A DNA stretch of 64,000 nucleotides from Octopus sinensis (GCF_006345805.1 NC_043005.1:69502001-69566000); one strand, 5' to 3'; shown: positions 1 through 64,000, counted from the stretch's first letter. The notes: generated from the letters alone by a model not told the origin. Numbers and translations: made by a program.

Positions 1-780
1 CAGGAGTTCTTTTTATCTGCGGATGTATGAATACGCACTCCTTCAGTATTGCCTTGGTGATTTTTGGAAATTTGTCCTTCACATATTCAAAAACTCTTGA
101 GCTTTTTCCTGGCAGGTGTTTTTACGAATTTTTCCATGAGGCCAAGCTTTATGTGAAGAGGGAGAATAAGATTTTCTGGGTTTAAAAGTGGCTTACACTG
201 GACGCTAGAACTCCCGGCTCATGATTTTCGCAAAGGCCAATCTGATTGCACATAATGCCTGTTAGTTGCACGACTGTCCCATAGGCATAAAAAGCAACAA
301 TATTTCGTGAACCCAGATTGCATTCCCATCAACATTCCAATCAGCTTCAAGTCTCTACATATTTTCCAGCTGTAGTTTGTATACTTTATGGCATTGAGGA
401 GTACTTGCATGTTTTCATAACACTCCTTCATGTGCACTGAATGTCCTAAGGGAATGGATGGTTTCTTATTGTCATTGTGCAGTAGTACTGCCTTGAGGCT
501 TCTCTTAGAGGAATCAATGATCCATTGGCTATCTCCATATCATAGGTATTGCAAACAGCATTGTTCTCTTCCTATCATTTAGCCAATCCCTTAGCCCATT
601 TGAACAAGCTGAGCAGATGATGTGCGGGGCCAAACTCTTATTTGGATCCCCAAGAGAGCAGCCAAAGTGTAACTTGTAGATCTTGATTTCACATGTGATG
701 GCACGTTGCTCAGTTTCGGTGGTAAATGAACTACAGACATGACAAAATATATCAGGAATGTTGTTGCAATGCCTTGGCAT
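1..780 (-). pseudogene. Chapaev3-like (CMC superfamily) DNA transposase remnant, internally deleted, runs off the left edge
   Basis: Minus-strand translations give an N-terminal Cys/His domain (FCHVC...GDPNKSLAPHIICSAC...MIWR), then IDSSKRSLKAVLLHN, WKICRDLKLIGMLMGMQSGFTKYCCFLCLWDSR, LHIKLGLM and KFPKITKAILKECVFIHPQIKEL, with stops and frameshifts. Family assignment is from recalled motifs. Confidence 0.75.
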
Positions 781-1156
781 CTTGAGTAGGATATGATGAT
801 GATGATGATGATGACTTGGTAACTTAAACTGATAAAAATTGGTAGTTGACCACTGTTATCTTACATGCCTGTATGAATATGTTTGCTATATAGTGCCCAA
901 TAAACTTGTGGATTTGCAAATAAATGCAAATCCTTAAACTCGCATGCATGATTAATATACTAAAGTTATTATTACATAATGAGGATTCCGAAACGACCCT
1001 GGGAAAATGAATATATATATCTTTCATGCCTACTGATATAGTGAGAGAGACAGAAGTAGGAAATTACGAGATTCTTTACTGATTACTAAAATGAACGCAG
1101 AGCCTGAACGTGCTTTACCGGTAAACCAACAGGGGTATACAATTTATTAGCATATG

Positions 1157-1215
<59 letters not shown>

Positions 1216-2579
1216 ATAGATAGATAGATAGATATATCGATATATAGATAAAAACTGCGTGTGTATAAGTATGCATGTAGTGTTAAATGCTAAGTATAAT
1301 ATATAGAGAAACTATGAGGACAATATGTAATAAATATGAACTTAGATTAACATGTTCACTACAAGAAAAATAGTTTCAGAATTTCAGCCTTTGCAACTTC
1401 ATCAGAATAAATAGTTGGGTATAAAGTAGAATAATCCATTAAGTTGTGGGAAAGATTCCCGTATGCTCCGTAGCCGTAACGGGGAATTAAGAAGGGAATA
1501 ATAGGCTTGAATATTTACGTAAATATAGAATATAGCCGTAGCATGAAAGGGTTATACGTAGGCTTTTTGTGGATGCGTTAATATTTTAGAAATGTGCAAA
1601 TCCTTAGAGTTGTAATGTAGACTGGGAGGATTTTGTCTGTGCAGATGGCACATGTTTAAAGAAAACCTGAACGTAACGCGGCGAGAGGAGGCGCAAGTGT
1701 GAGTCAAATGGAACGGCAAGATAAATATGTAGTGTTTTATGTTTTACGTGTATAAGGGTAAACGTTTAAGAGGATTTTCAAGAGAGGAACATTTGAATTA
1801 AATAAGGAAAACAAGGTTACAAAAAGTTTGAATTTGTAAGAAAAAAATGTAAAGAAAATTTACAGAAAATTTATAATTACTTTTTCTGAAGGATTTTCTG
1901 AAGGATTTACAAGAAGTTTTAAAATTATTGTGAGATACTTGCTAAAGTATTAAAACACAAATCGAAGATGGGTCTATTGAAAAGCTGAAGCTTATTTGAG
2001 GTGTGATAGATATGTGCGCAAATATACTAAGCGAGAAAAAGAAATTTTAGTAATTTAGGGAAAAAAGTGAAAAACGTTTAAAACTATTAACAAGACACAA
2101 AACTGGTACAAAATCATAAAAGATTTTGTTAGATTTACTTACACGTCTTTATGTATGTAACTGATTATGTATATATGCGTATGTAAATGGGTATACGAGT
2201 ATATATCTGAGCAACTGTACTAAATCTAATAAATTGATGAGACTTGTGCGCTAAGTAACAGTAGGTATTGCTGAGAGGGTGGTGCAGTTTCTTGTTCTTA
2301 AATCCGTGATAAATATAATAGTCACGGTATTATTCTAATTTGTTTTAAGTTACGTATATTACATGTTTCCTAGCCTGCAGTAAATGTTCTGCTTAGGGAT
2401 TTCTGCAATAAACATATATACATGTGTATATATACCTACACACACACACACACACACACAGACAGACACACACACAGACACACAGACACACACACACACA
2501 TATGTATACATATGCGTATGTGTGAGTGTTTGTGTTTGTGTGTATATATATATATTTATATACACACACATACAGACAG

Positions 2580-2609
<30 letters not shown>

Positions 2610-2611
<2 letters not shown>

Positions 2612-3666
2612 AAGTATATACACATATATACATACATGTATACATATATATATATACAGATATACAATCACATATACGCACACACACACACCTTTATGTA
2701 TAAATATAAAGTCTGAATAGCAGTAATTGATGATGCAAAAATAAAAATATACCAGTAGACATGGAACTAATTTTATTTACTTTCAACTTTATATTATCTC
2801 TTATATTTAATTTGAGTTATGTTTTTGCACATCAATTTAGAGCCTCTCCGTTCTATGTCTAATCACATCTTTAAAACATCTCACTTAATTCCTTTCTGTT
2901 TTTCTCATTTTATTTGCGTTTTTCTCCTTATCACCAGTTTCTTGTCTTTATTTTCCCTCCTACTGAAGTGAAATAATCTGAGAAAATGTTTATCACATAA
3001 CAAGTGCTTTTACCTGCAAGGCATTAAATGGCAAATCTATTCTCCACTTTTCAACGTTTGGCACGTACAACTCATCTCAATTTTCATTCTAGTTCTGGAT
3101 TTCTATGTATTAAAATGGCTTGAGGGCAAGTGGCTTAGGGCAGCGTCAATAAGGAGAAAAGCACGTTGATTATTGGATCAATCACCAGCATTTAACTCAT
3201 AAAAAATTATTATAGAAATTCGTGCAATGTAGTAATGATTTAGAGCCTGGAAATATATATTTTTTCATTTGCATATATATTTGTATGAATTTTCATATTT
3301 CTCTGTGCGATAATATACATTAGATATCTTCAGCGATTCTGGGTTATGAAATAAGTGAGTTTGGGGGTAAGAAAGTGATTTAAGGCTATACTGGTAAGTA
3401 AAAAAATGATACAACGAAACGATAATATACGCATTCATTTATAAGCGATATTATAAGTTTGAGTTTAAACACGTAGTTTGATATCGCTTTTGCAGTCTTA
3501 GTAAAATTACTTGTATTTAATTAAGAACAAGTATAGAGAAATAACTAACATATGCACGAATTTAGGTTGCTGAATTGCAGCGTAAGACAAGCATACTTTT
3601 GATATATCCGCAATGGGATATGTACAATGTGACATACACACACGCACGCACAAACACACTCAAACA

Positions 3667-3724
<58 letters not shown>

Positions 3725-4794
3725 ATATATGTAAGTATATACACATATATACATACATGTATACATATATATATATACAGATATACAATCACATATACGC
3801 ACACACACACACCTTTATGTATAAATATAAAGTCTGAATAGCAGTAATTGATGATGCAAAAATAAAAATATACCAGTAGACATGGAACTAATTTTATTTA
3901 CTTTCAACTTAATATTATCTCTTATATTTAATTTGAGTTATGTTTTTGCACATCAATTTAGAGCCTCTCCGTTCTATGTCTAATCACATCTTTAAAACAT
4001 CTCACTTAATTCCTTTCTGTTTTTCTCATTTTATTTGCGTTTTTCTCCTTTATCACCAGTTTCTTGTCTTTATTTTCCCTCCTACTGAAGTGAAATAATC
4101 TGAGAAAATGTTTATCACATAACAAGTGCTTTTACCTGCAAGGCATTAAATGGCAAATCTATTCTCCACTTTTCAACGTTTGGCACGTACAACTCATCTC
4201 AATTTTCATTCTAGTTCTGGATTTCTATGTATTAAAATGGCTTGAGGGCAAGTGGCTTAGGGCAGCGTCAATAAGGAGAAAAGCACGTTGATTATTGGAT
4301 CAATCACCAGCATTTAACTCATAAAAAATTATTATAGAAATTCGTGCAATGTAGTAATGATTTAGAGCCTGGAAATATATATTTTTTCATTTGCATATAT
4401 ATTTGTATGAATTTTCATATTTCTCTGTGCGATAATATACATTAGATATCTTCAGCGATTCTGGGTTATGAAATAAGTGAGTTTGGGGGTAAGAAAGTGA
4501 TTTAAGGCTATACTGGTAAGTAAAAAAATGATACAACGAAACGATAATATACGCATTCATTTATAAGCGATATTATAAGTTTGAGTTTAAACACGTAGTT
4601 TGATATCGCTTTTGCAGTCTTAGTAAAATTTACTTGTATTTAATTAAGAACAAGTATAGGAGAAATAACTAACATATGCACGAATTTAGGTTGCTGAATT
4701 GCAGCGTAAGACAAGCATACTTTTGATATATCCGCAATGGGATATGTACAATGTGACATACACACACGCACGCACAAACACACTCAAACACTCT
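2610..4794. repeat. Tandem direct duplication of ~1.06 kb (2610-3670 and 3731-4794) bounded by (TA)n tracts
   Basis: Copies align almost perfectly; by eye one substitution and three 1-nt indels. Confidence 0.95.
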
Positions 4795-4820
4795 ATATAT
4801 ATATATATATATATATATAG

Positions 4821-4851
<31 letters not shown>

Positions 4852-4910
4852 ATATATCTTATATATATCCTTCAATACAAGTCACGAAAGTGACTCAAGT
4901 CACATATATA

Positions 4911-4955
<45 letters not shown>

Positions 4956-5859
4956 ATGTGTATGTGTGCTGGTCGCTTAGCCAGCGGGGTGGCGTCATTT
5001 GAAGGCTAAAACAATGCGAAGCGCATTGTGACCACGGATGTGTAACGACATCTGATAGTCTAGTCGGTCACTTGATCACGTGATATATATATATATCCGG
5101 CTCGTTCCCCTGCTCCCGCCCACGTTGCCGCACTTGCCCTTACCTCTCCAACACCACCCGCCTCACTAGCACCCACCATCGACCCTATCCCATCATCCAC
5201 TCCTTCACCTGCACCTCCAGCAATATTATCTATTGCATCTCTTGCTCTCTCTGCAATTCCTTGTACATCGGACAACGGGACGCCGCTTGGCTGACCGGTT
5301 CGCGGAACACCTTCGTGACATCCACCTTGCGAACGACACCCCGTCTCCCTTCGCCATTCGCTCCACCGGTCACTCCTTGCAACACCTATCTGTGTTCGGT
5401 TTGTCTTACACAGAGGCCATCCGGATTCCCGTTTGCGCCGTGAACAGGAATTAATCTTCTCTCTTCGCTCTTATACGCCATTTGGTCTCAACTCTCCCCC
5501 CTCCTCATCTAACCCCCCTCTCCTCCCTCCTCACCTGTCCTTCCCCCCGACCCCTACTTCTTCAGTCCTTCATACTTCACCCTACTCCCCTTCCCTTCTT
5601 CCCTCTTTCTCTCTCCCTCCTTCCCTCTTCCCCTTCCTTCTGCTCCCTCACTCCCCTTCTCTCTCCCCCTCTCCATCTTTCCTCCTTCCTCCCCCATCCT
5701 CCCCTTCCTTCTCCCCTCCTCTCTCTCCCCCATCCTCTCCTCTTCCCCCCTCTCCTCCCCCCTCTTTCCCTCCCCCTCTCTCCACCTCTCTTCCCCCTCC
5801 CCCCTCTTCTCCTCACTACACCACACGACTTTACACATCACATCATATATGATGTGCCA

Positions 5860-6180
5860 TACTAATACATACACCAAATAATACATACTAATACATACTA
5901 ATACATACTAATACATACACCAACCCTATACATACACACGTCCAGACCCCTCATACGCACTTATACTCTCTCATACACACACACACACACACTTATATAT
6001 ACTCATACGTACTAATACATACTAATACATACTAATACATACACCAACCCCATACATACGCACGTCCAGACCATTCCTACGCACTAATACTCTCTCATAC
6101 ACAGACACACACCCTTATACATACTAATACATACACCAACCCTATACATACACACGTCCAGACCCCTCCTACGCACTATT
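5860..6180 (+). repeat. CATACTAATA 10-mer arrays embedded in three ~95-125 bp higher-order units
   Basis: The core CATACACCAACCC(T/C)ATACATAC(A/G)CACGTCCAGACC recurs near 5914, 6035 and 6128. Confidence 0.85.
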
Positions 6181-6360
6181 AGCTGGCCCTTCAACCCTAT
6201 TATCAACCCTATTATCAACCCTATTATCTCCCCTTATTTCGCTCTCGCGTCTCATGTTTGATCTTTGACCTCTGGCCGAAATCAGATCGTCATGTTGATT
6301 CGTTAGCTACTGCACGCATTTTTTCTCTCCTTCTTTCTGTGTTTTTTTTCTCTCTGTGTA

Positions 6361-6398
6361 TCTTTCTGTTGAAGAGCGTAGGCTCGAAACGTTAAAGA
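6361..6398 (+). ncRNA. Minimal type I hammerhead ribozyme motif in PLE pLTR (A6U variant)
   Basis: TCTTT-CTGTTGA-A-GAGC[GTAG]GCTC-GAAA-CG-T-T-AAAGA: 5-bp stem I, 4-bp stem II, palindromic ACGT stem III. Confidence 0.6.
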
Positions 6399-6497
6399 CT
6401 TGTTTTATTTATATTTCCTGAGCGCCATACTAATACAATTGTTCGTTTGTTTTCCACCTGCCTTCGTCTTTTGTCTATTTTCATAAAGCTTCCCGTT

Positions 6498-6752
6498 ATA
6501 TATATATATATATATATATTATATATGTGTGTGTGTGTATGTGTGTCTGTACGTGTGTGTGGGGGGGGGCGTGTTTGTATGTCTGTGTTTGTCCTCGGAT
6601 GCTGGTGTGTTTATGATCCCGCAACTTAGCGGTTGGGCAAAAGAGACCGATAGAATAGGTACTAAGGTTACGAAGAATAAGTCCTGGGTTCGATTTGCTC
6701 GACTAAAGACCGCAGTCAAATGACTGAAACAAGTAAAAGAGTAAAAGATTAA
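6498..6752 (+). mobile_element. SINE family A, 3' half starting at its internal microsatellite
   Basis: GCTGGTGTGTTTA...AAAGAGACCGATAGAATA...CAAATGACTGAAACAAGTAAAAGAGTAAAAGA, matching the copies at 16818 and 17995. Confidence 0.9.
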
Positions 6753-7050
6753 GAGAATATATATATGAGCGAAATACATATTAATATAATGTAAATATTT
6801 ATTCTATTAGGCAATGCAGGATGAGTGTCTCATAGTAAATAAATATATAAGTTTTCAAGTTGGAGCATTTAAAAGTGTGATTGCATCAGTATTGTGCAAC
6901 AAAATTGTATTATCATGTATTGGTATTCAAGTTGTTAATTTCGAATTAATTATATTTCAAGTCAATTGAGGAAACAAAATATTTTAAGTTCATATTGGCA
7001 TGTCATTCCTTTAATTTCTTTCATTATTCCTTCACATTCCTTATGGAAAC

Positions 7051-7087
<37 letters not shown>

Positions 7088-7699
7088 TGTGTATCTGGGT
7101 GTTTGTGTGTGTGTGTGTATTTGTGTTTGTGTGTGTATGTGTGTGTTTGTGTCTGTGTGTGAATATATATTTTCATGTTCTTATTATGTGTAGTGGGCGA
7201 ACAAGTTTGATTGTGTGGGTGTTTTGGTATAAAAGGTGCATTCATATTGTTTAAAAGACACAATAAGACATAGGTCCACACCAATAGATGTGTACGTGAG
7301 TTCACATACGTATACGTGTGACTACTTGAGTGTCATAACATGAAAAGAAACAGAATTATTAATGGGACAATATTTCTTAAAGAACGTCCTTAGGAAGGCG
7401 AATGACACACTCCATGGTGCTCTGAGCACTATTTTTAAGAAGTTGTGTGAGCACAAAGATATATGCAGTCTGAGACATACAAAGATACACTTCTGTGCAT
7501 GTGTGTATGCGTGATTACGTATCTGTTTGTTTCTCTCTGTGTGTGTATGTGTGCATGTGTTTGTGCGTGTGCATTGTATAGACTATCAAAATATTCAGAC
7601 TCCCGATGATCAACAGAATGCGAGGCTCTATTTACCAGTTAATGATCGGAAAACCGTACGGGAGAGCGGAGATTTTCAATCATAGCGATCATATTTATA

Positions 7700-7771
7700 T
7701 GAAATGATAGAGAAGGTGAATGGAATTCATATATATATATATGAATTCCATTCACCTTCTCTATCATTTCA
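7700..7771. repeat. Perfect 72-bp palindrome centred on (AT)n
   Basis: 7701-7730 is the exact reverse complement of 7741-7770, and the ATATATATAT centre is self-complementary. Confidence 0.95.
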
Positions 7772-8234
7772 CTTTCGCTGTTTACAGCACTGCTTAGAAG
7801 GAAGGTGTGTAGCGTGTGATCCTGACTACTATAATTACCACTGCATTCACCACAAGTGCTGAAATCTCAGTCAATCTTCCACCATCGTCCAGAATGTCAT
7901 CACTAGGGCACTCACAACACAAGTATTTGGTAGAACGGGGTCACTGGACATTTGCCTATCCTTCAATGGCAAGGGCTATATTATCACAGATTCGTTTCAC
8001 TGTATTCCTCTGAAGATAGGTATTTGCACCCAATTTTAAAAAGTTTTTTTTAATCATTCTGCATTATTAGTAGATTACATTATTTCTTATTTCATTTATT
8101 ACTCTGCCTCTTCATTACAATGCTTTCAGTGAATTTTTGCTTTAAGTCCACTTTTGACTAACTTTTTTCTCTCTCTCACTCTCTCTCTTTCTCTGTATAC
8201 AAACATAGACACACACACACACATATACTTTTCT

Positions 8235-8436
8235 ACTGTAGGCACAAGGACCAAAATTTTAGGGATGGTGCTAGTCAATTAGATCGAGCCCAGTACGCAA
8301 CTGGAACTTAATTTATCGACCCCGAAAGAAGGAAAGGCAAAGTCGACCTCGGCGGAATTTGAATTCAGCGTAAACACAGACAAAATACCGGTGAACATGT
8401 CATTCGGCGTGCTAACGTTTCTGCCAGGTCGCCGTC
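8235..8436 (-). mobile_element. SINE family B (tRNA head, Nin/Deu-like core)
   Basis: Minus strand has A-box-like TGGCAGAAACGTTAG, B-box-like GAATTCAAATTCC and core GAGGTCGACTTTGCCTTTCCTTCTTTCGGGGTCGATAAA; many copies in the window. Confidence 0.85.
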
Positions 8437-8473
8437 GTACACACACTCGTATCAATATACGCATATATATATG

Positions 8474-8511
<38 letters not shown>

Positions 8512-8512
8512 T

Positions 8513-11116
8513 AGATAAGAAAGTTTGTTTGGTAAAGCACGTGGGTGAATATATAAGAAAATAGTAAAGTGTGAAAAAACGACAGAAGGCTTAAATGTTA
8601 AAAAATATATATATTGTGTCAAAATGTCTGTAGAATATGGGAAAAATTTTTTCTCCCTTTCCTTAAAATGACATAATTTAAAAAATTTTTAAAGAAATTA
8701 CCGGTTTCGCGTGTAGCTTTTCAAATTTCTTGTGATGTTATGTTTATATTGCATGGAATTATCGTTGTTTTTATTTCCAGAAGATTTCTAAATAAGGGGA
8801 GGTAGTGAGTGATTTTTTCCGGTGTAGGGGAGATAATCGCTTACAAATTTTTTTTCCCTTTTCCTTGTTAATTTCTCTGTGTCAGTATGTTCGGATGGTT
8901 GAGTCTGGGTTTGTACTTTTCAATGAAGAATGTTTCCTTGTTCAGTCTCATTTGTGTTGATGATACGAAAGCACATTGGTAAAATGGGAAGATTAAAAAT
9001 TGTGGCAGTAGTTGCTTTGCGCATTTCTCAATGTGCTCACTAAAAGGTATCATTCTATATTCTGGGAATGCAATCTGTTGTCGATGCAGTGTGCATCTGC
9101 GCCTGAGTGATAGTCCCGTGGAGCCCACGTAGTCTTGGTGGCAGCCCGAGCATTTAATAACATAAATTATGTGTTCAGTCAGAGGCACAAGTAAAGTTAG
9201 ATTTGATCTTAAATTTCTGTCCCTCTTTAAAGAAGAATTCTGATCCTTCCAATAGGTTAGGACATGTTGCATAGTTCGATCTACCACATTTTTTTACTTT
9301 TGCATCCGTAATTTTAGAAGACAATTTTGCCTTTGTGAGAATCTTTTTAAGTGATTTAGGCTGTTTGTAGCTTTTAATGATTTGGTGTATGTTTAGAATT
9401 TCCTTTAATTTTGGGTTTTTATGAAGTATTGGTAAATTCTGGGTGATGATGGTGAAGGCTTCTTTGTTTCTGGGGTTGTATGTAGATATGTAAGGTAGTA
9501 TTTTCGGGGAAGGTGTGTTGTTGTGTTGAACTTTTCTTAAAGTTTCTTAAAGTTTCTATGTTGATTTCTGTTGCACGTCTGATCCCATCCTCTATGAGTT
9601 GAGCTGGGTAATGTCTGTCAATTAGGGTGTTTCGCAAAAGGGCTCAAATTTACACCAACTCCACGCAGAGCAAACCTAAATGAACTCAAGGATAATATAA
9701 CAGAATTTTGCAGAAAATTAAGACTAGCAGAAGCATCAAACAGTTTCAATACTGAAGATGAATCACTAGTCAAGAACAAAAGTGAACACATCCCACACAG
9801 AGGAAGAAATAAAGATCTTGACGAATTCTGTAACCACATTGAGAACTTCCCCTACCATACTATACATAAACAGAAAGCTAACCCAAATTTTAACACTACA
9901 CAATGGAAAGAACTGATAGAACTCAAAATGATGAAGATATAACCATTAAGGAAGCGGACAAGGGAATGCAGTTGTAATAATGGATACATCATACTACAGA
10001 AATCTTGTATTTCCTCCTGCTTGATGAAGACCTACATTATGAAAAAATTACCACTACAACACCCCACAAAAAATAATGAAAACTCTATCTTCACTAATTA
10101 AAACCCATGAAAAGGAACTGACAACCAAAGAGATTGATTTCCTAACAAACTTTAAATGCAACCTAGCCTTTTCTATGGTCTGCCAAAAATTCATAAAAGT
10201 CAAATTATAAATGAAACCATTAAAAAATCACCAAAGACATACATACACACACCTAATCCGGGGGACCTAAAACTACGACCCATTGTAGCTGGCCCAACCT
10301 GTGAAACACACAGACTAAGTCTACTTATGGACATCCTCTTGAAACCCTTCCTTAAACATATCGATAGCCATATCAAGATGACTTAGATATGTTAAACCAC
10401 CTCCCAAAAAAAACCAAGGAAGAAACAATCCTGGTTTCATTTGATGTAGTCAACTTGTATACCAGTATACCTCATAATTATGGACTGGAGGCAATACAAT
10501 TCTGGTTAGACCAATTTCCGGAAGAAATACCAAAAAGGATCAGTAAGGAATTCATTACTAAATCAATTGAATTCATCCTACACAATAACCACTTCATGTT
10601 TGACAATACATTTTACCGTCAAAAATCCGGAATTGCTATGGGTACAAGGGCAGCACCAGTCATTGCGAACTTAACAATGGGATACATGGAAATAATAATT
10701 TACCAGGAATCTCTATCAATCTTTGGAAACCCCTCTCTCAATACATAAAGAGAATTGGAAACGATTCCTAGACGATTGTTTCATTCTCTGGAATGAAAAC
10801 ATAGATAAACTCCTAAAATTTAAAAACCTATTGAACAGCATAAACCCAATATTCAGTTCACAATGGAATACAACCAAAAGGAGCTCCCGTTCTTGGATAT
10901 ACTAATTAAAAAATTAACCTTAAAATAGAAACAGACATTTTTTACAAGCCACAGACGCCAAACAATACCTTCTTTTTAATTCATGCCACCCAAGACACAC
11001 TAAAACAAACATCCCCTTCAACCTTGCAAGAAGGATATGCACAATAGTGTCAGAACAAAATACCAGGAACTTTAGCCTGCAAGAACTCAAAAACACCCTA
11101 ATTGACATACATTACC
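8513..11116 (-). mobile_element. Near-complete Neptune-type Penelope-like element with inverted 5' segment (RT on plus 9633-11116; thumb/GIY-YIG/pLTR on minus 9632-8513)
   Basis: Plus strand: KGLKFTPTP, EADKG, YGLPKIHK, LRPIV, SFDVVNLYTSIP, GIAMGT, RFLDDCF, LPFLD. Minus strand: NTLIDRHYP, KCGRSNYATCP, IIYVIKCSGCHQDYVGSTG...KYKPRLN. Several frameshifts. Confidence 0.9.
8692..8731 (-). ncRNA. Minimal type I hammerhead ribozyme motif with U3:A8 compensatory core
   Basis: Minus: AAGAAAT-TTGAAAA-GC[TACAC]GC-GAAA-CCGG-T-A-ATTTCTT. Stem I is 7 bp, G10.1-C11.1 is present, stem III is palindromic ACCGGT, cleavage triplet GUA. Lies ~140 nt downstream of the PLE stop codon. Confidence 0.7.
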
Positions 11117-11138
11117 TTTGTAGCTTTGTCGATTTGTA

Positions 11139-11447
11139 GCTGGTCGATTCAATAGACCCCAGTACGCAACTGATACTTAAGTTACCGACCCCGAAATTAT
11201 AAAAGGCAAAGTCGATCACGGCAGAACGACGAAATACCTATTTGTTTACTACCCACAAGGAGCTAAACACAGAGAGGACAAACAAAGACAGACAACCAAT
11301 TAAGTCGATTATATCGACCCCAGTGCGTAAATGGTACTTATTTAATCGACCCCGAAAGAATGAAAGGCAAAGTCGATCACGGCGAAATTTTAACTCAGAA
11401 CGTAGCGGCAGACGAAATACCGCTAAGCATTTCGCCTGTCCTGAAAC
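11139..11447 (-). mobile_element. Two adjacent SINE family B copies (partial 11139-11238; fuller 11260-11447)
   Basis: Both contain GACCCCGAAA...AAAGGCAAAGTCGA and ACGAAATACC blocks shared with 8235-8436. Confidence 0.85.
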
Positions 11448-12445
11448 GCAATATTGCATCATGAATGTTTTGATACTGATTTTACAGAATATTTATTTAA
11501 TCGATTAATGCTGACCTGGATATAACATTGCTTCCTTCCTACAAATTTATGAAGTCAAAGGATGTCTGAATCAGTATAGTCATTGCCATAATATTTTAAT
11601 ATATTTTCATATATCGTTATGTCCAATGTTAAATTATAGTCATTATATAGAACCAACCTCGAAGAGCACTAGTACCGTCAGACAGATCTACATTTTGAAC
11701 ATGTATTTAACAAAATCCTATTATAGGAACTATGAGAAGAAGAAATATATGTCGGTTATTAATAAGAACCTTTATGAATTTTTAAATAACGTTTAGAGTG
11801 TGAACTAAATATTAAAATCGATAATGTGAAAAAAAAATAAACAATAACAAACATTCTCTGCATGACGAAATGAAGGAAATAAAAATACGAAAGAAAAAAT
11901 AAAACTATGGAAGCGCTGATCCCTCTATAATATTGTGTATAATATTTAAAATTATTGATCGATATAAAGAACAATATAGCTGGGAATATTAGATGCATTT
12001 AACCCCTTTAAATATTACAGAAAATAATAATTAAATATCGATCTTTATAGATTAGTGAAGAATCCATATGCTGTGCATTGGAACGATAAATTGAACGAAA
12101 GTGTTGGAAACTTGTTGGTGAGAAGTGAATAAGGAAAACAGTGATTAATAAACAAAAATAACAATAAATCTGTATAAAATGGAAGAAGTAAATGTGTTTC
12201 TACTGAATGTGTGAGCAAATGAAGGAAATATATAAAGGGATAGACTAAATTGAAAACACTTCTGAAATGGAAAGTCGAGTCAATGAGAAAGTATATATAT
12301 TGATGAATTGAAGCACTGCAAGAAACAGAGGTCCGTGTATTTATAATACTACAATCAAGAATTGTCAGTAACGTACAGGGTAATATACATAATTTGGTTA
12401 AATGATGGCCCTAAAATGACAAGGAATACAACTGATGTTGGTCTA

Positions 12446-12482
12446 GCGCAGGAGTGGCTGTGTGGTAAGAAGCTTGCTAACC
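12446..12482 (+). mobile_element. 5' tRNA head of a SINE family A copy, interrupted by insertions
   Basis: GCGCAGGAGTGGCTGTGTGGTAAGAAGCTTGCTAACC matches the intact head at ~17996-18021; the rest of this SINE resumes at 16818. Confidence 0.85.
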
Positions 12483-14453
12483 TTGAAGGTGTTCGGACGT
12501 GTTTTTTAGCTGCTGCCGGATGTCACGTCTTTCGGCGTGAATTATTGAATTTTGAGACTCGACTACAGGTAGGCGTTTGCTGTACATTTTTAGGGGCTTA
12601 GTGAAGTTTATTGCTCTGTATTTATTATTTTTTGGAGAGTAATAGACTCCACTTTGCTCCTGATATTTTTCTGTCTGTGGTCGAGCGTAAAGACTCACTT
12701 TGCAGTGAGAATTGTGGTTTTGAGGAGGCGTAGCCCCCCCCTCAAAAATTAATTGCCTTTCTGTTGGATTTACCAAGAAGTACCAAGGATAACCAACAAC
12801 TGTTTTGGACGTTTGGCCAGGAGTGCCTTTTCGGCCATAAAAATTAATTCCTTTGCTGAATTTGAACTCTCTTCTTTCAGCTATCGTTTATTTTAAAATG
12901 AACTCTTCTGAACTGTTATTTTATTGTAATTCTTCTCTACTGTTATGTTTTCCCTTCTCCCTTTTGTATCTTATTTATTTCTTACACTTTTGAACTTTAA
13001 TTGAATTCCGTTTCGAAATGGCAAAGGAATTTATTGTGTGGGACCTAACATCTCCCAAAAAATATTTAAAAGAGCTGGAAAGGAAGACCGTGGTGTTGAG
13101 GACTTATTCGAAGTCGCTCGACAACATAGCTGTCTTCCCAAAGGCCACAATTTAAAACGAGCTGGCGGACTACATGCCAGCCGTTAAATTTATCTCACGG
13201 GGAGTGAAATACGCAACGGTCTGGCTGCTATTTGACTCCCCAAAAGAAGCTTGCGACTTTCCAAGCCATCCCCTTGAGGGCAAAGAAATATTGTTTCTCC
13301 CAAACTATATGGGAGAAAAAACTATTGAAGGCTTGGATCTGCGGCCTACCACCCGGAGTTGAGCCGGAGTGGATAGAGGACTCTATCCGCCGGGGTCTGG
13401 GTGGTAGCAGTGCAAAGCTGCTAAATGTAAAAATGTTGCCTGCGGCTGATTGGGAGGGGTCGAAAGCTGTTTTGACCCTATGGAACCAATCAGCCAAAAG
13501 TCTGGTTTTTCCAGATTTCTTGAGGATGGCCGGGTCCAGGTATCTGGTGATGCTTGAGGGCCCCCCACAAGTGTCGCTTGTGCCTGGAGACAGACCACAT
13601 TAAGAAGAACTGCCCCAGGGACCAAAGTAGGATCCTGGAGCAGTTAATGTTGGAATCTCTCCCTGCTCCCCCAATGGAGTGAGAGAAACAGAACGAGGAA
13701 ATTGCTACATCATAAAAAAAAAGAAAGATGGGCAATAATGGTGACCCACAGAAAGACCCGGGAGCTGCGGGAGAAAAAGAGGACCCGTTGTGTGCAACAC
13801 GGGAGCCTCGCCCTCCCGCGGCCCAGGAAAAAAAAGAAGAAAGAGAAACAGGACGCCGCCGGCGGATTGTAACACGCAGACGGCGTCTCCCAAGCTTCCT
13901 CAGGCGGGTATGCCGCCGGAGGATCAATATGTGGTCCTCTTCCACAAAGGACGAAAGCTTGAAAACGAGATAGGTAAAATGAAAGAGAAAGGCCAATGGG
14001 AGGGACTTTGGTCCTGCACGGAGGACCCTGAGTGGCCTTCGCAAGTGGCTGCGGAGGTCCTATGGGATAGCGATCTGTGCAGGATCGTGAATTCCTTCCC
14101 GGAGGACTCCTTTCAATATATACCTGAATGGCGCGGCCCGACAAAGAATGATTGCCTCATTAAAGCAAGAGCGCTGGTCGGCCGAGTGACTTGAACTTTT
14201 TGAATGTTTTAAAAAGAAAAATTGTATCATATTGAGAAAGAGGTTCATTGCCTCATTTTGACTTTTGTGAAATTTTGGACTTTGAATTTTTTGAAAAAAT
14301 GTACATTGTCTTAGAGAAGCGGAAGTCGGCGGGCGCTTTCGTCTTCTCACATCACCATCTTTGTTTCATCACCATCATTCATACCATCAATGTCTACGTC
14401 CAGTCCGCAAAGCTACATCTATGTACTGCCTTCATGGCAAATTTACTGAATAA
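12483..14453 (+). mobile_element. ORF1-only non-LTR retroelement, unit 1 (gag-like, CCHC knuckle, no RT)
   Basis: T-rich leader, disrupted ORF 13018-14194, conserved 3' tail 14310-14453 ending AATAAAA, bounded by target copies. Confidence 0.75.
13018..14194 (+). pseudogene. L1/Tx1-like ORF1 protein pseudogene, unit 1
   Basis: MAKEFIVWDL...RGVKYATVWLLFDSP...KAWICGLPPGVEPEWI...EG-PHKCRLCLETDHIKKNCP (CX2CX4HX4C at 13572-13613)...FHKG...TEDPEWPSQVA. Stop at 13153 plus frameshifts. Confidence 0.75.
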
Positions 14454-14469
14454 AAGTAGCTTGTTAACA

Positions 14470-16817
14470 GGTTGCTTCTACGCATGTGCAAGTCAATGTG
14501 GTGCTGGACACCGAAGATGTAAGACGTGTTTTTGAAAGCCGTCTTAAATTGAATATTTTTGAATACTCAGCCGTAAGGTAAGAATTTTGGGGGTCTTGTG
14601 GGGACCTGTTTTATGTTGCAATTTATTTTTACAAGCAACAAGTCTTCACTGAGCTCTTGTCTGCCGCAGGCTGAGTGAAAATATTATTCACTTAATTGTG
14701 AAAATTATTGGTTTGGTAGGCGTATCCTGCCAAACTTTCGTTAAAGTTGGAATGATCTTTTAACTGTTTTCTTAAATTTTGGCCGTAACAGTGAATTGAG
14801 AATTCTTCTTGTGAATTCTAGTGGGCGTATCTCGCAAGAAAACTATAAGAATAAGCCACTTGGATTACCCTTTTGGATTACCTTTTGGACAAATTTTTGT
14901 GGAAGTTGTGTTCCAGTTGCGGCGTTCCAGGTTCAAATTAGGCCGGGAGTACCGTAAGGCCAGAAGATTTTTGCTGTGTTTTTGCTGTTTATTGACTTTC
15001 TTTTGAACTTTATTTAACACCCCTTTTTGTTTGTTTTTTTTTGTTTATTATGACTTTCCGTTGATTTCTTCCCTTCTGTTGTGCTTTCTCCTTTTTGTAT
15101 CTTCCCTATTTTTTCAAAAAAATCTTTCGAATTTTATTTGGACTTTTTTCTTCTCGCGTTTTAAGTTTATTTTGAATATATTTAAAAAAACAAAACAAAA
15201 CATGGCAATGAAAAATGACAAAATTTTGGAATGGGAGATTATACCGCCTAAAATGTGGTTAAAAGACCGTGAAGATAGGACGGTGGTGTTGAGAACCTAC
15301 TACAAGCCACTCGACAGCATCGCCCTATTCGAAAAGACGGCAATTGAAAAGGAGTCGGCAGGGTATTTGCCAACAATTAAGTTCATTTTCAGGGGTGTCA
15401 GATATGCAACGGTGTGGTTGCTATTTGACACCCCTGAAGAGGCAAATTAGCAAGTAAACCCCTGGAGGGTAAGGACATTTTATTTCTGCCCACGTACCAT
15501 GGGAAGAGACTGACGAAAGCTTGGATCTGCGGGCTGCCACCCGGGATAAAACCCGAGTGGATAAAGGAGAGTATCCACCGGGGTCTGGGTAGCAGCGGAA
15601 CTAAGCTTCTTAATGTGAAAGTTCTTCCTGCGGCTGTTTTGGTTGGGTCAAAAGCAATTTTGACCCTTTGGACCCAATCAGCCAATGTGGTTCTTCCAGA
15701 TTTTTTGAAAATGGCCGGGTGATACTTGAGGGTCACCCCGCTAGGTGTCATCGGTGCTTGGAGTCCGGCCATATAAAGAAAAACTGTCCCCGGGAACAAA
15801 ATAGGATCCCGGAGCAGTTAAGTGAAACCCCTGTAGAAGAGGGAATGAAGACGGCTGAAGAAGCGGAGGACTCCTCAAACAGAGGCCGAAAGGGGAAGGT
15901 GAGCAACAATGGGTGCTCACCAAAGGATACTGGGGATGAGGAGCGAAAGGCGAATCTTCCGGCCGCAGAGGAGACGCACCCTCCCTCAGTTGAAAAGAAA
16001 AAAAAGAAAAAAGAGGAAGAGAAACGGGACATTACCGGCAGTCGGTGACATAGTACCAGAATGTCCCGGAACTACGTCGGTTGGGGTTGTGCCACCGACA
16101 GGAGAAGAAACACCGTTGGTGGGAACTGTGCCGCCAACGAAGAATTGAATATCCCGCCCCCGAGGAAAAACGATGTATTGATCCTCTTCCATAGAGGCGG
16201 AGAGATTGAAAAGGTGATGGAAAAGCAACATAAGGGAGCACCTTTAGCCTTCACACAGGACCGCGAATGGCCTCAGCAGGTAGCTGTGGAGGCCGTGACG
16301 TTCGACGTGACGCTTGGGCTGAAGGAGCTCAATGAGGATTATAGCTTGGTCCCGGCGACGCTAACACGGAACTCGATTACATTCTGAGGGAGGCGTGGTG
16401 GATGACGGAGGGTGCGGGCACAAGTTATTTTGAGGACGAGTCATAAATTGTGATACGACTTGAGGGGCCCCGACCTAGAGCTGACGCATTCCTAAGGGAA
16501 TGTAAGCCAGGTCTGGGAGGAGGGGCTTGGTGTATTGTATTTATATCATATGTAATCATTGAACTATGTTGTTGTTAGTAATGTACTGTTAAGTCCAAAA
16601 ATTGAAAAGTTGTAAAAATTGTAAGAGGTTTAATACCTCGTTTTGTGTTTGTTTTTAAAAGAACAATGTTTTAGAGAAGCAGAAGTCGGCGGGCGCCTTT
16701 TGTCTTCTCCCATCCCCATCTTTCTTTCATTATCCTTCATTTCATTAATGTCCTCGTCCAGCCCGCAAAGCTAACTTACTCTATGCACTGCCTTTAAGGC
16801 AAATGTTATGAAATAAA
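14470..16817 (+). mobile_element. ORF1-only non-LTR retroelement, unit 2 (divergent paralogue of unit 1)
   Basis: Same architecture as unit 1; 3' tail 16670-16817 is homologous to 14310-14453; bounded by target copies. Confidence 0.75.
15202..16387 (+). pseudogene. L1/Tx1-like ORF1 protein pseudogene, unit 2
   Basis: MAMKNDKILEWEI...RGVRYATVWLLFDTP...KAWICGLPPGIKPEWI...EGHPARCHRCLESGHIKKNCP (CCHC at 15746-15787)...FHRG...TQDREWPQQVA. Several frameshifts. Confidence 0.75.
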
Positions 16818-17207
16818 TAGCTTGCTAACCAACCACAAGGTTCTAGGTTAAGTCCCACTGCGTGGCATCTTGGGCAAGTGCCTTCTGCTATAGCCCCAGG
16901 CCGTCCAATGCCTTGTGAGTGGATTTGGTAGACGGAAACTGAAAGAAGCCTGTCGTATATATATATATATAAATATACATGTATAGGTGTGGGTGTTTGT
17001 GTGTCTGTGTTTGTCCTCCTAGCATTGCTTGGCAGCCGATGCTGGTGTGTTTACGTCCCCGTCACTTAGCGGTTCGGCAAAAGAGACCGATAGAATAAGT
17101 ACTGGGCTTACAAAGAATAAGCCTTGGGATTGATTTTCTCGACTAAAGGTGGTGCTCCAGCATGGCCACAGTCAAATGACTGAAACAAGTAAAAGAGTAA
17201 AGAGAGT
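16818..17207 (+). mobile_element. Remainder of the interrupted SINE family A copy
   Basis: TAGCTTGCTAACCAACCACAAGGTTCTAGGTTAAGTCCCACTGCGTGGCATCTTGGGCAAGTG... with internal microsatellite and AAGTAAAAGAG tail. Confidence 0.9.
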
Positions 17208-17994
17208 GAGTAGACAGAGAGTTTCCGAATGGACAAAAATAATAATTTTAATGAATTATACACACACACACATACAATCACAAACCTAGGTATATTGAAA
17301 ATAAATTTAACTGATTACGTAAATATTATATGACGCAAGTAAGTGGAAAATCCTGTCTGAAATACACTGTTAGGATAGTAACTCAGATAAAAATGAAATA
17401 AAGTACGTGTAAATGAAAAATATGCTTCACTACATTTTATTAGGCGATGTAACAATAAGTCTCAGCAATTTTAATACTAATGAACGAAATGATGACAAAG
17501 GAATATTTTTAGAAATAAAAGAAACATTGTGACAAAGCAAGCATTTTTGACGCAGTGGAATGAAATAAATGAATACATATTCGAATACTGAAGAAAAACA
17601 GGTAGGGGAAAAATACTGTTGGTTGTAAAGGAGAAATTAGGGGAGAGATAGGAAAAATTGTTGCGTTTAGAATTAAAAACAAATAATATAGTCTCAAAGC
17701 AGAACTTATGAGTTGCAAATAAAATAATAGGTAAAATAAGAGGATTTGGATAAAATATAATGAAAGCATAGACGTGGAGCAAATAAAAATAACTAAAGCA
17801 ATTTTTGCAACATCTAATTATTGCTGCAGTATTTCATAATTGGGTAACATATCAACTTTGATATTTTTCTTGCGTAAATGTTCATTGCTGATCGCTATGA
17901 TAGATAAACGTCTTATATTTAGAGAGATATCATTGGAGTAATGAAAAAAATTATCTGAAGGTGTGAGAAAATGATGTATAAGAAAAATATAATT

Positions 17995-18178
17995 CGCTGT
18001 GTGGTAAGTAGCTTGCTTACCAATCACATTGTTCTAGGTTCGGTTCCACTGCGTGGTACCTTAGGCAAGTGTCTTCTTCTAGGATCTCGGGCCGACCAAA
18101 ACTTTGTGAGTGGATTTGGTAGAGGGAAACTGAAAGACGCCCGTCGTGTGTATGTATGTATGTATGTATGTATGTATG

Positions 18179-18270
<92 letters not shown>

Positions 18271-18470
18271 TTGTTCCCTCAACATCACTTGACAACCGAT
18301 GCTGGTGCATTTACGTCCCCGTAATTTAGCGGTTCCGCAAAACAGACCGATAGAATAAGTACTAGTCTTACAAAAAGTCCTGAGGTCGATTTGCTCGGCT
18401 AATGGCGGTGCTCCAGCACGGCCGATGTCAAATGACTGAAACAAGTAAAAGAGAGAGTAAAAGAGAGAGT
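17995..18470 (+). mobile_element. Uninterrupted SINE family A copy
   Basis: Head GCTGTGTGGTAAGTAGCTTGCTTACCAATCAC, B-box-like GGTTCGGTTCC, internal (TATG)/(TA)/(TG) tract at ~18148-18272, AAAAGAGAGAGT tail. Confidence 0.9.
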
Positions 18471-21289
18471 ATAGCAAAATGAGATTTGTAAAATTAAAGC
18501 AGAAGAACTTTATAAATAATACGATATTAAAGGTGTGAAAGTAAAAACAATAAAACTGTGATTTCTAAACTGTTCTACTGAAAAGGTCAACAAAATGAAA
18601 TGTATAGTGAAACGTAAATGAAGCAAAAAAAAAAACACAGAACGGTGATATTTAGAGTAAGAGACACACAGAAGGAATTACAAATTAAGTAGAAGGATTA
18701 AAGGAAAATGTATGAAGAGAGTTTTCAGACATAGATGTTATTGAAAGAAAAAGGTAAAAATAAAACATTTACCTGAAGAACTGCAACAGAAGAATGGATA
18801 ATTAAGCGCACATTGCACAAAAGAATCAGACGATGCAGAAATTATGACTGAGGGAGAGAAACTGAAAATATAGCATGTTACTGAATTTATTAAAATGAAC
18901 ACAGATGTTTTATGCATATATATATTGCAAAAGTTATAACCAATGTGATCTTAACGATTAGTGTGGATGCTGTTCGAAACAGACAAATTAGAATACTAAC
19001 TGACCATAGGTCTCATAAATCTTGACTGGTGTAGGGACAAGAAGATGATATATAACGAAATGTTTGAATATAATTTATAGAAAATAAAACAAAAGAACAA
19101 GAATAAAGTAAGGAAATAATAGATGAAGAAACGAATATGTAGAGTGGAATATGGTAAAGGAGTAATTTAGAATAAAGTTTAATAATTGTTTCATTATAGG
19201 TGAAGCCTAGGTGAAAGACAACTAGAAAAACACAAAGATTTATGGAAAAATACCGACAGAAAATATTCATAGAAAATTATAAAATATCCAATCAGTTACA
19301 AAATAATTTAGGTGGTAGAATTTGTATAATGAGGTAAAATATTTCGCAAAAAGGTAAGGGCAATTTAAGATATATATTAAATGATTGATATGTAGGCATC
19401 CTTCTCAGAATCCAGAACAGTAAGACTGTTAAAACAAATGCAGGATGGCTTCCAGATATCAGGCCACATGACACTAATGCTGTAGAAGTGATAACAGCTA
19501 CATTCTCCATTATGGGTGCCTCGTGCTGAGACAGATTTTTCACAGTTTAATGCCAGCAATTACACGGCAGCATGCAGCATATTGTATACAGTAATTTGAA
19601 TTCCTTGTATTACGGTTGGTTAGGATTTTGGCACGTGTCAGTCGTTTATGTGAGCAATCTTAACATCAATCTTTGCGTGGTAATATCTAATCACAATGTA
19701 GTTATTGCCCATAACACATCAATGTCTTTAACAATACAGCTAACAGTAATTATAAGGATCCAGGAAATATGTCCGATGATATAAGGGAGCATCACAGTGT
19801 CATGAAGAACGAGATCTCCAATTTATCGATAATATATCGAGCTTCACTCGATGGTCATGAATGCCAGTAGCAGAATATTTAATTTCACTGCCTAAATTTT
19901 GAAAGTCATTGGATACAATGCTAGGTTCATCGTGCAACTAAATGTGTATAAATATGTATGCATCTCAAAACCTCCTCGGAAACAAACACAACTGAATAAT
20001 AACTGAAAATGCGCCAATTCTTCACCCTTGACTCTTAGTTAATTCCCCGACTCTTTTCTTTCCCTATCTACACTGTTCCTTTCCTTACCTCCACGGCCCA
20101 GACTGTTTTCGACCCCTCCATTTATTCTTACCTTTGTCTCCTCTTTATAATTTTCTTCGGGGATCAACTTAATAATGTTCACTGAAAGTCGTCGTTTGTT
20201 ATTAATTTGCTTGTATACACACATACACACACATACACAAATATACATACATAAACGCACATAATCACAAACATAGATATGTATATGGATAGAGAGATAG
20301 AGATGAATAGATTGATATGCATTTATTCTCCAACTATCACACCTACCACTTTAAAGGATAAGTTCATGGTAAAGAGCATCATCTTTCAGCGTGTCTTACA
20401 TAGGATATTTGGCCACATCTATCATTTTTGCAAGCAGTGGAATATCATTAGAAATAATAAGCCTAGCAGTATTTTGCGTCACTGAAAATCGTCATTAGGT
20501 TTAATTCACGGCGTATCTTACTTTAATCTCCTTGAAAAGAACATAATAATTTCATTTTGATTTTAGTCCACATTTAAAGATGTTTCCCTTGGAAACTTTT
20601 CAATTATTACACATTCGGATTTTAGAAGAAATTATATCTGACCAATAACAATATATAGCTGTTGTGATTGTTGTCATGTAGAATTATAGAATATTATCTT
20701 CTCCAGAACAGCAATATCTCCTGGATCTCACAAACTACAAAATTCTTAGACTATATTTGGTTATGATATTTTGAGTAAGCGGTTTTTAATTCCAGATTGT
20801 CTAATGTTGACATAGTGATATGCACAAACTCCTAGTGATTGGACATGCTTTATACGAAAATATCTCTTAGCATTTCTCGAAAAATGATTTGTGGATTTAA
20901 AAATGATTTTGTATTTTAGATAAATATGAAGATATTCAATTTCTTCACATTATAACAATAATCCATTTGTGAAATATATATCAATATATGCCGATATGCA
21001 AGAATTTATAATAGAGATAATATATACTTTCCAAGTTATTGCAATTTAATGAGTGTAAAGAAATAAACTCTGTTTCATATTTCATAAGAATGCTGTAATT
21101 CATTGCATAATCTAATTCCTAAAGGCACTAATATTAAGAGAAAATATTATGTGTCAAGATACAAAATAATTTCTCTTTACTGAAAAACATATTTTAGAAC
21201 GTGTATATACGTGTGTTTATATGTGTGTATCTACGTATATGCAAGAATGCTTACAGATACACGACATTCACTCGTACACAAATATATGT

Positions 21290-22640
21290 GAAGGTGAGTG
21301 TGGTGGAGTGGAGGGATGTCTCTTCAAGGTTAATGTGGGTTACGATGAGGTGGGGAGGGGGAGATGTGGGTGTCTTTTAGTGGATATGGTTCAGGGATTG
21401 AATGAGTGAAATAGAAATAGAGATCTGGGGAGAACTGATAGGGTGTGTGATGGGGTGGGGAAAGTGGTTATGTGCTGTTGTTGGGTGAGTTGAATATGCG
21501 AGTGGGAAATGAGGAAGTAGAAAATGTAGTAAGAAAATATGGAGTTCCTGGTCGGAGTGAGAGTGGAAGTACGTTGTTGGAAATGTGTATGGAGCTGGAG
21601 TTAGTAGTGGGGAATAGTTTGTTTAAAAAGTGGGAGAAGAATAATATATATTAATTATATATTATTGGAAGAAGAATATATATTAATTACATATTATTAC
21701 AAGAATTATTTTTGGTAATTGATAAGGGAGTCGTAGGAAGGTTTGTGGATGTGCATGTAATGAGAAGTAAAGGTAGAGGCGTGTCAGATCACTTCTTAGA
21801 ATAGGGTAAGTTGAAGATAAGCTCAAAATGGAATGCTAGACGAGTGACAGGGAGCAGTGAGGCTATAACGGTGAGTGAATTGGATAGGATACAGAAGGAT
21901 CGGGAGTATGTAGAGAAACTGAGAGGTGAATATGAATGCGTTAAGAAACGAGAGATAGGAGATGTGGAGGAGGAGTGGGAGGCTTTAAGGAGGCAATAAT
22001 GAGATGTGCTTCTGAGGTATGTGGTGCACGAGTGGTTGGAATGGGTGTGAAGAATGTTAATGAGCAGGTAAGGGATGCGGTGGCAGATGGGAGATGGAGA
22101 GTCTTATAATCGCTATAGAGAAGTGAAGAGGGAATGTGGAAAGATGGGAGGTGAGTGAAATGTTCGGTAAAGGGTCGGGAGAAAGAGAATTTTGTAAAAA
22201 ATAAAAGTATGTTTTGGAAAGAGGTACAGAAGGTAAGAAAAGTGATTGGAGGAAGAGAAGAAAGGGTGAAGGATGTAAATGGAAATTTGTTGACAGGAAG
22301 TGAGGATATACAAACGAGATGGGCAGAGTATTTTAGCGGGCCAACTAAATGTGGAAGATGTTAGGGAAGAAAATATAGGGACTTTAGGAGGAGAGTGCAG
22401 AATGTCTGTTCTTGGGGAATGGAACTACGCTGCAAGTGGAAGAGAGGAGGTGGGGTATTCTTTGCGGAAGATGGCCAGCCGGAAGGCACTATGCATAGAA
22501 TGCCTAAAGAAATGAAGAGTGACAGTGATTGAATGGCTCGTGAAGATTATGAATGTTTTATGGCTGGAAAAGTGCCAGAGGACTGTGGCAGTGCCTGTAT
22601 AGTGCCGTTGTACAAGAGAAAGGGGATATAACACACGATC
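21290..22640 (+). mobile_element. Degenerate RTE-clade LINE fragment (APE endonuclease to start of RT)
   Basis: LLGELNMRVGNEEVENVVRKYGVPGRSESGSTLLEMCMELELVVGNSLFKK, SDHFL, FWKEVQKVRK, WAEYF, CIVPLYKRKGD; many stops. Confidence 0.8.
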
Positions 22641-22649
22641 TAAAAGCAC

Positions 22650-23200
22650 ATAGACCCTAGCGTACCAGTAAGAAACTTGGTGGAAAAGTTGACCATCTGT
22701 GTAGAAACTACCTAATCCAGAAAGGACACATATATATCGACAATAAAGATGGTTTAGATATTGGTTCGCCTATGGAATAATTTGAGAATTTGGTTTTAGG
22801 ATCAACACACCTAAAACCAACACTATGGTTGCGATATGTTGATGACTCTTTATTCTCTGGCCCCACCAGGAAGATGCCCAAGTGCTGTTTGAACATGTGA
22901 ACTCAATAAAATCATCCATACAGTTAGCAATGGAAAATGAAAAAGACAATCAGGTAGCATTCCTGGAGGTATTAATAACACGCACCAAGTATGCATTCAA
23001 GACGTCCGTATGCTGCAAGCAGACCTTCAAAAAGATACCTCAACTTCAATTCCCACCATCCATATGATTTTCATATCTCTAGTGTATTATTATACCGGAA
23101 CCTCTGGTGAACGCAATAAACGAACTTCAGTATATTTTTTATAATCAGCGGTTATATGACAACTTGATAGTATAGTAAGAACAATGAAAAGAGTATTCTC
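22650..23200 (+). mobile_element. Penelope-like RT fragment
   Basis: DGLDIGSP, LKPTLWLRYVDD, LFEHVNSIKSSIQLAMENEKDNQVAFLEVLITRT. Confidence 0.8.
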
Positions 23201-25337
23201 TCTGTTGACATCTATAAGCATATTGGAATTGAAAAAATACATGAATCATTTCGAATGCATAAAACATACACAGGTTTATTTCGACATCATATTTGGTTGA
23301 AAAAATATCGGAGAGAAAATATGTTAAGTTTCAGAGGTGTATCATTGCATATCTCGAAATTTTCGAAATACTAGTGCTTACAATTACGGCAGACATAGAG
23401 AAAGAGGGGAAAGTTTGAAAAGATATGGGTAACAAAAAAAAAAGAAATCATCTTTGAAAATCTGCGAAAAGAAATATTTTAGCCTTATTTATTTTGCTTT
23501 CTTAAAACTGCATTTTAATAATATTCTCTTTTAACTCATCAGGTTCACTCTAAATATTCACGAACGCCTCTGATAGCTATAAAGTCATCGGGTACACATG
23601 ATACTGTATTTTATAAAACTGCACGAAGAAATTTTCAACAATAGCCTTCTTGAATAATTTGCCCTATTCATTTATTCTGAATATGACTATAAATTCGTGC
23701 AATTATGGCTATATGCATGCATGCGCAATGTGTATGCACGTGTGTGTATGTGTGTTTGTATGTGTGTGTTTGTTTATGTGTGTGTTCCTGCATGTGTATA
23801 AGTATATATGTGCGTACGCGCATATACTTAGGGTATGGATATATGCGTTGACAAAGTAAACAAATGTAAATTCTTGAACTACTTCCTAAGGAAATGACAT
23901 TTGAGGAACATTGAAATATGTAGAATAGATTCTTTATTTGAATACATCGTGTTCTATCATGCTAATATCCTGTGAACATAATATTCTCAAAGATCGATCA
24001 TTATCAAATGTAAACATATATTAAAAATGATTAGTGTATTTAATCTAATGCAAGCCATAACACGTAGCAATGATATCTCGACACACCTTTGCATTCATCC
24101 TTAAACATTTTATATATTTATATATTTTATATATCCCTAAATACAAAAGTCATTTTTTTTGTCTTGAGTAATCCATTCTACCTCGTAATTTAAATTATTT
24201 CACATATTCACTGCGTTATCTATTGACAGTACCAACGAAAGGTACCCATCCAGGGAATGCTATTGAAGTAAGGCGCTCTAAAACATTAGTTTTAATTTTT
24301 TTTTTCAAATGTTCCCAGATATAACTATTTTATTTCGTGAGAGTATGATTTCTGACATCCTTGAATAATTTCTCCCATTTCTATTTCTGTAAAAATTTGA
24401 AAACTTAAGATTACGTTTGAGTAATATATTTCTTCAATATATATTAAGTAATGTGCTGGTTACTTTTTAATTAAAATAGTTATTCCCCAATTGTTACAGA
24501 GAATTTTTAAATAACTATCTAATCTGAACATTCATCTCTATGAATTTTCGGAAGTGTTTGTACATATGAGGCTACCTTAAGGTTTCAGAATTATGTTTAA
24601 CCTAATATTTATTATAATATCAGCTCTCTACATCCAAATTAAAATAGTGGTATTGAACTCATTTTCTGATATCAGTAGAACTCGATTCAACTAATATAAT
24701 GTCACCATTACCTTCTAGCCGAGCCGTCAGTAAATTTATCAACGTAAAGTATGGCCGAATATACTATTTCTCCCAGAGATTAGTACCACGAAAAAGGTAA
24801 GTCTTAGGCACAGAACGTAAGTAATATATTTTTATTTTAGTGTAATTCATTCCGGATTTGCGTCATATATTTGGGCTTCACAATGACTTCTTACTAATAT
24901 TATATGAAATCATTGATTACTGAATACTAATGGAAAAATAGCAATATATTCACTAATATGCTGACAGATGCACAATTTAAACTATTATCAATGGTATCAG
25001 GATACTACTGATAAGCCGCCAGCAACAAACGTCATATATTACAGATATTGGCGGTAATATTCTTTCACAGTCGAGAATGTCTTAGATGAAAGGCAATGGT
25101 ATTTATTTTTACTTTCATTTTTACTGCATTCAGCCAGAGGCAGCGGCCATGCTGAGGAATCGCCATTGGCATATTGTTAAAGAATTCACGAGCAAAAAAA
25201 GGCTTTCTTTGATTTCGTAATCCACGCTTGAAGGTATGCTGATAACTAAGAAGTTGAATACAACTGACTTCGAAGAAATAAGTTCAATGCACGCAATTCT
25301 CATTATCATATACATACGTACATACATACATACGTAC

Positions 25338-25414
<77 letters not shown>

Positions 25415-25444
25415 CTGCAAGTATGTATATGCATTATATATACG

Positions 25445-25485
<41 letters not shown>

Positions 25486-25651
25486 TACATATATAAATAT
25501 AATGGTGGGTAATGCATGCATTGAAATTATTTCTTATCCATGTATGTATGTGTGATATGTGCATGTGTTTAATCTTATATACTTACCAATATACCCCGTG
25601 GGTTGACTTTTGCGTCTACGACTACTATTATTAGCAATAGTAGTAGTAGTA

Positions 25652-25684
<33 letters not shown>

Positions 25685-26256
25685 TTAATGGTGATTAAAA
25701 TAATCCGTAGAAAGCAGCAACGACCACAAGGGTAGCAACAGCAAAAACACCTTTATGTAGACGACTTTATATGGAATGAAAGCGCTATTTGTTTATTGAA
25801 CTAATTTGTTTGCGAGAAAATCTTTTCGTCATCGCAAGATATCGTAGACGTTCTTGCGTTGGTGATCCTCACTCATTATTCGATCCCTTGGCACTGACAT
25901 GAGAAATGAGAATACATTGATAAGAGAACAAATACCTCCCTAAACATCACTGCACTGTTTCACCTTAGGATGTATAAAATAAATCTCCTTTCTATATGTA
26001 TTGCTTACGACGGGGCAGCAGTTGACGCTATGAAATTCGTATTTAATAACATAAGAATTCACGATTTCAAATCGATATGAAAAACAATTTGATTCATTTT
26101 CATTTGTTTGCAATTTAATGCTATATTGTGTTAATCAATGTTATGTGTTATTATGCTTGCGACAACAAGGCTTACGTTTTCACATAATAATTCATTATTC
26201 TATTCACTTTAAGACTTCACTTCCTTCTCCTCTTCTTTATCATGCTCCTCTTCCTT

Positions 26257-26288
<32 letters not shown>

Positions 26289-29200
26289 CAACAACATCAT
26301 CATATCATCATCATTATCATCATTATCATCATCATCATCATCATCAACATGTGTATCATCACCAACAACAGCATCAATCTCCATTGCAGCACTTTAACCA
26401 TCGTTATTCTCAGCGCCACAAACGAAAATGCCATTCTATAATTAAAGTGAATTTATGCATGATTATGTTTTCCTGTTCGTTCGAATTTTATATACGATCG
26501 TTTTAAATATCCTTTTTTTATTCTTCTAAGTGAACAAAATCATAATCATTTTATTTCATGTCAACTATAATAAACCTTCAGATATTGTTTTGCCGCTGAC
26601 ACTTACCATCTGATTCTACTTGAAAGCTTTGTATAGAAAATACTTTATTCAAAGCAGATCTCTATTTGTTTTGAAAGTATTAATAATATATTTGAGTTTC
26701 ATATTACCCTATTAATATTGTAAGGATAAAATCTGTAAAGATCATAGCCTATCTCTGAAATGATGGGAAATTTCATCTTTTGATGTAAACTATGTTATAA
26801 ATTATGTTCATTCTATTCATTACCGTCTACTTGTATTACAGTGTTTTCAGTTTAATTGTAAATAAACCGAGTCGTAATTCAACATTTGTTTAAATCATAA
26901 AAGCCCAGTTGAGTAAATCGTGTATATATCGTCCATGTTTCTGTCATTAGACACCTATTCTGCCAAACATTATGTACTTATTTCCCTACAGCTACATTCT
27001 GTGTCGCGAAAAAGTCCTTCTGCATATATATATCTACTCACTCTAGATTTCCCTAGTTATACAATTACACTATATTTATCTTCCTTTGTGCGGCTAGAGT
27101 TATCAGAATATATTTTCAAGTTAATATGCCCAATCACTGAATCATCACTGAAGAGAAATTGTCAGGGCATCATCTACTGCTCTGTACCAAAACCCTGACA
27201 ACTACAGCACTCCGATATTCATGCCCGAGTAGCGCACATACTATCGACTGTAGAGATATCCAACAGCATCGAAAGAATTTGTCCCGGTACACATGAGCTT
27301 TGAGTACGTTCGATTAACCTTCTTTTTCGCTATTTATCAAAACCATGCAAATTCGAAGAAAACGACAAAAAACGCCGCCACAGTAGAAGTTATTCATAAG
27401 ATAATGATTGGATTAATGTTGTACTGGGCTTTCCTAAATCAAAAACAGCTTTTAAGAAGTATTCCTTGGTATATCTTTGTATGTCGACTGAACAACCTTC
27501 CTTGTGCATTTTACAAATATATTCTAGTGATGAAGTGAATGTATCTGTTAACCATTGAGCTTTCTCATATTGCAATATGCCTTCATCTATTCATATACAT
27601 GTAACTCCAATCTAAGTTCTCTGTAATGCAGGTCAGGGTTATTACTGTTCAGTAATTCAGAACAGATCTCTATTTGTTTCTAGAATGTTGATAACGTTTA
27701 TGAGTTTCATGTTACCACTTTTATATTGTAAAAACCATAGACTATCGCGTTCGAATACCGCCTTAGCAGTATTTTCTGAAATTTTGCCGATGTTTACACC
27801 GAAATTCTTTATAATTTCGCTCAGAATGAATGTTCCGACGACCATTTTAGCAGCCCTTTGAAGTAATTTTTAAAGACTTCATGATATATATTTTTAGTGG
27901 AGATTTCGGAACAATCGTCACTTTCATGGGTTTGGTAACATCGTTGTAAAGAATGTACAATTCTGATCGGATATCGATCTTCAGCTAGAGTCTGAATTCC
28001 ATTCGAATTTTCTTTGCATTCGTGTATTACTGCAGCAATAATACATATTTGTGCAAAGACTTCGCGCTTCGAAAACTAGGAGTACCGGGCAGCAATGAAA
28101 TAAGAGATTCACCTTGAATGTTTTGGACGTAATATCGCCCTTTGTATCCGAATTACTATATGGGCATTCTTCCCTGCCGAATTCAACCACTGTCTATTAA
28201 TTGTAAGCAATTGGAACTGATCAAGTTTTCGGAGTGTTTCTTAAATTATATTTATGAACATGATGTGTATTTCCCGGTGAATTTTCTCTTCACTTACGTG
28301 TGTAAAATTGCGTAATCATTTAACAAGATTTGCTTTTCACAGAAAGAAACACGAATACCTGAAAAGGCCAATTAAGACGCTTTGTATTTGTATAAGAGTA
28401 TGTACAAAAATCACTATTCTACCTTAACGTTATGTGAATAATTAAATAGGAATATTTACATAAGCCTAATCTAGTTGAAAGAAAACTTCTATCCGAGCAG
28501 AAGGTAAAGAAAGAGATGAAGTTGTGTAGCAATACGATGAGAATTATCATTCAATCCATTATTAATGTTTGAATGTGAAATATGAAACTCGCACTATTTT
28601 GTTTATTTGTACCAGCCTTGGTATTGTAATTGCTAGTATGTTGGAATATTGTATGGGAGTTATATATGTGCAGCATTCAGAGGCAGTATACGCTTGTAAT
28701 TTTCATCTTGTAATGCAGTTGTGTATCTCAAATGTTTTCAGATATGTAGTATTGTTTGGTATATATCTAATAACTATATACATAAGATAACACGCTTTCT
28801 ATATCTAGTTATATATCCAATAACTCCATGCATAAGTTAACACGCATTCTATATCCAAGTAAATACAATTTACATTTGTCAGTTTGTTTCTAATTGCATG
28901 TTTAATAAAAAGCCATGATTTTCCTGCATCCACCTGTCTGAAGGTATAAGCAGCATTGTATTGTGCACTTTATTTTAAATGTCCTTATAAATTGCCTTTA
29001 TAGGAAAGCAATATTTTTCCTCTGTTACTAAATCTTAATAATTACCTTGCTAAATCTTACGCCATGCCCCAGAATTGATTATTAAGATATCATACAAGTA
29101 ATCTTCTGATTCTTTAAATACGGTCATACATAAAGCATAGTTTTTAATAGATAACGTTATGTAAGTATGGTACACGGTGAATACAAAATTATGAGCATAA

Positions 29201-30039
29201 GGTAATTAAGATTATTAGTAAATAGATATGAGCTACTTGTAATTGTGAACTTGGAATAAAAAAGAATCTGTTAGTGTTCAATAATGCTAAAAAATATAGG
29301 ACATGTTTACTTTGATAGGGCGTGTGTTGTATTCATATAAAATGAGACCCTAACAGGAAACTGTGTGCAGGGGAACTAGATTAGATGGTAAGTTTCGCAA
29401 ATAATAAAACATATAATGAATATTAACATAAAATAAATAACGCCATATTAATTTTGGAAGTACACCTAAGTTATATCTATACAACCTGGGATTTTAGGGG
29501 CTCCGTTAACCTGGAGGAGTGTCTACTTCATTTCTGCACTGCTAGCGTTATGGCATGGACACTTTGCACATGTACAAACCATTGATAGTCAAACATGTCA
29601 GCATTATAAAATAGTTGCTCACGTCATCACTTGAACCTAGATGTGTTAAAGCATTTTGTGGTTTGTTTGAAGTCGTGCGTAGGTTTCTTTGCATAATGAT
29701 TAGGCAATGACATGTTCTTTCTTATGATACGTCAAAAGTTTTCGTCTATTTTTCTTTCTTGTTGGGCCTTCTGCCTCATGGTATTTGAAATCTTCGCCAA
29801 AATGAGAAACATTTTTCTCTTCCACTATTGCGTTATTTCCATCTTTCCATCTCATTAATCATAGTATTACCTCCAAATATATCTTCAATGTGGTCATCAC
29901 TATCATTAGAGTTCTTTCCAACAAAGTTCAAACTGTCACTTATTGGTTAGTCTGTTGTCATTTACATTCTCTTTTCCATGTTTGCTACTAGATGAATGAG
30001 GAGCAATGCTGTACCAAAACGTTTGGAAAATAGATTTTA

Positions 30040-30385
30040 ACAATCATGATGACCATGCGGTTAGCATGGGAACGACATGGTTGCGATACCAACAGTTTTA
30101 TTCTATATCAAAAAAACATACGCTAGATAGTTAATGTTGTGTCACGATATTGTTTCGGTTACAAAGATTGTATAATCAAATTGTGTAACAAGAAAACAAA
30201 AGCAACTTTATACATGTTCAACTCTAGCCGTTTTGAGTTTTGTGAGCGATTAACAGGATAACTTTTTAGGAAACTTTAACACATTTCAGAGAAAAATATG
30301 CTTACTTTGAAAAGTTACGGGGAAAAATACACGAATGGCTAGCTCTCAGAGACCGCCATATATCGAGGCATAATAGGGTTAAAAA
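30040..30385. mobile_element. Possible piggyBac-type MITE end
   Basis: Segment terminates in AGGG-TTAA at ~30377-30384; a matching opposite end was not found. Confidence 0.25.
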
Positions 30386-30509
30386 TTAAGTATATATTCT
30401 AATTAAAAATAATGCGATTAAGATAATATGAAAATTAAGAGAGCAAATAAGACATTTTGCTAGGGACCAATTTTAGTGCAACAAATGTGTTTGTGTAATA
30501 GACACATGT

Positions 30510-31206
30510 ATCAAGGCTCTGCCGCACAATGTCCCGACTTGGTTCGATTGCTGTTGCTTAACTGACTTGTGATGCATACAAGGATGTATTATATAATTTC
30601 GATGCATATAATGATTTATTAGATGTACAGTTAAATAGCACAACCTCAATTTCCATGAAACATCTTTTAATCTTCCTGTTTGGTGCGATTGCGCTGGAGT
30701 CATCTACTTTGAGCTGCTTCCAATTAATGCAACAATTACTGCTCACACCTATTGCGAACAATTAGAACATTTGAAGAAAGAAAAAGGACTGCTTAGGCAT
30801 ATTACAATTGTGCGGTGTTTCATCAGGATAATGCTCGGCCCCACACTGCAAAGATTACATCGGAAAATGAAATCGAAGAATAGGTCTGGAAAACATTCCA
30901 CGCCCGTCTTATTCCCCGGATCTCTCTCTTCTGATTACCATTCGTTTAGAAGCTTACAGAATAATTCAGATGGATTAGTATTTGAAAGGCGGAAAGACGT
31001 CGAAACTGACCTATCGTCCCTTTTCTCATCAAAACAAATGCAATTTTTCACCAACGCTGTTATTAAAAATACATATGATGAGTATATTGCAAGAAGTCAT
31101 CGATAATGATGGGAATGATGTATAGAATTAAATTTTCATAAAATGTAAAATTAGATCACTCTTTTTCCTTACACACAATTCGGACATTACAGGGATAACC
31201 TGATAT
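30510..31206 (+). mobile_element. Internally deleted mariner element
   Basis: HQDNAR-like block and SDYHSFRSLQNNSDG...LSSLFSSK C-terminal motif; degenerate TIRs near 30510-30545 and 31172-31206. Confidence 0.7.
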
Positions 31207-32133
31207 ATAGGTATAGTTGTATAGTTGTAAATTTACACGGACATAAATACAAACAAACACACGCACATAAGCACATAAGCACACACATTAGATAATAAAG
31301 TATAGAAGATTCCAGACACGAACGGCACACATGAAGGTAACCTAAGTGTTTCTACTCTGCAAAACTCATAAAGGAGTATTTACAGAAATGCGCTGCAATC
31401 CTCGATGGAGAAACTGCCTAGAGTCGATAGAAGATAACTAACAGATTCCATTTCCTTTTGTGTTCCGGGTTCACTCACACGCTATTACATATCACACACA
31501 TTTAAATTGAGAGCTCTTCCAAGTTTTGAAACGCCATTATATTAATTAAGAAACGTTTTCTAAGACTGACTACTAATGATTCAGCAACGTATTCCTTTTT
31601 CAGACAGGTTTCTGCAAAAATCTTGTTAATCAAAATTCGTCAGTGTACAAAATAAAAGATCAACTAAGTATCTACAGATGATACATAAATATCAAGTAGA
31701 GTTTTACATTCAAAGATTTACCAGGATCATCTGTAGAAACTGATTGATTGTCCACATAGGAATGGTGAAGACAGTGAATAATATAAACTGCCAAAAAGTG
31801 GAATGAATGAAATACATAGAAGCTGCAGATCGACGTTCTTGATCTTGATCAGAGTATATTAATTTCAAATATGTAATTTGTTGACATAGGCAAATATGTA
31901 AGATGATATGGAAAAACTGAAAGAGTGTGTGTATCGGAAGCTGTAAAAAGGACATGTACGCAGTCACGTACAAAAATAACATATACACACATATACACAC
32001 ACATAAGCCTCAGATGTGATTCGTGTAGACGCATATATCTAACTATTTATCTATGTTACCCCTTTTTCTGTCTCTCTGTCTCTCTACCTCTCTCTCTCTC
32101 TCTCTGTTTGTCTCCCTCCCTCTCTCTCCCCCC

Positions 32134-32165
<32 letters not shown>

Positions 32166-32478
32166 GTGTGTGTGTGTGTACAAACAAAAAACCCAAAGAT
32201 TCCTATGACCATGGAAATTAAAACATATCCGTATATTCCCCTTGGCCTGATTACCTATATTTTAAATGTATTTTGAACAATAGTAACAGAAAAATGTCTG
32301 ATATTTCTGTAGAGTATTATTTTTCTTTTGAATATTATTGTCCTTATTGAAACCATACGCGCACATATACCCAGGAGCATAGATATAGACTGCATACATA
32401 TATACGCGTGTCTGACTTCATGTATGTATTGATCTATTTGCGTTTGTTTGTGCATGCCAAGACATTTCAATACGCATG

Positions 32479-32516
<38 letters not shown>

Positions 32517-33489
32517 TGTGTGTTTGTGTTCGCTTTTAGGTTTTCGTATGCATGTGATTGCATATTGCATGAACAGTATCTATGTGTTATGTATAGATGT
32601 ATCAAGTTAGAAGTAAGATAACACGTCAAATGTAAAGAAAATTTATTGCAGGAGAATAAAAAGAAATGTATCTGCTAAATTTCGCAGAACAAAGGAAACA
32701 TTTGTAACTTGCAATTAAAAGTTTTATATTCCCTTAATGATGGTTCCCTCCTACGATATCACATCATTAATTATCAGTTACAAATTAGCAATAATTTCGT
32801 GCGATTCGTTATGTAAAATGCGACTAATACATGTTAGTGTGTACTGTTCATGTGACCGTCTGAATATGCTTATAGAAAAGAAGTCCACATGTCATGGAAA
32901 TAACTTTATGATATGTCGAAATACTACATTTAAGGAAAATTTTATAAATGCTACATATTATTTCCATTTATGTTGTGTTCATAATATTCTGTTTAAAAGT
33001 AATAGTAAATTTATATTGTTCTACTTATTCCTTACTTGAACTTATTTATTGGTATAGGGAGCGTCGAGACATTATACCATTTATTGTTAGGAAGAATTAA
33101 TTTTTTAAGGGATAACGGTGGGCAATAGGTGACAGAAAGAACAGAACTAAGAAAATTGAGCGATAAAGTTCACTGTTCTTCACAGTACACTTATGCAGCA
33201 CATAGTTTATAAATAATAAACTTTCGGCATGAATTATAATCTCTTTTCGTTCGTTCTTCTCACTATTGACATGAATATACAACTGTTTCTTTTAATCCCG
33301 AAGCCGGAATGGAATTTTTAAATGAAGCAATATTATTTGTTCAGTCAGTTTTTAGAACGAGTCGGGAAAATAAAACGCAAAACTTATATGTTTCATTGGG
33401 ATTCAAGTTTTCAAATCTGATAAGTAATCTCTTGCATGACATATGCCTATATTCTCCCCATTAACTAAATATATTCGCAATGATAGCTC

Positions 33490-33685
33490 CTTGTACTATA
33501 GGTGCCAGGCCTGAAATTTTGGGAAAGTGTGCTTCTCGATTGCATCAATGCAAGTGTTTAGCTGGTGTTTACTTAAGCAATCCGCCCCAAGAATGAAAGG
33601 TAAATTCGAGATCGGCGCAATTTGAACTCAGAACGTAAAGGGAGGTGAAATGGTACTAAGCATTTTGTCCGGGATGACAACATAT
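33490..33685 (-). mobile_element. Degenerate SINE family B copy
   Basis: GAATGAAAGGTAAATTCGAGATCGGCGCAATTTGAACTCAGAACGTAAAG...ACTAAGCATTTTGTCCGG. Confidence 0.7.
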
Positions 33686-35147
33686 CTTCTTTATACTAAT
33701 AACGGACAATAGTATTATTGGTATCCTTATAATTATTATGGCTACAAACTATCTTACTTAAATATAATATTAATATAAATCTTACATAAATAAATTACGT
33801 CTAATTCTATATGTAAGATATATTTGTGACAACTACCAAATCTGCTTCTGGCATATTTTGTCTGGTAGTATACTGCAATGTGATTTATAAAATATATAAC
33901 GTAGTGTTTTAGTTATTTTTTGTTGAAGTTTCCCTTTGCCTTATTATATACCCAGGACGCATGTGTACGTAGAATATTAAGTGAAATTCAACAAGTTGTA
34001 GGTGGTCGCTGACATTTGCATGTGTGCTTTCGTAAAAAGCTTCTTGAAGTAAACATATCCCATAGAGACTTAGAATCAGCTCGTATTGTCAATACCATTA
34101 AGAATGATTTAAATATAATATTCTGTAGCCGCACTACAGTTTGGTTACTGGTAGTTTAGAAGACACAACTTTATCATGAGAATAGGGATTCGGTATGCAA
34201 AAATCAACAAGCCTATGTTTTCGTTTCTTGTCGATAGCTGATAATTTAGGAAATGTTGTTGGCATCCGACAGGACTTTATTCAATAATTCACTTCAGAGA
34301 AAAAGTATTGAAAAGCAGAGCAGTAAAACGCTGAAGTAAATGTATTACGGAATGTAAGCTTAGATCTCTGCGTCACGAACTGCAACTCGATTAGCTACCA
34401 AAAATAATAACTCTCTACCATTACGTTTCACCAAACTACAAAACCGAGTTACATTAGACTATTGGCTAACTATGTAGGATATTGCAACTACTACCGAATA
34501 TAATGATTTATTTCGTTCACAAATGACCATCTGGCAAACTTGCATGCTTTCAGCTAGAATCTACTCTCAGTTGTATCAAGGCGGTTTCTCCCGCTAACCA
34601 TATACTAGAAATTGAAAAGAAAACGTTAGGCTAAAATACTCATTCTCTGACATAAAAATACATCGTCAGGGTTATTGCTGGAACGGATTCTTTCAAAGTT
34701 ATGTTCGGCATAAATACACCAGTAGAACTCTAACTTGTATATTTCTACGCATCCTATAAAATATCACATCTTCAACTATAACATAAAATATCCTGTTAGA
34801 TGGTGGTTTGGAATCTATCGGAAAATATGAACAAAGCACTCTTACTAGCAGGGAAGAAACATTGCCTCGCATCATAGAACATAAAGTGAATTTGTAAACG
34901 CTGCAAAAACCTATTCCTGTAATTGGCACACATCAATAATCGAAGTCAAACTTACTACTGTACAGGTACCATGTCCACTTTGAAATTGCATAATTTTTAT
35001 CGCACTGCTTCTTCGATATGCATGTGCATTCTAGCTTCTTAATATAAATATGCGCTGATATATTTATACATACATTTCCGTATATATATATAAGCAAATA
35101 AATAAATGAATAAATATTTATATATACGTATATGAATGTAAGTATGC

Positions 35148-35178
<31 letters not shown>

Positions 35179-35224
35179 TATACATATATAAAGAGGGACT
35201 ACATTTCCACGCAGGAAAAAATAC

Positions 35225-36388
35225 TGGCAAATTTGTCGTTGAAAATGCAAATTTGAGAAACCTGTAATTGTTTAAAATAAATGTATTTGCATTTCAACAA
35301 TATTTTTTGTTCATCAATAGTAATAATTTAAAATTATGAATTTGAAAAAGACATCCTTAAAAGTTTCAATAGTGACAAAATAAAATGTTCCTAACAGTCA
35401 ATAATATTAAAACAGTTCGTGTATCAATATGCTTCAACGTATCAAAGTCATTAACGTTATTAGTAGTCGACAAGGAATGAATACCATCAAAGTTTCAGTC
35501 ATACTGAGTTAAGAAAAAAAAACAAGGTAGAGATGAAGAAAGTAAAAAAAAAGGGATTTGATTTACAGTTTCTCTGACCCTCTTTCCAACGTGTGTAGGA
35601 ACTTCCACTTGTAGTGATTGTTTTGGAATCCGGTATATTAATAATTTTTCCCCGATCGGATCTGATTTTTGATTTGTTAAAAAAATGGTGACGTCTTGTT
35701 TTTCCGGTGGTCAAGTATGTCGTTCTGCCTGGTTGGCCTCCATGTGGGGAACGGTCAACAGGTTGGTTGATACTCTTAAAGGTTCATTCTGTTGTATTTG
35801 CTGAAGTACGGTTTTGATTGGCCTAGATTTAAGTGATGCCAGAAACTGTTTTTTGTAAAATGTCGTTGGACTCGAGAGAGGTGACATCGGCAAATTGTGT
35901 TAGTATGTTATTTGGAGTTTGCTGTCTCGAAAACGTGGTGGAAGACTTACTAAAAAATGTTAAACTCTTTGTGGTTTCTGGTTGTTTTTCTGTGGAGAAA
36001 TTGGGTGTATTTCTTCTTTTTCTCTTAAGTGTTTTTTTCTTCTTTCTCAAGGATATTGAGCTGTGATTTATATTTTTAAATAAGTAAGCTTTCATTATTT
36101 AAACGGAATTGGGCTGAAATGCTTCGGGTGCATTGATATAGAGGGACGATTTGGTATTTCGGGTTTATGTTCACGGGGTACTAATGTAGGTGTTTGCTTA
36201 CGTGAGTAAATTTTTTGCCAAATTTAAAACTTTTAAAGATGTTTTTCTAATTCATAATTTTAAACTTTCAACACTGATAAGCGAAAAAAAACTGTTGAAA
36301 CTAGTTCGGAATATATATAAATAAATTTATTTCAAACACTTACAAGATTTTCAAATTTAGGTGCATTTTCAACAGCAAATTTACTTGT
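35225..36388. mobile_element. ~1.16 kb element with long imperfect terminal inverted repeats (non-autonomous DNA transposon-like)
   Basis: 35225-35370 is the approximate reverse complement of 36225-36388 (e.g. AATTTAAAATTATGAATTTGAAAAAGACATCCTTAAAAGTTT vs AAAACTTTTAAAGATGTTTTTCTAATTCATAATTTTAAACTT). Confidence 0.6.
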
Positions 36389-36977
36389 CTTGTATATAAA
36401 TATCACCTACAACAAGAACTTAACTGTCAATTCCCAATGGTTTTAGTTCAAAGGGATGTAGACTACTTACTGCATTAGGGCTTTTGAATGTGATAATAAT
36501 AAAAACGAAGTAAGCAATACGCTCATTTCTTTCTTGACCCCCATTATTTCCTTCTGCTACTCTAAATTATAGTAGGATTTAGGAATTTTTCCCTTAAATT
36601 CATTCCACCTCAATAATAGCAAAAGGAGGTAATGTCTTTTAGTCTCTAGTACTAATGAAAAATTTGCTAAAAACTTATAATATCAGATACTGTATATTGG
36701 ACATCTATATGGTTCTACGCATCCAAGGAGAGCGGTTTATTTCAAGTTGATGCAATGTTTGCATTAATAGATTAAATGGAGTTGCTTCAAATGGCTGTAC
36801 TGCACTGATACCTGGATATCCTTGTTATTTATTTACTATTTATTCACCTTACCTCGAGTTGTGCGGATAATACTAGATGGACGTGGTGCATCAACTTACG
36901 TGCCTAATTCAACTGAATCTTAATCATATATATATATATATATATATCCACGCGCGCATGTATATATATGTATATAT

Positions 36978-37312
36978 GAAGGCGCATGGCACAGTGGTTT
37001 GAGCGTCGAGCTTACGATCGTGAGGTTGTGAGCTCGAATATCTGACCGGACTGCTGTTGTGTTCTTGAGCAAGACACTTTAATTCACATTGCTTCAGTTC
37101 ACTCAGCTATAGAAATGAGTTGCGACGTCACAGGTGCCAAGCTGCATCGGTCTCTGCCTTTTTCTTGGATATCACTGGTGGTGTAGTGAAGGGAGACCGG
37201 TAAGCATGAGGGACCCCTGGTCTTCCTTAAACAGCCTTGTCTTGACTTGTGTCTGGGAGGGTAACTTTCAACGTGCAATCCCATGGTCTGTGTCGTGACC
37301 GAAGGGGGTCTC
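36978..37312 (+). mobile_element. tRNA-derived SINE family C
   Basis: A-box-like TGGCACAGTGG, B-box-like GAGCTCGAATA, core TGTGTTCTTGAGCAAGACACTTTA resembling the MetaSINE-type core as recalled. Confidence 0.75.
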
Positions 37313-37921
37313 AGATATGCACGCGCGTGTATTTATCTTTCTATATGACTAAAATGTATTCTAGATTTCTCTTCTTTCAAACTTCATTCCAAAATTTGGC
37401 TCAACTTATTTATTAGTATGCAATTGGATAGGGTGAGTGTTATGTACGGTAGGTGGGAAACCAAGAGCTGACTAATGCAAAAATAAATTGTTAACGTGAG
37501 ACTACGATCAATGCCGTTGTTTTCATATTAAATTAAATAGCAGATCAATATTGGTTCAGTTACCATTTTCCTTGTCATTCTGTTGAAGCTCACTACAAGG
37601 CCAGGAGAAAAGTTTTACAAAATATTATGTGGCATTTAAATACATTTATTTGTTAGTATCTCAATAATTTCAAAGGAACAAATGGAAAGCTTTTAGAAAT
37701 GGCATCAGATGTTACTTAGAGAATGGTCGGAATTAATGAGGTGAAGAGGAAATTGATATAATCGCAGATACTGAATCCTTCATCTGGTGTATCCGAAATA
37801 CTGAACAATTAGAAGAAATCTGAACTATTGTTATGTAGGAATCGACATATCTAGATTATATTTGGATTACATGTTTAATCATATTTCAGCGATATATGTG
37901 AACAATTAATGTATCTGGTTA

Positions 37922-38891
37922 TATACCAGGGGTACCCAAAAGAAATCGGAATTTTGTAATATCATTTTATTCAAAAAGTTTTACATATTTACACGTTTAT
38001 AGCCTTCAAAATATTTCCATTTGAAGGAATGCATCGGTCCAGGCACGTTTCCCACTATTCGAAGCAGTGCTGGAACTTTTTCGGAGTGATACATTTTAAC
38101 GCCTCCGTCGTTTTTCCTTCTCCACCTGCACATGTGCAAATCCCGTAGCTCCGGGTTTCATCACCAGCTATGGTCTTCGAAAAACTGGTCTGGATCAGCA
38201 TTAAACTGTTCTTTTAGTTCCGACACACATTCATTCGTGATTTCTTTTGAATTTTCGTATGCAAGCAAGGCACAAATTTTGCTGCAACTCTGTTCATTCA
38301 CAATCCGTCACTCAGAATTCATTGCCAGAAGATCCGAGACACAACACTCTTTCGCCGCTGGAAGCCTCTTGATACGATCCACTGGCGTCAGTCAGCTAAT
38401 CAGCGTTGTCCGGAGATACGTGTTTGTTTTGCAACATTGTTCGGTGACGCTCCTCCAAGATCAGTTCATGAATTTCCGGGATGTTTTCATCGTTCGGCAG
38501 GTCAACGTTCGTCTTGAACGAGGTTGATCTTCAAGCGACCAACCTCGTTCGAGTAACCGTTCTTAAAGAGAGGAAACCACTCGTAACCTTGTGTTTTTCT
38601 CATGGCGACATTCTTGTAAGCTGTTTGAAACGTGGCAACGGTTTTGTCCGCAGTTTTACCCAGTAGGAAACAGAATTTCACACAAGCACGCTGTTCCTTT
38701 TTTCCAGCAGTAGCAAAAATCGAAGAACAGGTGAGAAGCACTGGAAAACAAACACGTATCACTGGACAACGCCTTTTAGCTGACTGATGCCTGTGGTTCG
38801 TATCAAGTGGCTTCAAGCAGCGAAAACTGTGCTACAAAGGGCTTGCCCCACAGAAAACGTTTCTGGTTAATTTTGGGTAGGCTCTCGTATA
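37922..38891 (-). mobile_element. Internally deleted mariner element with both TIRs
   Basis: TIRs TATACCAGGGGTACCCAAAA / TTTTGGGTAGGCTCTCGTATA; N-terminal KKEQRACVKFCFLLGKT...EWF and C-terminal FQHCFE*WETCLDRCIPSNGKYFEG. Confidence 0.85.
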
Positions 38892-40264
38892 TGCTATTGA
38901 TCAATAATTGATCTTGCATTGTAATTTTTTCCCTAACATAATGTTAAAATGCCATTAATATATATATATCAGTTTAATAAATGTGATATATTGAACATAT
39001 TTCTTTCATCATTTTGAAACGTATCGGGAGAAAAGAGAGATAGCATCATATATTTATAAAACTGGACAAAAAATATTAAAATTTATTTTGTAATTTCAGA
39101 TGTGGCAAGAACGCATTAATTTTGTTTCTCTGAATTAGTCTCATGCCATTATAATTCTTATAATATCATCACAAAAGACAATTTGCAATGCTAACAATTT
39201 GCTGCAGCTATTCCGCCAAGCACTTTCTCTGCGAGAGAACAATCTTGATTTCACTTCACTAAATCGTATCATAAATCTGGTAATTGCATGTGAGAAAACA
39301 AACTGGGCTCGTAAAAGAATATGGAAAATTCTCTTTGAATCAGCTCATTTGAGAAAGTCGGGTTTGCAAACACTTAAGTGACACACCCGAATGTCTTCAG
39401 TAATTTAATATATGCTTGAATTGTCAATTGTGAAGAATAAAGCGTATTTCATTCTATGCCCCTTTTTGCTATTATTTCGGTTTTCTCTTACATTTTAAGA
39501 AGGCAATGGTTAGGATACTCTGTTTATATTTTTCATGAGTGTGGAGAGCTTAAAGTAGAGATAGTATTATATTCCCTAGTATTAAACGACATGTGTCACT
39601 TAAAGTGAAATCCACATGATGTTTGATCACATTCCGTATCACAAAATCAGAATGTAACGAGAATTAATGGCAAAGGGATGTGCATATCATTTCAAAGAAA
39701 GCATGTTAGTTTTAGCCAATCAAAGAACTTTGCCACTTTTATTTTGTATAATCTCTATGATAAAATCGATCTCACCAAAGCTTTGGAATGCTTTATTCAT
39801 TTTATCACACAAGTTAAAACAGTTTTCTATCCCTTTTATCCGCTTGCGTAAATAACACTTAAATGCAAATATCCACTAGGCGTTTTCTATTCTACTAGTC
39901 AACAAGAACGTTCCAAGCGCAAGTGAGAACCCATCTGGTATTAATATATAGTTTCAGCGATTTCTTCAAAATGGATATTTTTGTGTTGGGAAGAAAACAT
40001 TGCTTTAATTCTGTCAATAGCCAATTAGTATATGAATTTACTGCGTTGGGACTGAAGAAATATTTTTTCAAGCTCTGTTTCTCTGTCCGCTCTCTCTCAA
40101 ACGAACCAACACACATTCACTCAGTCACACACGCTCCGCTACTCAGTATGGATTCTAGGGATCCTTCGGAAAAAAAAAACAAGAAGCAAAATTGAACAAA
40201 TGCAGTGTCACTGCGACGTAACAATGATAGACAAAGTATATGAAAAGGCAACGATAATACTAAT

Positions 40265-40570
40265 TTTGAGACCAGTCTAGCAATTTCAGTGGTGGGGGTA
40301 AGTCGATTACATCAACCTCAGTACTTGAAAGTATGAAAGGTAAATTCCACAGCAGAATTTGAACCCACAATGTAAAGACGGGTGAAATAGCACTAAGTAT
40401 TTTGCCCTAAGAGCTAACGATTCCAACAGCCCAGCGTCTTAATACGAAAGGATAATATTGTTTTCAAAGTTCTTTTACAAAGCTAGTAATTTTTTCGACC
40501 ACAAATACATTAAAGGCAAAGTCGACGCTGGCGAAATTTGAACTCAGGAAGTAAAATACGAAACTATAAT
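40265..40570 (-). mobile_element. SINE family B copies (40265-40440 and partial 40485-40570)
   Basis: AAGTCGATTACATCAACC...TGAAAGGTAAA...AATTTGAAC and AAAGGCAAAGTCGACGCTGGCGAAATTTGAACTCAG. Confidence 0.75.
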
Positions 40571-42696
40571 ATTAACTATAAAATAAGGAGGAGTCTTTAG
40601 GATGCTGGGAAAATGCTTGTTGGCATTTCTTCCGTCTTTTCGAGGTCGGCTTTGATATATATCCTTCTGGATATGCAAATTAAGTACCTTGTGCCAAGAT
40701 TTGAAAGCAATATAAAACAACGGCATTCATAAGAATATAAAATGTTTACTAAAACGTTTCTTTACTTGGCATGGCGCTTTTCAAATTTTCTACTTTAACG
40801 CATATATTCTGTTACCTACCTAGACATGCGACTTATTTTCTCTTCACTTAAAATCAGTTATTATCTTTATTGTATAGTTATAATATTTTGTAAAGTTTCA
40901 ATTCAAGGAAAATCGTAAACTGTGATTTTAATGGATTTGACAGCAATATAGTAAACGATGTTGCTTAAACAAAATAATAGTTATAATAATCAAACTAAGG
41001 TATTAAGTTCAATAGAAACAGACTAATATATTAGGTTCAACTGAATTCTGGAATTTATTCGAAGCATAAAATATAATTAAATCATTCCTCATAGTGTGTA
41101 ACTTGTGTTAAATACTCCAGAATTGTTGTCTACGAGTGGCAAGAGGTAATTTTAAAGGGTTATGCCGTACTAGGATCTCGAAAATAATTAATTCCAATTT
41201 TAATTGCTCAACAACAGTAATTTTGAAAACAATTATGTTTTAGTAAATTACAAAGATACACAGCACTTCTTCAGCTATGCCTAATTATTTTAATTACGTT
41301 TTCAAATCTCACAGCATTAATATGTGTCGCAATAATGTTTCTAAAATATTTCAGGAATATATAGTCTTTAATTTCTAATATTAACTAATTCTCATGCTTC
41401 AGATATTTAGCATTGAATGATTACTCATACAATTTTATCAATATTTCGACAAGCACAGTGATGCATATTTTCTTAACGTATGCAGCAGGTGTATGGAAAA
41501 GGAACCGTATTTTCTGTAAGTCTAATATTAGCCATTCTAATCTGTGTTAAGAAATTACGGTTATAATTATATTGACTCGTGTATGTCATATGAACACGGC
41601 ACATAACTACTAATACACATTCTTGATTAATACATTTCACTCTTATTTATGAATAGCATCAATGTATAACTCATGTATAAAAGTATATAAAATACGTCTT
41701 TAAATATTGTACGTGGTTGCATGTGAGTGGCTGTATGCGATTATCAGTATATTCTCTTTTATCGTTTCCTTGATTCAATTATTAAGACAGTAGCCAGGCT
41801 GCAGCTTCTCCTTGAAGAATTGCAATTGAACAAATTAACGCCTCTATTTATTTTTTTCAATACTAATACCTCTTCTATTTGATATTTCTGATATACGAGA
41901 TTTTACAGCTTAAAGAAGATATCCAACGGGCATATCGTTCAATCCTCGAGTGAGAGAGAGAGAGAGATAGAGAGAGACAGGGTGAGAGATTACTTCTGGG
42001 TGTAAACGTTTAGATCCAGAAGGGACTTGATACAAGCGAACTGGGCGTTTTATTGCTTTATCGGTTCGTCATAATTATTTCTATTTGTACCGTGTAAGTT
42101 AATAATTTGAAACGATGTTACATATCTCCATGTATGTCAACATGGGTGCGCCTAGACAATCGTGTTGAACACCTTTTGGAATATATGAGGAAATGAATCA
42201 ATAATTGCTTTTATATTTGTTGTTGCTGTTGCTGGTGGTGAATTTGCTATTGTTTCTCTAGCTGTTGCTGGTTGAAGTATTGTTAATAATATTGCTGGTA
42301 TTTTTGTTGCAGCTTTTGTTCCCCGTTAGTTTGTTCTTTTCACAGATGTTCATGTAAGAAATTACATTATATAATCTAAACCAGTGAATAAAATTTCGTT
42401 TTGTCCAAATTTCCTCGCGTTTGTCACACCTTTATATCGGAGTAGGAATGAATCATAGGCACGGTTTGACATCGAATCATAGTTATTATTTTGAAAACGG
42501 AAGATTTACGTACATTGCTTTCATTCAGAGAAACATGTCCCAAAGCATTAAACAGATATGAAAAATATCTAAGATTAAGCCTCAATGACGTTGGACTAGA
42601 TGCTTGCATATGAATGAAATCTGAATTGTACTATCATTCCTATCTTCATATTGGCAGGTTTATTAAAAAATCTAGGATATGTGGATGGATTGAGAA

Positions 42697-42768
42697 TTTA
42701 TAGATATATAAATCATTAAAGATTTATATATCTATAAACGCAAACCAAACGGTATTGGTTTGCGTTTA
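42697..42768. repeat. Two abutting perfect hairpins (18-bp and 14-bp arms, 6-nt loops)
   Basis: TTTATAGATATATAAATC-attaaa-GATTTATATATCTATAAA overlapping TAAACGCAAACCAA-acggta-TTGGTTTGCGTTTA. Confidence 0.9.
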
Positions 42769-44258
42769 GAAAGTGTCGCAAAAATGAACATTGGATTTAG
42801 AAAGACTAGCTGCTATATTTGTGGTTGTGAACGAAATGTAAAGGCTACTTTTCCCTCCAGATTAAACCAGGAAAGGCAACAGAATGTCAGGCAAAAATGC
42901 AACAATAGCAATAGTTAATTCACCAGGAAACGAATTCGCATCAAATTAATGGGATCGTAAATGAGAGGATGCTGAAGATGCCTTGCATATTTGGAGGAAA
43001 TGCGTATAAAAGAATCAAGTAAATATTCTTCCTTGGCATTAAGAAAAAATATGTAAAGGGGATGCCAAACGGGAAAACTTGACATTTGGTTCCGGGGAAG
43101 AACTCGTCCACTTTAAAATGGAGTCCATCTTCCGCAAGAGGAAATGTTACAAAAAAACACAATATTACAAAAACAACAGCGTTTTGTCATTTTAACTGGC
43201 ATCTAATATGATATCTATATAATCTACTCTAGTATTTCATATACGAAGAATTTATAGGTTTGAGAAAGGAGCACTTATGTAACAGCACGAAAGAGACTGA
43301 ATATCTATAAATTATAAGGAGATATTACGTTAATGTATATAATCATACTTATTGTAAACTGCATGAAAACTTCCCTGGCTGCTGTAAAGCAAATTTTCTT
43401 CGTCAAAGACTCTGGAATCTCTTGCTATGAATAACGTAAGAAGTAAATGATATCATATAAATAATCATATGTAAAATAATCATATAAGTATGCTTATATG
43501 ATTATTTGCTCTATAAGTGTTTTAATTGTTTTCACTATAATTTAATATAATCCTTCACATAAACCCGTAACTGGAAAATATGTCTGAACCATACACATTT
43601 TTGAGCTTCTCTGTAGATAACACATTTTTCGTAATAGTCTTCTACGAGCTCGCTATCTCAGAAGTGAAAAACGAAATAAACTGCTATTAGTTCATCTGTT
43701 GAGTAATTATATCATTATTCACGATTACTATCCATAATACAACTTAGCTACAAATAGAATTTGACAAGGATTTCTATGTTGTTTCAGATTTTCTGTCATT
43801 TTTCTTTTAAGTCGTCGCTTGTATGCAGATATGACTTAATATTAGAAACACACACATTTATATTATTTCATGATAACTATGTACGTCCCTCACATGGAGA
43901 GAAACTTTTACGCCATATACACACTCATTCATATAGATAGTAAAGGCCTGACATCTAAATGTAAACACAGGAATTAAGATGAATATCATTAGAGAAATAA
44001 GCTGAGAATTTCGAGTATCACAAATCGATGGAAACATGTTCAAAAATTTGGCACTTTAAAATAGGGTTTACATGCCTAAAAGGCGTGTCCTATGTCCCAA
44101 GCAAATGCGTGGCTTCTCACCCATGATTATATTTTACACTTCTAAATGTACACGACCTTCAATACACCAAATTTGAATGATCACATTTAATTTCTTTTTT
44201 GTATCGAGTAATATAAGAAAATGATTAGTACTTTTATGTGTATTCGTTTATCAAATTT

Positions 44259-44264
<6 letters not shown>

Positions 44265-44299
<35 letters not shown>

Positions 44300-44377
44300 C
44301 GTATATACATATATTATATATATACATATATATACATATATACATATATATATAAACATATATATATATATATATGC

Positions 44378-44418
<41 letters not shown>

Positions 44419-44530
44419 TATAACATATATATATATATACATATATAAACATATATATATATAAACATATATATATATACATATATATAATATATATATA
44501 TATAACATATATATATATACATATATAAAC

Positions 44531-44563
<33 letters not shown>

Positions 44564-44647
44564 TAACATATATATATAACACATATATATATATATATAC
44601 ATATATAAACATATATATATACACATATATATATATATATATATGCA

Positions 44648-44681
<34 letters not shown>

Positions 44682-44692
44682 TTGTGTGTATG
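44265..44692. repeat. Long compound (TA)n/(CATA)/(TG)n microsatellite
   Basis: Direct reading; it explains the spurious YI-rich ORFs. Confidence 0.95.
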
Positions 44693-45029
44693 TTTGTTAC
44701 CTCGTTACTACTTTCCACATGGCCTTAGAGTTAAATCTGCAGACTACATTTTGGGTCCTGAAAACAATTGTTAAGATCTGGATAGACAGTGTATGCAATG
44801 TAAGGACATATGTGCTGCAGTAACACTATGCACTATCACACATGGCTCTAGTAACACAGGAATGGAAGGCAGATATCAACTGCCAAAAAGCACCGGGTAA
44901 CTGAAACGCAGACGGAACTAGTCAGCCCGTAGGTGAAAGGTAATTACTGATACCGATATTTCGCTGTTATTTCAGCTCATTCGCAACGTATGAGCAAATC
45001 ACTGCGAAGCGAGTTAGAACCTCTGGTCT

Positions 45030-45260
45030 GAGGTACTTTTCTACAACATGCTTCTGGATTCAGTTCCACTGCATGTAATCTAGAGCAAGTGTCTTCAGTT
45101 ATAGCTTCGAGCCGACCAAAGCCTTGAGTAAGGATTTCATAGATGGATTCCCACTAGCGCCGGATAACCGCTGTAGGTGTGTTTACGTTCCCTGTAATTT
45201 ACTAAGTTCCCATAAAAAGACCGATACAATAAGCACCAGACTTAAGAAGGAATTACTGGT
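45030..45260 (+). mobile_element. Old, diverged SINE family A copy
   Basis: GGATTCAGTTCCACTGC...GAGCAAGTGTCTTC...GCCGACCAAAGCCTTG...GGTGTGTTTACGTTCCC...AAAGACCGATACAATAAG. Confidence 0.7.
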
Positions 45261-46104
45261 GTCGATTCTTCTAGACAGTACTTCATCATGGCTGCAGTCT
45301 GATGACAGAAATATGTAAAGGATAAAACTTGTGTATGTGTGTTTGTTCATTGTATACAAATAACATGGAATAAATAAATAAATAGTTACTAGAGTAGAAA
45401 AAATCTGCATAAGTTCCAAAGACATTGCAGCTTATAAAGGTAGCAATTCCAGGGTTAAGTGAAATGTTTTTGTATAACATAGATAAATTAAGAAGTAGAG
45501 TCAAACGCAAATGTTACACAAGTCTGAATACTTCCGATATATATTTCGAAGAAAAACATTCATATTATTCAGGAGGGTATAAAATGATGTAAAGCAATGT
45601 AATCATATCGTCAGGGAAAAAGAGAGAAACAAAACACATTCATAAGCCATTTTAACCGAATATGATTACCGCATATATGATGAAAGGGAACTCAGGCGTT
45701 TTTTTTTTCTTATTAAACTGCTAATAGATTTAACGTCACAGGTAATTTAAAAAAATAGAAAGAAAGAAAATAACAGAAAATTAAGATAGGAGAAATATAG
45801 TGTGAAAGATGAAGGGGGGAAAAGCGTGATACCTGAATGGGAAAAAAGCTTAAAAGCATGGAAATAGATATATGTAGTGGAAATGAAACGTAAGAAGACA
45901 TTTATTGGTCGAATTTATAGATCGGTAGAAATTACTTAGAGGAACTAGAGGCATGTTTTTGACATTGCTTACGATATACACGTTATTTAAACGTGTTTTC
46001 AAGAATATTCTCTGAGAATATGATAAGAAATTGTTCTTCGGTACAGAGAGGAGAAAAAAGATTTACCTTTATCATATGAAAGGGATTCAAATTATATTCA
46101 AACA

Positions 46105-47305
46105 GTTTTGGGTGATCCTATGAAATAATGCGGTTTTTACAATTGCAAGAACTAAAACTCGGAGTGGGACGGGATAAACTCTCTGCATCAACTCGCTGTA
46201 AAATTGGTTAGTAATTGTACCTTTTACTTATTCTTAGTGTAAGTTTGGAAGAGTGCAGTTCGATTTTAATAGCTATTTTTTTTAAAGCTATAATGAAAGT
46301 GACAAAGGAGCATATTCGGCATATTTTGCTTTATGAGTTCCATAAAGGCAACAATGCAACAGAAAATGCAAAGAATATTAATGCAGTATATGGGGATCGG
46401 ACAATAAGCGTACGCCAATGTCAACGGCAGTTCCAGAAATTCCAAGCCAGAGACGACAACCTAGAAGATGAACTTCGTCCCGAAAAGTTTGTAAAGCGCA
46501 ACGAGTACGTCCTGCAAACCCTGGTGGAACAAAATCCCATCATAAATATTGAGGAACTAGGAGAGACGCGTTGATTTGGACATTCATCGACAACTGCGTG
46601 CCATTGAAAAAGTCGACAAATTGTGTCAATGTGTTCCTCACAAACTTACCAAGTCTAACCATGAGAAGACAGTGAATGTGTGCTCTTATTTGGTGTCATG
46701 TTTCACGAATGAACCATTTTTGGACCGATAGTGACTGATGACGAGCAATGGGTTTTCTATAAATATGTCAAGCGAAGAAGGCAGAGGATAGGGGAAGGAG
46801 TAACCTAGGCGGAAGAAGGTTTTGACCCACGTAAGTTGTTGGTATCTGCTTGGTGGCATATGAAAGGTAGGTTTAGACAGCTTTCAATAAATGAGATCTA
46901 CTGCGAGCAGCTTCAACGGCTTAGGACAGCGCTAGAAGAAAAACGACCATCTTTTGTTTCAAGATGATAGATGGACTTATATCAGGAGAATGCTTGGTCA
47001 TATAGCGTGGATGACATTCCAAGCGTTAGAGCAATGTGAATGGGAAACGATTCTCCACCCACCATATTCGCCGGAAAAAATATAAGTTTTGTAAACGGGG
47101 TCAGGAGAATAATGGAGGAGTATTTTTCGTAACGGTCAAAGGAATTTTAGAAGAGGTGTCTGGAAAGTCTACCAGATAGATGGAAAAGCATTGTAGAAAA
47201 TAAGATGAGTATATTTTATGTTAAAAATGAACTCTGTTAATCCTAATTTTGAAAAATAAAATATGTTTAAAAACTGCATTATTTTTGGGATGTCTATGTA
47301 TAATA
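46105..47305 (+). mobile_element. Near full-length degenerate mariner element
   Basis: TIR AAATAATGCGGTTTTT / AAAAACTGCATTATTT; MKVTKEHIRHILLYEFHKGNNATE, CVPHKL (WVPHEL-like), TDDEQW, PPPYSP. Confidence 0.9.
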
Positions 47306-47661
47306 CTATATATATATATTATATATATAATATATATATATAATGGGTTGAGGAGGAATAATTCACGTGCGTATTTTCTAAATTTGAAAATGTACGCAGA
47401 AATAAAACGCATTGTCAAAATGTTTTATATTAGTTAAAAAACGAAACATTGTTGCTCTACAGGGCAGTGCGTTTTTATTGATTTTAGTGAATTTTCAGAT
47501 CATTAAAATGGGATGTCAAGGGGACAAATCTTAGCATTTTCGACACGATTTGCTCTTTGCATTCATCGATATCACGTTGGAAAGAGCAGCCAAAACCTCA
47601 CTCTAAAACCACATTAAATGTTCTTACAGCAACAGAAGGGAAGACAACAGAATATATATAT

Positions 47662-47728
<67 letters not shown>

Positions 47729-47850
47729 ATATATATATATATATATATATTATTATATATATATTTAATATATATATATATATATCTATATATATATATA
47801 TATATAATATATATATATATTATATATATATATATTTATATATATATATT

Positions 47851-47881
<31 letters not shown>

Positions 47882-48024
47882 ATATTTATATATATATTAT
47901 ATATTATATATATATATATATGTAATATTAATTAGAGACAAAACCACTATTATGCAAATCAAACAAAGAAAGACTTAATCCAATACATAAAACATTTTAT
48001 ATAAATTAAGTAATATTAAGTTAT

Positions 48025-48070
48025 CCACTACAATTGTTTCTTGTCACTTCTAAGGACATTCATCATGTGG
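48025..48070 (-). ncRNA. Type I hammerhead motif, left arm (C3A substitution)
   Basis: Minus: CCAC-ATGATGA-A-TGTC[9 nt]GACA-A-GAAA-CAATTG-T-A-GTGG. Confidence 0.55.
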
Positions 48071-48128
48071 TTTTCAGACCTTCTATTCAATTTTAAATTG
48101 ACTTCATAATTAATAGAAGGTCTGAAAA

Positions 48129-48174
48129 TCACCTGATGAATGTCCTTAGAAGTGACAAGAAACAATTGTAGTGG
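48129..48174 (+). ncRNA. Type I hammerhead motif, right arm (intact CUGAUGA/GAAA core)
   Basis: TCAC-CTGATGA-A-TGTC[CTTAGAAGT]GACA-A-GAAA-CAATTG-T-A-GTGG; palindromic ACAATTGT stem III, GUA triplet, predicted cut after 48170. Confidence 0.65.
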
Positions 48175-48373
48175 ATAACTTAAATTTATTTAATTTATAT
48201 AAAAATGTTTATGTATTGGATTAAATCTTTCTTTGTTTGATTTGCATAATAGTGGTTTTGTCTCTAATTAATATTATATAATATTTTACTATAAAATTGG
48301 ATTCAATCCTAAATCTGATTTTTCCCTGTAAATTTGGATTTACTCCCTAATATTTATTATTATGTATATATAT

Positions 48374-48405
<32 letters not shown>

Positions 48406-50327
48406 GCACACACACATATATATATATATATCTATATAAGGAGTGTAGGTATCGGAAATCAAGTGGTTAGGGCTCATGAAGCTGCTTTTGAGATTCATGC
48501 TCTTAAGACACATATAGAGAGGGAGCAATGCTTCAAAACACCACTCGCTGTTAGTTTTCGTGCTGCAAAAATAGGAATTTTGTATTTAAAGTCGGATCAC
48601 ATACCGGTGGATCAACTAAGTTCCATGAAGCAAAATTGAATCAAATTTTTCGCAAAAATCCGTGTCAAACGGACAAAGAAATGGCGGGAAAATCGATTTG
48701 TTATGAAATAAATCTGGTGAACCACCTTCAATCAATGGCCAAGGTTCAGAAACCTGGGGCTTGGGAGCCACACACACTGAGCAAAAACGACAAAAGTCAA
48801 CACTCCACAATCACCACGAGCTTGCCTACTCGCCATCGCCCAACACATGGTCACAAACAACGTTTGTTTTTTACCGCGATGAAAAATGGCGCTTTTACGT
48901 CAATATGAAGCTGCGAAAAGAATGGCTCAGCCCGACAAACGAGCGACTCAGCGAGCAAAAAGACCTTCATCTTCAAATGACCATGTTGTGTGTATGGTTT
49001 GGACTGTTTAAACGCAACCAAACACTCACTGCAGAGCTTTACGTTCATCAACTGCACCGTTACGACAAAGCAGTTCAAGGAAAAAGACCGAATAGGCGAC
49101 GTTCGTCTGGAAGGCCAATATGAACTTACATCGCCAATATGACCAAAGCCGCAATTCAAGAACACGAATGGGAAGTGTTGCCTCATCACCCATACTCTCC
49201 AGACTTCGCGCTGGACGATTTTCATCTCTTTGGACCGCTTTCGAACGCTTTGCGCAGTGTATCGTTCAATAATGACGTAGAATTGAGAGCTTAGTGGGAC
49301 AAATTCTTTGAGTCAAGACCGGGGGATTTCAATCGACGAGGCATCGAAAAATGTACTGAACGTTGGGAGGACGTCGTAAACAACAATGGAGAGTGTCTCA
49401 ATGATTAATTTTTTTGTATTTTAATTGTTTAAAATAAATTTGAAAAAAAAACGTGCATAAATTATCCCCCAACCCAATACACGAGACAGAGAGAAAAAAG
49501 GAGAAAAAGTGGGGGAAGAGAAAAACGTACACTTAAGTGTATATCTGCTTCAGATAAACAAATTCTAAATCCTATATTGTCATAAATTCTCGTATTTCGA
49601 TGAGAATTGCAAATATGCATGAACTCATATGTACGTTGTGAACCTCACCACATAAAATGTGCACATCTGTCAGGAAAGTATTATGTCATATTGAATACAT
49701 GAACTGAATTCGTTGAATGATTCTGATTAATTACCCATACTTATTTTGTTCTCTTATGTTATCAGTGCTTAGTCTTTTTCAGTCATTTTGTATTGCATCA
49801 ACGTAAGCATTGTTCTGGTATATTTGGTTACAAATGGATATATATCGCTATACAAAATACTGAATTTGCATTAATAAGAATTTACAGGGTATCTGATACA
49901 CCTATATAAATGCATTTTGTTGACTTCTTTGCATCTTCATTGTAGAATTTCTAATGTATTGAAAGCACTATTTGTTTTTAACTTCTTTCCAAACTTTCTA
50001 CGTCTTCCTATTGTTACAGTCGTCTAAAATATTTTACAGGATTATTTTATTAAACCGAGAAACATATGAAAGATCTTATCACATGGATGTACATTGCCTC
50101 AAATATACAGACTCACACACAAACACATACAGCAAGCTGCAATATTCTCTTCAAAGCAATAGTAAGTTTTAGCCAAAGGAAATGCTTTTTCTTAAATAGA
50201 ATACTGACTAATAGAAAGCTTGCTGATACTGTCGCTTGGGCCAATGTACGCATATTTATTTATATATATATATGTGCGTCAATGTGTGTGCTTGTGTGTA
50301 TATGTATGTGTACACAAACACACACAC

Positions 50328-50381
<54 letters not shown>

Positions 50382-50484
50382 AAGATCGTTATTTAAATAC
50401 CGATCTTATCAGGTGGCCAGCATGGGAATAAAAACCTTCAAAGTTAATAATTATCATGAAAATTATAATTTAGGGTCTCTAAGA

Positions 50485-50579
50485 GATACCACCACGCTGG
50501 AAATAGCAGCCAAAACCTCACTCTAAAACCACATTAAATGTTCTTACACAGAAGGAAAGACAATAGAATATATATATAT

Positions 50580-50610
<31 letters not shown>

Positions 50611-50642
50611 GTATGCACACACACACACACACAAACATATAT

Positions 50643-50680
<38 letters not shown>

Positions 50681-50700
50681 AGGAATGTAGGTATCGGAAA
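50485..50700. repeat. Second copy of the microsatellite-containing repeat that interrupts the mariner at 47568-48455
   Basis: GCAGCCAAAACCTCACTCTAAAACCACATTAAATGTTCTTACA...(TA)n...AAGGA(A/G)TGTAGGTATCGGAAA occurs at both loci. Confidence 0.75.
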
Positions 50701-52419
50701 ATGGAGTTCATAAGATTATGATTCCTCACATCGATTATTCCGACTTATCTGGCATCGATCACTTACAGGTATCTAGTTTTAAAGCAAGATATATGACGAG
50801 ACATCTACACCGGACGATGGAGCACACCCTGTTGCACAGTATCCCACCCGCAAGGGACAAATGGTAGATGGGTTGACACTGTCGATGTGACGAATAAAGA
50901 TTCTCGTGAATTCCTTGTTTTCTATTCCTCATTCATTAGAGACTCAATGAACAATATGGCATTCCGGTAGACAATTATATCAAAACATTTGATAACATAT
51001 GGTAGCTTAGACAGTGAAACTTGCTTTAATCGGTCTACTACTAACTGTATAACGAAAATCCAAGTAATTAATCACATATGTGTGTGTATGTGCGTGTGTG
51101 TTTGTGTATGCATTTATAATATGTATGTATATCCTCCTCATCTTCATTGCGTAGAAATTTTTATACAGTGAGCAAGTTATTTATTCTTAGATATGACATA
51201 TCATGAAACAAAATAACGATATAATTTCCGCATGCGAAAAATAAAACGAACTTGTTTAGTCTGTTCAACTTGGCGCATTCTCAATGAAGTTATTCTTTGT
51301 ATTTTATTCTATGTACACAAACATCAATGCAGATAAGATCAAAAGATCATTTTGCTATAAAACAACCCATTGAGGAAACTATATATTCCTTGCAGTGAAA
51401 GGGTACATGATAGTAAATAGACATCAAACCTATTACATTAATACCGCATTGTAAAATCATTGGCAAGGAAATTATAAAATTTAATTAGGAAAAATCTTAA
51501 CCAAACAACCTGGTGTCAGCAAAGCGTTTCAAAATTAGAAAGTATAATCTAAAACAATGTAAATAAAATACGGAAAAAGAATTCACAAGGTGCATGTGCA
51601 AAGCAATGGCATGAATTAATTTGATCATTGAGAATGAGTGTAGGTCAAGCCAGTAAATTCTAGGTGAGTAAATTGGATTTCAGTACTATTTTTCATATAT
51701 GCAAATCGGAAAATAAAGTATAGCATTTAGTTGTATATAGCATTTGCGCTATTACGCGTTAACTATCACCCACCCGTTAATCTTTTATAAGGCAGGAACA
51801 AATATTCTGTCGTGAAAATCATGGTTTAATTTTCTCGTAATTGTCATGAAGTAAGTTCAACGAACTGTTACTACGAAATAGTTTCTTCGTTTCACTAAGA
51901 CTAATATAATTGCTAATCTTCTTGCTATTGGAATATTCAGTGTTCATGTTGCAAGGAATGAACATAGTTAATGATCCCGTTATTCCAGATTTAGTTGAAA
52001 TATATGTTATATGATGTGGAATTAACACATTTTGAGTACAGGAATCACAGTATTTCTTAAAGTATTTGCATATATTCACATGATTATTTGGGGGAATTTA
52101 CTGCATTAATTATTCCTTTAGACCGTAAACAATAGCGTAAATAAAAGCGTTTAAATAGCGGTTAAACGTGAGATGAAAAGGTCGAAGTCTACCTTCGAAG
52201 TTAAAAAATGTTTTAACCTGTTATTTGACGCTATCATTTATACCGTATCTCTACAAGTTTAAAAACTTTGCTGACGTCAGTAATATATTCTAATGTTTTG
52301 GTAGAGTTTGTGTGTACACGTGTATATATCATCCTTTCAGTATAGTCAAATTTATGTGTGTGTGTATGTGTGTAGATCTAGAAAGATAGATAAATAGACA
52401 GGCAAATATATAGAAAGAT

Positions 52420-52559
<140 letters not shown>

Positions 52560-53400
52560 TCGTATGTGTGCCTTTATTTTGTTTACGATATTCGTTATAT
52601 GAAACCATGTGTTGAAAGATATGCCGTATCTTGAGTGTATCGTTTTACCAACAGAATCTCACCCACAGTCCCTGCTTCAATTCATCTTATGTTCTTATCG
52701 TACAACTAAATATAGAAATAAATATAAATATTGTAACATGAAATTGTAAGATAAGCCGCACCAGTAAGATAGTATACTGAATGCCGCGTAAGGAGTGCTA
52801 AGACAAAAATATAACTACATCGTTATTGGAAAAAAAAAACAACATATTTGCACGTTCTGTTGCGGGAGATCGTGGAATATCATAAACAAATTTGTAAGTC
52901 GGGTAAGTCAAAAGTAAACTTCCAACATGTAAATGATAAAAATGACATCACTTTTGAATTAGAAATATTCAAATTAATTTATGCAGATGCAACACTATGT
53001 CATACGCACACATATAAAGAGATATGAACAAATTTGTTGCCGTCTGAATTGTAACGATACAATAATAAAACACAGTAGACTGTATTTATTGGTAACTGAG
53101 CAGATTTTCAGCAATATGTGTACATCATAGCTGCAGTTGTCATAGCGACAGTGGTCTGTGGATATATTAGCTAATACTATATGCACTCATATACATATAT
53201 ATATATATATATATATACTACGAAAGAGGAAGAGTTTAATCATTCACCTTAAATCTGACTCTAACTTTTCAAGAGATCGCAAGATAATAACTGACCATTG
53301 GCTAGAAAATGAGGCATAGCAATTACTTTGATAAGATTCTATAATGATATACATGCTTACAAATATAACTGAAAGTAACCATATATATATTATATTATAT

Positions 53401-54713
53401 AGGAGATAAATAAAAATATATGCATACATACAAACATATATGTACGTACCTACATCTACATGTATATATACATGCATATATATAATTATAACGGAAGTAC
53501 AGGACATCACAATAAGACGTAGAAACAGAAAAAGCCAAAAACAAAAAACAAGAAAACGGAAAACGAAAACCAAATACAGGACAGGTTACACAAGGACAAA
53601 ACCCCCGTCATCAGCTGTCGCTAGAGGAGTCAGGCATGTTTCGAAGGCATAACAGAACACTAATCCAATAGGCCTTCCTGCGAGAGAATTAAAATAAAAT
53701 TTCAAGCAGCGGGGCACAATGAGTACGAACACAAACAAGACGTAACAATAAGACTGCAAAATTAAAATACAAGTACAAAAACAACACAAGAGGACGAACG
53801 AAAAAGCCTTTTTTCTGGCATAGCAAAACAAAAAAATAAAACTGCAAAAATAAAAATACATGTACAAAAAGTACAATTAGTTACAAAACGAGAAAATAAC
53901 AAGAATACTATACAGGAAATTAACCACACAAGGGGACGAACGAAGAAGCCTTTTTGCTGGCAAGGACGAAAGTGTAGTAGCAGCGCGTGGAGGCAGTCTT
54001 TTCAATAGTGGTAACCACGTGTAAAGGAATTTTGTTTTATAGGCAAGGAAGAGGGAAGGAGGAGGGGGACACGCGGCGAAGAGAGAGGAGGAGGGGGAGG
54101 GAGAAAGATTGAAGAGGTTAAAGCAAAGGGAGAGAGTACCGCATCTTCAATATAATAATAATAATAAAAAAAAAAGGGGACCAAGAAGTGGATCGAAACG
54201 ACGAATCGGAACGAACGTGATGCGGGGCGCTGTCAGACAATAAGGAGATAAATAAAAATATATGCATACATACAAACATATATGTACGTACCTACATCTA
54301 CATGTATATATACATGCATATATAAATAATTATACGGAAGTACAGGACATCACAATAAGACGTAGAAACAGAAAAAGCCAAAAAACAAAAAACAAGAAAA
54401 CGGAAAACGAAAACCAAATACAGGACAGGTTACACAAGGACAAAACCCCCGTCATCAGCTGTCGCTAGAGGAGTCAGGCATGTTTCGAAGGCATAACAGA
54501 ACACTAATCCAATAGGCTTCCTGCGAGAGAATTAAAATAAAATTTCAAGCAGCGGGGCACAATGAGTACGAACACAAACAAGACGTAACAATAAGACTGC
54601 AAAATTAAAATACAAGTACAAAAACAAACACAAGAGGACGAACGAAAAACCTTTTTTCTGGCATAGACAAACAATAAAACTGCAAAAATAAAAACATGTA
54701 CAAAAAGTACAAT
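53401..54713. repeat. Direct duplication of ~470 bp (53401-53877 and 54243-54713) with a noisy spacer
   Basis: Copies differ mainly by indels in A-runs; the spacer holds a further garbled partial copy (GGACGAACGAAGAAGCCTTTT). Confidence 0.9.
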
Positions 54714-54766
54714 ATATATATATATAATATATATATATAATATATATATAATATATATATATATAT

Positions 54767-54797
<31 letters not shown>

Positions 54798-54894
54798 ATA
54801 TATATATACTTACTTTGATACTTTGATAGGTTTCGGCCATTATTGGCCCAGGCCATGTCTAACTTAATAGCACCACCTGGTGAAGTCTTTCAAG

Positions 54895-57800
54895 TCAGAA
54901 TTTGGGCACTATGGCCCACTCAAGTAGAGAGTTATTGTTTACAGAGACATATCCAGGTGTAGGGGGTTTATCCGGGATTTCTTGAAGGAATCTGTCCAAA
55001 GACTTCTTGAACCCTATAGGGTCATTTCTGTTTTAATGTGTTTTGGTGTAATGTTAAAGAGAGCGGGGCCAATTGAGGTGAAATAATTGTGCCGTATTGT
55101 TGTTATGAGATGAGAGTGCGATTTTTGTTTTGGGCGGATGGCACGGGGCCCAAGCCTTGGATGTACCTTAAAGGTGATGCCAACATCATTTGGGCAATGC
55201 TGATGGAATATTTTCCACATCATGCAGATGATGTAGCGCTCACGACGACGTTGGAGAGAATAGTTTTAGCTTTTCTAGCCGACCCCAATAGTCGAGGCCT
55301 GTCATGTCATCTATCTTTTTTGTGATTGCCCTTTGAGGTGCTTCAACTTTTATGATACCTTGTATTGTGTGGGGAGACCACAGTGGACAACAGTATTCAA
55401 GGTGGGGTCGGGCAAAAGTGGAGAAGAGAAGGATAATGGTGTGGATATCTCTCGACTGGAAAGTTCTGAGAATCCAGGAACACATTCTGCGGGCCATGTC
55501 AACTTTGGTGTTTATATGAGTGGCCCAGCTTACGTTGTTGTCCACAATTACTCCCAAGTCTCTGATGTTGTTGGACGCCGCGAGAGTTTCACCTGAAGGA
55601 AGGGAGTATGGGAGTTTCAGGGCATCATCTTTTCCAAAGTGGATTAGCTCAAATTTATCCTCGTTCAGCAGCATATTGTTTTTTTCTGCCCATTGGATAA
55701 CAGCCAGTAGATCTGACTGAAGGCATGTCCGGTCACTCGCCTCATTTATGACCTTCTGTAGCTTGGAGCCATCTGCAAAGATTTTTATGTTGCTGTGCTT
55801 GATGATGTCATTAATGTCATTAATGTAAATGATGAAAAGAAGTGGGCCCAGCACAGTGCCTTGCGGAACGCCACTACTGACTTTGGCTGGGCTTGATTTT
55901 ACCCCTTCAACTACAACATGTTGAGATCTGTCTGTCAGGAAACACTTAATCCATTTTCAGTAACTTTCCAGAGACACCAATGTTGGATAGTTTTTTCAAT
56001 AGGATCTTGTGATCGACCCTGTCGAAGGCCTTACTGAAATCAAGGTAGATGACATCGGTGTTGGAGCCCTCTCCCAAAGCTCTCAAAATGTCCTCACAGT
56101 GATGCAGGAGCTGCGTTAGGCAGTCCCTTCCATTACGGAACCCATGTTGGTTGGAGATCAGCCGTCTGTTGCTTTCCAGAAATTGGGTTATTCGAGATCT
56201 CACCACCCTCTCAAATACCTTGATGATATGAGAGGTGAGTGAGATTGGGCGGTAATTCACTGCAAGGGACTTGTTTCCCTTTTTGAAAACTGGGACAACA
56301 GACTGGGACAGAAGGTTTTTTGGAATATAGCCAGCATCCAGTGAGTTTCTCCACAGATTAGCAAGGGGAGATGCAAGTTGGTGTCGACACACCTTCAGGA
56401 CACAAGCAGGGAACCTATTGGGGCCTACTGCTGAATTGTGTTTTATTTCGTTTATCGCCGCTAAGACATCAGGGGCACTAAACGTTATGTCCGATATAGT
56501 GTGTTGGGGGTTGACATCACTGATACAGCCCAGATCGGCCATATCAGGATTGCTGAAAACAGAGCAGTATTGTTTCTGCAGTATCTCGGCCATGGATTTG
56601 GCATTATCTTGGAGAGTGCCAGTTTCATCAATTAGAGGGCCTACAGTGGAGACAGTGACCCTGCGTTTCCTCGCAAATGAAAAGAACACTTTGGGGTTGA
56701 GTTTGATTTTTTCAATGGCCCACTTCTCCTCAGCTGATCTTTGGTTATTGATGAGGGTCTTCATGCATTGTTGGAGGTTATATTTTTTGGATTCAAGCAG
56801 TGCGATAGCCGTCGAATGTGTGTGTTGCTGTTGGCAGTACTTTAGTTTGTTAATTTTTTTGTTTGTTCTTTTTATTTTTCTGATAATGGTTTTTCTGTTT
56901 TGGGGGATTCTGCACTTTTTGTTCACAGGTCTTGGTGGGGAGTGTTTTGCACATATGTCTGTGACGGTGTCTACAAAGATCTGCCAAGATGTTTTATGGT
57001 TGGTGGAGATGTGTGTATGTATAAAGGACCAGTCAACATTTGATAGCTCGTTCCTGATTGCATCCCAGTTGGCTTTATGGAGATCCATGTTGTCAAATGG
57101 GTGGGCTGGAGGAAGGTCACTAGGATTAGCTTTCGGCTGGTGGAATTTCATGTTACAGAGAACCATGTCATGGTCTGAAAGAAGGGTTTTTTCCACTGTA
57201 ACGTTATGTATAGTGTAAGTGTGGTTACTAAACACTAGGTCCAAAATGTTCTGATGTCTTGTTGGTGCAAGGACAAGTTGGGACAAGAAAATCTCATTCG
57301 TAAAGTCGAAAAGTGACTCTGCTGCTTCTTTGTCAGCGGTTGAGGCGGGAGTGCTTGGTTTCAAACAGTTTGTAGTCCAGTCAACACAGGGTAGATTGAA
57401 GTCTCCCATCATGAGTATGTTGCTAGAATGGCACTGTTGAATAAAGCACTTAATGCTGTTGAGGCATTCTTTAAAGCACAGTATGGGTGTTTGGGGCGGC
57501 CTATAGAGCCCAATTACTGTCAGGTCATTGGCTTTGTTGTGCACGGTGACTGATTCACAGTAGCCGTTGGAGAATATACTATTTCCATCTGCCGTAAATG
57601 AATCATGCAGGAAAATGGCAGTTCCACCCTTCCTCCTGCCGATACGATCCGCGCGGATGGTTGTGAAATTCTTCACTCTCACTTCGCCTTCCAAGTGGGA
57701 GTTGTCAAGGTGGGTCTCAGTGAGAATGAAGAAAGGGATGTGGTGTGAATGGTTACCAACCCAGTCTTCAATGAATTGGACCTTCCATTTTTGTGCATTG

Positions 57801-57928
57801 ATGGAAGGGCTGACACCTTGTGCATTGAGTAGGAATGTGGAGGTTAGTGTAGTGGCTGGTTTTGACTGTTGCAGGGGGCTTGGATTTTTTGTGTGTGTTA
57901 GTGGCAGCAATGTGGGGAATTGGTGCAC
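54895..57928 (-). pseudogene. CR1 ORF2: AP endonuclease plus reverse transcriptase, frameshifted, catalytic motif reads FADG
   Basis: LTETHL, YRPP, GDFNLP, ILDLVF, SDH; YRPISLTS, QHGFR, YLDFSKAFD, GVPQGTVLGPLLF, IFADGSKL. Indels near 55955, 55250, 55025 and 54965. Confidence 0.92.
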
Positions 57929-58906
57929 TGGGGTAATAGCATAGGATGGTGCTGAGTGATGGCTAGAATGTTTTTGTGTATCTCTTTTGCCATGTTCAAC
58001 ATGGCTAAAAAAGAATTTTCCTGCTTAGGGAGCAGTTTTTGGCTGGAGGTGTGGTTGCACTGTTGGATAGGGTTGTAGTTTCCACTTTTGTTGTTGTTGT
58101 TTTTGTGTCTTCCTGAAAAGACTGGACCAGCATTACTGCAGCATGGTGTGTTTCTATTTTTATTGTTATTCAGGTTTGTGTGTTGGCTTGAGGCCCCGTT
58201 TCTGTTTGTGCGTCGGGTCCCTGGAAGATGAGTGAAGGGACAGTCACTCAGTAGACATGTTCTCTCACGTTGGGAATACCGGCAGATTTTGGGACTCCGA
58301 GTTGTGCGTGTTTTGAATTTCGATTTACTATTTGGTGGTGTTGATGTTATTGTGGGATGCGTGCTTTGGCCTTGGCCGGTAGTGCGTATAGTGCCGGGTA
58401 GATGCGTGAAGATGCAGTCACTATTTGTGCAGAGTCTCTGGCGCAGTGAATAGCGGCATATTGGGGATTTCTTGTTTGTGCCGTGGGGGGCGCATTCTGC
58501 TTCCTATGTTTCTTTAAGTTTTTGTTACTGCAGTAGTATTGAGGTGGTGATGTGGGGGAAGAGGGCAGTGGTTTCTTATTGGTTTTCTGTCGGTATTTTT
58601 GGTGATAGAAGACGATGGTGGCAGCGGTGGTGATGATGATGATGATAATTGTGGTGGTTGCTGTGAGAGCGGTGAAAAGATACTGGCATTTAGTGAATCG
58701 TCTAGTAAGCTAGAGTTGAGGAGTGGCTGTTGTTGTTCTTGTTGCTGTGGCTGTTGTTGTTGTTGTGCCTGACCGATGTCAGGGTCAGCCATTGTGCTGG
58801 GAACCAGGAGTGGCTCATTCTGTTGTTGTTGTTGTTGTGGCTGCTGATTTTCTAGCTGTTGTTGTTCTTGACATTTAGATTTTCTGTTTGGGAAAGAGAG
58901 AGCCAT
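57898..58906 (-). pseudogene. CR1 ORF1: Gln/Pro/Ser-rich N-terminus and two CX8CX4CX3H zinc fingers, frameshifted near 58510
   Basis: Frame 58503-57898 (absent from the ORF track) encodes ICRYSLRQRLCTNSDCIFTHLPGT (58458-58402) and ICRYSQRERTCLLSDCPFTHLPGT (58284-58228). Confidence 0.8.
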
Positions 58907-59782
58907 GTGTTTATTAAAACATCAATTTCGTTATCAGACCAATTTCGTCTGTTGCAGGCCTGCAAGTTAGTCATGTTTGTTTTTCTTTTGTTTGTTTTCC
59001 TTTTGATTTTTGAAAATATATATATTCTTTCTTGGGAGTTAAAGAAGTTTATATATATATAAATGTTCTCTCTTAAGGGTGTGAGTTTTTGATTATTTGG
59101 TTGTTTGAGGATATTAAAAGAAAAACAGTTGTATATAACAATTTGTAGTTAAATGAAAACGTACTTACGGGTTTGTAGGTAAACACATGGTTACAAATAT
59201 ATATATATTTAAGGTCAGTTAGTTTTGAAGCTGTGTAGCTTGCTACTGACTTGGGAGAGAAACAAATAGACGTCCGTCCACTTCAACAGTTAATCCACTT
59301 CAACAGTTATATATATATATATATATTTATGAGTGGGTGGGCATGTGTGTATAACGAGAAAGGGAGAGAGATATAAATAGATATGCAAAAACATATATAT
59401 TTTCCTGTACATGTGTGTGCAATAATAACAAGGTATTAATACATATTTACGAAGTAGTCATTATATTAACCATTTTGGTTCTCGTTCCAATTTGTGAAAG
59501 CATGATTTTCTATGCAATGGCGGCAGAAAGAGGTCAAAGATTCAAGGCAGGTTTCATTTCGCGAAAGATGACTTATCTGCAGATATAAGTAAGGATATAT
59601 TTCCATGCAGTGGAAATGAAATATTGCAATATAATTGAATGTTGACCAATTTGTAAGAAATTTTGTAATGATTTTACTGCAGAAAATGTTAGTTAGATGA
59701 GAACATTTCAACTCACTATTCCTAGATACTGTCCTCAGTTACAATTTACTTTTAAAATATATATATATCTCCCTTATATCCC

Positions 59783-60010
59783 CTAATGCTTCTCAGCACA
59801 ACGGACGAGGAGCCCTCCCCAACCAGCTTGATTGTTCGATTTCTCCTTAGCTCCAATCGAACCGACTTCCATTGTTATCATATCGTTCCAGAACGTAGTT
59901 CTCCACATCTTCCTTGGTGTTCCATTCTGTCTTTTTCCACCTTCTGACGTCCGGCGTGTAACTTGTGAATTATCAGTTCCAGTTATTTTAAGCACAACGA
60001 GAATCGATAA
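59783..60010 (-). mobile_element. RTE-clade LINE 3' end fragment
   Basis: QVTRRTSEGGKRQNGTPRKMWRTT...WGGLLVRCAEKH* resembles the RTE ORF C-terminus. Confidence 0.6.
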
Positions 60011-60019
60011 TGCGCCTGG

Positions 60020-60410
60020 CAAATTACTTAGTAGCATTTCGTCCGTCTTTACGTTCTGAATTCAAATTTCACCGAGGTCGACTTTCACTTTCTTACCTTC
60101 GGCTTATATTCAATAATTACCAGTCCAGCAATGGTGGTGGTGCCAGAGTTGCGATGTAATCAACTTATCCCCACGTCCGATATTGTTGGCTATGTGCCAA
60201 AACATAAAACCAATATTTTCTGCGTAATGTAGGGGGGTGAGATGGCAGAATGGTTAGTACGGACGAATTGCTGGTAAGCTTTTACGTTCCTAGACCAAAT
60301 TCTTCTGAGGCCGGTTTTGCTTTACATCCCTTTTGTGGTATTGTAGTGTTTGTGGTAGATATAAAACTAAATTCCAGTTGAGCACTGGGACAGATGAAAT
60401 AGGACATAAT
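60020..60410 (+). mobile_element. Two degenerate SINE family B copies
   Basis: TAGCATTTCGTCCGTCTTTACGTTCTGAATTCAAATTTCACCGAGGTCGACTTT and GAGATGGCAGAATGGTTAG heads. Confidence 0.65.
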
Positions 60411-60884
60411 GGACACAACTCCTGCCACGTAATTGTTGTCCGTCTTCCCAAGTTTGAACCCAATATTTTATAGTCAATGAAAATCGATATGAAATTTAAC
60501 CTCGATTCCTCCATTGCCCTCATATCTTCCTTACATATCACAATTATTATCATCTTTTATTATATATTGGAGATATCCTCGTAGTAAAAGATTGTAGTAA
60601 CGATTAGTTGTATTGTATCATGGTGTTACTATGTCATTCAACATAAGAACTGTAGTGATGTTGAAATTAAGTTATAAAAACGAAAGTGATTCCAAAGATG
60701 AGATTTTTTTGGTTTTGTTTTGATGTTTTATTGGGACTCACTCGAAGAAATCATTCCTATCCAATATTTGATGCAGGTAATTCATAATATGTGTGTATTG
60801 AAAACATCTAGAACATTTTAATTGTTTCCTTTTAGTTTTCTAAAGCCAAACATAGGTTTCAAATATATATATATTTTTTTTTTA

Positions 60885-61515
60885 GTGCGGTGGATTGTTA
60901 TTCGATTACATCGACCCCGTTGCTCAACGGGTATTGGTTGCATCGACTATGCAGAAATGAAAGGTAAAATCGACATCGGCTGAAGTTGAATGCAGAACGG
61001 AAAGGTAGACGATATGCAGCTTAGTATTTTGCCTGACGTGCTAACAATGCTGCCAGGTCACTGCCTTTGTAATACAGAATATAGCGTAGATAAAATTTGC
61101 CTTTCGCCCTTGCCCTGTTTATAACTAAACGTGATCTTGTGACGTCCACCTTGTCGTCTATACAGCTGAAATTAAATCGATAATTTTCTGCTGATGTACA
61201 TAAATCAACATGCATTTATGGGGATTTAACTTTCAAAACGTAATTTTGAAAATAACATGCTCTTCTAAAATTTACTAGTATATTTAAACATGAAATACAT
61301 TAACAATTGTCACCTTCTGCTATAATCAGAAGGCCTGAAATATTGTTGTAGGGGACTATTCGAGTATATATACCCTATTGTTCAAGTGGTACTTATTCAA
61401 TCGTCACTGACAGAACGGAAAGCTACGTTGACATCGGCAGCACTGGAACGCAGAGCGTAAATTCTTAAGGATTGCAGCGAAGCGTTTTTGTGCGATGTCG
61501 TAACATTTCTGATGT
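60885..61515 (-). mobile_element. Two degenerate SINE family B copies (60885-61065; 61325-61515)
   Basis: CGATTACATCGACCCC...GAAATGAAAGGTAAAATCGAC...GCTTAGTATTTTGCCTGACGTGCTAAC blocks. Confidence 0.65.
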
Positions 61516-61544
61516 CTTGCAGCATTTAATTCATTAATAAAACC

Positions 61545-62780
61545 TTAGTGTACCAGAGAAAATGTATGTCACTAATTACCAACTGGGTCCAATGGACCCA
61601 GTATATTTCTTTTAATGAAAGTTTATTCAAGTTACTGCTATTTCTTAGCTACATTATATATCAGGTAAATAAAGAATAACTGTTTCTCACGAATTTTAAT
61701 AAAAAAATACGGCTTATAGAATATATTATAAATTTTTATTAAAAATTACAAAAATACAGAATTACAGCTCTTCATGGCAGTGAATGCAGATGATATTGGA
61801 ATGTTCTTGGCAAACATAGATATTACAATTCTTACATGTAGCACGAGTTTTCCTGTCTTTTGTTAAGCCAGACAAAACACTTCCTCGTTTTTTCTTTGGC
61901 TGAGGTATCTTAAATGAGGTTGAAGATCGTCTTATTATTTTGGTTAGTTGATAAATGTTAGTAGAAGTAGAAGATTGTTTGTGATGTTCTTGTTTAGCAT
62001 TAACTCCAAGAATTTCCTTTCCTAACTGAATTCGACACTGCTTTCTTTTATCCGTGAAACTTTGCAAGTGAAGGTGTTTAGCAACAATGAAAGCATTCAC
62101 TGCACTTACATCACATCAGCCACGTTGTAGAATATAAACACAGGCCACCTTCAAGTCATTCTTGTGAACGTGAACGTCCTTACCATCTTATCTAAAGTGT
62201 CTACTCGTCCTCTTTGCTTTGTAATGACTTCTGGTTTCATTTCAGCACTTCTTGAATAAAATGAAAGCTGAGAGTGCATTGTACGGATAAGTGTAATTGC
62301 ACATATTTTCTTGAGACAACAAGATAGAATCATAGAAGCCTTTGAAATCTAAATATTGTACTGTTGAGTTCTCTTCTTTTCCATTTGCGACAGGACTTGG
62401 AAGCTCCACACCGTTCTTTCTAATTGTTCCAAAGAAATTAGTGTTTTGGCTATGCATCTTTCGAACCGATCCTAGATTTTAAAATATTATCATAAGTTAT
62501 ACTGCGACCAGTATTTTTAATTTCTTTCACCAAGGACTTTTCCGGTTTAGCTGTCAGTTGTGATAGACGGCTGACAAGATGTCACAAATTAGCTCTGTCT
62601 ATATCCATAAATCTCATAGAGTAGACCATCCAAACCGCGCTAATTGTCCTTTGCGTAACCATTCCATACTTTTTTTTTTATTTCAGTTGTTGTTATTGGC
62701 CTTTCTCAGCGAATATTATCTTCTTCCGAGAGATGCTATAGTTTCTGAAGAGAGGTAATTAAGTCCATAATTCTCAACGA
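61545..62780 (-). mobile_element. piggyBac transposase remnant (C-terminal half plus cysteine-rich domain)
   Basis: FFGTIRKNGVELP, TMH, KPEVI...GRVDTLDKMVRTF, DVSAVNAFIV, KDRKTRATCKNCNIYVCQEHSNIICIHC; palindrome CTGGGTCCAATGGACCCAG at ~61583. Confidence 0.8.
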
Positions 62781-62849
62781 CCGATCGCTTTCATCAAGGA
62801 TTGGACAAATTGCTGCTGGTAGGCGTGCAACTTTACTTGGAACCGTGCA

Positions 62850-63330
62850 TTGTCTGCATAATCTAAGCATGCACAGACTGAATTGTGATTTTCCGTCACA
62901 TCGCGGCTACTAACCACCCGAAAAAATCAAGCGGCTTGCATTTCCTCTTGTATTAGCTGCCGAGTTCTTGCCTTGTTAACGTAAGGAATCCTTGTTGTTG
63001 GCATTAAAGTAATGGTCGATGGCTATTCTTGTCAGCAGCACGACGATCGGAACACAACTTCTAATTGCTTCTTCTAGTTTACTAGCTAAATGTTCTTCTA
63101 ATGCATTTCTCTCTATCACTTTGCCGTTAGTAAATGCTATCGTTAATTTCACTTTGCAGTGCTTTCTATCACCTGTTATTCGCTATTGTACCTATCAATT
63201 GTCTCTTAACCAGCTCGCTAATGTGGTTTCGGTGGTCTTTTCAGGTCATAAATCACGCGTCTGTCTCCCAATAGCTAGTTCCCTGCCTAAGAGTTCTATC
63301 TAAGGTGACCGTGGATACCAAAAATTACCA
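62850..63330 (-). mobile_element. Possible LTR-retrotransposon gag/PBS remnant
   Basis: Minus CKPLDFSG near 62940 and TGGTATC near 63313-63319 (partial match to a Met-tRNA PBS); weak evidence only. Confidence 0.2.
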
Positions 63331-64000
63331 ACCTGCGAATCCGAATACATTGAATTGAGGACACCCTAATCTACCTTAGTCGTTTAACCTATCAAAATAC
63401 TACAACTACCATCTGGAAGACACATCGCGGTAGCTCCTAGTTCAGAACGCACATTCGGGAAATCCAGTCGATACCTGTTTGACAGTTGTAAAAGTCTGAG
63501 GATCGTTTCTAGGTTTCTGTATTGCCCTCATTGGGTAACCCTACACAATCCCATCATAATCCCAAATAATCTCCATTTCACTACCAGTACTAAAGACACG
63601 AATCTTCCTTGTAAGTTGACTGCCTCTAGTCTGAAGTCATTGCCTTTACTGTCACTCAAATTTAGTATCACCAATTTACCTGGTCGAATCGAGGATGATC
63701 ACATGAATATCTAAGCCCAAAACTTTCCGACCATAAGACGAGTACGTGTTATAATTGTCAAACATCGAGCTGAATGCCTTCGTCCCGGAAATTCGGGCTT
63801 CCATACCAATGGCTACCATATCAAGGTCAGAGTACCTGCGGTCGTTGAACAAGTGAACTTGCTTCGAAGCACACTACAGATCATCGACATTGATACATCT
63901 TATTCTATTATTGGAAAAATTAAAGGAAGAATTCATTCACCTACGTCACTTTGAGGCATTTAGAGTGGCGGATGGTCTGTGATCTATCGAGGTGGGTGTT

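What the first reader, a model, noticed from the sequence alone, without database searches (positions are those of the whole stretch)
12446..17207. Two divergent ORF1-only retroelements stacked at one exact site in a SINE tRNA head: candidate SINE/tRNA-targeting non-autonomous family
Seen: SINE head (12446-12482), unit 1, target copy, unit 2, target copy, then the rest of the SINE. The target occurs three times: AAGAAGCTTGCTAACC (12467-12482), AAGTAGCTTGTTAACA (14454-14469) and AAATAGCTTGCTAACC (16815-16830). The uninterrupted SINE at 18001 shows the empty site (AAGTAGCTTGCTTACC-AATCAC). Each unit has a T-rich leader, one gag-like CCHC ORF, a conserved 3' tail and AATAAA, with no RT or endonuclease. 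The units are far more diverged from each other than the target copies are, which argues for two independent insertions rather than a tandem duplication. Known: Tx1-clade elements are sequence-specific (U2 snRNA, tRNA clusters, microsatellites, other transposons), and ORF1-only half-L1 (HAL1) elements exist. Inference: a site-specific ORF1-only family mobilised in trans, using an abundant SINE (or the parent tRNA) as a safe harbour. I do not know of a described example in molluscs.
Basis: partly seen in the sequence, partly recalled or inferred. Interest (0 to 1): 0.88.

Follow-up and report, generated by a model that had tools for sequence, protein, structure and literature searches.

The report
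ORF1-only retroelements homing to SINE
Two long-diverged members of a small octopus retroelement family, which encodes only an RNA-binding protein and no copying enzyme, inserted separately at the same nucleotide of one SINE repeat, which suggests a parasite-of-a-parasite that homes to that site.

Summary
A SINE is split at 12482/16831 by two head-to-tail units, U1 (12483-14453) and U2 (14470-16814). Three copies of a 16-bp target bracket them, and joining the flanks restores a gapless SINE.

The conclusion is still right. U1 and U2 differ by dS about 0.98 with dN/dS 0.22, so they diverged as live lineages. The host SINE is only about 10% from its consensus. U2 is 86% identical to a copy on another Octopus sinensis chromosome but only 73% to U1.

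Each unit has a leader, one broken ORF (two RRM-like domains plus a CCHC knuckle) and a conserved 3' tail with a hairpin. Neither has an endonuclease or reverse transcriptase. Distant ORF1 relatives belong to full-length LINEs with L1-like ORF2.

All four copies I could reach, at three loci, follow the same SINE head in the same orientation. The 5'-complete copies also carry a target-like motif of their own.

Target specificity is therefore likely, but it rests on four copies. Both O. sinensis copies lack their 3' ends, and no autonomous partner was found. I read this as a new variant combining HAL1-like and Tx1-like behaviour.

The parts
12446..12482 (+). 5' head of the host SINE, ending at the insertion point
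   Evidence: Aligns to the first ~37 nt of other SINE copies (window 17996, L002 5838, 7586). Joined to 16831 onward it restores a gapless SINE.
12467..12482 (+). Target copy T1 (AAGAAGCTTGCTAACC), the left target-site duplication of U1
   Evidence: Shares the host-specific A in GCT[A]ACC with T2 and T3.
12483..14453 (+). Unit 1 (U1): an ORF1-only retroelement copy. It is 5'-truncated by roughly 40-55 nt relative to U2 and L002. Leader 12483-13017, ORF 13018-14194, 3' region 14195-14453.
   Evidence: No RT or EN.
13018..14194 (+). U1 ORF1 remnant, with 3 in-frame stops and at least 3 frameshifts. CCHC knuckle at 13572-13613.
   Evidence: Three-frame translation. Alignment with P0001 and U2.
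14297..14453 (+). U1 conserved 3' tail. Hairpin at 14314-14348, a small GCC-N5-GGC hairpin near the end, and terminal AATAAA.
   Evidence: 79% identical to the U2 tail, against 58% at third codon positions. Hairpin dG -17.7 kcal/mol, z -3.7. One compensatory pair between U1 and U2.
14454..14469 (+). Target copy T2 (AAGTAGCTTGTTAACA), shared by the 3' side of U1 and the 5' side of U2
14470..16814 (+). Unit 2 (U2): an ORF1-only retroelement copy from a different lineage. Leader 14470-15201, ORF 15202-16387, 3' region 16388-16814. It begins with its own target-like motif GGTTGCTTC.
   Evidence: 86% identical in the ORF to the O. sinensis copy in L002.
15202..16387 (+). U2 ORF1 remnant, with stops, frameshifts and a 13-bp deletion. 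CCHC knuckle at 15746-15787.
16657..16814 (+). U2 conserved 3' tail. Hairpin at 16674-16709, terminal small hairpin and AAATAA(A).
   Evidence: dG -15.9 kcal/mol, z -2.4.
16815..16830 (+). Target copy T3 (AAATAGCTTGCTAACC), continuous with the rest of the SINE
16831..17207 (+). Remainder of the host SINE: body, internal microsatellite and 3' tail
   Evidence: 88-90% identical to O. sinensis SINE copies. About 10% from a rough consensus.
17996..18453 (+). Neighbouring uninterrupted copy of the same SINE, showing the empty site (AAGTAGCTTGCTTACC at 18006-18021)

Best explanation
U1 and U2 are dead copies of two long-separated lineages of one octopod retroelement family. The family keeps only the ORF1 of an L1/Tx1-type LINE, plus a 5' leader and a conserved 3' tail. 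ORF1 has two RRM-like domains and one CCHC knuckle.

Shown:
- The two copies entered the same position of one SINE copy in two separate events, in the same orientation. Each event made a 16-bp target-site duplication, which leaves three target copies.
- ORF1 evolved under purifying selection between the lineages.
- The tail is conserved above the neutral level and folds into a hairpin.
- The units have no RT or EN.
- Every other retrievable copy also follows the same SINE head.

Inferred mechanism:
1. ORF1p coats its own RNA.
2. The ORF2 protein (APE endonuclease plus RT) of a related autonomous LINE recognises the shared 3' tail in trans.
3. It nicks the bottom strand of the SINE head at GGT^AAGTAGC.
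4. It primes on the ...AAUAAA end, helped by the TAAG microhomology.
5. It cuts the top strand 16 bp downstream, after ...T(T/A)ACC.

The 5' end is then joined in one of three ways: by annealing of the element's own target-like motif (A/G)GNTTGCTTC to the target (L001, L002), by plain end joining (U2), or after 5' truncation (U1). The SINE copy is split between its A-box-like and B-box-like parts, so the site costs the host nothing.
For: Independent insertions:
- U1 versus U2: p = 0.267, by codon position 0.207/0.170/0.422. dN 0.218, dS 0.98, dN/dS 0.22.
- The host SINE is about 0.10 from consensus. An in-place duplication could give at most about 0.2, and that divergence would be flat across codon positions.
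- U2 versus L002 (another chromosome of O. sinensis): p = 0.139. U2's unique changes are about 6.5% and flat across codon positions.

Real insertion into the SINE:
- Gapless empty-site reconstruction.
- Three target copies sharing a host-specific base.

Same site elsewhere:
- L001 9455-9490 and L002 15700-15737 carry the complete SINE head directly before the element, in the same orientation.
- U2 carries GGTTGCTTC immediately after a complete T2. This motif is homologous to L002's GTTTGCTTC and matches the SINE's AGCTTGCTT at 8 of 9 positions.

ORF1-only:
- No RT or EN in the units.
- The same architecture is seen in U1, U2 and L002.

LINE ancestry:
- 55 distant relatives. Wherever a source names the organism, it is an octopod.
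- The Argonauta relative is followed by Exo_endo_phos + RVT_1 + zf-RVT. Its ORF2 is colinear with human L1 ORF2p, E 4e-42, and it has a 16-bp TSD.
- The ORF1 relative on the Logan contig is followed by the start of a second ORF whose first residues look like the beginning of an endonuclease domain; this was read by eye and not tested.
- RRM topology in the structure model, and only tandem-RRM proteins among the Foldseek hits.

Tail:
- 79% identity against 58% at third codon positions.
- Hairpin z -3.7 and -2.4, with one compensatory pair.

Precedent:
- Tx1-clade LINEs target other transposons, and their dependent SINEU-3 shares the target (PMC4494074).
- HAL1 is an ORF1-only L1 derivative (PMC5753468).
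- L1-Tx1 families are active in O. vulgaris, and SINEs make up 11.6% of that genome (PMC13282606).
Against: - Only four copies at three loci could be examined.
- The two O. sinensis copies were found through predicted proteins. Both lack the 3' tail and the SINE remainder, so their 3' junctions cannot be seen.
- In those two copies the SINE head merges seamlessly with the element's own target-like motif. The two heads also share two derived characters: C at head position 9, and loss of the A in GCTTACC. The head may therefore have travelled with the element rather than marking a new hit.
- No autonomous partner with the same tail, leader or ORF1 was found.
- Clade assignment rests on distant ORF1 relatives (22-25% identity), not on an RT.
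- The Argonauta relative is not in a SINE.
- The structure model has low confidence overall (pLDDT 52).
Confidence: 0.6

Rival explanations
1. The SINE head is part of the element, not its target. It would have been picked up once, by read-in transcription from a source copy sitting in a SINE or by reverse-transcriptase template switching onto SINE RNA at the shared AGCTTGCTT microhomology. Full-length copies would then carry it anywhere. The double hit in the window would reflect local homing: an incoming RNA whose 3' end pairs with the resident copy's end or with the duplicated target, without recognition of SINE sequence genome-wide.
For: - L001 and L002 heads share two derived characters absent from free SINE copies.
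- The element's own 5' motif is homologous between U2 and L002 and differs from the SINE in the same way: GCTTC(C/T)AC against GCTTACCAAC.
- Neither O. sinensis copy is followed by the SINE remainder.
- Co-transcription with the target, and heads captured from targets, are known for Tx1-related elements (PMC4494074).
Against: - In the window the array sits in a genuine SINE with a gapless empty site and host-specific target copies. At least one clean insertion at this site, from outside, is therefore certain.
- U1 lacks the motif and the head, yet is flanked by T1 and T2.
- A captured head ending at this position itself implies that an ancestral copy sat at the same site.
- All three heads start at the SINE's first base. 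That is natural for insertion into SINE copies. It is hard to explain by transcription, because the B-box-like part lies beyond the insert and the leader is full of T runs.
Confidence: 0.2
2. A SINE that once received one insertion became a long composite SINE and spread as a whole using the SINE's own 3' tail. On this view all head-element junctions are identical by descent, and the tandem arose by unequal exchange between two composites.
For: All copies have the head in the same orientation and at nearly the same break point.
Against: - The 5' junctions differ in structure. U1 is truncated by about 40-55 nt. U2 has only 16 bp of head plus its own motif. L001 has extra sequence.
- ORF1 was under purifying selection for dS about 1, which a passively carried insert would not show.
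- An exchange between non-allelic composites would rearrange the chromosome.
- The three target copies share a host-specific base.
Confidence: 0.07
3. One insertion followed by tandem duplication or unequal crossing-over between its two target copies, with later decay.
For: - The three target copies and the head-to-tail order are what such an event would give.
- The target copies are not significantly better conserved than the units.
Against: - dS 0.98 with dN/dS 0.22 between U1 and U2.
- The host SINE is only about 10% from consensus.
- U2 is far closer to L002 than to U1.
- The leaders differ by large indels and U1 is 5'-truncated.
Confidence: 0.03
4. Assembly artefact: two copies from different loci joined through the shared 16-bp target or SINE sequence.
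For: The region is repeat-rich, and the joins fall in repeated sequence.
Against: - A 16-bp overlap is far too short to mislead an assembler.
- The units are 27% diverged.
- The three target copies share a base not seen in other SINE copies.
- No reads were available to test this directly.
Confidence: 0.03

Closest known systems
HAL1 (half-L1) of mammals
   Same: A non-autonomous LINE derivative that keeps ORF1 and the element ends and has lost ORF2 (PMC5753468). Here too ORF1 stayed under selection while the family spread.
   Different: HAL1 derives from mammalian L1 with a Type II ORF1p (coiled coil-RRM-CTD), has a poly(A) tail and inserts without sequence specificity. These units have a Type I-like ORF1p (RRM-RRM-CCHC), no poly(A), a structured tail and an apparent fixed target.
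Target-specific Tx1-clade LINEs (Tx1L in Tx1D, Keno in U2 snRNA genes, crocodilian Tx1-Mar in Mariner-N4_AMi) and their dependent SINEU-3
   Same: They insert at a fixed position of a multicopy sequence, including other transposons. A non-autonomous dependant shares the target. Transcription may depend on the target, or carry target sequence with it (PMC4494074). The ORF1 type, RRM + CCHC, is consistent with Tx1 (PMC5203782).
   Different: Those are autonomous elements or short non-coding SINEs. Here the dependant is a 2-kb protein-coding ORF1-only element and the target is a SINE. Membership of the Tx1 clade could not be tested because there is no RT.
R1/R2-type rDNA-specific LINEs
   Same: Homology between the element RNA ends and the target is used for precise joining, and the element is co-transcribed with the target (as summarised in PMC4494074).
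   Different: Different clades and endonucleases, an rRNA gene target, and autonomous elements.
Full-length octopod LINE in Argonauta hians (L003 about 9807-15247)
   Same: Homologous ORF1 (E about 1e-10). A 16-bp target-site duplication. No poly(A) tail. The tail ends in a small GCC-N5-GGC hairpin followed by AATAAA.
   Different: It encodes APE + RT + zf-RVT. It is not inserted in a SINE. Its ORF1 is only about 22% identical.

Membership tests
Non-LTR retrotransposon of the L1/Tx1 group | ORF1p of Type I: one or more RRM domains plus a CCHC knuckle | tested here: met
   The CX2CX4HX4C motif is present in U1, U2, L002 and most relatives; in P0001 the first Cys is replaced by Phe. Pfam zf-CCHC is weak in the units and above threshold in relatives. 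The model shows a beta-alpha-beta-beta-alpha-beta fold at residues 27-98, and all Foldseek hits are tandem-RRM proteins. The model has low confidence overall.
Non-LTR retrotransposon of the L1/Tx1 group | ORF2 with APE endonuclease and reverse transcriptase | tested here: not met
   No RT or EN in any frame of 12446-17207. They are present only in distant relatives. The units are therefore derivatives, not autonomous members.
Non-LTR retrotransposon of the L1/Tx1 group | Marks of target-primed reverse transcription: target-site duplication, intact 3' end, variable or truncated 5' end | tested here: met
   16-bp duplications around both units. The 3' ends are the same in both. The 5' ends differ, with U1 truncated.
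Tx1 clade specifically | RT phylogeny placing the element within Tx1 | not testable with these tools
   The units have no RT. The partner was not found. No reference RT set was at hand.
HAL1-like ORF1-only non-autonomous LINE derivatives | Encodes ORF1p only, and that architecture is shared by the family | tested here: met
   U1, U2 and L002 share leader-ORF1-short 3' region. Between lineages dN/dS is 0.19-0.25.
HAL1-like ORF1-only non-autonomous LINE derivatives | Shares its ends with an autonomous partner that supplies ORF2p | not tested
   No partner is present in the window or in L001-L004. The octopus genome could not be searched by DNA.
Target-specific non-LTR retrotransposons | Most copies lie at the same position and in the same orientation of one target sequence | tested here: inconclusive
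   4 of 4 copies at 3 loci follow the same SINE head. Only 2 of the 3' junctions are visible, both in the window. The sample is too small and partly ambiguous.
Target-specific non-LTR retrotransposons | Endonuclease with sequence-specific cleavage of the target | not testable with these tools
   This needs the partner's ORF2 and a cleavage assay.
tRNA-derived SINE (the host element) | Head recognisable as a tRNA, with A and B boxes | tested here: inconclusive
   No ARAGORN or Rfam tRNA call on any copy. A-box-like and B-box-like motifs are visible by eye. Octopus SINEs are reported as tRNA-derived (Ohshima and Okada 1994, cited in PMC4824008).

The most novel reading that the evidence does not exclude
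This is a protein-coding, ORF1-only LINE parasite that homes to one nucleotide position in the head of an abundant SINE. It carries a copy of the target at its own 5' end to guide joining. That makes three layers of dependence: the unit uses a LINE's enzyme and a SINE's body. Several lineages would have been maintained under selection for a long time in octopods.
Probability: 0.45. Interest if true: 0.65.

Novelty: new variant of a known kind. Interest (0 to 1): 0.5.

Why it matters
If the specificity holds genome-wide, three things follow.
- An ORF1-only element can inherit and keep a partner's target specificity.
- A SINE can serve as a safe landing site for another retroelement.
- ORF1p is worth keeping even when the enzyme is borrowed.

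It would also give a compact natural system, about 2 kb with a defined 16-bp target, for studying how APE-type LINE machinery finds a sequence. Finally, it would flag at least two O. sinensis gene models as transposon-derived.

Tried and rejected
- Further copies could not be obtained. Exact-pattern scans of metagenome and viral contigs with the conserved tail 25-mer found nothing. A protein-guided scan of metagenome contigs gave 289 pattern matches, none confirmed.
- A window ORF (16061-16387) is not on record in any assembly, so the source genome and its orthologous loci could not be reached.
- Three word-indexed protein searches returned only P0001, P0002, P0010 and P0003. Other relatives from the exhaustive search could therefore not be placed in genomic context.
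- A sensitive search for the tail or SINE remainder downstream of the L001 and L002 copies found only an unrelated SINE tail fragment at L001 20720-20775.
- A PDB sequence search with the ORF1 profile matched only the zinc knuckle.
- Rfam found no ribozyme, tRNA or other family in 12000-18600. The miRNA hits lie in microsatellite.
- The LINE at window 54.8-58 kb was rejected as the partner, because its tail is unrelated.
- Tandem duplication was rejected on codon-position evidence.
- The order of the two insertions could not be resolved from the target copies.


Full report
**What is there**

The window is octopus-like DNA. The only close protein relatives are from Octopus sinensis. The SINE copies are 88-90% identical to O. 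sinensis copies.

At 12446-17207 a SINE is interrupted after ...GGTAAGAAGCTTGCTAACC (12482) and resumes at AACCACAAGG (16831). Between these points lie U1 (12483-14453), a 16-bp copy of the target (T2, 14454-14469), and U2 (14470-16814). T3 (16815-16830) is continuous with the rest of the SINE.

The target pattern occurs four times in the window: the three copies and the intact SINE at 18006. Shuffles give 0.77 expected. Head plus remainder aligns without a gap to four other SINE copies. All three target copies have A in GCT[A]ACC where every other SINE copy has T. All three therefore descend from this one SINE.

**Are the two units one event or two?**

The test fails. The targets show 8 mismatches in 48 compared positions. 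The units differ by 0.21-0.27 per site. This gives P = 0.075-0.30.

Three better tests all point the same way.

- Codon positions. In the frame of the intact O. sinensis ORF, U1 and U2 differ by 0.207, 0.170 and 0.422 at codon positions 1, 2 and 3. dN is 0.218, dS is 0.98 and dN/dS is 0.22. They diverged while the protein was under selection, that is, as live lineages.
- Age of the host. The host SINE is only about 10% from a rough consensus. Two dead copies made in place could differ by about 20% at most, and evenly over codon positions.
- Closest relative. U2 differs from a copy on another O. sinensis chromosome (L002) by only 0.139, but from its neighbour U1 by 0.267. U2's unique changes are about 6.5% and flat over codon positions.

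Tandem duplication is rejected. These are two insertions, from two lineages, at the same nucleotide.

**What the units are**

Each unit has four parts:
- a leader of 0.5-0.7 kb;
- one ORF of about 390 codons, now broken by stops and frameshifts;
- a short non-conserved stretch;
- a conserved tail of about 155 bp ending in AATAAA, without poly(A).

No RT or endonuclease is present in any frame. The same leader-ORF-3' region layout is seen in L002 as far as that copy goes.

The ORF has a CX2CX4HX4C knuckle. A structure model is poor overall (pLDDT 52). Residues 20-100 score 70-88 and show the beta-alpha-beta-beta-alpha-beta order of an RRM, followed by a second similar domain. All top Foldseek matches are tandem-RRM proteins. 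This is the Type I ORF1p layout, which is described as consistent with the Tx1 group (PMC5203782).

An exhaustive profile search found 55 distant relatives. Wherever a source names the organism, it is an octopod: O. bimaculoides, O. sinensis, O. vulgaris or Argonauta hians.
- The Argonauta relative is ORF1 of a full-length LINE. Its ORF2 has Exo_endo_phos, RVT_1 and zf-RVT and aligns end to end with human L1 ORF2p, E 4e-42.
- That element has a 16-bp target-site duplication and no poly(A). Its tail ends in a small GCC-N5-GGC hairpin followed by AATAAA, like U1 and U2.
- A second relative, on a Logan contig, is followed by the start of a second ORF that looks by eye like the beginning of an endonuclease domain.

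The units are therefore ORF1-only derivatives of an L1/Tx1-type LINE. This is the arrangement known from mammalian HAL1 (PMC5753468).

The tail is 79% identical between U1 and U2, while third codon positions are only 58% identical. It holds a 14-bp hairpin with dG -17.7 and -15.9 kcal/mol and z -3.7 and -2.4. One G-C to A-U compensatory change separates the two units. The likely role is recognition by the partner's reverse transcriptase. That is an inference from two sequences.

**Is the family specific for this site?**

Only two more copies could be reached, both through O. sinensis gene models.

- In L001 the element is preceded by GGCTGAGGCATGGCTGTGTGGTAAGTAGCTTGCTTCC.
- In L002 it is preceded by GGCGCAGGCGTTGCCGTGTGGTAAGAAGTTTGCTTCC.

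In both cases this is the complete SINE head, in the same orientation, broken at the same place to within a base or two. The flanks are unrelated. All four copies, at three loci, are thus tied to this site. In the sampled DNA such a SINE head occurs roughly once per 20 kb, so repeated chance hits at one nucleotide are not credible.

The independence of these hits is less clear. U2 begins, right after a complete T2, with GGTTGCTTCTAC. This is homologous to L002's GTTTGCTTCCAC and matches the SINE's AGCTTGCTT at 8 of 9 positions. The element therefore carries target-like sequence at its own 5' end.

In L001 and L002 this motif merges seamlessly with the SINE head. Their heads also share two characters not seen in free SINE copies. 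Two readings fit:
- the cDNA end annealed to the target, as in rDNA-specific elements (summarised in PMC4494074);
- the head was carried on the RNA from a source copy sitting in a SINE.

Both readings imply earlier occupation of the same site. Under the second reading, however, L001 and L002 are not fresh hits.

Both O. sinensis copies have also lost their 3' ends and the SINE remainder. Only the two 3' junctions in the window can be read...CTGAATAAA|AGTAGC and ...ATGAAATAA|ATAGC.

I put target specificity at about 0.6-0.65.

**Mechanism proposed**

Shown:
- two separate insertions with 16-bp duplications;
- a selected ORF1;
- a conserved, structured tail;
- no enzyme genes;
- a target-like 5' motif.

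Inferred:
1. A related autonomous LINE supplies ORF2p in trans.
2. Its endonuclease nicks the bottom strand at GGT^AAGTAG.
3. The RNA end ...AAUAAA primes there with TAAG microhomology.
4. The top strand is cut 16 bp downstream.
5. The 5' end is joined by homology (L001, L002), by end joining (U2) or after truncation (U1).

The insertion separates the A-box-like part of the SINE from its B-box-like part.

**Comparison and novelty**

Tx1-clade LINEs are known to target U2 genes, microsatellites and other transposons. A dependent SINE, SINEU-3, shares its partner's target (PMC4494074). HAL1 shows that ORF1-only derivatives can spread (PMC5753468). L1-Tx1 families are active in O. vulgaris, where SINEs make up 11.6% of the genome (PMC13282606).

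My literature searches found no ORF1-only target-specific element and no LINE-type element with a SINE as its fixed target. That is a limited search, not proof of absence.

I file this as a new variant of a known kind. Membership of Tx1 proper is untested, because the units have no RT.

**Limits**

- Only four copies were examined.
- No partner was found.
- No reads were available to confirm the assembly.
- The source genome was not searchable by DNA.
- The SINE's tRNA origin is not confirmed by ARAGORN or Rfam.

Noticed in passing
window 12575-12585 and 14575-14585; L001 9583-9592; L002 15836-15845: All four leaders keep a consensus splice-donor-like motif (A/C)A(A/G)|GTA(A/G)G about 100 nt from the 5' end. 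A long T-rich tract follows, with acceptor-like YnAG shortly before the ATG (for example tctttcag at 12883-12890, ttttaag in U2 and L002, ctacaag in L001). The leader may be a retained 5'-UTR intron, which would be unusual for a LINE-type element.
   Followed up: partly
window 54800-58000, minus strand (ORF 55946-57928, 660 aa; ORF 55240-55854): A separate LINE with Exo_endo_phos_2, Exo_endo_phos and RVT_1 domains. Its 3' end is unrelated to the U tail, so it is not the partner.
   Followed up: partly
window 63172-63396, minus strand: A short fragment 40% identical to the Argonauta L1-like ORF2. It is probably another LINE remnant.
   Followed up: no
L001 10001-10846 and L002 10001-36638: Two O. 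sinensis gene models are built on copies of this retroelement: LOC115225585 and a 'K02A2.6-like' protein. The second splices the first 46 codons of ORF1 to an integrase-like region about 20 kb away. It is probably a chimeric annotation.
   Followed up: partly
L003 about 9807-15247 (Argonauta hians BAAFZT010000045.1): An apparently near-intact L1/Tx1-like LINE. ORF1 is 527 aa. ORF2 is split into 812 aa and 291 aa parts (APE, RT, zf-RVT). It is flanked by the 16-bp duplication TCTTCAACTTATGTTT.
   Followed up: partly
L002 11438-12441 (minus strand), next to the SINE at 12518-12892 (minus strand); L001 2-379: Fragments 44-51% identical to the Argonauta ORF2. One lies directly downstream of a complete SINE. 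The L001 fragment ends in AATAAAGAAAT, like the Argonauta element.
   Followed up: no
window 18137-18270: A long (TGTA)n/(TA)n/(TG)n microsatellite sits inside the neighbouring SINE. It gives sub-threshold Rfam miRNA hits (mir-297, mir-3149, mir-1277), which are artefacts of the repeat.
   Followed up: yes
window 6598-6745 and 45168-45326: Further diverged 3' fragments of the same SINE family, 79% and 69% identical.
   Followed up: no
L001 9476-9530: The L001 copy carries the target-like motif twice: TAGCTTGCTTCC, and 15 nt later TAGTTGCTTCCACAC. The two flank TGTGCATGCGTTGAT. This 5' end is more complex than those of L002 and U2 and remains unexplained.
   Followed up: partly
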